This document shows, piece after piece, positions 1 through 64,000 of a stretch of 64,000 nt of DNA. The number at the start of each line of letters is the position of its first letter. Position 1 is the first letter of the stretch. The stretch comes from Eledone cirrhosa (lineage: Eukaryota). Both the position numbers and the translations under genes were made by a program. The notes beneath the pieces are model-generated. The model was given only the letters and a program-made list of their open reading frames with translations, ran no database searches and was not told the origin of the DNA. The stretch spans positions 89,094,001 through 89,158,000 of the forward strand of contig OZ024741.1 of NCBI GenBank assembly GCA_964016885.1, written 5' to 3'.

Positions 1-1052
1 ACAACAATAACAAACACGAGAACAATGTCTAGAACCACCACCACCACCACCACCACCACCATCACGACTATCACGACTATCACAACCATCAACACTACAC
101 TACCCCCACCACCATTACCATTACTACCACCACCACCACAACCATCATCATCACAGCCATCACTAACACAATTAACACAACCACCACCGCTGCCGCCACC
201 ACCACCACCACCACCACCACCACCACTACCATCAACACTACTCCCCAAACCATCACCATTACTACCACCACCACCACAATCATCATCATAACAACCATCA
301 CAATTAACACAACCACCACAACCACCACCGCGACTATCACAACCATCAACACTACCCCACAACCATTACTACCACCACCACCACAACCACCACCACCATA
401 CAACCACCACAACCATCCTCATCACAGCCATCACTAACACAACAATTAACGCCACCACCACCACCACGACTATCACGACCATCAACACTGACGCGCCCCC
501 ACCCGCTACCACCGCCACCACCACAACTATCATCATCACAGCCACCACTAACATAACAATTAACACCACCACAACGATCATCACCCCCCCCCCCCCCAAC
601 CACCACCACCACCACCATACAACCACCACTACCATCATCATCACAGCCACCACTAGCACAACAATTAGCACCACTACCACCCCAATATAACCACCACCAC
701 TCCCACAACCACCAGCCTCTATTCACTCGTTGTCTAACCTCTTTCCAAACTCACCAGCCGCCGCCACCACGCCATTCGCACTCAGCCCTCCTATTGCTGT
801 TTTATTTCATTCAAATCAACACCAATACCACCAACACAAACACCAATACCACCACTACTACCATTACTAGAGCTATTACCACCAATACTACCACCGTAAA
901 TACAACTATCACCATTACTACTACCACGATTACAACCACCAGCATCACAATCAGCCCTACAACTACTGTCTCCAACTCCATACACCCCACCACCCCCATC
1001 GCCCCCAACCTCCATACCACCACCACCATCAACCTCCATACCACCACCACTA
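1..1052. repeat. Degenerate (ACC/ACA/ACT)n trinucleotide low-complexity tract
   Basis: Near-continuous ACC/ATC/ACT triplets; ORFs here are poly-T/P/V/G artefacts. Confidence 0.95.
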
Positions 1053-1200
1053 ACGCAATGAAGTGAAGACTATATAGCAGCTGCTCTCATCTCTTAAGCA
1101 GAGAAAATATATATGTAATGACACTGCATTGGTCACCTGCTTTTACTGAAACTATGTATGTATGTATGTACGTATGTATGTATGTATGTATGTATGTATG

Positions 1201-1231
<31 letters not shown>

Positions 1232-1276
1232 GTAAGTATGTATAGATGGATGAATGGATGGGTGTGTTGCTGCGTT

Positions 1277-1309
<33 letters not shown>

Positions 1310-1396
1310 GCAAAAGTAAACGGAAACAATAATGCAAACAGCACAGTACTACGAAGAAATATATTAGTGTAATGCTTGATATAGAAGGAAAAGAGT

Positions 1397-1430
1397 GTTT
1401 ACGTTTCGGACACTAGTTCTTTATCAGAAG
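1397..1430 (-). ncRNA. Degenerate minimal hammerhead motif (family L)
   Basis: Minus strand CTT-CTGATAA-agaactagtgtcc-GAAA-cg-TA; G8 is A and the stems are weak. Confidence 0.4.
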
Positions 1431-1519
1431 ATAGAAATGCTGAAATAGATATAGTGAGAAGAGGAAGAACGAAAAATAAAAATTTGAGACAAGGCACGTG
1501 TGTATTCAGTCAGCCATTT

Positions 1520-1552
<33 letters not shown>

Positions 1553-1558
<6 letters not shown>

Positions 1559-2026
1559 ATACTTGGGGAGGGTCATATTGTTGTAATAATATTGCCAGAA
1601 TTAATAAAAAAACACACTCACTGTTTGGTTGGTTTTCGCTTCTGTATCTTTTATATCAGTTAATTCATTCGGTCCTCAATGTTTACCATTGACTGACCAA
1701 GGGTAAAAAATACAGATATAATATAGACATAATAGGAACATAATAGCACCACTGACAATGTTGCAAATGTGCAACGAAAGAACTTTGCTAGACTATATAT
1801 ATGTGTTTGTGTCTATATTATATCTGTATTTTTGACCGTTGGTCAGTCAATGGTAAACATTGAGGACCGAATGAATTAACTGATATAAAAGATACAGAAG
1901 CGAAAACCAACCAAACAGTGAGTGTGTTTTGTTATTAATTCTGGTAATATTATTACACAAATATGACCCTCGCCAAGTATAACAATATTTGTTTCGACAC
2001 ACGATTTCATATCAAAAACCTCGCAA

Positions 2027-2031
<5 letters not shown>
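1553..2031 (+). mobile_element. PLE pseudo-LTR fold-back insertion (family A): inverted copy 1553-1730, sense copy 1731-1987, tail to 2031
   Basis: 1553-1730 is the reverse complement of about 1811-1987; HHR-like motif at 1744-1790 (CTGACAA...GAAA); (TA)n on both sides; same sequence as the terminus of the GIY-YIG element at 2056. Confidence 0.85.
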
Positions 2032-2055
<24 letters not shown>

Positions 2056-2057
<2 letters not shown>

Positions 2058-3005
2058 TGTTATACTTGGGGAGGGTCATATTTGTGTAATAATATTGCCA
2101 GAATTAATAACAGAACACACTCACTGTTTGATTGGTTTTCGCTTCTGTGTCTTTTATATCGGTTAATTTAATTTATTCGGTCCTCAATGTTACCATTGAC
2201 TAACCAACGTTCAAAAATACAGATACAATATAGACACAAACACATATATATAGTCTATCAAAGTTCTTTCGTTGCACATCTGCAACATCGTCAGTGGTGC
2301 TATTATGTTTCCTCCCGTTGCATTGTATGGCTACGCCATCTTTATTTAGTCTGTTTATTTATTTATTTATTTGTTTATTTTTTTGTCTTCTCTGCGCATG
2401 CGTTTGCGTGTGTGTATAGTGTTTTGTTTGATGTGTGTTCTTGTTTGGGTGATTGTGTATTGGTTAATGTATTCTATCTTAGTTTACTAGTGTGTGTTTA
2501 TATGTGTTTGTTGTTATTGTCCTTGTGTATGTATTTATTTATTTATTTATTTAATTATTTATACTTCTCTTAGGTGTTGTTATTCCATTCATTTTTTCTC
2601 TTTAGCCTTGGCCTTCTAAGTTCTATTTCGCTGGCCTCTCTGATTTGCCTATCTGCTGGGTCATTTCTATGTTTAGATATTATTCTAACTTCTATGTTGT
2701 CTATGTTACCGTTGTGTTGTTGTCTGGCATGTTCGTATAGTACTGAACCGTTTTTTCGTCCTTTTAGTTCCCCCCAGTGTTGGTCTATGCTTTCACCTAT
2801 GTTACGAGCTGTCTCGCCTATGTATGTTGTTGTCATGTTTCTGCAAGTACCCTCTGTATTCTTATGCTATAGACTACGTTTCTAGTTTTACAGTTTATCC
2901 GGGGGTTTACTTTACATATGATACATTTCCTATTAGTACAGTGGGTTTTCTTAAAGAGGTAGGTTTTGCTAATCAGGGATTTTATGGTGGTTCCTGGCTT
3001 TTCTA

Positions 3006-3009
<4 letters not shown>
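2056..3009 (-). mobile_element. Penelope-like retroelement 3' fragment (Cys-rich linker, GIY-YIG endonuclease, pLTR)
   Basis: Minus strand reads MVEKPGTTIKSLISK..HCTNRKCIICK..NCKTRNVVY, then after a frameshift TYIGETARN..EH..RQIREASEI..RPRL (ORF 2570-2836), followed by an HHR-bearing terminal region. Confidence 0.9.
2258..2297 (-). ncRNA. Hammerhead ribozyme motif (family A)
   Basis: CTGACGA-t-gttgca(gatg)tgcaac-GAAA-gaac-TT; intact core and 6-bp stem II, short stem I. Confidence 0.7.
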
Positions 3010-3075
<66 letters not shown>

Positions 3076-3079
<4 letters not shown>

Positions 3080-4078
3080 GAACTTCTCTATGCTGACGAT
3101 CTGGTACTTATAGCAGAATCAGTAAAGGAGGTAGAGAACAAATTCTGGCTGTGGAGACAGCAGTTGGAATCAAGGGGACTGAGAGTGAACCTAGCAAAGA
3201 TTAAAGTGTTGATAAGTAGGAAAGAGGACAAGACACTGATTGCTTCAGGAAAATGACCATGCTCGATATGTAGAAAAGGAGTTGGCATAAACTCTATAGA
3301 ATGTAGACAATGCAGATCTTGGGCACACAAGAGATAGTGAGATAGCTGGCAAACTAACAGGAAAGGAAAACTTCATATGTTCAGATGTTCAGGGACAATT
3401 GACAGTAGAAGTGTCAGTGATAGGCATATTTTCAAACGCAGGTAGGGTCCATTGAGGTGGTTGATAGCTTCCGATATCTAAGTGATCAGATTTACAAGAG
3501 AGGAGGATGCTTCGAGGCCATATTATGTAGAATAAGGACAGGATGGAAGAAGTTTAGGGAGCTGCTTCCTCTGTTGACAACGAAGGGTTTCTCCCCATGA
3601 ACGAAAGGTCGGTTATATGATGCCTGTGTGAGATGCGTGATGTTGCATGGTAGTGAGACATGGGCAGCAACTGCGGAGGATATGCGAAGGCTGGAGAGAA
3701 ATGAAGCAAGCATGCTCTGATAGATGTGCAATGTCAATGTGCGTGAACGACCAAGCATGGACGAGTTGAGAGTGAAACTGTGTGTAAAAGGTATAAACTG
3801 TAGAGTGGAGGAGAGAAGACTGCGTTGGTATGGCAATGTGATGCACATGGAAGATGACCACTGAGTGAAGAAGTGCCAAGAAATCCCGGTGGAAGGAAAA
3901 TGCAGTAGAGGAAGACCACGAAAAACATAGGCAGAGGTGGTGAGAACTGATCTCAGATAGATGAAGCTCACAGAAGAGATGACGAAGGACCGTGACAAGT
4001 GGAGTGATGCTGTGCTGAAGAGAACCAGTCCCACCCTTGCAAGCAATATAAAGCAAACGTAATATGATGATGATGATA
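3076..4078 (+). mobile_element. RTE-clade LINE, 5'-truncated and decayed (RT C-terminal half and 3' end)
   Basis: WELLYADDLVLIAES..LESRGLRVNLAKIKV; later MLHGSETW, RLRWYGNV, RGRPRKT; in-frame stops; (GAT)n tail; sits in (TA)n. Confidence 0.9.
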
Positions 4079-4493
4079 TATATATATAGACAAAGCATGA
4101 CCGAATGGATAAGAATTTCACACATTAATCAGGTCCCGGTCTGACCCGATTGTGTTCTCAGATCATCCCAAACCCTGTGAATAAAATTGGAGAGATGGAA
4201 AATGTATAGAAACCTGTCGAATAGAGCGTACATGTTAAGCAAAGGGCCAAACTTGTCACACTCAGTGTCACGCTGAATCACCAAGGAAAGCGAATGCACT
4301 TATCAATAGAATGCTCAGCTACTAACACGTTAATTTCATGAGCAGGCTGATGGAACAACTGAAGCACTTATTGTTGAAACCGATGGAACCATTCCACACA
4401 CACACACACACACATATATATACATGCATATATGCATATAAACACACGCGCGCGCGCGCGGTCACACACATACACATACACACTCACACATAT

Positions 4494-4575
<82 letters not shown>

Positions 4576-4578
4576 AGG

Positions 4579-4584
4579 GTTGAC

Positions 4585-4642
<58 letters not shown>

Positions 4643-4815
4643 ATCACACTGAAAACACCAGTTCTCGTCCGATCACCGAAGTTAAGAAACCTCAAGCCTA
4701 GTTAGTACTTAGATGGGTGACCGCTTGGGAAACCTAGGTGCTCTAAACATTTCCTTTCAAGCGTGGTGCTCCAGCATGGCCTCAGCCGGATGGCTGGCAC
4801 AGGTAAAAGAATAAA
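4579..4815 (+). mobile_element. 5S rRNA-derived SINE-like copy (5S head interrupted by a TA/GT microsatellite, plus SINE tail)
   Basis: GTTGACGGACATA...TCACACTGAAAACACCAGTTCTCGTCCGATCACCGAAGTTAAG..GTTAGTACTTAGATGGGTGACCGCTTGGGAA..GGTGCT resembles invertebrate 5S rRNA; tail CCAGCATGGCCTCAGCCGGATGGCTG..GGTAAAAGA recurs at 56573-56620. Confidence 0.8.
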
Positions 4816-4817
4816 CT

Positions 4818-5031
4818 CAGGGGCGGTGGAAGCATTTCTTTATTGGTCAATTTAGTTGTAGTGATTAGTTAAGCTCTTTGCACTCTAAAATGGTCAGAAA
4901 ACTTCCACATGCGGTAAACATAACATGTACATAAATTGTAGCGCATATCCAAATAGATGTGTGTTTTGGTAGTTTAGGAAGAAAAATATAATTATGGGGG
5001 TGGGGTGTCTCCTCCCAGTTCCACCGCCATT
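4818..5031. mobile_element. Possible hAT-type MITE
   Basis: Imperfect TIRs CAGGGGCGGTGGAA...TTCCACCGCCATTG; no clear TSD. Confidence 0.5.
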
Positions 5032-5073
5032 GTGTGTGTGTATACACACAGACACACTCACACACACATGATA

Positions 5074-5197
5074 ACCACAAACCCTCCTTCTCAATTCTAC
5101 TTTTGAAAAGCATAAGAACTGTGAAACCGGTAAAGGAAACAAATAAATATTCTTAAAAAGACTCCAGTTGCATTTTCGATTTCATCTTTTTTCCTTA
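5074..5197 (+). mobile_element. HHR-bearing PLE-like terminal fragment (family B, U3-A8 core at 5100-5135)
   Basis: Homologous to 47215-47350; CTT-TTGAAAA-gcat..ctgt-GAAA-ccgg-TA-AAG. Confidence 0.7.
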
Positions 5198-5834
5198 TAT
5201 ATATAATTGGAAAATAGTAAAATCGAATCTCTGGCGGTTTGCAAGTAAATTCGGCCTACTTATATGAAATGATGAGTTAGCAAAGCACTCGATAAGTTGG
5301 GGCCTTAGAGTAATAACATACGTTTAAATAGCTTGACAAATCGAACATTGTGGTAGGCGAATCTAACACACAATATATACCAAAGTAACGATAGAACTAA
5401 TCAGGTTGAGAAAAATACACCTGGACAAATCAAACGATCAATCGTTTAAAGTGTTTCTTTGAATCCGAAATCAAATATCAGACTTACGTGACTGGCAAGC
5501 TCGTGGTATTCATGATCGACGGAGGATTCAGTTTTTCAACAGGTTTTTCGTTCTACCAAGGACCGAAGTGATAAGCTATATGTTGCTGCTATATATGCTG
5601 CGTACCGTATCTATAGCTGTCACGTGTTAATTCCGGCAAGGGAAATAACCCCGGTTTTTGGCGGGTCATTCAAACTGTTTTGGCGGGTCATTCAAAGAAA
5701 TATTTTAATTTCCGCTAATCATCATGATAAGCTCTCAACTATATATCATCATTCATTCTCATCTCGGGAACAATTTTGAATAGCGCCAGTTCGTAATTTG
5801 AACTCGAGAATTTTATATTCTCCGAGTGAAAAGA

Positions 5835-5918
5835 ACCTTCTGACGAGAGTTTATCTTTTCAATGGAAGACCGCAAGGACTGATTTATTTTTGATACTCGA
5901 AACCAATTCGGTAAAGGT
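5835..5918 (+). ncRNA. Hammerhead ribozyme, type I (family C)
   Basis: ACCTT-CTGACGA-GAGT...ACTC-GAAA-ccaattcgg-TA-AAGGT; stem I 5 bp, stem II base 4 bp. Confidence 0.85.
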
Positions 5919-6317
5919 AACCATAGTGAGTACGGTGAATTTTTTGAAATTTATTTTGAAACTTTTTCTTATTTGCTAAACCTTGATTAGATATGTTCTG
6001 GCTCGTTAATTTATTAACCTGCCATTGAACCACATTGGCATATGGTTGGACAATACATGTGTCCCTGAATGCTTTTTGCGTGTTGGGATATATACTTTAT
6101 TATTATTAATCTCCTCTTGGTTGAGAAAAAATTTTGTCATTTTGACTGCTGCTATTTATAGTGGTAGTAGACTGACCTCCCTGCCTCTGCTTCTATCTTT
6201 ACACACGGCACTGGACAGAATTGCTTCCACATCATTCATTCTCATCTCAGGAACAATTTTGAATAGCGCCAGTTCGTAATTTGAACTCGGGAATTTTATA
6301 TTCTCCGAGTGAAAAGA

Positions 6318-6404
6318 ACCTTCTGACGAGAGTTTATCTTTTCAATGGAAGGCCGCAAGGACTGTCCATTTATTTTTGAGACTCGAAACCGATTCGGTAA
6401 AGGT
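6318..6404 (+). ncRNA. Hammerhead ribozyme, type I (family C)
   Basis: ACCTT-CTGACGA-GAGT...ACTC-GAAA-CCG(att)CGG-TA-AAGGT; all core nucleotides and three stems present. Confidence 0.9.
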
Positions 6405-6593
6405 AACCATAGTGAGTACAGTGAATTTTTTGAAATTTATTTTGAAACATTTTCTTATTTGCTAAACCTTGATTATATATATATATATATCATTTTTTAA
6501 AATTAATCTCTGTACCCCCTCCTAAGGGGGTTGATGTATCGAACGTCTTCGCATTTGGTAAGAAACTGGTATTATACCAAATTTCTTCACCTG

Positions 6594-6626
<33 letters not shown>

Positions 6627-6628
<2 letters not shown>

Positions 6629-6777
6629 TTCATTTATTATGACTATTGGTGAGATTTGTTACTCTAGGTGTCACCTGTGCACTCACAGTAACACCAGTCT
6701 TGTCTGATGATCTTGTGAGTACCCAGGTGAGGCTCCAGAGTAATAAGACTCATCACTTAGCCATAATAAATGAATAT
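6627..6777 (+). mobile_element. Small fold-back with degenerate HHR (family D)
   Basis: 6627-6688 is an imperfect reverse complement of 6712-6777; AGTCTTGT-CTGATGA..GAGG-ctccagag-TA-ATAAGACT; homolog at 12690-12764 retains GAAA. Confidence 0.65.
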
Positions 6778-6779
6778 TT

Positions 6780-7700
6780 AAACTCTACTTCCCTCTATGT
6801 CTATCACAAAAAACTCTTTTTAATCCCCCTCTCTGTAAATACTAAAACCAAACTCTGCCCCTCTATATATCTACCATGACACCAACTCTCTTACCCCCTT
6901 CTCTATATCTAACACTAATACGCTCACCCTTCTCTATAAATATCTACACTTATCTCTCCCAACCGCCCTCACTATATCAATCACCCCTAAACTCTCCCCC
7001 TCTCTATATCTACTACATGGCACTTTCCCATTACCCCTCTCTATATATCTACAACCATCAAATTCTCCCCCTCGCTATATCTAACATACAGAACAATCTC
7101 CCAATCACCCTCTTTATACCAATCATCTCCAAACTCTCCCCCTCACCATCTCTACCAGACTCTTTTGTAATTGTTCTCTCTCTATCCATCACAAACTCCC
7201 CCTTTTATATCTTTAATGACAATATCTCATCCAGTCCCCCTCTATATATTTAGCGATATTTATCTCACCCAACTCCCTCATTATCTCCTATCAATTACCA
7301 CCAAACTATTCCCCTCTCTACATCTACCATACAACACACTCTCTCTCTCTTTCCCTCTCACTCTATCACTGCCTAACTCTTCTCCTCTCTATATCTAACG
7401 ATAGGTATCTCTATCAATCCTCTCACTCTATTCATTACAACCAAACTCTCCCCCTCTCTACATCAATCATACAACATTCTCTCCCAATGCCCCTTCTTTA
7501 TCAATTAACATCAAACTCTCCTCCTCTCTATATCAATTAACACCAAACTCTCCCCCTCCCAATATCTACTACACAGAAGCCTCTTCGAATACCCCTCTCT
7601 ATAACAACTAATGTCAAAATCTCCCCCTCTCTATATCTACCATACAACACTCATCCTCGCTCACTCAATCCATCACTACCAAACTCGCTCCCTCTCTATA
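6780..7700. repeat. Degenerate CT-rich minisatellite (AAACTCTCCCCCTCTCTATATCTACCA-like units)
   Basis: Recurrent roughly 30-40-bp motif with strong pyrimidine strand bias. Confidence 0.85.
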
Positions 7701-8385
7701 TTATGCAGCGGATGTTAACAGCAGACGGACCGCCTGACCATCGAAGCACGTCCATTCCACAAAGCGAAAGAGCAAACGCTCCAGTCCAGTGAAACGAGGC
7801 TTTGGACATGATATGACGGTCAGACTGCAGTAGATGACGGACGCGATGTACGCCTTCACCAACTCCACTCGACCTTTCAGGGATAGCTTCCTCTCAGCCC
7901 GTTTCTGGTTGAGAGTGGCCACCCTGCTCTTCACCTCGTCCCAGTTTTTGTCCGTCTGGAGATCCGGAACAAATCAGACCCCGAGAAATTTAACCGATCC
8001 GTCTAGTGCTCAACGACGCTATTGGACGATATGGACCTGCCTCACCAGGTGCTGAGCTGCAGGCCTACTGATTTTGGTTAATTTGTGCTCCTGTTATCAC
8101 CTCGTTATCACCTCGTATTCTCTCAGAGCAGCGCCAGTCGCTTCGATGTGTTTGGCGCTCGATACCATTACAGTGACGTCATAGGCATAAATGACACGAT
8201 TCTCCCGCATCCTAGTTCGTGCGGGATGCCCCTCAACGCGTCCCCAGTTTGTGTAATAATGGCTCGAGAGGGGACAACCATGGTGAACCTAGCGCATGAT
8301 GTTGAAAGGTTTCGAAAGGTGACCGTTCACTCTCACTCCCCATTGCAGCGATCCACCCTCTGACAACGGGCCCAAAACCGGCTGA
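7701..8385 (-). mobile_element. Tx1/L1-clade LINE RT fragment
   Basis: Minus strand YAYDVTVMVS (YADD-like), FLGVxFVPDLQTDKNWDEV, RKLSLKGRVELVK..LLFRF. Confidence 0.8.
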
Positions 8386-8399
8386 TCAGAGGTATTTAA

Positions 8400-8680
8400 T
8401 AGTATAGTGAAGGTGGATTATCTGCAGGTTCCTTATGTGTTCAGCTTAAATGTTCTCCTTTTCACTAATCTTTGTATTATCATCTGCAGCGCAGCTGATT
8501 TCCACTACTGTGCATGCCTTCTTTTCTCTCTTTCCATATCATTATGTCTGGTCTCTTATGTTTACTTTTTATTGGGGTTTTGACTGGAATATTCCACTAG
8601 TACTCTTTCATATTATATGTCCGTATACCATCCAGATCAAATGTTAATACTTTTATCTGCAACACTATCCTTTCTGTGGA
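8400..8680 (-). mobile_element. R4/Dong-like RLE-type LINE fragment
   Basis: Minus strand EYxWNIPVKTPIKSKH..RPDIMIW..ACTVVEISCAAD..KISEKENI; same family as 10183-10951. Confidence 0.75.
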
Positions 8681-8710
8681 TTATATGTATGTATGTATGT
8701 ATGTATGTGT

Positions 8711-9324
8711 TATGTCAGGTCAGCAGTTGGTGCTACTGGTAACATGTATCCCAGTACAACCTGTCTCATGGTCGGGTCGTTGGCGACTAAACTGGCAACC
8801 CCACCAAGGTTTCTTGGTGAGGAGGGTGACTTTGGACATCCTGCAGGACTAAAAAACAAAACCTGTCAAAGGGCAAAGGAGCTCTTAAGAGTCAATGGCC
8901 ATCCAAAATCACCGGGAGAGATGACCCCTTAGCCTTTGTCAAGGCAGAATTCTAGGAGAAGGAAAACTCTGATATAACACCTGCAACTCTGATAGTATCC
9001 AATGATGTTGACTTGTTCTTCTTTTTGGTAAATATCATCTTGGTTAAGAGAGTGGGACTGGCTTTGTGCAGTGCCTTTGCTCACTATAAAAGCTTCACGG
9101 CACAGGCATTGCTTTATATCTGGAGATCTATCTGCACTTGTCGTCACATGGTACCATGGGCCCAGCACTATATGTCAATAATTGTCACAAGTGTAGTGTT
9201 TGTACCAGAGTTTTCAAGTCGCTGGCTGGACTAAAAAGTCACACTCGTTCAGCGCATCGGTAGGGGTTCTCCTACATGGATATATAGTAGTGGCCGTACT
9301 CGAAAACGAGTTGGCAGCCACCAT
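8711..9324 (+). mobile_element. Non-coding (TATG)n-associated retroposon with RTE-5'UTR-like motifs
   Basis: Contains CTAGGAGAAGGAAAACTCTGA and GGCGACTAAAC; ends GAGTTGGCAGCCACC-ATGTAT; related copies at 11125-11672, 11713-12120 and 12157-12602. Confidence 0.7.
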
Positions 9325-9569
9325 GTATATGTGTGTATGTGTGTATACATATGTATGTATGTGTGTGTGTGGATGGATGGATAGTTGAATGCATGCATGT
9401 ATATATGTATGTATGTACGATGTATGTATATATGCTGTGTATCCATGCATATAAGTATGTATTATGTATGTATGCATGGATGTATGTATGTATATATATA
9501 TATATGTGTGTATGTGTGTATACATACCTACATACAAAGTACATACACATACATACACACACACGCACA

Positions 9570-9602
<33 letters not shown>

Positions 9603-10123
9603 TCACACAGACACACCCCCACCCACACCCCCACACCCACCCACACACCCACACACACACAAGTGCGTCCAGGAAGAACCCACCCACAAGCTGCCTCTAA
9701 GAAAACCAGCTGCTCAACCCGGATGTTTCTGTCCACCACAGCTCATCGGCCGCTTCCATACGACAATGTTGATGATACATACCACACAGCCATCCGTTAC
9801 GACAGCTCACAATACTTTAATGATACAGATGGCTGCTCAGTGAGAGACAGAGAGAAAGGAGATAACGAGGGGCAAAAGGAAAGGAGCTAGAGGGAGCGGT
9901 CCAGAAAGATATCAGGTGAGGGTAGAAGAGGTAGGGGGAGGGCTCAGAAAAAGAGTGGGAAAGAGAGAAAGAGACAGGTGGTGGTGGTGGTGGTGGTGGT
10001 AGTGGTGGGTCATCTGTTACCGAACTGTTTTGTCAATGAGATGTTATATACTTTAATGAACCACTCAATAATTCATTTTGAAATAACGGTCGATGTGCGC
10101 GCGTAGATATATATCAATATACA

Positions 10124-10157
<34 letters not shown>

Positions 10158-10182
10158 CATACATACATACATACATACACAT

Positions 10183-10951
10183 AAAGATGTCATCACGGTA
10201 CTATCTACCTATGAGGCATGATGTAGTGGCCAAAAAACTGTACAATGCAATCCGTAGAAAAGATAGTCCCGACAATAAACACATTAAAAGCTACAGCAAT
10301 GTGGAAGATATACACACATAATATGAAAGAGTACTGGTGGAATGCTTCAGTCAAAACCCCAATAAAATGCAGGCATAATAGACCAGGTATGATGATATGG
10401 GACAGGGGAAAAAGCAGTGGAAAAGAAAGTAGTGGAAGTTAGCTGCCCAGCAGATGCCAATATAATATTAAAGATTAGTGAAAAGGAGAATATCTATGCA
10501 GAACTAAAGAGAAATCTGCATATACTCCACCCTGACTATACCTTCAGATTTATACCTGTGATTGTTGGGGCATTGCGGTATGTTAGTAACTGCCTCAGTA
10601 CAAATCTCGAGAAGCTAGGCTTCACAGAAACAGAAAGAACACAACTAGTTTGAAAATTAAAAGTACAATCCATTAATAGAACAGTAAAAATGTAAAACAT
10701 TCCAAAAATTCTGCATGTAATAACTGCATATACACATGTACAGATACAAAACATATGCACAAGCACACATACAACTCAAAACAAAACATCCATACATACA
10801 TTAACATCCATACCGGCACACACATGCATGCAGACATGCATACGTATCTACCTAGTTGATGTTGTGTAAATTCCAATGAGAGAGTCTTGTGTCTATGTTA
10901 GAAACCGACTCTCTATTGGTAAAAATTTGTGAAATTATAAAGCCAGAAGAA
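10183..10951 (+). mobile_element. R4/Dong-like non-LTR retrotransposon 3' part (restriction-like endonuclease and 3' UTR)
   Basis: RHDVVAK, EYWWN..HNRPGMMIWDR, VVEVSCPADAN..KENIY, FIPVIVGAL; frameshifted; inserted in (TACA)n. Confidence 0.85.
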
Positions 10952-11124
10952 CACACACACACATACACACACATATATGTATATATAATATATATATATT
11001 AATGAAGTAGAGACTCGACTGCGAGCGTTTTCCGCTTGTTACAATCACACACATGTTATACATATATATATATATATACATACATATATATACATATATA
11101 CATATAATATGTATGTATGTGTCT

Positions 11125-11672
11125 TATGTCGGGTCGCTCTTCAACGTTACTGGTAACATGTAACCCAATACAACCTCTGCATGGTCGGATCGTCGGCGAC
11201 TAAACCGGCAGCCCAAGCAAGCTTTCTTGGTGAGCAGGGTGATTTTGGACACCCGGTGGGATGAAAAACAAAACCCGTCATAGGGCGGAGGAACTCAGGA
11301 GAGTCAACGGCCATCCAATAAAGTATTTTTTGTTTGTTTGTTTGGAGCGAGAGACTTCTAGTGTTCATTAAGACATCTCTCAGGGAGAAGGTCACCCTAA
11401 TATATAACCTGCGACTTCGTTTACATCCAATGATGGAGACCAGTTCTTCTTTTTGGACAAATGTATTCGATGTTCAGAGAGTGGGATTGGCGCCGTGCAA
11501 CGCTTTTCCTCACTTAAAAAAGCTTCAAGTACAGACATAACTTGAAATGTGACATTTTTTGCGATGCATGGTATTGCTGGCCATAGGCAAGTCCCTAGCA
11601 GGACTAAAAAGCCACGAGGTTTAAATATCAACCGATAGCATTAATCAAAATCGAGTTGCACCCATCATCATG
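11125..11672 (+). mobile_element. (TATG)n-associated retroposon, diverged subfamily
   Basis: 5' part homologous to 8711-8905; ends GAGTTGCACCCATCATCATGTATG. Confidence 0.65.
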
Positions 11673-11712
11673 TATGTATGTATGTATGTATGTATGTATG
11701 TATGTATGAGGT

Positions 11713-12120
11713 GAGATGACCCCTTAGCCTTTGTCAAGACAGAATTCTAGGAGAAGGAAAACTCTGATATAACACCTGCAACCCTGATGGTATCCAATGA
11801 TGTTGACTTGTTCTTCTTTTTGGTAAGTATCATCTTGGTTAAGAGAGTGGGACTGGCTTTGTGCAGTGCCTTTGCTCACTATAAAAGCTTCACGGCACAG
11901 GCATTGCTTTATATCTGGAGATCTCTCTGCACTTGTCGTCACATGGTGCCATGGGCCCAGCACTATGTGTCAATAACTGTCACAAGTGTAGTGTTTGTAC
12001 CAGAGTTTTCAAGTCGCTGGCTGGACTAAAAAGTCACACTCGTTCAGCGCATCGGTAGGGGTTCTCCTACATGGATATAAAGTAGTGGCCGTACTCGAAA
12101 ACGAGTTGGCAGCCACCATG
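11713..12120 (+). mobile_element. (TATG)n-associated retroposon, 5'-truncated near-identical copy of 8918-9324
   Basis: Near-identical sequence; ORFs 8929-9168 and 11724-11963 are almost the same. Confidence 0.8.
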
Positions 12121-12156
12121 TATGTATGTATGTATGTATGTATGTATGTATGTATG

Positions 12157-12602
12157 CATGGTCGGGTCGTCAGTGATATTTGGACACCCTGCGGGATCAA
12201 GTACAAGACCGGGCAAAGGGCGGAGGAACTCAGCTGAGTCAACGGCCATCCAAATAGTACTTTTCTTCCTCCTGAGAGTGAAAAGCCCCAGTTACTGTCA
12301 CAACACCTTTCTAAGAGAGGGTAACTGAACCCCCCCCCCCCCCCCAAAAAAAAAAACCCCTGCATCTTCGGAAACAGCCGATGATGTTGACCAGTTCTCC
12401 TTTTCGGGCAGTGTTTTCGATGCTCAGAGAGTGGGATTGGTGGAGTGCAGGGCATTTCCCCACTTAAAAACCTTCAAAGCACAGGCATTGCTTGTTCAGG
12501 ATCTGTTACAGGTTCGTGTGGCTGGCCGTAGCCTAAAGGTGCACCATTTTCTGTAATCTGTCAAGCGATTGTAATACTCTTAGCAGAGTTTGCAGCCACC
12601 AT
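12157..12602 (+). mobile_element. (TATG)n-associated retroposon, third subfamily
   Basis: Shares GGGCGGAGGAACTCAG..GAGTCAACGGCCATCC and the GCAGCCACCATGTATG terminus. Confidence 0.65.
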
Positions 12603-13230
12603 GTATGTATGTATGTCCGTGTGGTGTTGACGGACGCGAGAATGAGCACTCAATACCGATGTAGTGGTTAATAATATTCTTCATTATGGCAAGCCTTGTG
12701 ATGATACAGGTATACAGGTGAAACTCCGGAGAAACAAGACTCATCACTTAGCAATAATAAAGAATACACACACACACATACACACACACATACACACACA
12801 CATATATATATATACAGTCCACTTTGCTTCTCATTTCGGGGTCAATAAAGAAAATACCAGTCTAGTGCTAGTGTCGTCCTCTCTCCTTCCAGCTATTACA
12901 TACTGGGCCAAGGACAGGGAGCGTCGAGAGAGTATCCATGTCTGCTTGCGATTGCAAGGGCACCTAAAACACTTAGAAAAGCATGGTGCATACTACCAAG
13001 TAATACTCGATTGCAAGTAACGGTTGTAGTTTTATTTACATTTTTTTACTACAGTATTCGGCATTATAAGTGAAAACATAACAATTCAAAGTGAGAATAA
13101 CGATTTCTAAGTGACACATGTCAGATCTATGTGAGAACAGAAATTTTAAAATGAACATATAGCACTTCAAACATACACCTACTCTGACGAAACTTTTCTT
13201 TACTCACCAATAAACCTCTTACAAACAGAG

Positions 13231-13458
13231 TTAATCCTCTAGCATTTACATTACTCTATATATATTATTGTATTTTTGTGGTAAAGCTTTATCTTATATA
13301 ATTATCTCACATAATAATGAATCTATGAGATTTTGATATTATTTATTTTGAGAACAATACCTTAAAGTCGGTACGAGTAGCCAGTTATCGCCGGTTTCAA
13401 CCGAAAGAGGTGAGAGAATTCTGGCCGGATAGGGCCGGTTTAAATGCTAAAGGGTTAA
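13231..13458. mobile_element. piggyBac-type MITE
   Basis: TTAA-TCCTCTAGCATTTA...TAAATGCTAAAGGG-TTAA; second copy in the opposite orientation at 49446-49676. Confidence 0.85.
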
Positions 13459-13509
13459 TCTATTAGCAACTTAGTCACCTCACATCAAACATTTATTTCT
13501 GACAAGTTA

Positions 13510-14330
13510 CATTTTGAGGAAATTTAAAAACTGCACAAATCTTTGAAGTAGGTGTTATGTCCCAGTGTTTGATATTATCTGTGTCTGGGAAGCAAATGAA
13601 ATGGCTATTTTAACCATTTTATGAGTGGTTTAAATCTCTTAACCATCATTTATCATGTAAGCGCATTTAGTATTTGACACAAAATGTAAATTTATTGTAC
13701 AAAATCAGATTTAAAATTTTACAAACAGGTGTTAATTGCACATTAAAATAATCAGACTTCTTCCAGTCTACAAATTTAATTTACACCATGTCATGGCACC
13801 TGCCTCAAAGATCTGTTTTCCTTCAAATAAACCCTGAAAAAGGTGGACAGAGACGCCTGCGGGAATTGAAACACGCACTTGTTATATGTCAGACGGCTTC
13901 AATAACCACTACTTTTTATATACAATTTTAATTATTTCTAAAATGTGTGTCCTCAACGTGAAAAGTTTAAGAAACTGTGTATTAAGACCAGGCTTTATTT
14001 TAAGGAAATTTTAGAACTGCACAAATCTTTGAGGCAGGAGCTATGACCCAGTGTTTGTTATTCTCTGAGTCTGAGAAGTATTTGGTGGAACGTTGATTTT
14101 TTTAAATTTTATAATTTTGTCGTATGTATGGCTATACGAAACATTGTTTATTTTAATGAAATTTTAGAAGTTTACAAATCTTCGAGGCAGTTGTTTGATA
14201 ATTTTTGAGTTTCAGAAACATTTATTATGGCTATTTTAAACATTTGATGGGTGTTTAAAGTCTTAATCATCTACGCGCTTCAAATAAAAAGTAAGCTTAC
14301 TGCACAAAATTAGATTTAGAATAATACAAG
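13510..14330. repeat. Cluster of diverged repeats (GGAAATTT..CACAAATCTTTGAGGCAG..CCCAGTGTTTG)
   Basis: Three plus-strand copies (about 13510, 13995, 14150) and one inverted (about 13750-13825); related sequence at 42290-42415. Confidence 0.65.
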
Positions 14331-14390
14331 CAAGGGTCCATTAAAAATAATCAGTGACTAAGTAAAATCTTACACGTATGGGAAGGAATA

Positions 14391-14491
14391 TAGGGTGTCC
14401 CCAAAAAATGTATGCATACTTTGATTACCTGTATAGGCAATATTTATTAGAATGCTGTTGAAGTGTGTATACATTTACGGGGGCCACCCTG
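14391..14491. mobile_element. Tc1/mariner MITE
   Basis: TA-(T)AGGGTGTCCCC..ATGTAT / ATACAT..GGGGCCACCCTG-TA. Confidence 0.75.
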
Positions 14492-14939
14492 TATATATTA
14501 AGTGGTAAAAGCTTGGTTGTTCGACCATAGCTAAGCCGGGGCTGAGCGATAATAACTATGATACTAAAAGCCAGGGGAGAAAAGGAGGCCTTTACGGAAC
14601 CACTAGAAATGCTAGAAATAGTAATTAGGGCTTCTTTAATCCATACTTTGTAAAAAATGGAAACACATTGTATGTCTGAACAAAAAGAAAAACAATCCCA
14701 AAAATAAATAAATATATAATTTGAAAATATATTCTAAAATGGTTGATAATTAACTAAATTAAATCGCGTACCCTTGGAGATGGAGAAAAGTGGAGAGAGC
14801 CGCCTGAGGGGAATATATGAATTAAAATAAGTGATGGTCACAGCTAGAACCCCTTTGACCATAATATCTGTTGGATTAGAACTGTGCTGAGCTAAACAAC
14901 AACTAAGAGCAATACACACACACACACACACACACACAT

Positions 14940-15316
<377 letters not shown>

Positions 15317-15318
15317 TA

Positions 15319-15764
15319 CAGTGTTCTCCCGACATTCGCGAACCCGGTTATTCGCGGAATTTACCTTAGAACCTAACTAATACTAGAAATAAAACCCTTT
15401 TTTGTACAGTCGACTGTACAAAAAAGGGTTTTATTTCTAGTATTAACAATTGTTTCATTGATCAGGTGAGTCTAAAGGCCGCTAATCACTCGAAGTTGCG
15501 ACACTCGACCTTAAATACAGTGTTTGCCTCTGATCAAATCATTGTATTCCGAAGGGTCGTCCAATAGGCCGGCAAAAACGGTATATTGTTATTAATAATT
15601 TAGAGTAAAACATATATACATATTGCCACGAAAAAGCCATTAAAAAAATTGTGGAAGATATTTACGATTCCACGAATATTCGGTGGTTTCCACGGACAAT
15701 TATTAGTTAGGTTCTAAGGAAAATTCCGCGAATAACCGGGTCCGCGAATGTCGGGAGAACACTG
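15319..15764. mobile_element. Tc1/pogo(Tigger)-type MITE with about 63-bp TIRs
   Basis: TA-CAGTGTTCTCCCGACATTCGCG..TTAGAACCTAACTAATA and its reverse complement at 15702-15764; internal 68-bp perfect palindrome. Confidence 0.85.
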
Positions 15765-16202
15765 TTATTATTTCTTTTAAATATTTCGCTATAGTCCTTA
15801 GCTGCCAAGAAATAAGGGGGCGGGAGGATAAAAGCCAAAGTATAAAAAAATATAGAATAATATAAATAAATAAAAGATCGACAAAAGCAACAACGAAAAC
15901 ACAATAATAACGAAAACAACAACAACAACCAGGAGTTACTGAGTATACAAAAATGTGTGATGTTTTGTGTTTTGAGTTCATTTTATTTGACTATAGTATT
16001 CAAGTCATTCAATTTAGGAGTTAATGAAGTGGAAAGATGAAAAAGGTGTAACAAATCTGTTCACTTCGTTCTGTTTTCACTCATAAAATACGCAACAACA
16101 GCAGTATATTATAAAAGAGAGTTATATAACAATTTTTAACCATCCCATACACACAATGATCTATGTACCTAATCTATCTATCTTTGTATTTAGCATTTGT
16201 TC

Positions 16203-16292
<90 letters not shown>

Positions 16293-16389
16293 CTATCTAT
16301 TTATCTATCTATCTATATTTGTCTAGCTATCTATCTCTTTGTATCTAACAATTTCCTGATTTAAATACATATCTATCTATCTATCTAAG

Positions 16390-17046
16390 ATCTGTTCGAG
16401 ATGCGTGCGAGACGAAGAAACCGTCGCGCACGCATTCGTACACTGCCCGGGCGTTACCGACCTGTGGGGCTATGTAGAACGACTATTGTCGCGGGTGGGA
16501 CCAATCCAGTTGACCACCGAGTCCATTGTCATGATCAAACCGCCACCCTCCTTCAAAAACGAAGGAGAGGCGGTTTTCCTTTGTGTGATAGCTATGGCGA
16601 AAGAGGTTGTATGGTGGACGAGGTTAAAACGCCTGAGGTCAGACACCTTTCTCTCCGGCGAACAACTGATTCTTTTTTTCAAATACCACTTTGGAAGAAG
16701 AATCAGGATGAAGAGAGAGGTGCTAACCCAGCAAGTTTTATGAAAGGTGGGTGAAAGTGGCGAGAATGGCCCGAGTGAATGGGCCTTCTCTCTATATCAG
16801 CTTGTAGGTTGAGGAAAAAGAGGAGGAGAGGAAAGGAGTACAAACTCTTCGTACTCCTGGAGATGAGGGTTGCACATTTTTTTTTCGGGGGTATGTGTTA
16901 CCCATATAAACTGTCTCTCCCTATTGGGGAAAATCGACTAATTTTTAAATTGCATTTGTGATAATATTTTACACGTTTTTATTGTATGTAAACTTCCCCC
17001 TTTGTATTTGTCCCCTTCTTTTGTGCCCCTGTGGCTAATAAAGAAA
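16390..17046 (+). mobile_element. Tx1/L1-clade LINE 3' end (zinc knuckle and 3' UTR) in (TATC)n
   Basis: CSRCVRDEETVAHAFVHCP..LW..AMAKEVVWWTR; ends GGCTAATAAAGAAA then TATC repeats. Confidence 0.85.
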
Positions 17047-17048
17047 TA

Positions 17049-17106
<58 letters not shown>

Positions 17107-18035
17107 CCTATCTATCTACCTATCTATCTAAATATCTATCTAAATATCTATCTATCTCTTTATCTATCTATCTATCTGTTTACCTATCTACCTATCTATC
17201 AATGTATCACTCTGTCTATCCCTATCAATGTAACTATTCTATTCTATATCCTATCTATAACTAGTTTCCTCTTTGTGTCAACTAACCGGCTGTCCCAGTT
17301 ATTGCTTCCATTTATACGTGTCTAACTTTAAAAGACGGACACGAAATGCAAAAAGGAGTCTATCAAATTTCTTAACTTTTTTACTGTGACTCATAACAAC
17401 GCAGCTATCCATTCATTTATCCATTCATTCATCCATTCATTCACAGATTTATAATATATTTGAATCATCTACGATTCATTGGCTGGACTATTTCTTAAAT
17501 CAATTGAATGCATGTACATTTATATAAGGGTTGGGGTTGTGTATTTAATGTATTTAATGTATATACACCCTTCTGCATCAAAAACGTTTTTATGTATATA
17601 TTTTTTTCTTTACGCTGTATGGTTTAACTAATAGCTGGGTTTGTCATTCAGCCATTCCGATCAGCAGATCCTGATGTAATCGTAAAAAGCACCTAACGTT
17701 TCGTGTATTTCCATTATAGATGTGGTATCTCGTGGATGGTTCAATGAAAAACATAAGAAGGCCGGATTTCAATAACTTCCATTATTATTACATAATACAT
17801 ATTTCCGTGGCCGATTAATTTAGGTCATCAGACCATGACACAAAACAATCGGTAACGTCATCAGATAGTATGAACATTACAGATTTAGTTAAGTAATCTT
17901 TACTGGGGCACAGAAAAATATTAACTAAGAATTAATGATGCAAAGGCAGTCAAGATTACCATATTCTCGTTAACAAAGTATTGCCTTCCGGAGACATAAT
18001 TTAATCATACTTTTAGTTTTCAACATAAGTCTGAT

Positions 18036-18215
18036 TGGCAGTATCGGTAAAGAGTTGGACGCCATGCTTTCTAGCGTAGTTACGTCCTTTTACGGTCTGA
18101 GTTCAAATCCCGTCGAGGTTAACTTTGCCTTTCATCCTTACGGGGTCGATAAAATAAAGTACCAGTAATGTACTGGGTAAATTGCTGGCTTTGTGCCAAA
18201 AGTAGAAACAATTAT
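18036..18215 (+). mobile_element. tRNA-type SINE (abundant family)
   Basis: GAGTTCAAATCC B-box-like motif plus AACTTTGCCTTTCATCCTTACGGGGTCGATAAAATAAAGTACCAG; more than 15 copies, e.g. 18372, 18885-19092, 29780-30200, 35878-36050, 37515-37650, 38336-38685, 41158-41347, 42515-42660, 45925-46060, 49885, 50722-50910, 54710-54888, 60575-60700. Confidence 0.85.
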
Positions 18216-19254
18216 CTATTAATAAATTTAATAAATCACTTAGTAAATCATACAGTAAGTACTTTATAAACATGCAAGTATCTTTAGAGTGATGGCCCAA
18301 ACCCTGAAACATTATTTTTATCTCTACTTGGATCTAGAGTAGGTATTGTAAATATCTATATCCTTATACAGAGGCGGCAAATTGGTAGAGTTGTTAGAAC
18401 GCCGAATAGAAGGCTTTGTGGTATTCATTTCGGATCTCGGAGGTCAACTTTGCTTTTCATCCATTGAAAGTCGATAAAAAAAAGTACCAGTCTAGTACTG
18501 GTGTCGATTCTTTCTCTGTGTTTCTTTCTCACTTCCATTCTCTCACTCTCTATCCTTCTCTGGAAGAAATATGCTGTATTCAGACCTGGAAAGGAGACTG
18601 GGGGCGCCATCAGGTTTTAAAATGCTTTAGAAATGCCGTTTGTCAATGTGGTGCCTCTACGACTCCAACAGGAGTTACGTGACCATGAAATACATGCATA
18701 TCCTTATAATTTTTATACTTTTTGGCTGTAGAGTAGGTATTGTATACATCTATATCTTTATATATTTATAATTTTAGTCGATTATCTTTCTGTCTTCAAG
18801 TGATAATATCTATGTCCAACAGTATGTACACTCACATCAGTAGGGAACGTTTATCTATATATCTTTATGTCTTTTATAATAACGGTTTTTGATTTAGGCA
18901 CAAGGCCAGCAATTTGGGGGAGGGGGAAAGTCGATTAAATTGACTCGTTTGTTACCGGTACTTTATTTATGTAGGGATGAAAGGCAAAGCTAACATCGGC
19001 GGGATTTGAACTCAAAACGCAAGGGGGGGGGGGGGGCAACACTATGCTGCGAGCATGGTGTCCAACGCTCTAACAATACTGCCAATGCACCGCTCTTTCG
19101 TCTTTTATAATAAGGAAAGGGTAACTACGTGTTTATGAACACTTTACCAATATTGGTATACTTCGGAAAAATTAATGTGTGCATTTGTGTATTGAATGCT
19201 TCGCTGACATTATTGTTGTGTTTATACAATTTCCTGCACTTGATATGTTGTGTT

Positions 19255-19300
<46 letters not shown>

Positions 19301-19332
19301 TATACATATATATATATATATATATAATATTA

Positions 19333-19587
19333 TAATGAAATGACAGGAGGCTGGATTTGTGTAAATCCTTGAAAGGTTTATTGTACTATGATCATTTCAA
19401 TGACCGGGTTCCGTATGAATCCGGTGATATCATCAGGTATTCGAAATATAATACGTGAATGTAATAGATAAAATCCATGGGGCTGAAAATCGAGGACCCG
19501 TGGGCGACCACTATCCAGCACCTTCTACCTTAGCCGGTCACCCTCGAGAATAGACCAGTTCTATCCAGTGGTGAACCTCAAACCTGA

Positions 19588-19590
<3 letters not shown>
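19333..19590. mobile_element. Mini fold-back derivative of family E (inverted pLTR with HHR at 19383-19440, plus short tail)
   Basis: 19333-19545 matches 24461-24673; 19548-19590 matches the tail at 27379-27420; (TA)n flanks. Confidence 0.85.
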
Positions 19591-19656
<66 letters not shown>

Positions 19657-20029
19657 TGGGCGTGTCTTAAATATCAGGGTTTTCACGTTTGTGTGTCTAT
19701 TGCTTAAGGAAATCTTTTAAACAGCTAAATGATATCGTCTGTACCCAGTATGTTTTTTTTTATCTTGGCGTATGTTTCTTTTACTTCAACAATGGCAGAA
19801 TTAGTAAATGCACACCACTATTTGCCAACACTGAATTGGTAAACGTGTATTTTATATTTTATACTTTGTAAATTACTAGTACAATTTACTCCCATATGAG
19901 TAATTTGTTTGCATTTATTTACTACATTCAATGAAATAAACTGTGTATTATTTATCAGTAATTCTTAAACAAAACCTCGAAGTCATTGAGCTCACCAAGG
20001 TTTTTTTTATACTTAGCAATTATTTGTCT

Positions 20030-20780
20030 AGCCCTAAGTTGTATTTCCTCGAAGTAGTCCCTCCTACAAATTCTCGTCGTCACTTTCTGCGAGTGCAAAG
20101 TTCTTGGGGGAGTAGATTGATGCCCTGCCTGTGGTCAACATTGGCTTGTCAGTCAGGACGAACTCCGCATCTCCATTGCACTTCGAGTGGGAAAAGATGT
20201 CTGTGGGGGTCTTAGATGTCACTATGGAAGGTCCATATATGGTTTGTCCTGCCGCCTGAGTGATGGTCGTTTCGCCCGCCGAATCGAGCTGACCTAGCAC
20301 GGGTAAATATCCCCTCAGTTCTGGAGATGGATGGCTTATCCAGAAGTGATGGAAAGAGACCAGACAGCCTTACCTTTTGTCTCTGGGTAAGAGGTAGGTG
20401 TCTCATCCGGAACTCCACAGTCAGTAATTCTTTCGCTCCCTCCCAGATCATGGATGCCGCGGTAAATGTGGGGGTCACTGCTTCCGTTGCCGAATGGAAT
20501 AAAATTCGGAAACACCTGGATTTATCTAATAATTATTTTCTCTAGCCTGTGGCGTTCGAGACATTTTGTGGAGTTGGGCCGCTGACAGGGAAGTGCTTGT
20601 CATCGCTGGCGGCTCGCCTTACTGAGGTGTCAGATGATACCCGTGAGGGTGCCTGGCTGTTTCTGAACTTTAGCCTCGCCATCACCCGTGGGGGTGTCTG
20701 GCTGTTTCTGCGCCTTAGTCTCACCATCACCCGTGGTAATGCTGCGAGCGTATTGGCTTGCCTCAAAATATTCTGTTAAC
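20030..20780 (+). mobile_element. CRE/NeSL-type RLE non-LTR retrotransposon 3' fragment
   Basis: DALPVVNIGL..ELRISIALRVG..YGLSCRLSDGRFAR..IPSVLE..DGKRPD..AEWNK..PVAFETF..REGAWLF..LTITRGNAASVL. Confidence 0.85.
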
Positions 20781-21349
20781 CTTTCTGATGTGCGGCCGAT
20801 TGTCGCACTTGGTGGCAAATTGATGGTTGTTTTCGTTTTTGTTTTTGCTTCCCCCCCTTATTTTTGTTTTTTGTTTTTTGTTTTTTTTCTTTCTCACGCT
20901 CTGGTTATATATTTTGGTGCGTTGTTTTTATGAGGTTTCTGCAATAGTTAATTGTATTAGTTATATGTGTTTATATTTCTGTTTACCAACAACCTTATAT
21001 TTGTAATGTTATTCTGAAAGAACTGTGAGTAGTTTATTTAGATGTCGGTTGATTAAACAGTTACGTATATATATTTACATCATAGTAGATAGGAATAAAA
21101 CTACATACTAAGATATGAAGATAAAACCAATTAGTTTACCGTAACAGCCAATTTCATACCACTCTTGTATCTTCAGCGACATTATAAAGTACAAAACTGT
21201 TATGAGTTTTCATAGTGTTGCTGTGATGTTCCGATATTTTTCTCCCGATCTAAATGTTTGTATATTATAATATCTCTGAAAATACAAGTGTGATGTAAAA
21301 TTGGTGGGTAAGGTAAATTAATCGATGTTATGCTAAGATCTTATATATT

Positions 21350-21858
21350 ACTAGCTGAGGTACCCGGCTTCGCCCGGGAGAACAGTTAAGAGAAGACGGA
21401 TAACAGAGAAAACGACTGTATTGGATGTGGTGTCTGCTTAAGGTGCGACCGTAATGTGTGAGTGTGTATGAAAAAGACAAAAAAAAAAAAACAATCATAA
21501 AACTTCTTTATTAGGCTGGAGTAGTAAACTGCTGATTAAATGGTTGCATTGGCCTTGGATTCTAAATGTTGTGAAATAACTATAGTCAGTATGATCTTTT
21601 TCAGCTCCAACATCTGAAACACAGGAATATACCGCATAACATTGCTTCTGAAGTGTTGCTTCGTTAATATGGTCTGTAAGTAGTATATGGATAAAAGCTG
21701 GAGGGTAAATTAATTTCTAATAGTATTAATTTTTCTTTGTTCTATAAAATCAAAGACTGTAAAACGAATTTATAAAAGCTAACGCAATATTGTTAAACCT
21801 TCCTATAGATCAAAGGATATATAATTTAAGCCGTTTCTGAACTTTCGTGGGACGTTAC
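21350..21858 (-). mobile_element. Probable non-autonomous Helitron
   Basis: A-CTAG terminus with GC hairpin CCCGGCTTCGCCCGGG; other end uncertain. Confidence 0.55.
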
Positions 21859-22079
21859 TCTCTCTCTCTTTCTCTCTCTCTCTCTGAATATCTAACACTT
21901 TAATTGTATCTCTCTCTGTATAACTGCCTCTCTCTATGTGTCTCTCTCTTTAGATGTGTGTGTGTGTGTGTAAAGCTGGGAATGTTGAACCCCTGATTAC
22001 GGAGTCACCAGATGAAACGAAAAAGGAAAGTATATATATATATAGAGAGAGAGAGAGGGGGGGGGCTATAGATATGTAT

Positions 22080-22325
22080 GTAGCTGAGCATTACACAGAC
22101 ACGTGCACGCTTAACGTAGTTCCCGTGGAGATTCAGTGTGATACAGTAACAAGTTTGGTAACTTTAATTACAGGTACAACTCATTTTTGCCAGCTGCGTG
22201 TACGGGAGCAAAGTAAAATAAAGTGTCTCACTAAAGGACATAAAGCGCCGGCCGGTCCGAGAGTCGAACTCATGGCCTTTCAATTTAAAGCTCAGTACGC
22301 AAACCACTAAATCACGCGCCTTCAC
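22080..22325 (-). mobile_element. Second tRNA-type SINE family
   Basis: Head GTGAAGGCGCGTG..TAGTGGTT with central TTGTGTCYTTGAGCAAG-like domain; relatives at 28154-28440, 39657-39930, 42859-43170, 46385-46517 and 4244-4395. Confidence 0.75.
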
Positions 22326-22441
22326 CATATGTATATTTGTACAGCAAAACATGTTAAATACATACACACACATATATATATATATTTAATATAAATCTTT
22401 AGTTATATAAATATATGAGCGGTGTGTGTGTGTATACGTGA

Positions 22442-22503
<62 letters not shown>

Positions 22504-23012
22504 GTATATGTATGTATGTATGTATGTGGGTGCATATAATATATATATATACATACATGTACGGATACATCTATTTTATTCACAATGATTATGTATTCAC
22601 GCCCGTTCTTTCATTCTCTGTATTTAGCTGTAGTGACCGCGATACATATAGAATTTATCTCTATTGTCATTTTAAAAGGAGCAAGAACCAATGTAATATC
22701 GTACCATCTCAAATCCCACTAACTACCCACCACCCATAATTGAATGTCATCGAGTATATAGGCCGAGGATTTCCACTGATTGTGTGTGCACACACACTCA
22801 CACACAAGGACTTACACACTGACGCAAACATATATACACAGACTTACAAATATATATCTATATATATGTATGTATGTGTGTGTGTATATATATATATATA
22901 TAATTATTCATTTGATCAAATAATTTTCCGACTTTTTCGTAAACAGATGTAAATCACTCAACGATTTGTATTCCTTAGGTTTTTCTCTCTAAGGTATCAG
23001 CCGGAGTTTTAA

Positions 23013-23370
23013 TATAATAAATAAGAGAGATGGTTTTATACGTACATCCTCATTTTATTATCTAATTCCATGATACGTATTTCAAAGGTTCAAGGGTGGT
23101 TATATAATAACCCCCTAGCATGTTTTCTTCAGATGGATTGAGAGCTGTTTTCCTATACATTGATATGTTTCTGGTTTAACGCGGACAGCGATGTTAACAC
23201 CACGTTAAACCAGAAACATATCAATGTATAGGAAAACAGCTCTCAATCCATCTGAAGAAAACATGCTAGGGGTTTAATATATAACCTCACTTGCACCTTT
23301 GAAATACGTATAATGGAATTAGTTAATAAAATGAGGATGTACGTATAAAACCGTCTCTCTTATTTTATAT
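23013..23370. mobile_element. Fold-back element (family F) with two oppositely oriented HHRs (23067-23137 minus; 23247-23317 plus)
   Basis: About 170-bp inverted arms; TCCAT-CTGAAGA..GAAA-tacgta-TA-ATGGA with palindromic stem III. Confidence 0.85.
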
Positions 23371-23447
23371 ATATATATAATATAAAACGAAAAATCAGTG
23401 ATGCATCTGGACTCTGTTTATTGTGTGGAAGCATCATAGCTACCATT

Positions 23448-23545
<98 letters not shown>

Positions 23546-23582
23546 GTTTATTCCGGGTTCAATTGGGAGTAACCACAGAAAG

Positions 23583-23634
23583 GGCTTTCCTGATGATTTC
23601 CTTCGAATGAAACAGTTCTAGTCCTGTAGAAGCC
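23583..23634 (+). ncRNA. Compact hammerhead ribozyme, type I (family G)
   Basis: GGCTTTC-CTGATGA-t-ttc(cttc)gaa-t-GAAA-cag(ttctagtc)ctg-TA-GAAGCC inside a roughly 100-bp insert between TA arrays. Confidence 0.8.
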
Positions 23635-23647
23635 ATTTCTCTCTCTC

Positions 23648-23690
<43 letters not shown>

Positions 23691-24460
23691 CACACACGCG
23701 CACATTTATATATTCTTCTACACATCAGTTACCGGCACTAAAACAAAGTTCCTCCCTCAGCTCACCCTGTCCAACATTGTCATGTGAACTTCTCTTGCCT
23801 TAAGCACAGTGTCATCTCCGAGGTCTTTCTTCGGTGTGATGTTTAATCTCCAACCTTGGCTGCATACATCAGGTTTCCAGTGAAGAATGCCGCCAGCAGA
23901 TTCATTGTAACGTGTCACATGTACGGCAAATGCAAGCCCCCGTCGATTTATGATGTCAGCAAGGTGATGATGTGAACCATAGGGCGATTTATTTGTTACA
24001 TGTGCTTTCCAAGAGATGCTCGACCTTTCTCAGCATTTGCGTGAATGTGCTATTAATCCTCTATTTGTGTATTTTTGGTAATGTTCATGACTTAAACCCG
24101 TTGAGGAAAATAGACTCAATCTATGCCGTATCTCACGACGCCGCCCCCCCCTACACCATACTCAGGTGTTACGGGTTCATTTATACATATTCAGATAAAA
24201 TATTCAATAGTATCTGTATTACGTTCAGCATCCGCATTCTGTACATTGACATGTTAATCTGACAAAAATCCGTTATTAGCCGTTGCTAACTATTATATTA
24301 CCGTGAAGTGTTGGGTTTAGATTACTCCAGAATCGAAAAGGAAGAAGTTTGATTGGTCGATCTATAAGGAGCCGGTTATATGTTAGATTTATAACTATAG
24401 TAGTAGTGGGAGGGACTATAGCAACAGCAGAGGCGAATGTAATATATATATATATATATA

Positions 24461-27415
24461 ATAATGAAATGACAGGAGGCTGGATTTGTGTAAATCCTTG
24501 AAAGGTTTATTATACTATGATCATTTCAATGACCGGGTTCCGTATGAATCCGGTGATATCATCAGGTATTCGAAATATAATACGTGAATGTAATAGATAA
24601 AAACCATGGGGCTGAAAATCGAGAACCCGAGGGCGACCGCTATTCTGTTCCTTCAACCTCAGCCGGTCGCCCTGGAGTGACGTGGCTAAAGTTTATAGTA
24701 TGCTACTACCGGTCAGATAAACGAAAACAGAAAGGGGTGGGAACATAAGTCAACGTCAATCTCATGACACAAGGTAAAAGAAAGAAAGAAAGGAAAGAGA
24801 GAGAAGAAGGGGGAAGAAAGAAGAAGAGAAGCCAGGGTTAATGTCAGCTAAAAGAAGAAAGGCAACTACTACCGGTCAGATATAGGCAAGCAAGAGGGGG
24901 AAGGAAGATAAGTCTGCGGGAGGAAGACAGGAAGAGGGGAGAAGAGAAGGAAGAGAAGAGAGAAGTAGAAAAGTAAGGGTTGATGGCTACAAGAAGGAAG
25001 ATAGAAAGAAAGAGGAAGAAAGGTCGATATTAATGTCAGACCACAGTCAGGCCAGGAGTGGCGCGAGAAAATTTTCACAGGGACCCGCATCTTAGCAGAG
25101 GTGAATATATTGGGAGTCAGTGTGTTACAGTGTTTAGACTTCTAGGATGAAGTTTAAAAAATTAATAATCAATATTCAATATTAAAGAGGTTAGAAAATT
25201 TAAAGTTCAACAGTTTAACTTTTATTATATAATAGTTCCGATTTCTTCTGTAATTTAAAGGTACTATGTGGCGGTTAAAACATCGGCCGCGCCCCGGGCC
25301 CCATGGCGAATTAAGCTACGCCGAGTATTTTCATTTACCGAAAGAAGGAGAAATTTATTTTTCCAAGCACTCCAGGTGAGCTCGTTCGCCAGGGAGCTGG
25401 TCGCGCCGCCATTAAAACCCACCCAACAGTCCGACAGAAAGTTGGAACTTTAAAACTTTGCTTAGAGAAGTAGAAGACTAATGGTTGATGGCTACAAGAA
25501 GGAAGATAGAAAGAGAGAGGAAGGAAGGTCGATATCAATGTCACACCACAGTCGGGCCAGGAGTGGCGCGAGAAAATGTTCACAGGGACCCGCATCTTAG
25601 CAGAGGTGAATATATTGGGAGTCAGTGTGTTACAGTGTTTAGACTTCTAGGATGAAGTTTAAAAAATTAATAATCAATATTCAATATTAAAGAGGTTAGA
25701 AAATTTAAAGTTCAACAGTTTAACATTTTATTATATAATAGTTCCGATTTGTTCTGTAATTTAAAGGTACTATGTGGCGGTTAAAACACCGGCCGCGCCC
25801 CGGGCCCCATGGCGAATTAAGCTACGCCGAGTATTTTCATTTACCGAAAGAAGGGGAAATTTATTTTTCCAAGCACTCCAGGTCAGCTCGTGCGCCAGGG
25901 AGCTAGTCGCGCCGCCATTAAAACCCACCCAACAGTCCGACAGGAAATTGGAACTTTGGAACCTTTAAATTACAGAACAAATCGGAACTATTAGATATAT
26001 CAACCTGAAAGTGTTAAACTGTTGAACTTTAAATTTTCTAACCTCTTCAATATGGAATGTTGATTATTAATTTTTTAACTTCATCCTATAAGTCTAAACA
26101 TTGTAACACACTGACCCCCAATATATTCACCTCTGCTAAGATGCGGGTCCCTGTGAACATTTTCTCGCGCCACTCCTGGCCCGACTGTGGTGTGACATTG
26201 ATATCGACCTTCCTTCCTCTCTCTTTCTATCTTCCTTCTTGTAGCCATCAACCATTACTCTTCTACTTCTCTAAGCAAAGTTTTAAAGTTCCAACTTTCT
26301 GTCGGACTGTTGGGTGGGTTTTAATGGCGGCGCGACCAGCTCCCTGGCGAACGAGCTCACCTGGAGTGCTTGGAAAAATAAATTTCCCCTTCTTTCGGTA
26401 AATGAAAATACTCGGCGTAGCTTAATTCGCCATGGGGCCCGGGGCGCGGCCGGTGTTTAACCGCCACATAGTACCTTTAAATTACAGAAGAAATCGGAAC
26501 TATTATATAATAAAATGTTAAACTGTTGAACTTTAAATTTTCTAACCTCTTTAATATTGAATATTGATTATTAATTTTTTAAACTTCATCCTAGAAGTCT
26601 AAACACTGTAACACACTGACTCCCAATATATTCACCTCTGCTAAGATGCGGGTCCCTGTGAAAATTTTCTCGCGCCACTCCTGGCCTAACTGTGGTCTGA
26701 CATTAATATCGACCTTTCTTCCTCTTTCTTTCTATCTTCCTTCTTGTAGCCATCAGCCCTTACTTTTCTACTTCTCTCTTCTCTTCCTTCTCTTCTCCCC
26801 TCTACCTGTCTTCCTCCCACAGACTTATCTTCCTTCCCCCTCTTGCTTGCCTATATCTGACCGGTAGTAGTTGCCTTTCTTCTTTTAGCTGACATTAACC
26901 CTGGTTTCTCTTCTTCTTTCTTCCCCCTTCTTCTCTCTCCTTCCTTTCTTTCTTTCTTTTACCTTGTGTCATGAGATTGACGTTAACTTATGTTCCCATC
27001 CCTTTCTGTTTTCGTTTATCTGACCGGTAGTAGCATACTATAAACTTTAGCCACGTCACTCCAGGGCGACCGGCTGAGGTTGAAGGAACAGAATATCGGT
27101 CGCGCTTGGGTCGTCGATTTTTAGCCCCATGGATTTTATCTATTACATTCACGTATTATATTTCGAATACCTGATGATATCACCGGATTCATACGGAACC
27201 CGGTCATTGAAATGATCATAGTATAATAAACCTTTCAAGGATCTACACAAATCCAGCCTCCTGTCATTTCATTATAATATTTAACCCCGTAATAGCACCA
27301 CCAACTACAAAAACAAAGACGGTTGAACTGCCTTACGTTGAGTACTCTCTATATTATTGCATTACGATTGACCATACGGAATAGACCAGCTCTATACAGT
27401 GGTGAACCTCAAACC

Positions 27416-27420
<5 letters not shown>
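24461..27420 (+). mobile_element. Large fold-back PLE-like element (family E) with about 1.3-kb inverted arms, an internal 506-bp duplication and a 3' tail
   Basis: 24461-25770 is the reverse complement of 25961-27277; ORF pair 25268/25774 is offset by 506 bp; HHRs at 24512-24569 (-) and 27167-27224 (+); (TA)n flanks. Confidence 0.9.
27167..27224 (+). ncRNA. Hammerhead ribozyme, type I (family E)
   Basis: ATAC-CTGATGA-tatc-accgg..ccggt-catt-GAAA-tgatca-TA-GTAT; palindromic stem III ATGATCAT. Confidence 0.85.
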
Positions 27421-27449
<29 letters not shown>

Positions 27450-27454
<5 letters not shown>

Positions 27455-27636
27455 GAATCGGGCCCTCGACGGCTGAGTTCTTGCTGTTTCAACAACTATT
27501 TCCGAACTAGTTGTTGAAACGGCAAGAGCTCAGCCGTCGGGGTTGACTCTTTCATATTACCACACTCTACTACCCAAAGTATCGAGTACTCTGGTGAACA
27601 ATGGTCTAACACGTTTTTACTGCATCCATTTTGATG
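27450..27636 (+). mobile_element. Hairpin-headed mini element (family H) with the 3' half of an HHR
   Basis: 27450-27498 is inverted against 27508-27554; GAAA-cggc..gccg-TC-GGGG; second copy at 53716-53884; both in (TA)n. Confidence 0.75.
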
Positions 27637-29327
27637 GTGTGTGTATATATACGTGAATGTGTGTGTGTGTATACGTGAATGTGTATGTATGTGTCTAGTA
27701 TCAACAAAGGAGACAGACAGGGCGGCCAAGACAACACGATAGACAGATAGAAAATTCTGTACGAGATTATGAAGGTCTTCCCAGTGCACAGAACAATTCG
27801 TTGTTGTTATACCTGATAGAAAGCTTTATGTTCGGTTTCCGAGTGACAGGTTTCGTTTCTAGGCTCACATATAATATATCTACTTAGTACTCTTCTTCAG
27901 GAATTTAATGTCGGTTTGCATATGTGTGTGTGTGTGTAAAATATATACGTACACACACACATATATATACAATATATATATATATATACGTATCCAGCGA
28001 ATTTTATAGATTAACACACACGTACGCACGCGTTTGTTTGGGGCGAAGTATGTGTGTGTATGTGTGAATTGATGGCTGTGACTATGTTTAAAAGTGTGTA
28101 CGCAAAAATGTACATATACGTAAGTGCATGTATGTGTGTTTATACGCATATATGTGAAGGCGCGTGGTTAGCGGTTAGGATGTTAGGGCCATAATCGAAA
28201 GGTTATGATTTCAATTGCCGCAGGTGCATTGTCTTTGAGCAAAACAGTTTATTTAATGTTGTTCCAACCCATTCAACTGGAAAGAAGCCAGCCTTATCAC
28301 ACATTGTTTCACGCTAAACCTTCATGAGAACTACATAAAGGATACACGTGTCTGTGGAATGCTCAGCTGCATGCATGTTAACATCACAAGCAAGCTGTTT
28401 CCTTTTTCGAACAATTGGAACATTCGTCGTTCGAAGGGACATTGTCGTTAAATCAAACCTTGTTTTCGGATTTTGTAATATCCACTAGTTCATTTGAAAT
28501 TTAGTAAACCGAGTTTTTAAGATGATACAGTTAGCAGTGTAGGGTAAAAAAGGAAATGGAGTTGTTATGAATATGTTGAGAGTTGAGGGTGAGTTGTAGC
28601 GTACTTGAATGTTGTTGAGTTTGTTGTGGCAGAGTTTGTAGTAGAAAAGTTGTTGGCTTGCTGGGTGATGATGCATCAGGTAAAAATTGTTCCATATATA
28701 AACGCTGTGTAAAAATGCCGTGTAAAATTAGCTTGCCAAGTCATGCTGTCAGCATGACTTGGCAAGCTAATTAGAACACTGGATTAACCCCTTTACTTCT
28801 CTCCGAAGAAGAGATATTATCTTGAAAATTAAGGATATTCAAATAAATTGAAGGTGAAAGACTAATTGGCAACAATATCTTTTGCATTTGTATTTATATT
28901 CTATATCCATACCTGCATTGTTTTGGCCTTCCAACTCCAAACGTTTATACCTCATTACGCAATGCTTCAAGTAAACTACAATTTCCTCCTTAAAATATAT
29001 ATATATATAAAGATATGTATATATATATACATATATAAACTGATAACTTTACGAAAATATCGAGCTGGTTTGAAAGTTTGAACATTATACTCAAACACAC
29101 ACGCGCGCGCGCGCGTGCACGCAGACACGCACAAACATTTCAACAGAACCAATGAAAGGATTGAAATTACATTTATTTCTTGATTCTGACAATTCATTCT
29201 AAATAGATATTATTTTATACTTTATAAAGATCTACATTTTTCTACATAACACATCTTAATTCATCGAAACATGAAACCAAAGTAATTTTTTTAATAATGT
29301 ATCATAATATAATGTATAATCCCATAC

Positions 29328-29675
29328 AGTCGAACTCCTCCGCAAGATCGGAACGGCGACGGCCCGTCTGCGGAAGTAGCTCCGCGAGGTGAGGTGGCTG
29401 TTGCAGTGTCGCTGGCCATTGTCCGCGGGGCGGAGCCCCTCTACCCCCGCGGCCTAGGCCCAGAACACAATCATTCTCCTCTTCCCCTCCCCATTTATTT
29501 GGGACTCTAGAATTCTTGCCATTCTCTCCCCTTCCCGTTTGTTCTTTCTTTTTCTCTCTTTTCTTTATATTTTTCTATTTTACATTCCATTCTTCTCAAT
29601 CTAAATAACTTTCTTTTTCTTTTTCTATTAAACTGTATTTACATAATATATTCCATAAATAAAATTTCAGTATAT
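29328..29675 (+). mobile_element. CRE-like RLE LINE extreme 3' fragment
   Basis: ELLRKIG..REVRWLLQ/SLAIVRG matches the RLE C-terminal motif also seen at 20640-20750; pyrimidine-rich UTR. Confidence 0.55.
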
Positions 29676-31057
29676 AAATTAGATGTATTTCAGAATTATT
29701 ATTAATGACCGAGTGACAGAAATGGAATCGAAACTGTGAAAGCCAGTGCTACGATATACGAAGCTTTAGTTCTAATAATAGTTTCTGATTTTGGCATAAG
29801 GCCAACGTTTTGGGGGGATGGGAAAGTCGATTAAATCGACCCCAGTTCGTTAATGATACTTTATTTTATTAACCCGGTAAGGATGAAAGGCAAAGCTAAC
29901 CTCGGCGGAATTTGAACTCAGAACGTAAAGGGACGTAAATCTATGTCACAAAGCATGTTTTCCGGCGGTCAATTGATACTGCCAATTCACTGCCCTGAAA
30001 AAAAGTTTCTTATTTTAGGCAAAAGGCCAGCAATTTGTGCAGAGGAGGAAAGTCAATTTATCGACTCTAGTGCGTTACTGGTACTTTATTTTATCGAACC
30101 CGTAAGGATGAAAGGCAAAGCTAACCTTGGCTGGTTTTGAACTCAGAACATAAAGGGGCGTATCAACATGTCACAAATAATTTTATCCGATGCTCTACCG
30201 ATATTACGAAAATAATATTTGTGTGTGTATCTGTGTGTTGATAATAGACACGTGTGTAAATGTGTGCCTGCATATTTGCGAGTGCAAATAAATCTAGATA
30301 AACAAAGGTTGATTGGAAGTGGGCGGTTTATTCGTTAGTTTGGTAGGGTAGTTGAAGGCTGAATGGATGAGTGATTAGATGACTGGGTTGTTGGAGGGAT
30401 AGGTATGAAGTTGACAGGGAGGGGTAAGAAATCAATTGCTAGATAAGACGGACAGTGGGGTTAGGTGGAGAGACATGTAGGTAGCTTACAGAAACACAGG
30501 TAAGTAGTGCGTATTAAAAGTAGGTAAATATACATTAGGGGTGGGACACAAGTATGTGTATGTATATTGAGAAGCAGGGGTTCTAAGGGTGGGTCCAAGT
30601 AGGTAGGTGAATAGGTGGGTTGGTGGTTCGATCAGTAGGTGAGATGGATGCGTATGGTGGCTGGTCGGTGGGTTTGTGAGTAGGTAGATAGGTGTGCGTT
30701 GTAACATTTGATAAATGTCTAATCTACGAGAAGTTTGGCCTAGGTGAGTGTCAGGTCAGTTCTGTTTCCTGACGTTTATTTCTTAGGTCTCACCTAAAAT
30801 GTTTTATCTATACAAACGAACACACAACACATGCACGCACACTAGTAGTAGGTGAAAAGGTTTGCACACATACGTACACAATCACTAAATGCAGTCTTGT
30901 CATTTTTATATAATAGATATGCTTACTCTCTACTAACGAAGAAAAGTTGGCGACATTGGTGACCTGGCTGGAAGGGTTGATGATTTGGTCAACTCTATCA
31001 GCCACCAAGGTCCATCAAATTAGAAACGGAAGTCTATGCTGAAAAAAAAAAAATAAT

Positions 31058-31560
31058 AAACTCATGACAAATGCCAATAGTTTCATTACAACAGATATCT
31101 CTGCCTAAAGAGAGAAACCGGAGACAGTGCTGCCCTGGGGAACATCATTAATGATAAAATACCAAGAGCAGAAATCGTTCAAGAAACGTACGGAAAATTG
31201 CTGTCCAAACGATGCTCAAGTTAATATAGAGAGATAGAAATGTCATCATGAAGAACAAGATCAGACTTCTGTGTGCACTGTATGCATGTGTGACATGGAC
31301 TCTCACTGTAGAAATATAGCAAACTATACAGGCACTGGAAATGAGATACTACCGTAACATCTTAAACATCTCGTACTTTGGGATCACATCTTAAAATAGC
31401 AAAACATCCAGAACACAATGCTCCGCATAGAAACCTTCTCACAATGCTGAAGAAAAGAAAACTGAGATGTTAAGAAGACTTGGGTCTGGCATTACAGTAA
31501 CCATTCTTCAAAGAAATATGGCAGGAATAAGGAGAAACGATCAGTGGAAAATATGAAAAG
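31058..31560 (+). mobile_element. Highly decayed RTE LINE fragment
   Basis: KLMTN..KNKIRLL..ACVTWTLT..IQALEMRYYRNILNISY..KKRKLR. Confidence 0.7.
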
Positions 31561-31615
31561 GAACGAACATTCTGTAGCCTGTGTTGTACTTACACACACA
31601 TACACAGAGAGAGAG

Positions 31616-31646
<31 letters not shown>

Positions 31647-31818
31647 GAGAGAGAGTGAGAGTGAGAGAGAAAGTGAGAAAGGGAGAGAGAGAGAGAGAGA
31701 GAGATAGTGTGTGTGCGTGAGAAAGAATGAGCGTGTGTGTGCGTGTTTGTATATGCGCGCATGAATATGCGTGTACATATGCTTCTTGTTAAAACTAACA
31801 AGAATCAACACAACTTCA

Positions 31819-31901
<83 letters not shown>

Positions 31902-32228
31902 GTTTAAACACACAGTTACATCAATGTTCCCGCAACTCAAGTTTCCCACACCTGTGTGATCTTGTCGTTGCCTTTTATTTCTGTTTTTTTTTTTGTTTGT
32001 CTTTTTTTTTAATCGGGTTTTAATCAGTGATCCTCGTTACGGATTTAAGCAGTTGTCACCTTCTGAACGACACGACAATCTCTCACTGCTGGTTTCTTCT
32101 GCTCTGCTCATACATACAACACATACATTGCACTAACATTCCAACCAGATTAATTAAGAGATAATCCATCTTTGTTTGTTGGAGAAGTGTGTGAGATGTA
32201 GGCGAAGTGGGTGGAAACTATATATATA

Positions 32229-32288
<60 letters not shown>

Positions 32289-32305
32289 TATATATGAGTA
32301 TATAT

Positions 32306-32382
<77 letters not shown>

Positions 32383-32384
<2 letters not shown>

Positions 32385-32679
32385 AAAGAATAGAGGTGTA
32401 ACACACGAGTGATATATTGGTAAAAGGAAAAGAAAATGCTGACAAATTGTTCCCAGTGAAAAATACTTTAATTAGGAATAAGTAAAAATTAGTAATAAGT
32501 ATTGGTTAGTATTCAGTTTTAGTGATGTTTGCTCTAATCGATTAGAGCAATCGATTAAAACCGGTAAAAACTTAAAACTAAAACTGAATACTAACCAATA
32601 CTTATTACTAATTTTTACTTATTCCTAATTAAACTATTTTTCACTGGGAACAATTTGTCAGCATTTTCTTTTCCTTTTA

Positions 32680-32681
<2 letters not shown>
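32383..32681 (-). mobile_element. Fold-back insertion in (TA)n with about 105-bp inverted arms and a central 22-bp palindrome
   Basis: 32419-32523 is the reverse complement of 32577-32681; tail GAGGTGT..ACACGAGTGA resembles 46879-46896. Confidence 0.75.
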
Positions 32682-32755
<74 letters not shown>

Positions 32756-32774
32756 GAGTATATATGAGTATATA

Positions 32775-32838
<64 letters not shown>

Positions 32839-32885
32839 CATATATATATATATATATACACACACACATATATATATATATATAT

Positions 32886-33953
32886 CACCTTAATCACTTT
32901 CACCGACCAGTCTGTCGGGCGTCCATTCAGCGCCGCTGGTCACAGCACGCCGTCCATTCCCCTCTGGATCGTGCTTTCTTCATCCATGTAGTCCCAATCA
33001 TATTCCTAAAATCGTAACTCCCCCTTCGTGGAGGCCTTCCGAGTGGTCGTTTCCGCTCGCGCGGGTACCACTCGGCAACTGCGCGAGTCCACCGATTATC
33101 GGTGAACCGGGCGACGTGTCCAGCCTATCTGAACTTGCTGCGCATATATTCTGTGATGACGTCCCTCACGCCGGACTTCTGTCTGATGACTTCGCTCCTG
33201 ATGTGTTCTCTCAACGAGATTTCTAGCATTGATCTCTCCATGGCTCTTTGAGCCGTTACCAGCCTCTGCTCCTCTCTCTTCGTTGTAGCCCAAGTTTCAC
33301 TGCCATATAACATTGCAGGTAAAACTGTGCTATTAAAGAGGTCGGCGCGGGTGGTCTTGTCCAACCTCCCCTTGAGCACATCCCTTATGTCGTTGAACGC
33401 CTTCCATCCGACCCTTATTCTCCGCGAGATCTCCCTCTCAAATCAACGCAGTGCTGAACTCGCTGCAGAGAGAAGGAGTCGAGGCGTAATACGTTCAACT
33501 GCTCAAGGAGGTGAATTCCGGATGCACCACCGACATAGCTCTGCTGTCATCACTCGTACGAGTGCCGGTCGAGAAGGGAGTGAAGCAAGGAGATACGATC
33601 TCTCCAAAACTTTTCACTGCGTGTCTCGAGCAGATCATCAGAGGCATTGACTGGCAAAGCGGTGTCAACATCGACGGCGAGATATTTGCCCACCTCCGTT
33701 TCGCTGATGACATCGTACTCATCGCTGAAACCACGGGTCAGCTTCAGACCATGCTGACGGAGTTCGACATCAAAAGCTCTGCAGTAGGCCTCAAGATGAA
33801 CCGCATGAAAACGAAGTTCATGCGGTCTGACAACGTACCAACAGGTCGAATGGTGGTTGGCGGTGAGGAAATAGAGAAGGTGGAGGAATACGTCTACCTG
33901 GGACAAGAAGTGAACATGCACCGAGACATTGAGAGGGAAATCTCACGAAGAAT
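32886..33953 (-). mobile_element. RTE-clade LINE with 5' inversion (3' end on minus 32886-33440; RT domain on plus 33441-33953)
   Basis: Plus: KGVKQGDTISPKLF..HLRFADDIVL..YVYLGQ..EREISRRI. Minus resumes EREISRRIRVGWKAF..MLYGSETW..RGRPPR. Confidence 0.9.
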
Positions 33954-34004
33954 ATATATATATAATACATTCACACACACATACACACACATATATATAT
34001 ATAT

Positions 34005-34164
34005 AGTAAAGTAGTTCCGTTATAACGAAATTCACGGAGTATTAAAAAATTCGCTGTAACGAAAGATTCGTTGTAACGAGAACGACCCAACACATTGACC
34101 GTGTGGCTGGGGCTTGGAAAAAATATTCGTTATAATGGTATTCGTTATAACGGAATTTTACCTG
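34005..34164. mobile_element. Tc1/pogo-type MITE with TTCGTTATAACG subterminal repeats
   Basis: TTCCGTTATAACGAA...TTCGTTATAACGGAATTTTACCTG-TA. Confidence 0.7.
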
Positions 34165-34189
34165 TATATATGAGTATGTATATATATAT

Positions 34190-35105
34190 AAACGGAAAAA
34201 TTGAAACGAAATTTCATTTCCCACTCTTAGTACGGCTGTTACTTAAATATAAGTATGTACACGTACATACATATATGTATACAGACATACAGTAGTATGT
34301 ATATATACATACATGCACACATATATATGTGTACGTATGGATTCACCGAACATTTATTATAATGCTCGGTGTTTGTAAACAAACATCCCGTATTAAGCCG
34401 TAGTGTCCAGCAACCATCGTTGCTCGTTTGTTCAACACTGATAAAGGAACGCTGTACTAGTTTCAAGCTTATTACCTATCGTCAGCAACGTATACCTTCC
34501 TGCCAGATTGTGAACGTATATACTTACCTTGTGCATATTAACGGCTGAGTAGCCCAATTTGCATATCGAGTGGGTTAATCGGCCGGGTGCACCGAAAACG
34601 ATAAACGGAAAAAATGAAACGAAATATCATTTCCCACTCTTAGTACGGCTGTTACTTAAATATAAGTATGTACACGTACATACATATATGTATACAGACG
34701 TACAGTAGTATGTATATATATATACATACATGCACACACATATATATATGTACGTATGGATTCACCGGCCGATTAACCCACTCGATATGCAAATTGGGCT
34801 ACTCAGCCGTTAATATGCATTAGGTAAGTATATACGTTCACAATCTGGCAGGAAAGTATATGTTGCTGACGATAGCTAATAAGCTTGAAACTAGTACAGC
34901 GTTCCTTTGTCAGTGTTGAACAAACGAGCAACGATGGTTGCTGGACACTACGGCTTAATACGGGATGTTTGTTTACAAACACACCGAGCATTATAATAAA
35001 TGTTCGGTGAATCCATACGTACATATATATATGTGTGCATGTATGTATATATATATATACATACTACTGTACGTCTGTATTCATATATGTATGTACGTGT
35101 ACATA

Positions 35106-35110
<5 letters not shown>
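34190..35110 (-). mobile_element. Tandem plus inverted pLTR-like element (family I) with HHRs at 34451-34489 (-) and 34862-34900 (+)
   Basis: 34190-34348 repeats directly at 34603-34767; 34768-35110 is the reverse complement of 34248-34584; GTTG-CTGACGA-t-agct(aata)agct-t-GAAA-ctag-TA-CAGC. Confidence 0.9.
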
Positions 35111-35140
<30 letters not shown>

Positions 35141-36097
35141 TCATATACACAGGTAAAATTCCGTTGTGTGTGTGTGTGTTTTATTTTGTTCTTTTGGTTT
35201 TCTTAAGACGACACCCTACGTGATTTCCGAAGAATAACATGAGGGAGTTTCGAAGTGGACTTCATCTAAGTCGGACGATGTCTTGAAACCGAAACAAATA
35301 CATTACGAATGCACCATTTTAAACATTTCAAAAGTTTATGTAAGAGATTTTGTGTTTTTCAATGACTAAAATGACTCTTTCACTATGTATCTACTCGTAG
35401 ATGAGTGAATATTACGGTGTTCTGCTTGTAATTGTTGTTGTTTAGTCCCAGGTTAAACTCTAATGGAAGAGGTATTCCGTTTATGAACATGCAGTCTTTT
35501 AAGGCATATGTAGAACTACATAATCTAATGTATCACGCCTTTATATGAGACAGTGTGATTTGGGAGCGATATGACTGCTATTTCTAAAAGATCAAGTGGG
35601 CACGAAGAAGCTACCTCCTTGTTGTTGTTGGTGTTGTTAATGTCGTTACTTAACCCCACGTCTGCCTTGATCAAGCAGACTTTAGATCAAAAGTATTCTA
35701 TTCCGTCTTTTTCCTATGTACAGGAAATCCATAATCATATTATCAAACGCGTCCTTCTATAAGACTGTAGATTCAGATTTGAGATAGATTTAGCTGCTAT
35801 TTTTAGCAAGTTAAGCGATTGTTAGAAGCTCCCGCCTGGTTCTTGACATTGATGCTGCTATTGTTTTATGGTCTTGTATCGGTAGAACGTCGGATGCCAT
35901 GCTTTGCAGCATAGAGTTACGTCCCTTTATGATCTGAGCTCAAATCCAGCCGAGGTTAACTTTGCCTTTCATCCTTACGGGGTCGATAAAATAAAGTACC
36001 AGTAATGCACTGGGTGATTGCTGGCCTTGTGCCTAAAGTAGAAACAATTATTTCATAGCGATTGATTTTCTGGTGTGTTACTGCCTCAACTTAACAC

Positions 36098-36240
36098 GTC
36101 GTCCTCTTCTTCTTGCGAGGGTCTTGGAGACAAAGTCCTCAAGTATTCCTTCCAGCGGGTCCTGTCAGAAGCAACCGTCTCCAGCTCATGGATATTATCC
36201 ATCCATCTTGTCCGGGGGTGTACCCGTTGGTCTCCTACTC
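36098..36240 (-). mobile_element. RTE LINE 3' remnant
   Basis: Minus strand GTPRTRWMDNI..ASDRTRWKEYL with (GAA)n tail. Confidence 0.6.
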
Positions 36241-36467
36241 AGGCCTTGAAATGTTAATGGATTGTATAGATACTACTGTTCCGAACTAAGCATAAAAGAT
36301 TAATGGGGAAATATGAAACACCAAACTAAAAAAAAAAAATTAAACATGAACATAGTCGTCCTTTAATATAACACACATACACAGACCCCACCTCAAACAC
36401 ATTTATACACACACACACGCGCACACACACACACATATATATATATATATTATATACATATATAAAT

Positions 36468-36611
<144 letters not shown>

Positions 36612-36725
36612 AACCCATGCACACAAGTATACTTACATACATTCTTGTGCTCGCTCGCATGCCAACATACCAACATACGCTATTAGACGATAGTAAGATG
36701 TGCAGATGTACATCGGACAGCATGG

Positions 36726-36810
<85 letters not shown>

Positions 36811-37223
36811 CTCTAATGCACCATTAAGAAACAAACATAGACATCATCTACGTTTGGGATGAACGCCAGCTGGTCTATGGCTTTAGTGCTGTACGTTTGT
36901 TATCTATGACGGTTCGTAGAAAGGCGAGTGGCTTACTGGTTAGGGTGTTCGAATCCCGGTGGTGCGTTGTGTCTTTGAGTAAGGTACTTTGTTTGTATGG
37001 TAAAAAAAATTAAAATACTCATAAAATGTAAAAAATGTCCATTACAAATGCTTTTTAGACTCGGAGATTATCGAACAAAAGGTTATACATTTTGTAAAAG
37101 ATAAACTCTGGTTGTATCTTGATATTAATAATGTAATATTTTAACATCTAGGCCCATGTGATGATAACTGAAAAACATGGCTGCAATGATATCTTAGTTG
37201 TTAAGCTATGATATTACTACAGC

Positions 37224-37376
37224 CAGTGCCAGATTTACTATTCTGCTTAGGTATGTTTAAACACAGGTCCCCGTTGGCCAGAGATTTTTTTACCGGGTCT
37301 ACCTCCTTCTGGGCCCAAGTTAGGGGCCCCATAACTTAACTAGCACAGGGCCTCATTTGTCCTAAATCCGGTACTG
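37224..37376. mobile_element. hAT MITE
   Basis: TIRs CAGTGCCAGATTTA / TAAATCCGGTACTG; perfect 8-bp TSD ACTACAGC. Confidence 0.9.
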
Positions 37377-38722
37377 ACTACAGCCGTCACTTGCAATCGT
37401 GTATGACTTGATAGTATTGGTAGTGTCTACCATGCTTCCACAAACACCCTCTCGACACTCCCTCCTTTGATGTATCTGAACAATCTGAACAGCTGTAAGG
37501 ATAAAGGCCTCTGCCAGTACTGGGCTGGTACTTTATTTTATCGATCCCGAAAGGAAGAAAGGTAAAGTGAACCTCGGTGGGATTTAAACTCAGAAAGCAG
37601 AAGCCCGGAACAAATACGCAACGCTCTAATGATTCGGCCAAATTAACCGCCTTAAAAAATTAGCGATAAGTATATGAAAATACAAATATTTCTGTTGTAG
37701 CTTTTCTTTGCGTATTTTGTTCATAAAGTATAAACAGATGTAACGCATCGAAATATATGACGATTTAATATATTTTTATTTAGATTGATTGAAAATGCAG
37801 CAGGACGAGCTGCCACCGAAGTTTGTCTAACAAGGACGAGCTGCTACTGAGTTTTGTCTGAAGGGCCTTTGTCTAGCGAGGACGAGCAGCCACCAGTGTC
37901 TGTCTCGTTACGGTGAATCAATCTTGCAACCCAGGCACTATTCTCAATTAGAAATACTTCATATGACTTGCGTCGTTAATATCTCTGACAGATCATGAAC
38001 ACTACTCTTCTTTCTTTTCCCTCCTTCCTCTCTAAAATCAATTACTTAAATTATATATTAGTCAGCTTATCGTATCTTAAAGCTTATCATTATGCAACAA
38101 AGAGAAACGTACGTAACTCCGTTGCATTCACAAAACACACACGCAGACACAGACACAGACACACACACAAAACACACACAGACACAGACACACACATATA
38201 TACCCCCACCCCACACACACAGATGAGATGTTACTTGTTAAGACATGTTATATGGTTAAGCGTTTACCGTTTCGATAGCAAACAGTAAAAATTTAACCGC
38301 AGGGCAAAGAATCTTTATAATAATAATAATAATAATTGTTTCTACTTTTGGCACAAGGCCAGCAATTATCCCAGTGCATTACTGGTACTTTATTTTATCA
38401 ACCCCGTAAGGATGAAAGGCAAAGTTAACCTCGGCGAGATTTGAACTCTGAACATAGGGGTAATTAACCTGGTTTTGAACTCAGAATGGAAAGGGCCGTA
38501 ACTCCTTGCTGCAAAGCATGGCGTCTGACCTTCTACCGATACTGCCAATAATGATTTCTAGCATAGGCACAAGGCCATCAATTTTGGGGGAGGGGGAAGT
38601 AGATTAAATCGACCCCAGTGCGTGACTGGTACTTTATTTTATCGACCTCGTAAGGATGAAAGGCAAAGTTAACCTCGGCGGGATTAAATCATTTACATAT
38701 ATACCTCTATAGATAGATAGAT

Positions 38723-38813
<91 letters not shown>

Positions 38814-40199
38814 GGAAGAAGAACATACAAGAAAAATAATAACGAGAGAAATGATAAAGAAATACAAGAGAGAAGAAAAAAGAAAGAAAGAAAAAAAGAA
38901 AGAAGAAAGGAAGAAAGAAAGAAGGAAAAAAGCCAGAACTGTGCCACAGCGAGAATCAACTGTAATTAGCCTCGTCTAAGATGTGTAATTATAGTAACTT
39001 AATACAGAAAGCATCTATGTTTGATGTGGAATGCAGCAGACCATACAAAACCCAAACAGTCCTGATTCGGGTACACACACGCAATTGCTCGCACATACAC
39101 ATGTACGCACACATGCGTACAACACACATCCATATTCATTTAAGAATGTCACTCTTTTTGGTACACTTCCCCGTACACGTGCATGCACACACATACAAGA
39201 CAAGCACACACTCACACATTCATATACACATACACTCACATGCACTCATACACACACACACACACAAACATTTTCTAGTTTCTCGATTCTCGATGTCGCT
39301 AAAGAAATGCAATCTTGCTCCTTGTAAAGCAGTCATGAAATACGTGTGTCAAATATTTTGGAATTTGAAGTGTCTGTATGTGTACGTGTCTGTGTAGGTG
39401 TGTGTATTTGTGCAGGTGTGTGTGTCTGTGTATGTCTGTGTGTATATATGTATGTGTCTGTATGTGTGCGTGTGTGTGTGTGTCACTGAGTCTGTGTGAA
39501 TCTGTGTGCGCGTGTATATGTGTGTGTGTCAGTGTATGTATGTTGTGTGTGCGTGCGCATGTGTCTGTGTGTGTCAGTGTGCATGTCAGTGTATGTGTGT
39601 GTATATACATGTGTGTGTGTGTGTGTCAGTGTATATGTGTGTGTGTACGTTCGCGTATGAAAGGACTTGACTTGGGAGTTAGAATGTTCGGCTCTCGTGA
39701 GTTTGATTTCCAGCGGTGCGTTGTGTCTTTGAGTAAGACACTTTACTTCACGTTGTTCCAATCTACTTAACCGGCAAATATGAACTATAATTTTAAGTTT
39801 AAAGGACAAGCTTTGTCACGCTGAATCTCCCTGAGAATTGTGTAAGAAGGCTTTACGTTTGTGGATTGCTCAGCTACGTGCATGTTAAATTCACGAGCAG
39901 GCTGTTTTCTGGATCAAACAAGTGGAGCTCCTACACAGGCGCGTGATTGTTGCTTTTTCGGTATGTCTTCTTATTATCAGTGTATGCGGCAAATCTCTCC
40001 ATATGTTTGTTAGTGTGTTTATATGCATGCATGGCTATATATACACGTGTATGTGTATGTGTCGCGGTATTTGTGCCTTCGTGTTTCGTAGAAAGGGGAG
40101 GTGAGCAACACGTAATCATATAAATAAATATATATATATATATACATATATGAATTATTGTGTCTGTCTGCCGAATTCTGACTTGGCATATGTTCATTC

Positions 40200-40201
40200 T
40201 G

Positions 40202-40233
<32 letters not shown>

Positions 40234-40497
40234 TGTATGTATGTATGTATGTATGTATGTATGTATGTATGTATGTATGTATGTATGTATGTATGTATGC
40301 ATGCATGCATGTATGTATGTATGTATGTATGTATGTATGTATGTATGTATGTATGTATGTATGTGTGTGTATGTATGTATGTATGTGTGTGTATGTATGT
40401 ATGTATGTATGTATGTATGTATGTATGTATGTATGTATGTATGTATGTATGTATGCATGCATGCATGTATGTATGTATGTATGCATGTATGTATGTG
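40200..40497. repeat. Long (TATG)n microsatellite
   Basis: About 300 bp of TATG units. Confidence 0.97.
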
Positions 40498-40866
40498 TGA
40501 GTGTACGCGTGAATGTGTGAGTGTGCGAATGTGTTCGTACGTACGCGTTTGATGTTTACATTAATATTATCTATTCTTCTCTACGTATAAGTATCAGTTC
40601 TCTCTATATATAAGTACATGTGTCTCTGCCGCCTGTCTATCTATTTCTCACTGACAGCCTCTCTCTCTCTCTCTCTCAATAAATCTGTCTTTCTGTCCAT
40701 AAATTTCTTTGTCTTGTTTTCTGTTTGTCTATTACTTTGCTTCTTAGTCTATTACTCTGCCTATCACTTTGCTTCTGTATCTACCGATATATCCCCAATA
40801 TAGCATCAATTCTTTCCTAACAGTAAATTGTGATGAACAGTTATTAACATTATTGTAGCCCAATTA

Positions 40867-41061
40867 CAGACCTGTCAACTCACCCCGTCCGACGGGGAGA
40901 TCTCCCACCCACTTTGGGATGGCTGAGAGGCGTCTACTCTTGTGAACATGGGCATAGCTTTCATTATGTAAAATTTCCCCATTTTGCCTCATTTCTCCCC
41001 GTTTTGGGGCACTTTTTTTCATGGTACTCCTCGTTTAGGTTTTTAGAGGTTGACAGGTCTG
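40867..41061. mobile_element. MITE with 6-bp TSD (hAT6-like)
   Basis: TIR CAGACCTGTCAAC / GTTGACAGGTCTG; TSD CAATTA. Confidence 0.85.
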
Positions 41062-41369
41062 CAATTACGTAAATTATCAAAAGAAGAAATAAAACAAGCA
41101 AAAAAAATGGCGGGTGTAGATATGCGACAACAGGAGGTATTGGAATTTCCCTATAATAATTGTTTCTACTTTTGGCACAAGGCCAGCAGTTACCCAGTAC
41201 ATTACTGGTACTTTATTTTATCGACCCCGTAAGGATGAAAGGCAAAGTTGACCTCGGCGGGATTTGAACTCAGAATGGAAAGGGCCGTAACTCTATGCGT
41301 CAAAGCATGATGTCCGACCCTCTACCGATACTGCCAATCCACCGCCTATAATAATGTTTGATGATAGCG

Positions 41370-41665
41370 AAGCTACGGTCCTGGAATAACCAAGCGCTGC
41401 CAATAATGACAAAAACCTCGTTGTCAGCGGCTTAGCTCCACCAAAAGTCAAGAACTTGACAGGCTTAAAAAGAATAGTTTGCCAATACCTTCTGGTATTT
41501 TAAACTTTATTCCGCTCGGCTATGGGTGCAGTGATCCCCACCTTCACCGTAGCATCCAAGATAGTGGGAAAGAGCAAAAGTGTAAGACCATATAGCTTTT
41601 TCCTATCAACCATGGACAATTCGGTTGGCTCAAGAACTGAGGGGATGTTGATTCGAACCAGGACC
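41370..41665 (-). mobile_element. Decayed CRE-like RLE fragment (relative of 20030-20780)
   Basis: Minus strand RINIPSVLEP..YGLT..VGITAPIAERNK..FKPVKFLTFGG. Confidence 0.6.
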
Positions 41666-42068
41666 TGCTTTCATTCTTGTTATCCTTGTAAACAAACATC
41701 AGGTTAATACCCTAAAGCTATATATTCTATCAAGGTACATCATAATCTCGTCAACACCATTGTCTCCTCATTCTATTCTAGTTTCAACATCGATTTTTTT
41801 TCTCTCTTCTAAAATGAAACACTGAATCGACAGGAGCAGCTATTTGAAAAATAAAAAAAGGGACACAGTCTCTATATAACTTGATGAATTTACCAATAGC
41901 TTGCTGTGTGACTGCGTTTCCGATTACACTACACAGCGCCTATCATTCCCCTTTTTTCACATTAGTAAACTATTTAAGCAAAAATGCAAGCGCACGCACG
42001 CACGCACACACACAGACACGCACAGACACACACACAGACACACACACAGACACACACACACGCACGCA

Positions 42069-42115
<47 letters not shown>

Positions 42116-43755
42116 CAAGCTTCTCTATCTACTACAGATAGCAGCCAAATCTCATTCAAATCAGTGATTGTTTTAACGTGCAGTTGACCCATGCTGGTGC
42201 AGTTTAAAATCTAATTCTGAACATTAAGTATACATTTTTTATGTCAAGTACTAGATGTGCTTACATAGTAAATTATGGTTAAAAGATTTAAAGCACTTAC
42301 AAAATGTTAAAAATAGTCATTACAAATACTTCTCAGATTCGGAGAATATCAAACACTGGGTCATGGCATTTGCCTCAAAGATTTGTGCAATTCGAAAATT
42401 TCCTTAAAATAAACCATATCCTCAAATCACACCCTATCTTCTTCAAAAAGAAAGAACACATTTGATAATGTAGTTCGAGATAAGGTATGTTAATATATAT
42501 ATATATATATATAAAGAATCGACGTCAGTATGGACTGGTACTTTTTTCTTTGTCGATCTTGAAAGGATGAAAGGCGAAGTTGACGTAGGCACGAATTGAA
42601 CTCAAAGCGCAGAGAGTCTAAGCGAAAACAGCAAAGCATTCTATTCAACGTTCTAACGACTCTTCTTCTTCTTCTTCTTCTTCTTAAAAATATTTTATGT
42701 TGGTTGTTGGAAGTTTTATTTTGCATTTTATATATTCTTCTATCGATCCTATCTACTTTTTTTTCAATTATTACCTGTTAATATTAGCTGCCAATAACTA
42801 AACTGAATTATTTCATAGTGATTGATTTTCAGGTGTGTTACTGCCTCAACTTGACACAGTGAAGGTGCGAGGGTTTGTTGTTAGGACGTTTGGTTCACGA
42901 TCATAAAGTAGAAAGTTCCATATCCGGCGGCGTGTTGTGTCCTCGAGCAAGTCACTTTAATTCACGTTGCTCCAGTTCACTCAGCTGCCAAAGATGAGTT
43001 GTACCTGTAATTCAAAGGGTCAGCATTATCATGCACTGTGTCACACTGAACCTCCAGAGAATTACGTTAAGAGTGCGCGTGTCTGTGGAATGCTCAGCCG
43101 CACCCACGTCAATTTCATCAACCGACTTCTGTTGTTGGAATAAGTGGGATATTCATCGCCAGTACCGATTGAGGTTCAGCATTTAACACAATCATTTGCT
43201 AAGGAACCTTACTCTTATAAAAACAATATACGTTGCGGAATATACCCAATACTATGTTGATTTTGATTGCATCTATCTTAGTTAAAGCATGTTGTTTAGT
43301 CCCAGGTCAAGCTTGATAGATCATATCTTTGGCCAGGCCCAAGCAAAGCCGACAATAAGCTCAGGACAAATATATAATCTAACCCAGATTCCCACCACAC
43401 CACTCAGAAAAATCTATAACATATTGTTTTATTCTTATACTGGTTTTAATTAATTAGACTGCGACCTTGCTGGGCTATCGCGTTGATGCGATTCAGTCTA
43501 TCATATCGACCCTAGTACTAATTTTTTAATCCTTGTTTTACTGAGCTCTTTTTGCCGAACTGCTGTGTAACGGGACATAAACACAGGCAAATGCACACAC
43601 TCGCACACACACAAATAAAATTTTATGAAAGGGTTATGCTCAGCTCAAGTGATATTGATGAGTTAGAGTTGTCACTGATATATTATATATATGCATGAAG
43701 GTCGTCTGCTCCATACAAACTTGACCACTATATATATATATATATATGTGTGTGT

Positions 43756-43874
<119 letters not shown>

Positions 43875-45812
43875 AACCAACGGATGTCTGTAGTTTCCAT
43901 CTATCAAATTATACTTATAAGGCATTGGTGAATCTGAGTTTATGATAGAAGACACTTGCCGTACGTACATCAATCTCCAGAGCTTTACACTGCTGAATAT
44001 ATAAACATAGTCAAAGATTCATACATATCCACATACAAACACACAAATTAAATTTGGGCCTCACCAGTCTGACGGAACATGAAAAGTACCCTTACCCCAA
44101 TCATATTTGCTTTCTGACTTTTCAGGACTGTGTAAGAAATCAGTTGAGAGCTATTGTTGCTATGTTGTCTCATTAGGACTGGCGACAGTTTTCACCTGAC
44201 CGAATTGTCGCCACCGATAACAGGATGTCGTTGATATATTTAAAATGACGCCGAATATTGACGTCACCAAGTGAATTGAAACAGTTGAGACTCGATAACG
44301 GCCGGCATTAGCCTAGAAAGAAATGATCCAATATGTGAATACAGAAATGAATATCGAGGTGTGCATATGATTATGTGTATATGTGATTATGCATGCATGT
44401 ATATATATATGTTAGTTAGGGTGTGTATTTTCTGTAAAGACAGGCTACATTTTGCTGTAAAGACAACTACACAAGGAAGCTTTAAAATGAAATGAAATGG
44501 GTTCCGAGAATTTGTGACACCTCTTCAGATAACGTTGATAGGAAGGGGAGGGGTCATTTGAAGAGGTGTGAGTTCAAGTTCAAGTGAGATGTCAAGTGGT
44601 TGTTAATAAATTGGGACGTAGGCATAGCTATGTAGTTAAGATGTTCACTTAGTAATTATGTGATTTCTTGTTTGATCCCAGAATGCAGTATCTTGGGTAA
44701 ATGCCTTCTACCTTGGGTAGTAGACCAAAACCTATGGGAGTGGAATTTAGTAAGCTGGCAGAAACTATATGGAATCCCGCCGGAAGGCACGTTCCTTGTG
44801 TGGTTGACTTAACGTGGCGCCCGGTTTAATAACACCATCTGGACTTAGGGTACCTTTATCGGAGTCCAATACATTGCAAACATTCGGGCCAGACCTTCAG
44901 TCTGAGGATAAAGTCTTTCCTTCTCCCTACCTCCCACAAGCTTGGAGACCCTGAAAAGGGACACGGGGCTGTCACTCCTCTGATTGAACCATTTAAAAAA
45001 TAAATATCGTTGTTTAAACTAGAATATTTCATTCAACTTATACCTGTATTTGTATGAATTAGAATTCAAAATAATCAAAGTTGTTTAAAAACAAATTTTA
45101 GAAATATATTGTAATTTCACTGCTACACTTTACAGATTAGAATATTTACAGTTAGCCGTGTTAAGTTATTCATATACTGGTTGAAGGAGTGAGAAAGACA
45201 TATTCCATCTGGAAATAGTCAAAATAAGGCACAAACATTTTACGATCCTGTCTACCTAGCTGAAAATAGTTTCCGTGGAATGTATTATTGTTTTGCGTCA
45301 TGTAAGCCCTCACCATGCCTAGAATCAAAGTTGCACCAGCTGAGAATATCCCATCTCTTCACCCATCCGGATATAGTACGGGGACTATGTTGTAAGAGAG
45401 TGAGTTACGATTTGAAGGAGATTTTGTTGTTATTTCTAGCAGGCTGTACGAGTTCGTTGGTTGGTACAGCTGGTGATTGGAAAATTTTCCTCCAGAAAAT
45501 TCAAGCTCGAACATGAAATTTTCACCCTCGATAATTTAACCCCATAAAAATTCCTTCCCACGAAAATTATTTCACCCAACAAAAACTAAATGACTGTCTG
45601 TCTGTATGTATGTATGTATGTACGTATGAACCCGTAACTCCTAATGGAGTCGTGTGGCACCGTAATGACATATAGCGTGTCTTGGGCATTTTTAAAACAT
45701 GGCGGAGTATATATATATATATATAGATATAGATATATATGGTATGCGTATGGTCTTCTAAATGTTTTTAATTAAACATACGGTATATTGCCAAATATAC
45801 TATACATATATA

Positions 45813-45919
<107 letters not shown>

Positions 45920-46810
45920 GATCCCAGTAACCAATTGGTACTTTTTTATCCTCCAAAGGATGAAAAACAAAGCTGATTTCGGTGGGATTTGAACTCAGAG
46001 AGCCGGAACGAACACCTCAAAGCATTCTATCCGACATTCTAACGACTCTGATAATACACTGCATTCTCTTTGTAAGACCAAACTCAAATTTCACCTACAG
46101 GAACCTGGAGAAGGGTAGGGAAAGATAACCCAAGTGAATTTTTTGTAGAAGAAAGATATCTTGTTGTTTGATGTTAACTGGGCCAATTATCATTGAAAGA
46201 TAACTGTGATTAAGGAAACTCAAGCAGTTGACTTTATTTGTTATATGATAAATCAAATAGTAAAAAAAGAAATAATAATAAGCTAGTTGTGAGAAAACTG
46301 GAATTTGAATACATACTTCGATGAAGTATCAGTAAACATTTAAAACAATATATATTGTTGATCTTGTTGTTGGATCTCTGTCGGCTCTTTGAATTACAGA
46401 TACAACATATCAGCTGAGTGAACTGAATCAACATGAAATAAGGTGTCATACACAAGAATACAATGCGCTCAGGGGAATCGAACTCACAACCTATAACCAC
46501 TAAGGCACTGCCTTCACTAAATTACACACACACACATATATATATGTGTTGATTGCTTCATTTTGCAGATGATTGCTGTCTCCCTGTGCATCTCCATCCA
46601 CCGTGACCAACTACAAACGTCCGTTCATGATCTCTTAGGTGGCTTTTAAGTCCAGTTGCAGATTTTGCACGGTCTGTAGCAAATGTAACAGACAAAATAT
46701 GTGGCCTCTAATGGGTTGATTGGGTCAGTTTGTGGGATGTCATCTTTATGTACCCTCATATGCCTTTTAATATATATATATATATAACACTACTGCCATC
46801 ATTATTAACA

Positions 46811-46847
<37 letters not shown>

Positions 46848-46851
46848 GTGA

Positions 46852-47423
<572 letters not shown>

Positions 47424-49445
47424 CACGCGGCGCGCACACACACACACACACACAGATATAAATAATTTGCCAAACCGTTGCAGAGAAAAATCTCAGGTTT
47501 CGATGTTATGAAACTGTAACGAGATTTGCATTCTCAATTGAAGCTACTTGAGGAAGATATGGATATAATAACATCAATACTTGAGGAAGATATGGATATA
47601 ATAACATCTAATTCTCCTCTCTATGTCAAATAAGGAAGCCGTTATGTGCAACACTGTAGGAAAGTGTTGGCCATCATAGCTTCGAGTTTCCCCAAGCTCT
47701 GTGAATGAAATCGGAGTGACGGTAACTGTACAGAAGTCTGTGGAATGGATTTTACTTTCTATTGAAGGTTTAATGCCACCATCTGACACATAGACGACTT
47801 TAATGGAGTTCACTGTATTGCCACCATCTTGATCCGGACTAGAATCTGGCTCAAACTATTGGTGCGCTGCTATCTTCTGTAGCAACGCAGGAGTCATGGT
47901 TAATTCACTTTTTCCTTCATCAATCTTGGAGACCCTGCACATAGACTACATAAACTGTCCTTTCTCTCCCGACTGTATATATGAACCAGTAACTCCTGCT
48001 GCAGTCGTAGGGGCGCCGTAGTGACAAACGGTGTTTCTTGAGCATTTTAAAACTAACAGAGCCCATAGTCTCTCCGGGTCTGAACACATAGAGGGAAAGA
48101 GTGTGATATAGAAGAAGTGAGGAAGAGATATAGGGAAAGAGTTGACCCTTGTACTGGACATGTACTTTATTTATCGACTGCTAAAAATGAATCTGTCAAT
48201 TCGTTATCTTTTCCTTCATTATGACAAAACCAAAAAATATGGTGTTTTTTTTTCAAATCAAAGAAGTTAAAATAGATGAATTGTGAAGAGAATCAATGTA
48301 CAATGCTGCCAGTAGTGAGTGTAATACCATCGAATCTAAAAACATAGTCTTCGGTGACATGTCACGATTAATGCTTCTAAGTACTAAACAATTACATGTA
48401 ATGCTAAAAGTAGCAGCTATATTTTTATCTCGCCTATTACTTTAAAGCGGGAAGGATGCATTGGATAGTGTAGTCCTTGATACGTTGTCTAAATAAAAGT
48501 CGAGATAGGTAGGCTGGGGGCGCTTTTAATCATTTGACTAAGTAAACCAGACATGTCTTGCAGCTGAACAATGACGAAGTTTCGGTGGTCACGTGACATG
48601 CTAAAAATAGACGACAGATATTATTCAACTCATCTTGTGGTGATGGTAAGCGCCCAGATGTTGTCATTTCGGCCTCAAGCCCAGGCACTGTTGTCCGTAA
48701 CATGTAGAGGACGAAGATAGCCATATACCGAACTTGACCGACTGCTTCCGTTTCGTGCTGGTCGCCGTTGAGACTCAGGTGCCTTCCATCCTCGGACTGC
48801 CGTTTTCCTCCAATAAATCGTGAAGAGTGAATCCCACCTGAGTATGGAAACTCGTGAGGTAGTCACCAATGCAGCAGGTGTCGTTGATTATTCTCCACGG
48901 CAATGCTTTCACAATGTCACAATCTGTGGAGCACAGATGAGATATACTACCTAAACTGGAGTGTAGAGTCTGCCGCCCCTTCTCCCTTTCCCTTATTTTT
49001 GCTATTTAATGTTTTCTTTCTCTTTCGCTTTTTATAAATATGCAAACGCCGATAAATTGTAAATATAATTCATTACTAACTTTAAAAAAAAAGGAAACGG
49101 CACATTTGGATAATGTAATCCTAGATACACTATATTTGAATAAAATCAAGATGGTCATGCCTGGAACTTTTTTGATCGAATGTCTGTTGGATCAGGATTG
49201 TTCAGCGGCTAAACCAACAACTCACCAAAAACAATTGTTTATGATTAATTGTTTCTACTTTTGGCACAAGGCCACAATTACCCAATGCATTACTGGTACT
49301 TTATTTCATCGACCCCATGATTAATGATTAATCAACAGTTTGGCTAACGGCAATTTATTTCTGTAAAATTGTGTAGAAGTACAACGGTACAAAGTAAAAT
49401 AGAAATGGAACCAATTTTATCAACTTTTTAGATAAGGGTTGAAAA

Positions 49446-49676
49446 TTAACCCTTTAGCATTTAAACCGGCTGTATCCGGCCAAAATTCTTTCACCTGTTT
49501 CTGTTCAAACCAACCACAACCGGCCACGTATAGCAATATTAAGGTATTGTTCTCAAAATAAATAATCTCAAATTCTCATAGATTAGATATTATGTGAGAT
49601 AATTATGTGAGGTAAAGCCTTTACTACAAAAATAAAATAGTAAATATAGAGTAATGCAAATGCATTAATGGGTTAA
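49446..49676. mobile_element. piggyBac-type MITE (second copy)
   Basis: TTAA-CCCTTTAGCATTTAAACCGG...AATGGG-TTAA. Confidence 0.85.
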
Positions 49677-50157
49677 GATAAGATTTTTATTTTTAATGAT
49701 TATATAATTAATTTATATAATTAATTTGTGTAATCGTTTTTATTAATTTATTTAAGACCCCAAAGTTGTTATCTATACTCTAAACACTTTCATTAACTAG
49801 CTGAGAAAAGTCTACTTATTACTACAATCATCACATCTAGCAACCGATGTTTTTTTTTTGTGTGGCTTAGTCAAGTGAAGCTGGCAGGGAATTGGCAAAA
49901 CCGCTAGAACGTTGGATAGAATGATTTGCGGTATTCGTTCCGGCTCTCTGCACTCCACGTTTAAATCCCACAGAGGTTAACTTTGCCTTTCATCTTTTCG
50001 AGGCCGGTAATTACTAGGCCAGTTCCTTTGGAATAAATCGGCTGTATTCAGACGTGGAGAAAGATGGGCCCCGCTAGTTTTAAAATGCCCAAGATGGGTT
50101 GTTTCTCAGGACGGTGCCTCTATGATCCATTAGGAGTTAAGGGTCCTTCAGGTTTTC

Positions 50158-50670
50158 CAGTGCCGGATTTACCGTGATATAAGCAAATGCTATACATATT
50201 TAAAAAAATAGTAAATTAGTATTAAAAATGTGCATTCTTATCCTTGTTGCCCTAGTTTAGAAACTATGGTATGAATACCAGCTGTTTTACAACGCTCGAT
50301 TTAGGGTAACTCTTTAAATGTTATTTTATTAATCCAGTTTTTGTAAGTATATTTCGAAATTTCACGTTACATTTGATCAAATCTCCTAGTTTTATAAACA
50401 TATTAGAAAAATTGACCGTTTTACAATAGATTTCAGTGCACCAAACTAGTTTAAAATAAATAATTTGTTTATATTGTTGGCTGATATTTAGTATGAAATA
50501 AAATTAAAACAAAAGTTATATTTAATATAGTTGTGAAGTCTTGTCTAGGGAATACCGTGGGAGAAAACTGAATTTTTAATGTATCGTTTCAGATTTAGTA
50601 CGTATGGTTTAATGTCGAGCGGGCACTGTGTGCTGTGCCTAGAATATCAGTAGGCCGTAATCTGGCCCGG
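50158..50670. mobile_element. Possible hAT-type non-autonomous element
   Basis: CAGTGCCGGATTTAC...GTAATCTGGCCCGG imperfect TIRs like those at 37224. Confidence 0.45.
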
Positions 50671-51458
50671 ATGGTACGGCATGATTTAAGGGAAATTTAG
50701 TTGTTATTTTTAGTCATTGACGGTGGATTGGCAACATTGGTAGACAGTTGGATAAAATGCCAGTGCAGTATTTGTTCTGGCTCTTTATATTCTGAGTTCA
50801 AATTTCACTGAGGTCAACTTTGAATTTATAAAGTACAAGTAAAGTACTGGGATCAAAATTATCAGTTTCCCCTCCCCCAAATTCACAGCCTTGTGCCTAA
50901 ATTAGAAATCAATATTTCCAGTCACCCCAGTGATCGCATAGAAGTTCCTTTGTTGGTTCATTTACAACTACACTAAATACTAATTTATTAATAACTACAA
51001 TATCAATAGAACATGTGTTATGAATAAATATGTACACGCAGTTTTATACACATGTTTGATAAATATATCATTTGTATCACTATGAAATTAGGCCCTACTT
51101 AAAATACTGCGATTTCGGCAGCTGGGAATGAAGATCGAACTGACTAGTTTCCTTTTTTTTTTTTTTGAAGACTCATAAGGGATCGCTTTTTAAAATTTAT
51201 TTGGGGTTTGTTCTGGCGGAAGAAGCTGTGACCACGACTTTCAAGCATCTGCTTGTCCTTGCTTTCTAAACTTCCGAAATAGAGAGGCATAAAATTAATA
51301 ATTAACCATGAAAACAAAATTGTGAATAGCACAATTCATTAAAGATGTGTATGACACATCTCTTCAGAACAAGAATTTGCAAGTATTAGGTAATAAAATT
51401 TCTCATTATTAAGATGATGCTTGGTGCATGACTTAACAAAGATTCTTATATAAAATTA

Positions 51459-52419
51459 CTAGCAGTGGTATCCGGCGTTGCACGGGATAAGGTATTTTGG
51501 AACGCGGGCCGCCAACAGACCTAATCATGGAAAAACTGCATGCCTGGACAATATGTAAAGAAAATAAACCGAATACCCTGATGGCTGGATAATCTTTAAC
51601 ATTTTCCTCGATGAAGCAGGAAAAATGCAGGTTTTCACCTAATGCGGGCCCTAGGGGATCAAGAAAATGAATTTTTTTTTTATGTGCATAATATACCTTT
51701 AAATTTCTGGAAAATCGACTAGACGTAACGCCTCTAAAAAGCCCCAAGAAGCTGAAAAGATGAAGTTTTTCACCTAATGTGGGCCCTAGGCCATAAGAAA
51801 GTTGGATTTTCTTTGCTTACGGTATGAAGAAGAGACTGACTAATACATAGTTACAATTTCAAGGACATCGGTCTGACGTAACGCCTAAAAAAAAAAACCT
51901 AAAAATTAAAAAAAAACCCAGTTTTTCACCTAATGCGGGCCTTAGGAGATAAAAAAAAGTTGAATTTTTTAATGTGCTGAAACATAAGTAATACACATGT
52001 AAAGTTTTATGTCCCTGAAACATAAGTAATACACATGTAAAGTTTTATGTCCCTGAAACATAAGTAATACACATGTAAAGTTTTATGTCCCTGAAACATA
52101 AGTAATACACATGTAAAGTTTTATGTCCCTGAAACATAAGTAATACACATGTAAAGTTTTATGTCCCTGAAACATAAGTAATACACATGTAAAGTTTGAA
52201 AAAAATCAGTTGGGTACTTCTCGAGTTTTAGGGATTCAAACTCACAAACTCACAGACACACACAGACAGACATCCTCAGGGAAGTGACGTAATGCAGACA
52301 GCCAGACATACCGACAGATATTATAAGGGCGCGGCGTTATATGTATGTATCTATCTAAAAAGAGAAAGACTAAGAATTATAGAGCGAGATCGCTAAATCT
52401 CAGTTTTATATATATAGAT
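51459..52419 (-). mobile_element. Non-autonomous Helitron with internal repeats
   Basis: Minus strand A|TCTATATATATAAAA ... CCCGTGCAACGCCGG hairpin ... CTAG|T; subrepeats TTTTCACCTAATGYGGGCC at about 51633, 51767 and 51923. Confidence 0.8.
51977..52197. repeat. Perfect 38-bp tandem repeat, about 5.8 copies
   Basis: CTGAAACATAAGTAATACACATGTAAAGTTTTATGTCC at 51977, 52015, 52053, 52091, 52129 and 52167. Confidence 0.97.
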
Positions 52420-52893
52420 GATGGAAAGTATATAGATAGATATCAATATTTTAAAACAGTTTTGTATCATAGAACCAAAGGTCTTTGCAAGGGGTTTAGG
52501 TAACAAAAGAGCTCACTAAGGGACAAATTATCACAGTGAGAAAGAATATATGCTTATAAAACATATTCTTTTATTGTTTTACCCGCTTCGGTCATTAGAC
52601 CGCAGCCATGCAGGACCATCGCGTTGGATGAATATAACTGTATCTAGATTTATTCCTAGCCACACTGTACTATAGGTATTAACATTTAACAACATGATTT
52701 AATAGAAAATATGTAACAATTGATTTGTTAATTCAAATGTTTATAGTATGTTTCTTTATAGATGTTTATATTATCATTATGAAAATGTACAATAAAGACT
52801 TTAATTGTGTATGTGATGTAGTCATAGTCCTGTTTTGTACTTCTCTAGAATGTCTTGTTGCTGCTGCCGCCACCACCACCACCGCCGCCGCCA

Positions 52894-52928
<35 letters not shown>

Positions 52929-53396
52929 ACTACTACTACGACGACGACGGCGACGGCGGCGGCGACGACGACGACGACTGGTACAGCCGTTGCTTCTTCA
53001 TTTGTCTTTGTGTTGACTCAATAAAAAAACAAAACTAGCGCATTTATTGATCAATGCTTGGGTTAACAGTATTAATAACTCATATGAACAGTCAGTCACC
53101 TGAAAGGAGTTTGACATAATCGCTTTAAATAACTGATTCCTGGGAAATTCTACGGTTTATAGTTAGAAAAATCTACCAAATATTAAATATCAATATGGCA
53201 TTTTAAGTATTTTATTTATAAGTTACATACACACATACATACACACATATATAGATATGTATGGAATAGTAACAGCCTGCAACTTAACGACTGAAGTCAG
53301 AATAGTGGGGGTGGAGTGGGGCACAAGCAGTGAAAGATACAAACCTACACATACACATAAAATACACATAGAGATGATAAACATAAAGACAAACAC

Positions 53397-53568
53397 CAGA
53401 CCTGCCAACTTCTAAAAACCCAAACGATGAGTACCATGAAAAAAAGTGCCCGAAAACGAAGAGAAATGAGGCAAAATGGGGAGATTTTACATAATGAAAG
53501 CTATACCCATTTTCACAAGAGAAGACATCTCTTACCCATCCTAAAGATGGGGAGAGTGGACAGGTCTG
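53397..53568. mobile_element. MITE with 6-bp TSD (second copy, opposite orientation)
   Basis: CAGACCTGCCAAC...GGACAGGTCTG flanked by AAACAC on both sides. Confidence 0.85.
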
Positions 53569-53650
53569 AAACACATACAAAATGAAAATCATATAGTGCA
53601 TGTGTTTCTTTTTTATTGGCAATACTGGCAACATGACCATCCCCAAATAT

Positions 53651-53715
<65 letters not shown>

Positions 53716-53720
<5 letters not shown>

Positions 53721-53878
53721 AATTCGGGACCCCGATGGCTGATCTAGTTCGGATCTAGCTGTTGAAACGGCAGGAGCTCAGCCGTCGGGGTCCCTAATTT
53801 TTCCTTTTCCCCACTCTACTACCCCAAGTATCGAGTACTCTGTTGAGTATTTTTCTAACTGGCTTTTACCGCTTCCAT

Positions 53879-53884
<6 letters not shown>
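53716..53884 (+). mobile_element. Hairpin-headed mini element (family H), second copy
   Basis: Homologous to 27500-27636, with a shorter inverted head; (TA)n both sides. Confidence 0.75.
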
Positions 53885-53940
<56 letters not shown>

Positions 53941-54018
53941 ATAGGGAGAAAAAGACGATTACTAGGAAGAAAAGTATATATTTTTCCCTTTTATTTTTTT
54001 CTCTTATATATATATATA

Positions 54019-54489
54019 TTGGGGTCGATTAGAAAAGCTCAAACTTTATTCTCTTCAACGTCGCCGTGAGAGCTACATTATCTGTATGATGTGGAAAATA
54101 TTCCATCAGCTTAACCCAAATGATGTTGGCATCATCTTTAGTGTACACCCAAGGCTTGGGCCCCGTGCTATCCGCCCAAGACAAAAATCCCACTCGCATC
54201 ACATAACAACAATGCGGCACAATTATTTTACCTCAATTGGCCCTGCACTCTTTAACATTACACCAAAACACATTAAAGCAGAGACAGACTCCATCAATTT
54301 CAAGAAGTCTTTGGATAAATTCCTTCAAGAAATCCCGGATATGCCTCCTACACCCGGATATGCCTCCGTAAACAAAAACTCTCTGCTCGAGTGGGCCATG
54401 GTGCCCAAACACAGATTTGTAAGACTTAACCAGGTGGTGCTATTAAGTTAGACATGGCCTGGGCCAATACTGGCCGAAACCTATCAAAG

Positions 54490-54491
<2 letters not shown>
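54019..54491 (+). mobile_element. CR1/L2-like LINE 3' end
   Basis: YWGRLEKLKLYSLQRRRESY..GPALFN..FKKSLDKFL..PDMP; TATCAAAGT tail. Confidence 0.8.
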
Positions 54492-54586
<95 letters not shown>

Positions 54587-54709
54587 TATATATATATACA
54601 ATATATTAACAAATGGAAACTATATTTATAAAACCATATTTATTTCATTATACATATTTCAAGGACACCAAGTCAAATTATGGTGCGCTTTCATCAGATA
54701 AAATATAAT

Positions 54710-54888
54710 TGTTTCTACTTCTGGCACAAGGCCAGCAATTATCCCAGTGTATTACTGGTACTTTATTTTGTCGACCCCTTAAGGATGAAAGGCAAAGTTA
54801 ACCTCGACGGGTTTTGAACTCAGTCCGTAAAGGGACGTAACTGTGCTGCAAAGCATGGCGTCCGACCCTCTACTGATACTGCCAATCC
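54710..54888 (-). mobile_element. SINE inserted in the left pLTR arm only
   Basis: 10-bp TSD AAAATATAAT; empty site in the right arm at about 58935-58945. Confidence 0.9.
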
Positions 54889-57800
54889 AAAATATAATAT
54901 AGATCAGTTTTATAAATAAATATTGGCATACCCTTAAAGAATGCGACCATTTCTGTTGGAAGCTCCCGGATAGTGGTGTTATTAAATTTATTTAGTCTAT
55001 TATGCAAATTAGTGTCGGATATGTTTAAATAACAGTAGATTTAAAATAGGCCGTTGGACTATGGAAAAGAAAAAAGGAAAATAGTAAGAAAAAGAGAAAA
55101 GAAAGAGCAAACTCTAAGAGGAAAATAAGAAAACAAAAGAAAGAGAAAGAGAAAGAGAAAGAGAAAAAAGAAAGAGAAAGAGAAAGAGAAAGAGAAAGAG
55201 AAAGCCCTAAGTGATAGGTTGTTGTATTAACGTAAATTTTAAGATAAAGCGAAAAAATAAATATTTATTGGATGAGTTAGGCAGAGTAAATAAGCGTGAA
55301 TAGAAAATAAATAAATAATAATAACTGTGAATTAAATAAGAAAAGAAAAGAAATTATACAATTTTTTAATTACCTTAATCTAAAAGTAGAAATAGAGAAT
55401 AACCATAAAATAGTTAATTTTCTAGATGAAACCTTAAACCTTAACACATGTCTTCATTATCTATTTCACAAACTAAACGAGAACTTAAACTACGTTAATT
55501 TTAACTCTAATCACCCCAGATCCGTTAAAAATAATATAGTGAATTCTGTACAGCAACGCATTTCTAGAATTTCAGCTAATATTTGATGATAAAGCACATT
55601 ATTACAACGAAGCGTTAGGTAGAGCTGGATATAGAAATAAAATTAAATACATTGATAAGAATAAGAATATAACAACTAACCATAATCTTAACAATTTTAA
55701 CAACTATAATAGAAAACCTTACAATATTTCGGAAAACAAAAAAAGAAATAGAACTAGGAATATATTATGGTTCGCTCCTCTTTTCTCATTAAATATTAAA
55801 ACTCCTATTGCTAAACTATTCTTTAAAGCTCTTGACAAATGCTTCCCTAGAACACATAGATATTACTCAATATTTAATAGACATACTATAAAATTAAATA
55901 ATTCAACCACCAATAATTTAGCGCAGAATATTAATAGAATTAATAATAGAAACTTAAAACCTAACCAAAATACCACTAACAACCCCAGCAATATCCAATT
56001 TAATAATACAGCTCAATTTAATAATACATCTAGTAACTTGAATTTTGATAAATGTAACTGTAGAAATAAATCTAACTGTCCGTTAAATAACAATTGTTTA
56101 GCTAAAAATATAGTATATAATTGTAATGTAAAAACTAATTTAAATTCATTTAATTATGTAGGATCTACTTCCACAGATTTTAAATCTCGTTTTAATAACC
56201 ATAAATGCTCTTTTACGAATTTAAACAAAAAATCTTCAACTTCTCTATCTAGCTTATTATGGGACCTTAAATCAAAGAACATTAAATATTCTTTACTTTG
56301 GAATATTATTTCAAAAGCTCTTCCGAAAATTGTGATCTTTGTATAGAGGAAATATTCTTTATATTAAAAAACAAAAATTCCGTGAACGTAAGAAACAATC
56401 TTTTCAGTTGCTGCAAATATAGATTGAATTCAACGTTTAAATATAAATTTAAAATGTAATATATAACTCATTCTATTAAATCTATTGAACCTATCGATAA
56501 ATCATTAGATTCCTTCATTTGACTGCTTAAAACTCTCCTTAAAAGTTTTTTCCTTGAAAATGTTTCTAGATCCCAGCATGACCTCAGCCGGATGGCTGAA
56601 ACAGGTAAAAGAGTAAAAGAGAGATAAACATACTAAAAGCTTTTAAATGAAAGAGATTTTTGGAAAATATTTTTTTTGAAAGTTTCTCCTATTTTTGAAA
56701 ACTTCTCTTTTTTGAAAATTTCTCTTTCTTTGAAAATTTCTCGTATGGTTATAAAAGATTAAGTTAAGCATACTGAGAGTTAAATATTATATAAAAAAAA
56801 TTAAAATTCCTTTTTATACTGAATTTTTTATATATATTCTTGTATATTTTTTAAAATTATATCTTAAAATATTTTTAAAAATTATATTGTTTTAAAGTTA
56901 TATTGCTTAAAATGATATGAATATATTTCCAAATTGTAATTTCTCTTAAAATTATAATCCTTTTAAAATTATAACTCATTTTTATTTTATATTATGTACT
57001 TTATATTTAACTATATATATATATGATGTATGTCTATCTATATGTGTATATATATGTGTATGCATCTATATATGGGTTGTGTATCTCTGTGTATATATAT
57101 GTGTGGGTACATGTGTCTATGTCTCTATATATGTATATATACAATTCGAATACACTTTGTTATAAAGGGTTTCTTACGGTTTATGCTAAACAAACTTATA
57201 TTATAACAGTCATAACTATATAACAGGTGGATTTCTGAGATATATAAAATTTATAAAATTTATAAAATTTATAAAATTATAACTTACTATTAAATAATAT
57301 AAGGTTTTTATAATCTTAACTTTCTTTTATCATCTTAACATTTATAACATTTAATATAAGTAAATAACTTAATTTCCTTCACGCTGTATTGCTATTACAT
57401 AGAAACGATTTTTCTCCGATTTCTCCGAAAAATCTATGAATTTCCATAAGTTTAAAAAAATTCCTATATCTTAAACATAAAAAATCTTTTATTGTATATA
57501 TATGTATATATATGTATGTATATACCCATCAATTAAATTAATTTTATATTCTTTTCATAGATGTATATTTTTTTCACTAACTTTCTTATCTTAAAACTTT
57601 GGTCACCTTAGATATTTGTATTGGCATTACTATTTTATAACAGCAACTGCTTGTATACCTTTTACTGACCACCTGACCTAGTTTCACCCCTAAAATAAGC
57701 TTCAATTACTACTATTTTACCATTTGGCCAATTATTAACTTTCTATTGGTTAATTCTAAACCTCTTACCAAACAGACAGAATATATTAGATCTTTGTTGG

Positions 57801-58248
57801 TTTTATTCAATGAACAAATAAAATTATTTCTGAGGTCAGCATAAGACCTATTTCTTCCCTAAAATAATCCTTCATTCATAATATTCTTTTCCATCCAAAA
57901 CTGAAATCTACCTTCCTCTACCCATAATTTAAGGTTCTTCTACTACTATATTACTATCTTGACCCTCACTATCTCCTGATTGGTCAATTCAAAACCTGTT
58001 CCCAAACAGACCTATTGTATTGAATCTTTGTTTTTTCAATAAACGAATATCATTATTTCTGAAGACAGCATATATATGTGTAGGCATGTATATTCCCTCT
58101 GATAGTTTGTATAAATATTGTACATAGATCTATAGAATATGCATACCAACTCTAACACATATATATCCTAGAAACGATCGTAAAATGATGAATTTTTTTT
58201 AATATAAGGAACTGTTTCTTTGTTTATTCATTATTTTATTAATTTATG

Positions 58249-58307
<59 letters not shown>

Positions 58308-58938
58308 ATATGTATATATATATGAATATATTCCTTTTAATAATATATAGATTTTTTAATAATATATAGTTTTTAATAATATATAGATTTTAATAATATA
58401 TAGATCTCAATTTTAATGTATAGATCTCAATAATTTAATTGATAATTTAATTGATAAACTAAACATTTAATCAAATTTAAACATTAGATAAAATTCTCCG
58501 GTTATTATTATTTATTTATTTTCTATTCATGCTTATTTACTTTGCCTAACTCATCCAATAAATATTTACGTTAATACAACAAATTTACGTTAATACAACA
58601 ACCTATCACTTCGGGCTTTCTTTTTCTCTTTCTCTTTCTCTTTCTCTTTCTCTTTCTCTTTCTTTTTTCTCTTTCTCTTTCTCTTTCTCTTTCTTTTGTT
58701 TTCTTCTTTTCCTCTTAGAGTTTGCTCTTTCTTTTCTCTTTTTCTTACTATTTTCCTTTTTTCTTTTCCATACTCCAACGGCCTATTTTAAATCTACTGT
58801 TATTTAAACATATCCGACACTAATTTGCATAATAGACTAAATAAATTTAATAACCCCACTATCCGGGAGCTTCCAACAGAAATGGTCGCATTCTTTAAGG
58901 GTATGTCAATATTTATTTATAAAACTGATCTATATTAT

Positions 58939-59001
58939 ATTTTATCTGATGAAAGCGCACCATAATTTGACTTGGTGTCCTTGAAATATGTATAATGAAA
59001 T
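58939..59001 (+). ncRNA. Hammerhead ribozyme, type I (family J); mirror copy 54642-54704 (-)
   Basis: ATTTTAT-CTGATGA-aag.gcacca..tggtgt.ctt-GAAA-tatgta-TA-ATGAAAT. Confidence 0.85.
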
Positions 59002-59129
59002 AAATATGGTTTTATAAATATAGTTTCCATTTGTTAATATATCGTATTTTTACTCCAATAATTTGTTGAGTGCTTTATATCAGTTATAAAAATATTTGCT
59101 TGTTGTATCACAACAATTTATATATAACT

Positions 59130-59280
<151 letters not shown>

Positions 59281-59504
59281 ATAATAATAAATTTGAAGAC
59301 TAAAATCCAAAGAGAGCTCGATAAGGATAAATATATATCAAATATATAAGAACCGTAGAGCAAATATTTATTAAAATAACAGATTAAAGTTTAAGCAAAG
59401 AATCGCTGCTTTCACTCTTAACGGGATCTTCTGAAACTAACAAAGTCAATCTGTAAACGCAGAACTGGATATTTCAAAAAACGTTGCAACCAGAGGAAGA
59501 CATA

Positions 59505-59983
59505 TAACTTTGATAACTTTGATAGGTTTCGGCCAGTATTGGCCCAGGCCATCTCTAACTTAATAGCACCACCTGGCGAAGTCTTACAAATCAGTGTTTG
59601 GGCACCATGGCCCACTTGAGCCGAGAGTTATTGTTTACGGAGGCATATCCGGGTGTAGGAGGCATATCCGGGATTTCTTGAAGGAATTTATCCAAAGACT
59701 TCTCGAACTTGATGGGATCTGTCTCTGCTTTGATGTGTTTTGGTGTAATGTTAAAGAGTGCAGGGCCAATTGAGGTAAAATAATTGTGCCGCATTGTTGT
59801 TATGTGATGCTAGTGGGATTTTTGTCGTGGGCGGATAGCACGGGGCCCAAGCCTTTGGTGTACACTAAAGATGATGCCAACATCATTTGGGCTAAGCTGA
59901 TGGAATATTTTCCACATCATACAGATAATGTAGCTCTCACGGCGACGTTGAAGAGAATAAAGTTTGAGCTTTTCTAATCGACC

Positions 59984-59988
<5 letters not shown>
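59505..59988 (-). mobile_element. CR1/L2-like LINE 3' end, inverted twin of 54019-54491
   Basis: Same 5' truncation (TATT|GGGGTCGATTAG) and high similarity. Confidence 0.8.
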
Positions 59989-60036
<48 letters not shown>

Positions 60037-61169
60037 TACTTAAACTAACAAAAGGGAGTATACTATTCATTTGTGCTTCGAAGATAAAATATATCTTTCG
60101 TAAAAGTAACCCCCCCCCCCCCCAACACGCACACACAACTACTATTATTATCATTAGCATTGTCACCTATTAATCCTTTTCCGAGTCATCCTTTAATTAT
60201 AGTTTGGCTTTGTAAGCCTGTTTTTATTAATCTTAAATCCAGATTATGAAGAACAATACCAGCGTATCCCAACGAAGTAGACTCAGCAGTTACCAAGTTC
60301 ACTTCGCATTTACCAGGTCCCAGCTTGGATCCAATTGCATGATAACTTGAGCAAATGTTATTTATCATAGCCTCGAGTCGACAGATACCTCCTGAGGGAA
60401 ATCGAGTGAACGGAAACTGTTTGGAGGTCCGTTGGATGGACTGTACTTGTGGTTTAATGGGCCAGCAATATCACAATGTGTAACGTTCAATCTCCCCAAG
60501 AATTACTCTCAAAGTACCATCTCTGAGAATGTTCAGCTATTTACACGTTGGATTTACTAGCAGGCTATTCGGTGGTGAATTAGTAGAAGATTTAGAACGT
60601 TGGGCAAAATGCGTTGAGATATGTTTTCTCTCTCTTTGCCTTCTGGTTTTACGTTTGTCTTTAATTCTTCCGGGGTCGATAAAGTTCACGTCTATGGCAC
60701 TGTACTTGATGCAATCTTTAGAGAATATTTGTTCCCGCCCTTGCATTCTGAGTTCAAATGATAGCGAGACCTACTTGGTTTGCAAACTTCATCTATCAAA
60801 CTGTTTACTATGGTCCTCTCTGATATAAACGTTTGGGCTAACATGATCTTTGGTTAGAGGATACTTTTCTATCTCCATCCCCTCGGTCCATTGTTAACTC
60901 GTATAGATGGGGAGGGTTGGTTTAGTTTTATGGAAGAAAAAACCAGGCTTTGATTTTTATGCATTGCCTAAGGTGAAACACACTAAAAGTGACAGGAAGA
61001 AGAACAGAGACGATTGTCGAGGATGGACATGGATGGAAAGGTTATTACTGTTTAATACCAGATCAGCATTTCAATCACAATCAACTCATCGTTTTGTAAT
61101 TTTAAAACTGCATTAGACAATTTGTGTTTCTTTTCTTTTTGAAGATTTGCGGGTATAATTTGAGGAAAT

Positions 61170-61441
61170 TTGGCTGCTATGCTTAGAAAATTGTGCAACA
61201 GTGTAGAGGTCCCTATTGCTATGTAACTAGCCTATTTGTTCCGTTTATAATTCTTTAAATTCGTTTAATTAAAACCACGATGAGATTGTGTGAAAGTTTC
61301 GCCTTTAAATATGGCTTCTGTAGTTAGAAGGAACTTGGCTGCTATGCTTAGAAAATTGTGCAACCGTGTAGAGGGTCCTGTTGTTATGTAACTAGCCTAT
61401 TTGTTCTGTTTATAGTTCTTAAAATTCTTTTAATTAAAACC
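61170..61441. repeat. Local direct duplication, period about 165 bp
   Basis: TTGGCTGCTATGCTTAGAAAATTGTGCAAC at 61170 and 61335. Confidence 0.85.
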
Positions 61442-61688
61442 TCGACGAAATTGTGTGGCAATTTCACCTTCAATTATGGGTTCTGTTATTAATTAGTAAT
61501 CTACTTGGTTTAAAGAGATTGAAGTATGTTACAGAATGGGAATGTAAACAATATTCGTTTGTTTGTTTGTTTTTGAGATGTTGTTTATTGCCTATATATC
61601 CTATACAGAATGTCTACTTAGTTATGTTGCGGTGAGTGTGTGTGTGTGTGTGTGTGTGTGTTTGTCTTGTTGTTGTTGTTATTGCAGC

Positions 61689-61719
<31 letters not shown>

Positions 61720-61810
61720 CTTCTTCTTCTTCTTCTTCTTCTTCTTCTTCTTCTTCTTCTTCTTCTTCTTCTTCTTCACATTACACACGCAAACACACGC
61801 ACACATGCAC

Positions 61811-61935
<125 letters not shown>

Positions 61936-62236
61936 TGTATGTATGTATAGTGTGTATGTATGGGCGCACGCGTATCACGCGAAAAACATTTTACAGCACA
62001 TCTGCCTTCCGCTCAGCTGTGTCGTCTTCCGTTTGGTTTTAATTGGCACATCAGCAGACGATCCTCCTCTGTTTGTGTCTTCTATTTATTATGAAAACTT
62101 CTGATACCCCAAACCCCATTTTTGCTGATGGCGGCGACATTAGTCCACAAAACTTAATAACTTTTAATGTTATATGACTGTTGACTGCCACAAAAATACG
62201 GAAATTTCTCTGTCTGTCTGTCTGTCTGTCTGTCTG

Positions 62237-62283
<47 letters not shown>

Positions 62284-62328
62284 ATGGCTGGCTGTCTGTC
62301 TGTCTGTCTGTTTGTCTGTATCTATCTA

Positions 62329-62794
62329 TTGTGTGATAGCTATGGCGAAAAAGGTTGTATGGTGGACAAGGTTGAAAGGGCTGAGGTCAGACACCTTTCT
62401 CTCCGGCCAACAACTGATTCTTTTTTTCAAATACCACTTTGGAAGAAGAATCAGGGTGGAGAGAGAGGTGCTGTACCCCTGCAAGTTTTATGAAAGGTGG
62501 GTGAAAGTGGCGAGAATGGCCCGAGTTAATGGGCCTTCTCTCTATATCAGCCTGTAGGTTGAGGAAAAGGAGGAGGAGAGGAAAGGAGTACAAGCTCTTC
62601 GTACTCCTGGAGATGAGGGTTGCACATTTTTTTCGGGGGTATGTGTTACCCATATGTAATGTCTCCCCTATTGGGGAAAATCGACTAACTTTTTAAATTC
62701 CATTTGTGATAACATTTTACACGTTTTTATTGTATGTAAACTTCCCCCTTTGTATTTGTCCCCTTCTTTTGTGCCCCTGTGGCTAATAAAGAAA
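62329..62794 (+). mobile_element. Tx1/L1-clade LINE 3' end in (TATC)n (second copy)
   Basis: Near-identical to 16582-17046; same 3' end; TATC/TGTC repeats both sides. Confidence 0.85.
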
Positions 62795-62856
62795 CATATC
62801 TATCTTTCTATCTATCTATCTATCTGGCTGGCTGTCTGTCTGTCTGTCTGTTTGTC

Positions 62857-62923
<67 letters not shown>

Positions 62924-63490
62924 GGCTGTCTGTCTGTCTGTTTGTCTGTATCTATATATCTATCTATCTATCAATCTGGTTGTCTGTCTGTTTGTCTGTC
63001 TGTCAATCAGCTCATCTATTTATCTATCTGTCTCTCTGTTTGCTTTCATTCTATCTCTAAATATACACATATACACGTGTATCCATGACCATGCATAGAT
63101 ATAAAGGTACAAGAAAAGTGGGAAAGTAAGCAATGAACATACATCAAGATGGTAAATACCTGATTCCTAAAACCTTATTTCGCCTCCTAATATTTCTAAT
63201 TTAGTAGAGCTCATTTATGAACCTAACGAGGAGCTATTTTTAGCATTCCTTTTGGCATGTGTGATTGCCGTCAACACGATCGATATTTCGTGCATTGACC
63301 AACATTTTTATTTTGTATATCTGCTCCTAACATTTGTCGAGCTGAGTTACGGAGCTAAGGAGGAACTATTTTTTATATTCCTGTTGACCCGCCCGTATCC
63401 TTCTGCTTGAGTGGTATTTACATGTGCTTTCACAATTTGTGTTTTGACTGCATGGCCGATGACAAAGCTATGTATATGTAGTAAGATGTT

Positions 63491-63586
63491 GGCCACTGAT
63501 GATGAGCTAAACATCTTAATGATGCCTGTTATCTAATAATGGTAACTGCCATGATTTCTTGTCAGCTCGAAACAGCTGCATAGGCC
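63491..63586 (+). ncRNA. Hammerhead-like motif with mutated cleavage triplet (family K)
   Basis: GGCCA-CTGATGA-t-gagct...agctc-GAAA-cagctg-CA-TAGGCC; U16.1 appears as C. Confidence 0.6.
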
Positions 63587-63709
63587 TTAGGAGTCGGTAT
63601 TTACCATCATCATGTAAGTTCATTGCACGGGTCAACAAAAATTCTAAAAATAACTCATCGTTATGTTTATGGATCAGCTTTATTAGGCTAAAAATAAATA
63701 TACGTATGC

Positions 63710-64000
63710 ATATCTACATCTACATCTAAGGTCCCCTTCGGTCAGGTCTGACAATGTGTTGTATCCCAGTTGCTGTCTGCTCAGATCTATGTGTGAGTGT
63801 CAGTCTCCGTCACATAGGTCACATCTATTTATGGTCTCTGGTCCGTTGGAGTTACTGCGCACCTTTCGCCGGGCTCGTTTGTCTGCTGCTGCAGTCATCA
63901 ACTTCTCCTCCCCTGCTTGAGACGTTGATTCAGGATGCTCCTCCATCTTGTCCGGTCAGCTGCGACATCCTCTCAGGATTCCGTGTTGATGTCAAGGGCC
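63710..64000 (-). mobile_element. RTE (BovB-like) LINE 3' end, runs off the window
   Basis: Minus strand ALDINTES.EDVAADRTRWRSIL..CDLCDGDxHSHIDL zinc-finger-like; (TAGATG)n tail. Confidence 0.75.

What the first reader, a model, noticed from the sequence alone, without database searches (positions are those of the whole stretch)
5747..6475. Two-ribozyme tandem unit that could release a 486-nt (circular) RNA
Seen: about 245-bp direct repeats, each with a complete HHR core; predicted cleavage after 5913 and 6399, 486 nt apart; stem II carries a long insertion; TA runs flank the unit. Established: retrozymes yield monomeric and circular RNAs by tandem HHR cleavage. Inference: a retrozyme-like unit or a tandem PLE pLTR. 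The spacer translates weakly like a decayed GIY-YIG C-terminus, which could be a transitional state from PLE to retrozyme.
Basis: partly seen in the sequence, partly recalled or inferred. Interest (0 to 1): 0.75.

Follow-up and report, generated by a model that had tools for sequence, protein, structure and literature searches.

The report
Penelope-mobilised long-stem hammerhead retrozyme

Summary
Observation confirmed: two 96%-identical repeats, each with a full type I hammerhead core; predicted cuts after 5913 and 6399, 486 nt apart; TA runs on both sides. The unit is one copy of a dispersed non-coding family (696 exact core matches; 3,465 long-stem hammerhead motifs of this and other families). 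At least four subfamilies keep 483-488-nt monomers with compensatory stem changes. Among 79 sampled insertions none continues into a coding element; 3' ends fall at two fixed sites (+81, about +190), and 27 of 30 inverted insertions join one short to one long end, the Penelope 'tail' rule, also seen in a coding Penelope-like element here. Copying crosses the cut site in exact register at 117 of 124 junctions, and units within one insertion are more alike than between insertions, which fits a circular template without proving it. The GIY-YIG remnant is not supported (-0.1 bits; shuffles up to 6.7). The upstream ribozyme of this copy is damaged, so this locus is a weak source. Cleavage, circles and the partner enzyme are untested. 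The scan had already noted similar retrozymes in this and other genomes. Verdict: new variant of non-LTR retrozymes; interest 0.45.

The parts
5740..5746 (.). Short (TA) run at the 5' junction, remnant of the TA target
   Evidence: Sequence; 40 of 49 non-inverted insertions have a TA/GA-type 5' flank
5747..5913 (+). 5'-truncated partial unit (monomer positions about 317-486)
5835..5918 (+). Upstream type I hammerhead, long stem II (52 nt), predicted cut after 5913; degraded (3-nt deletion, three substitutions against the downstream copy)
5914..6399 (+). One full 486-nt non-coding monomer, cut site to cut site; folds better than shuffles (z -3.0 linear, -4.7 circular)
   Evidence: family search
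5986..5994 (+). Short-end site (+81): internal TA-like stretch (majority GATTATATATG) where most insertions end; inferred priming site
5995..6033 (+). Conserved hairpin GUUCUGG...CCAUUGAAC directly 3' of the short-end site; candidate recognition element (inferred)
   Evidence: 4,366 genomic matches, control 2; kept in all subfamilies
6094..6108 (+). Long-end site (+181 to +195), AU-rich linker after a covarying hairpin; inferred second priming site
6318..6404 (+). Downstream type I hammerhead, family-typical, stem II 55 nt, predicted cut after 6399
6400..6480 (+). 3' stub of the next unit (+1 to +81), the family's short end
6474..6490 (.). (TA)n target run, overlapping the element's own TA-like end
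   Evidence: 43 of 49 non-inverted insertions have a TA 3' flank

Best explanation
The unit is one dispersed, partly decayed copy of a non-coding hammerhead repeat family with 483-488-nt monomers, likely a non-LTR retrozyme that is predicted to self-cleave and is likely copied into (TA)n runs by a Penelope-like reverse transcriptase/endonuclease, probably from a circular RNA. Model: a locus with two good ribozymes is transcribed; the ribozymes cut out a monomer (predicted); a host ligase closes it (inferred from other retrozymes); the borrowed enzyme nicks a TA run and primes inside the RNA at an AU-rich site 81 or about 190 nt past the cut site (ends shown, priming inferred), reads back across the sealed cut site and stops at random, giving 'partial unit + whole units + fixed stub'. 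When both sides of the break are used, one arm starts at +81 and the other at +190, giving head-to-head insertions. This locus is a 1.5-unit product primed at +81; its upstream ribozyme has since decayed, so it is more likely a spent daughter than a source.
For: Family: 696 exact 22-nt cores, control 0; 3,465 long-stem-II motifs, control 7, which include unrelated families. Monomers of subfamilies A, A2, B, C measure 483-488 nt in 19 of 20 tandem intervals and align end to end (A vs B 307 of 517 columns, score 184 vs shuffle maximum 12.5). Stems I, II, III stay paired while their letters change; 17 of 56 consensus pairs have a two-sided change; six natural monomers fold as circles with z -3.2 to -7.5 against 20 shuffles each. 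Insertion anatomy, 79 insertions from the first 100 of 696 motif places: non-inverted 3' ends 37 short, 8 long, 4 other of 49; inverted 27 short+long, 0 short+short, 0 long+long, 3 unresolved of 30; 5' ends spread along the unit; 117 of 124 junctions in exact register; units in one insertion differ at 45 per kb against 82-86 per kb between insertions, and share rare variants at 1.61 vs 0.081 per kb (same direction) and 0.50 vs 0.11 (opposite). A coding Penelope-like element in the same genome targets TA and follows the same rule with ends at +149 and +207, one of each in 10 of 10 resolved inverted pairs. Partial tandems, 5' inversions, an optional tail and TA targets are described PLE traits (PMC8557442, passages; PMC3846280, passages).
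Against: No cleavage, transcript or circle was observed. The hammerhead fold is not favoured in a 120-nt context even for the better copy (probability about 0.0005), though it is the minimum fold of a 99-nt piece. In the Xenopus preprint only 1 of 9 predicted retrozyme dimers cleaved in vitro (10.64898/2026.07.22.740005). Only 11 of 79 insertions keep two pattern-perfect cores in tandem. No partner enzyme was identified: the coding element tested shares no sequence with the monomer and has a 58-nt, not a 110-nt, tail. Exact junctions and shared variants also fit an uncut linear multimer from a homogeneous array. One inverted insertion of the first, biased set (L012) appears to have two short ends.
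Confidence: 0.75

Rival explanations
1. Same non-autonomous, PLE-mobilised family, but the template is a linear, uncut or partly cut multimer transcribed from a tandem array; the ribozyme only trims ends and no circle is needed.
For: Arrays of 3-4 units exist (L015, L110, L111, L130). Exact junctions and within-insertion likeness follow if the source array is homogeneous. Up to 17 of 109 arms have 5' ends in the bin that holds the cut site, against 4-12 in other 40-nt bins (that bin also collects ends too short to align). Slow or dimer-dependent cleavage is known for animal type I hammerheads (PMC4209133).
Against: Rare variants private to one or two loci are shared by units of the same insertion in 7 loci, which needs many different homogeneous source arrays. 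Monomer length is held at 483-488 nt and all three ribozyme stems covary across subfamilies, so cleavage seems to matter, yet copying passes the cut site without a scar in 117 of 124 junctions.
Confidence: 0.17
2. The copies are truncated 3' ends (pseudo-LTRs) of a coding Penelope-like element, and the spacer is a decayed GIY-YIG C-terminus.
For: Insertion anatomy is that of PLEs. One insertion (L072/L081) is fused at monomer position 470 to a 5'-truncated coding PLE.
Against: 0 of 79 insertions continue 5' into coding sequence within the 1.5-2 kb fetched. Endonuclease profile: unit -0.1 bits, other monomers -3.2 to 1.6, 200 shuffles median -2.3 and maximum 6.7, true remnants 8.4-133. No Pfam family above cut-off in six frames. 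In L081 the PLE lies 3' of the repeat, has its own different minimal hammerhead, and the join has a 3-nt microhomology that a deletion would also give.
Confidence: 0.04
3. A satellite-like or DNA-level repeat spread by unequal crossover or duplication, with the hammerhead an inert passenger.
For: A few loci are segmental duplicates (L010/L011, L140, L114). The preprint proposes local tandem amplification for retrozymes.
Against: Copies are dispersed over many contigs, with fixed 3' ends, ragged 5' ends, inversions and TA targets, and the ribozyme stems covary.
Confidence: 0.04

Closest known systems
Metazoan non-LTR retrozymes (Cervera and de la Pena 2020, PMC7229834, parts 2-4 of 6 read; Li, Clavereau and Pollet 2026, 10.64898/2026.07.22.740005, parts 1-3 of 5 read)
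   Same: Non-coding tandem-prone monomer with a type I hammerhead per unit, GC under 50% (0.34-0.40), no LTR/PBS/PPT seen, structured RNA, co-existing PLEs, size inside the preprint's 51-972 bp range.
   Different: Stem II is 49-55 nt with an internal loop rather than the 4-bp canonical or 7-8-bp PLE helix; monomer larger than the 150-450 bp of the 2020 paper; copies are mostly dispersed 1-2.5-mers in (TA)n with PLE-style inversions and two fixed ends 110 nt apart; no target duplication can be read; no pLTR homology to a coding PLE was found, unlike 21 of 57 Xenopus families; expression untested.
Endonuclease-positive Penelope-like elements (PMC8557442 passages and supplement part 24; PMC3846280 passages; PMC4209133 parts 1-2 of 4)
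   Same: 5' truncation, partial tandems, head-to-head inversion, tail on one end only, TA targeting, hammerhead upstream of the 3' end.
   Different: No RT or GIY-YIG coding sequence; tail about 110 nt against the 30-40 bp described; ribozyme has a real stem III and a long stem II instead of the minimal form.
'HHR_half_core' Naiad elements (PMC8557442 Methods passage and supplement table)
   Same: The two halves of the core lie 35-50 nt apart in eight Naiads, a spacing close to this stem II.
   Different: The Naiad_Ovul and Naiad_Obim 3' ends, read by eye in the supplement, do not resemble this monomer; here all three stems can be drawn and covary.

Membership tests
Non-LTR retrozyme | Type I hammerhead with complete core in each repeat unit | tested here: met
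   core complete in both units of this locus, upstream stems damaged
Non-LTR retrozyme | Short non-coding monomer in tandem copies, GC below 50% | tested here: met
   483-488 nt, up to 4 tandem cuts; GC 0.34-0.40; no coding signal
Non-LTR retrozyme | Interspersed, multi-copy, signs of retrotransposition | tested here: met
Non-LTR retrozyme | Self-cleavage of the transcript | not testable with these tools
   Only folding and covariation
Non-LTR retrozyme | Monomeric linear and circular RNA in vivo | not testable with these tools
   No run on record as RNA was available; genomic footprint fits but does not prove a circle
Non-LTR retrozyme | Long target-site duplication when present | tested here: inconclusive
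   TA runs on both sides hide any duplication
Non-LTR retrozyme | Sequence relation to the pLTR of an autonomous PLE (preprint's model) | tested here: inconclusive
   No homology to the one coding family tested in depth, none among 11 loci of other long-stem ribozymes or 30 hairpin-motif loci; the genome's PLE set was not searched fully
Autonomous EN+ Penelope-like element | ORF with telomerase-like RT and GIY-YIG endonuclease | tested here: not met
Autonomous EN+ Penelope-like element | Partial tandem, 5' inversion, one-sided tail, TA target | tested here: met
   27 of 30 inverted insertions short+long; same rule in a coding PLE, 10 of 10
Plant LTR retrozyme | Type III hammerhead in two LTRs with PBS, PPT and 4-bp duplication | tested here: not met
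   Type I topology; the 'repeats' are a partial tandem with ragged 5' ends, not LTRs; PBS and PPT were not searched for

The most novel reading that the evidence does not exclude
A lineage of about 485-nt RNA circles with a hitherto uncatalogued long-stem-II hammerhead has been handed down through at least four subfamilies as a structured parasite of Penelope enzymes, and its insertions record rolling-circle twin priming: two enzymes start at two fixed AU-rich sites 110 nt apart on one circle. That would explain the long-unexplained Penelope 'tail' and head-to-head inversion, and make tail length a fingerprint that pairs each retrozyme with its enzyme.
Probability: 0.4. Interest if true: 0.72.

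Novelty: new variant of a known kind. Interest (0 to 1): 0.45.

Why it matters
Retrozyme mobilisation by PLEs through a circular RNA has been proposed (PMC4209133, PMC7229834, the 2026 preprint) but in the parts read it is not shown from insertion anatomy. This family supplies a 486-nt, protein-free substrate with two mapped ends and a conserved hairpin beside one of them, so the PLE copying step, the origin of the tail and the need for a circle can be tested directly. The ribozyme itself escapes Rfam and short-stem descriptors, so thousands of such motifs per genome may be uncounted. The locus itself is an ordinary, ageing copy, and retrozymes as a class are known.

Tried and rejected
GIY-YIG remnant: Pfam on six frames gave four sub-threshold, unrelated matches in one frame; tblastn with the window's own PLE endonuclease best E 0.48; profile of 150 PLE endonucleases at shuffle level, and 1 tblastn hit at E 0.015 from 150 queries, in family B only. 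The profile is centred on one clade and sees other clades weakly (8-16 bits), so a very old remnant of another clade is not strictly excluded. RNA evidence: no RNA holder listed; the four listed runs were laid as contigs and showed only presence of the family in two coded organisms; depth differences were not used. Partner search: the Neptune/Nematis-like coding family (label from my recall of the linker motif plus PMC8557442; Pfam gave only a weak RVT_1 match) shares target and end rule but no sequence; its presence beside L062 and L072 was rejected as evidence because its fragments lie in many flanks. Naiad_Ovul rejected by eye. Other long-stem ribozyme families (L095-L105) show no homology to the monomer and no linked ORF; the ORF in L102 has its own minimal ribozyme. 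A Hydra-like family has ends about 105-110 nt apart but no coding sequence was seen directly upstream and no shared motif: lead only. Fold-back copying of one arm from the other: 12 of 27 inverted insertions have neither arm contained in the other, which favours two independent primings, but deletions at the centre of a palindrome would give the same picture, so this is weak. The MAFFT alignment of ribozymes misplaced a gap in the core; anchored pairing was tabulated instead without a shuffle control. Empty-site search among fetched loci found nothing. No promoter test was made. Rows dropped: duplicate views of one insertion (L018; 10 loci; L053, L058, L061, L067, L075), BLAST pieces under 76% identity or 23 nt; L015 supplies 19 of the 41 same-direction shared variants.

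Full report
Observation. The region holds two direct repeats, 5747-5994 and 6230-6480, 96% identical. Each has a type I hammerhead core: CUGACGA at 5840 and 6323, GAAA, a short stem III, a GUA triplet ending at 5913 and 6399, and stem I ACCUU/AAGGU. The predicted cuts are 486 nt apart. TA runs lie at 5740-5746 and 6474-6490. Rfam finds no hammerhead here, at gathering score or at E up to 10. The upstream ribozyme differs from the downstream one by a 3-nt deletion in stem II and three substitutions; forcing the hammerhead fold costs 10.9 kcal/mol for it and 3.5 for the downstream one.

The family. The window lies in a 3.0-Gb genome; an animal host is inferred from the repeat content and was not tested. 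The monomer gave 2,570 first-look candidates, of which 40 were scored, with full-length copies at 95-97% identity on many contigs. A 22-nt core occurs 696 times exactly, control 0. A looser pattern for long-stem-II hammerheads gives 3,465 matches, control 7; the first 100 listed include this lineage and unrelated families. Subfamilies A, A2, B and C have cut-to-cut distances of 483-488 nt in 19 of 20 intervals, the other being a 335-nt deletion form. A and B align end to end at 307 of 517 columns (score 184, shuffles at most 12.5). Stem I, the base of stem II and stem III stay paired while changing letters, for example stem II GAGUU/GACUC, GAAUC/GAUUC, GCC/GGC, GCUUU/AAAGC, and stem II always folds as a basal helix, an internal loop and a second helix (no shuffle control). 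In a ten-monomer alignment 17 of 56 predicted pairs have a two-sided change. Six natural monomers folded as circles score z -3.2 to -7.5 against 20 shuffles each. So the long stem II is a conserved family trait, and selection appears to act on RNA structure.

No protein remnant. Six-frame Pfam scans gave nothing above cut-off. A profile built from 150 PLE endonuclease domains scored the unit at -0.1 bits and four other monomer stretches at -3.2 to 1.6; 200 shuffles reached 6.7; four real PLE remnants scored 8.4, 16.5, 97.7 and 133. The profile is weak for distant clades, but nothing supports the 'transitional' reading.

Insertion anatomy. I took the first 100 of 696 core matches, all on contig C1, which collapse to 79 insertions. 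Forty-nine are not inverted: 37 end at about +81, 8 at +181 to +195, 4 elsewhere; 43 have a TA 3' flank and 40 a TA/GA-type 5' flank. Thirty are head-to-head inversions: 27 pair one short with one long end, none pairs two alike, 3 are unresolved. The 5' ends are spread along the unit. Arms cross the cut site 0, 1, 2 or 3 times (12, 71, 25, 1 of 109 arms), and 117 of 124 junctions are in exact register. Both ends fall at TA-like linkers inside the monomer, just 3' of predicted hairpins; the hairpin that starts at +82 occurs 4,366 times, control 2, and all 30 loci fetched for it belong to this lineage. Subfamilies A2, B and C end at the equivalent places. None of the 79 insertions runs 5' into coding sequence within the DNA fetched. 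Units of one insertion differ at about 45 per kb, against 82-86 per kb between insertions, and share rare variants 20-fold (same direction) and 4-fold (opposite direction, 3 sites only) above control; the first, length-biased set of 29 loci gave the same trend.

Link to Penelope-like elements. Partial tandems, an inverted 5' copy, a tail on one end and TA targets are described PLE traits (PMC8557442, passages; PMC3846280, passages). A coding PLE family in this genome (RT with YVDD, cysteine linker, GIY-YIG) ends at +149 or +207 past its own minimal hammerhead and has one of each in 10 of 10 resolved inverted pairs. It is not shown to be the partner: no shared sequence, a 58-nt tail, and fragments in many flanks. 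One direct fusion (L081) could be a template switch or a deletion. An earlier scan note (e1-8665316) reports another retrozyme here with ends 59 nt apart, which led me to look for a PLE with a 110-nt tail; a Hydra-like family fits in length only.

Mechanism. Shown: family, non-coding state, covarying stems, fixed internal 3' ends, short+long rule, exact junctions, within-insertion likeness. Inferred: self-cleavage, circularisation by a host ligase (shown for mussel and axolotl retrozymes in PMC7229834), PLE-driven priming at TA nicks, and a circular template. The argument for a circle is that a cut linear monomer would give insertions ending at the cut site, whereas these end 81 or 190 nt beyond it and pass it without a scar, while the ribozyme is kept under selection. 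An uncut homogeneous multimer explains the same data less economically and is not excluded. Twelve of 27 inversions have neither arm inside the other, which fits two primings better than the self-priming model proposed in PMC3846280, but central deletions could mimic this. Against activity: only 1 of 9 predicted dimers cleaved in the Xenopus preprint, the hammerhead is a minor fold in my calculations, and only 11 of 79 insertions keep two perfect cores in tandem. I put the chance that this very locus yields a 486-nt RNA at about 0.3.

Comparison and novelty. It works like, and meets the testable criteria of, metazoan non-LTR retrozymes (PMC7229834; 10.64898/2026.07.22.740005), whose PLE dependence is already proposed. 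It is not an autonomous PLE. Differences are the 49-55-nt stem II, the 110-nt tail and the dispersed, two-ended insertion pattern. Seven library searches listed no paper describing such a family, a stem II of this length in a retrozyme, or twin priming in PLEs; 'long helix II' in PMC13725137 means 6 bp (passages), and PMC8557442 notes half-cores 35-50 nt apart in eight Naiads. The library lacks most subscription papers and repeat databases were not available, so the family may be catalogued. The scan itself noted similar retrozymes with the same reading in this and other genomes; I saw those notes, and they are not independent support. The look-up by sequence found nothing.

Verdict. Real feature; new variant of a known kind; interest 0.45. 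The boldest reading, twin priming on a circle as the origin of the Penelope tail, has probability about 0.4 and would merit about 0.72.

Noticed in passing
window 54640-59080: Hydra-like Penelope element with inverted minimal hammerheads (-54697, +58946), a broken RT/endonuclease ORF at 55543-56346, a short end near +48 and a long end near +135. Clade label is my recall.
   Followed up: partly
window 23132-23252: Second inverted pair of minimal hammerheads of another family, one short and one long end.
   Followed up: no
window 4631-4749: 5S rRNA match (63.8 bits) after a microsatellite, probably the head of a 5S-derived SINE or a pseudogene.
   Followed up: no
window 15032-15281 (-) and 2575-3017 (-): 3' end with minimal hammerhead, and an endonuclease remnant, of the Neptune/Nematis-like coding PLE families.
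   Followed up: partly
L002:1987-2469: A family A copy sits directly in front of a family B copy, joined at B's own short-end TA site, giving a chimeric 483-nt cut-to-cut interval.
   Followed up: partly
L081:1374-3537: Retrozyme fused at position 470 to a 20-nt inverted PLE piece and a 5'-truncated coding PLE; template switch or deletion.
   Followed up: partly
L095-L105: At least four other hammerhead families with 39-60-nt stem II, unrelated to the monomer by BLAST, seen as short truncated or inverted pieces.
   Followed up: partly
L169-L193: Young Hydra-like family (about 97% identical copies) with minimal hammerhead, long AT-rich non-coding upstream region and ends about 105-110 nt apart.
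   Followed up: partly
window 5914-5985: ACCUU at +67 to +71 repeats the 5' strand of stem I and pairs with AAGGU in the circular fold, a possible switch that keeps the circle from recutting; seen in subfamily A only, untested.
   Followed up: no
window 5191-5741: The left flank is another high-copy repeat, cut short at 5741 by this insertion; other copies continue with different sequence (loose ends).
   Followed up: partly
L103:1897-5401: Long 86-bp tandem satellite beside a long-stem hammerhead.
   Followed up: no
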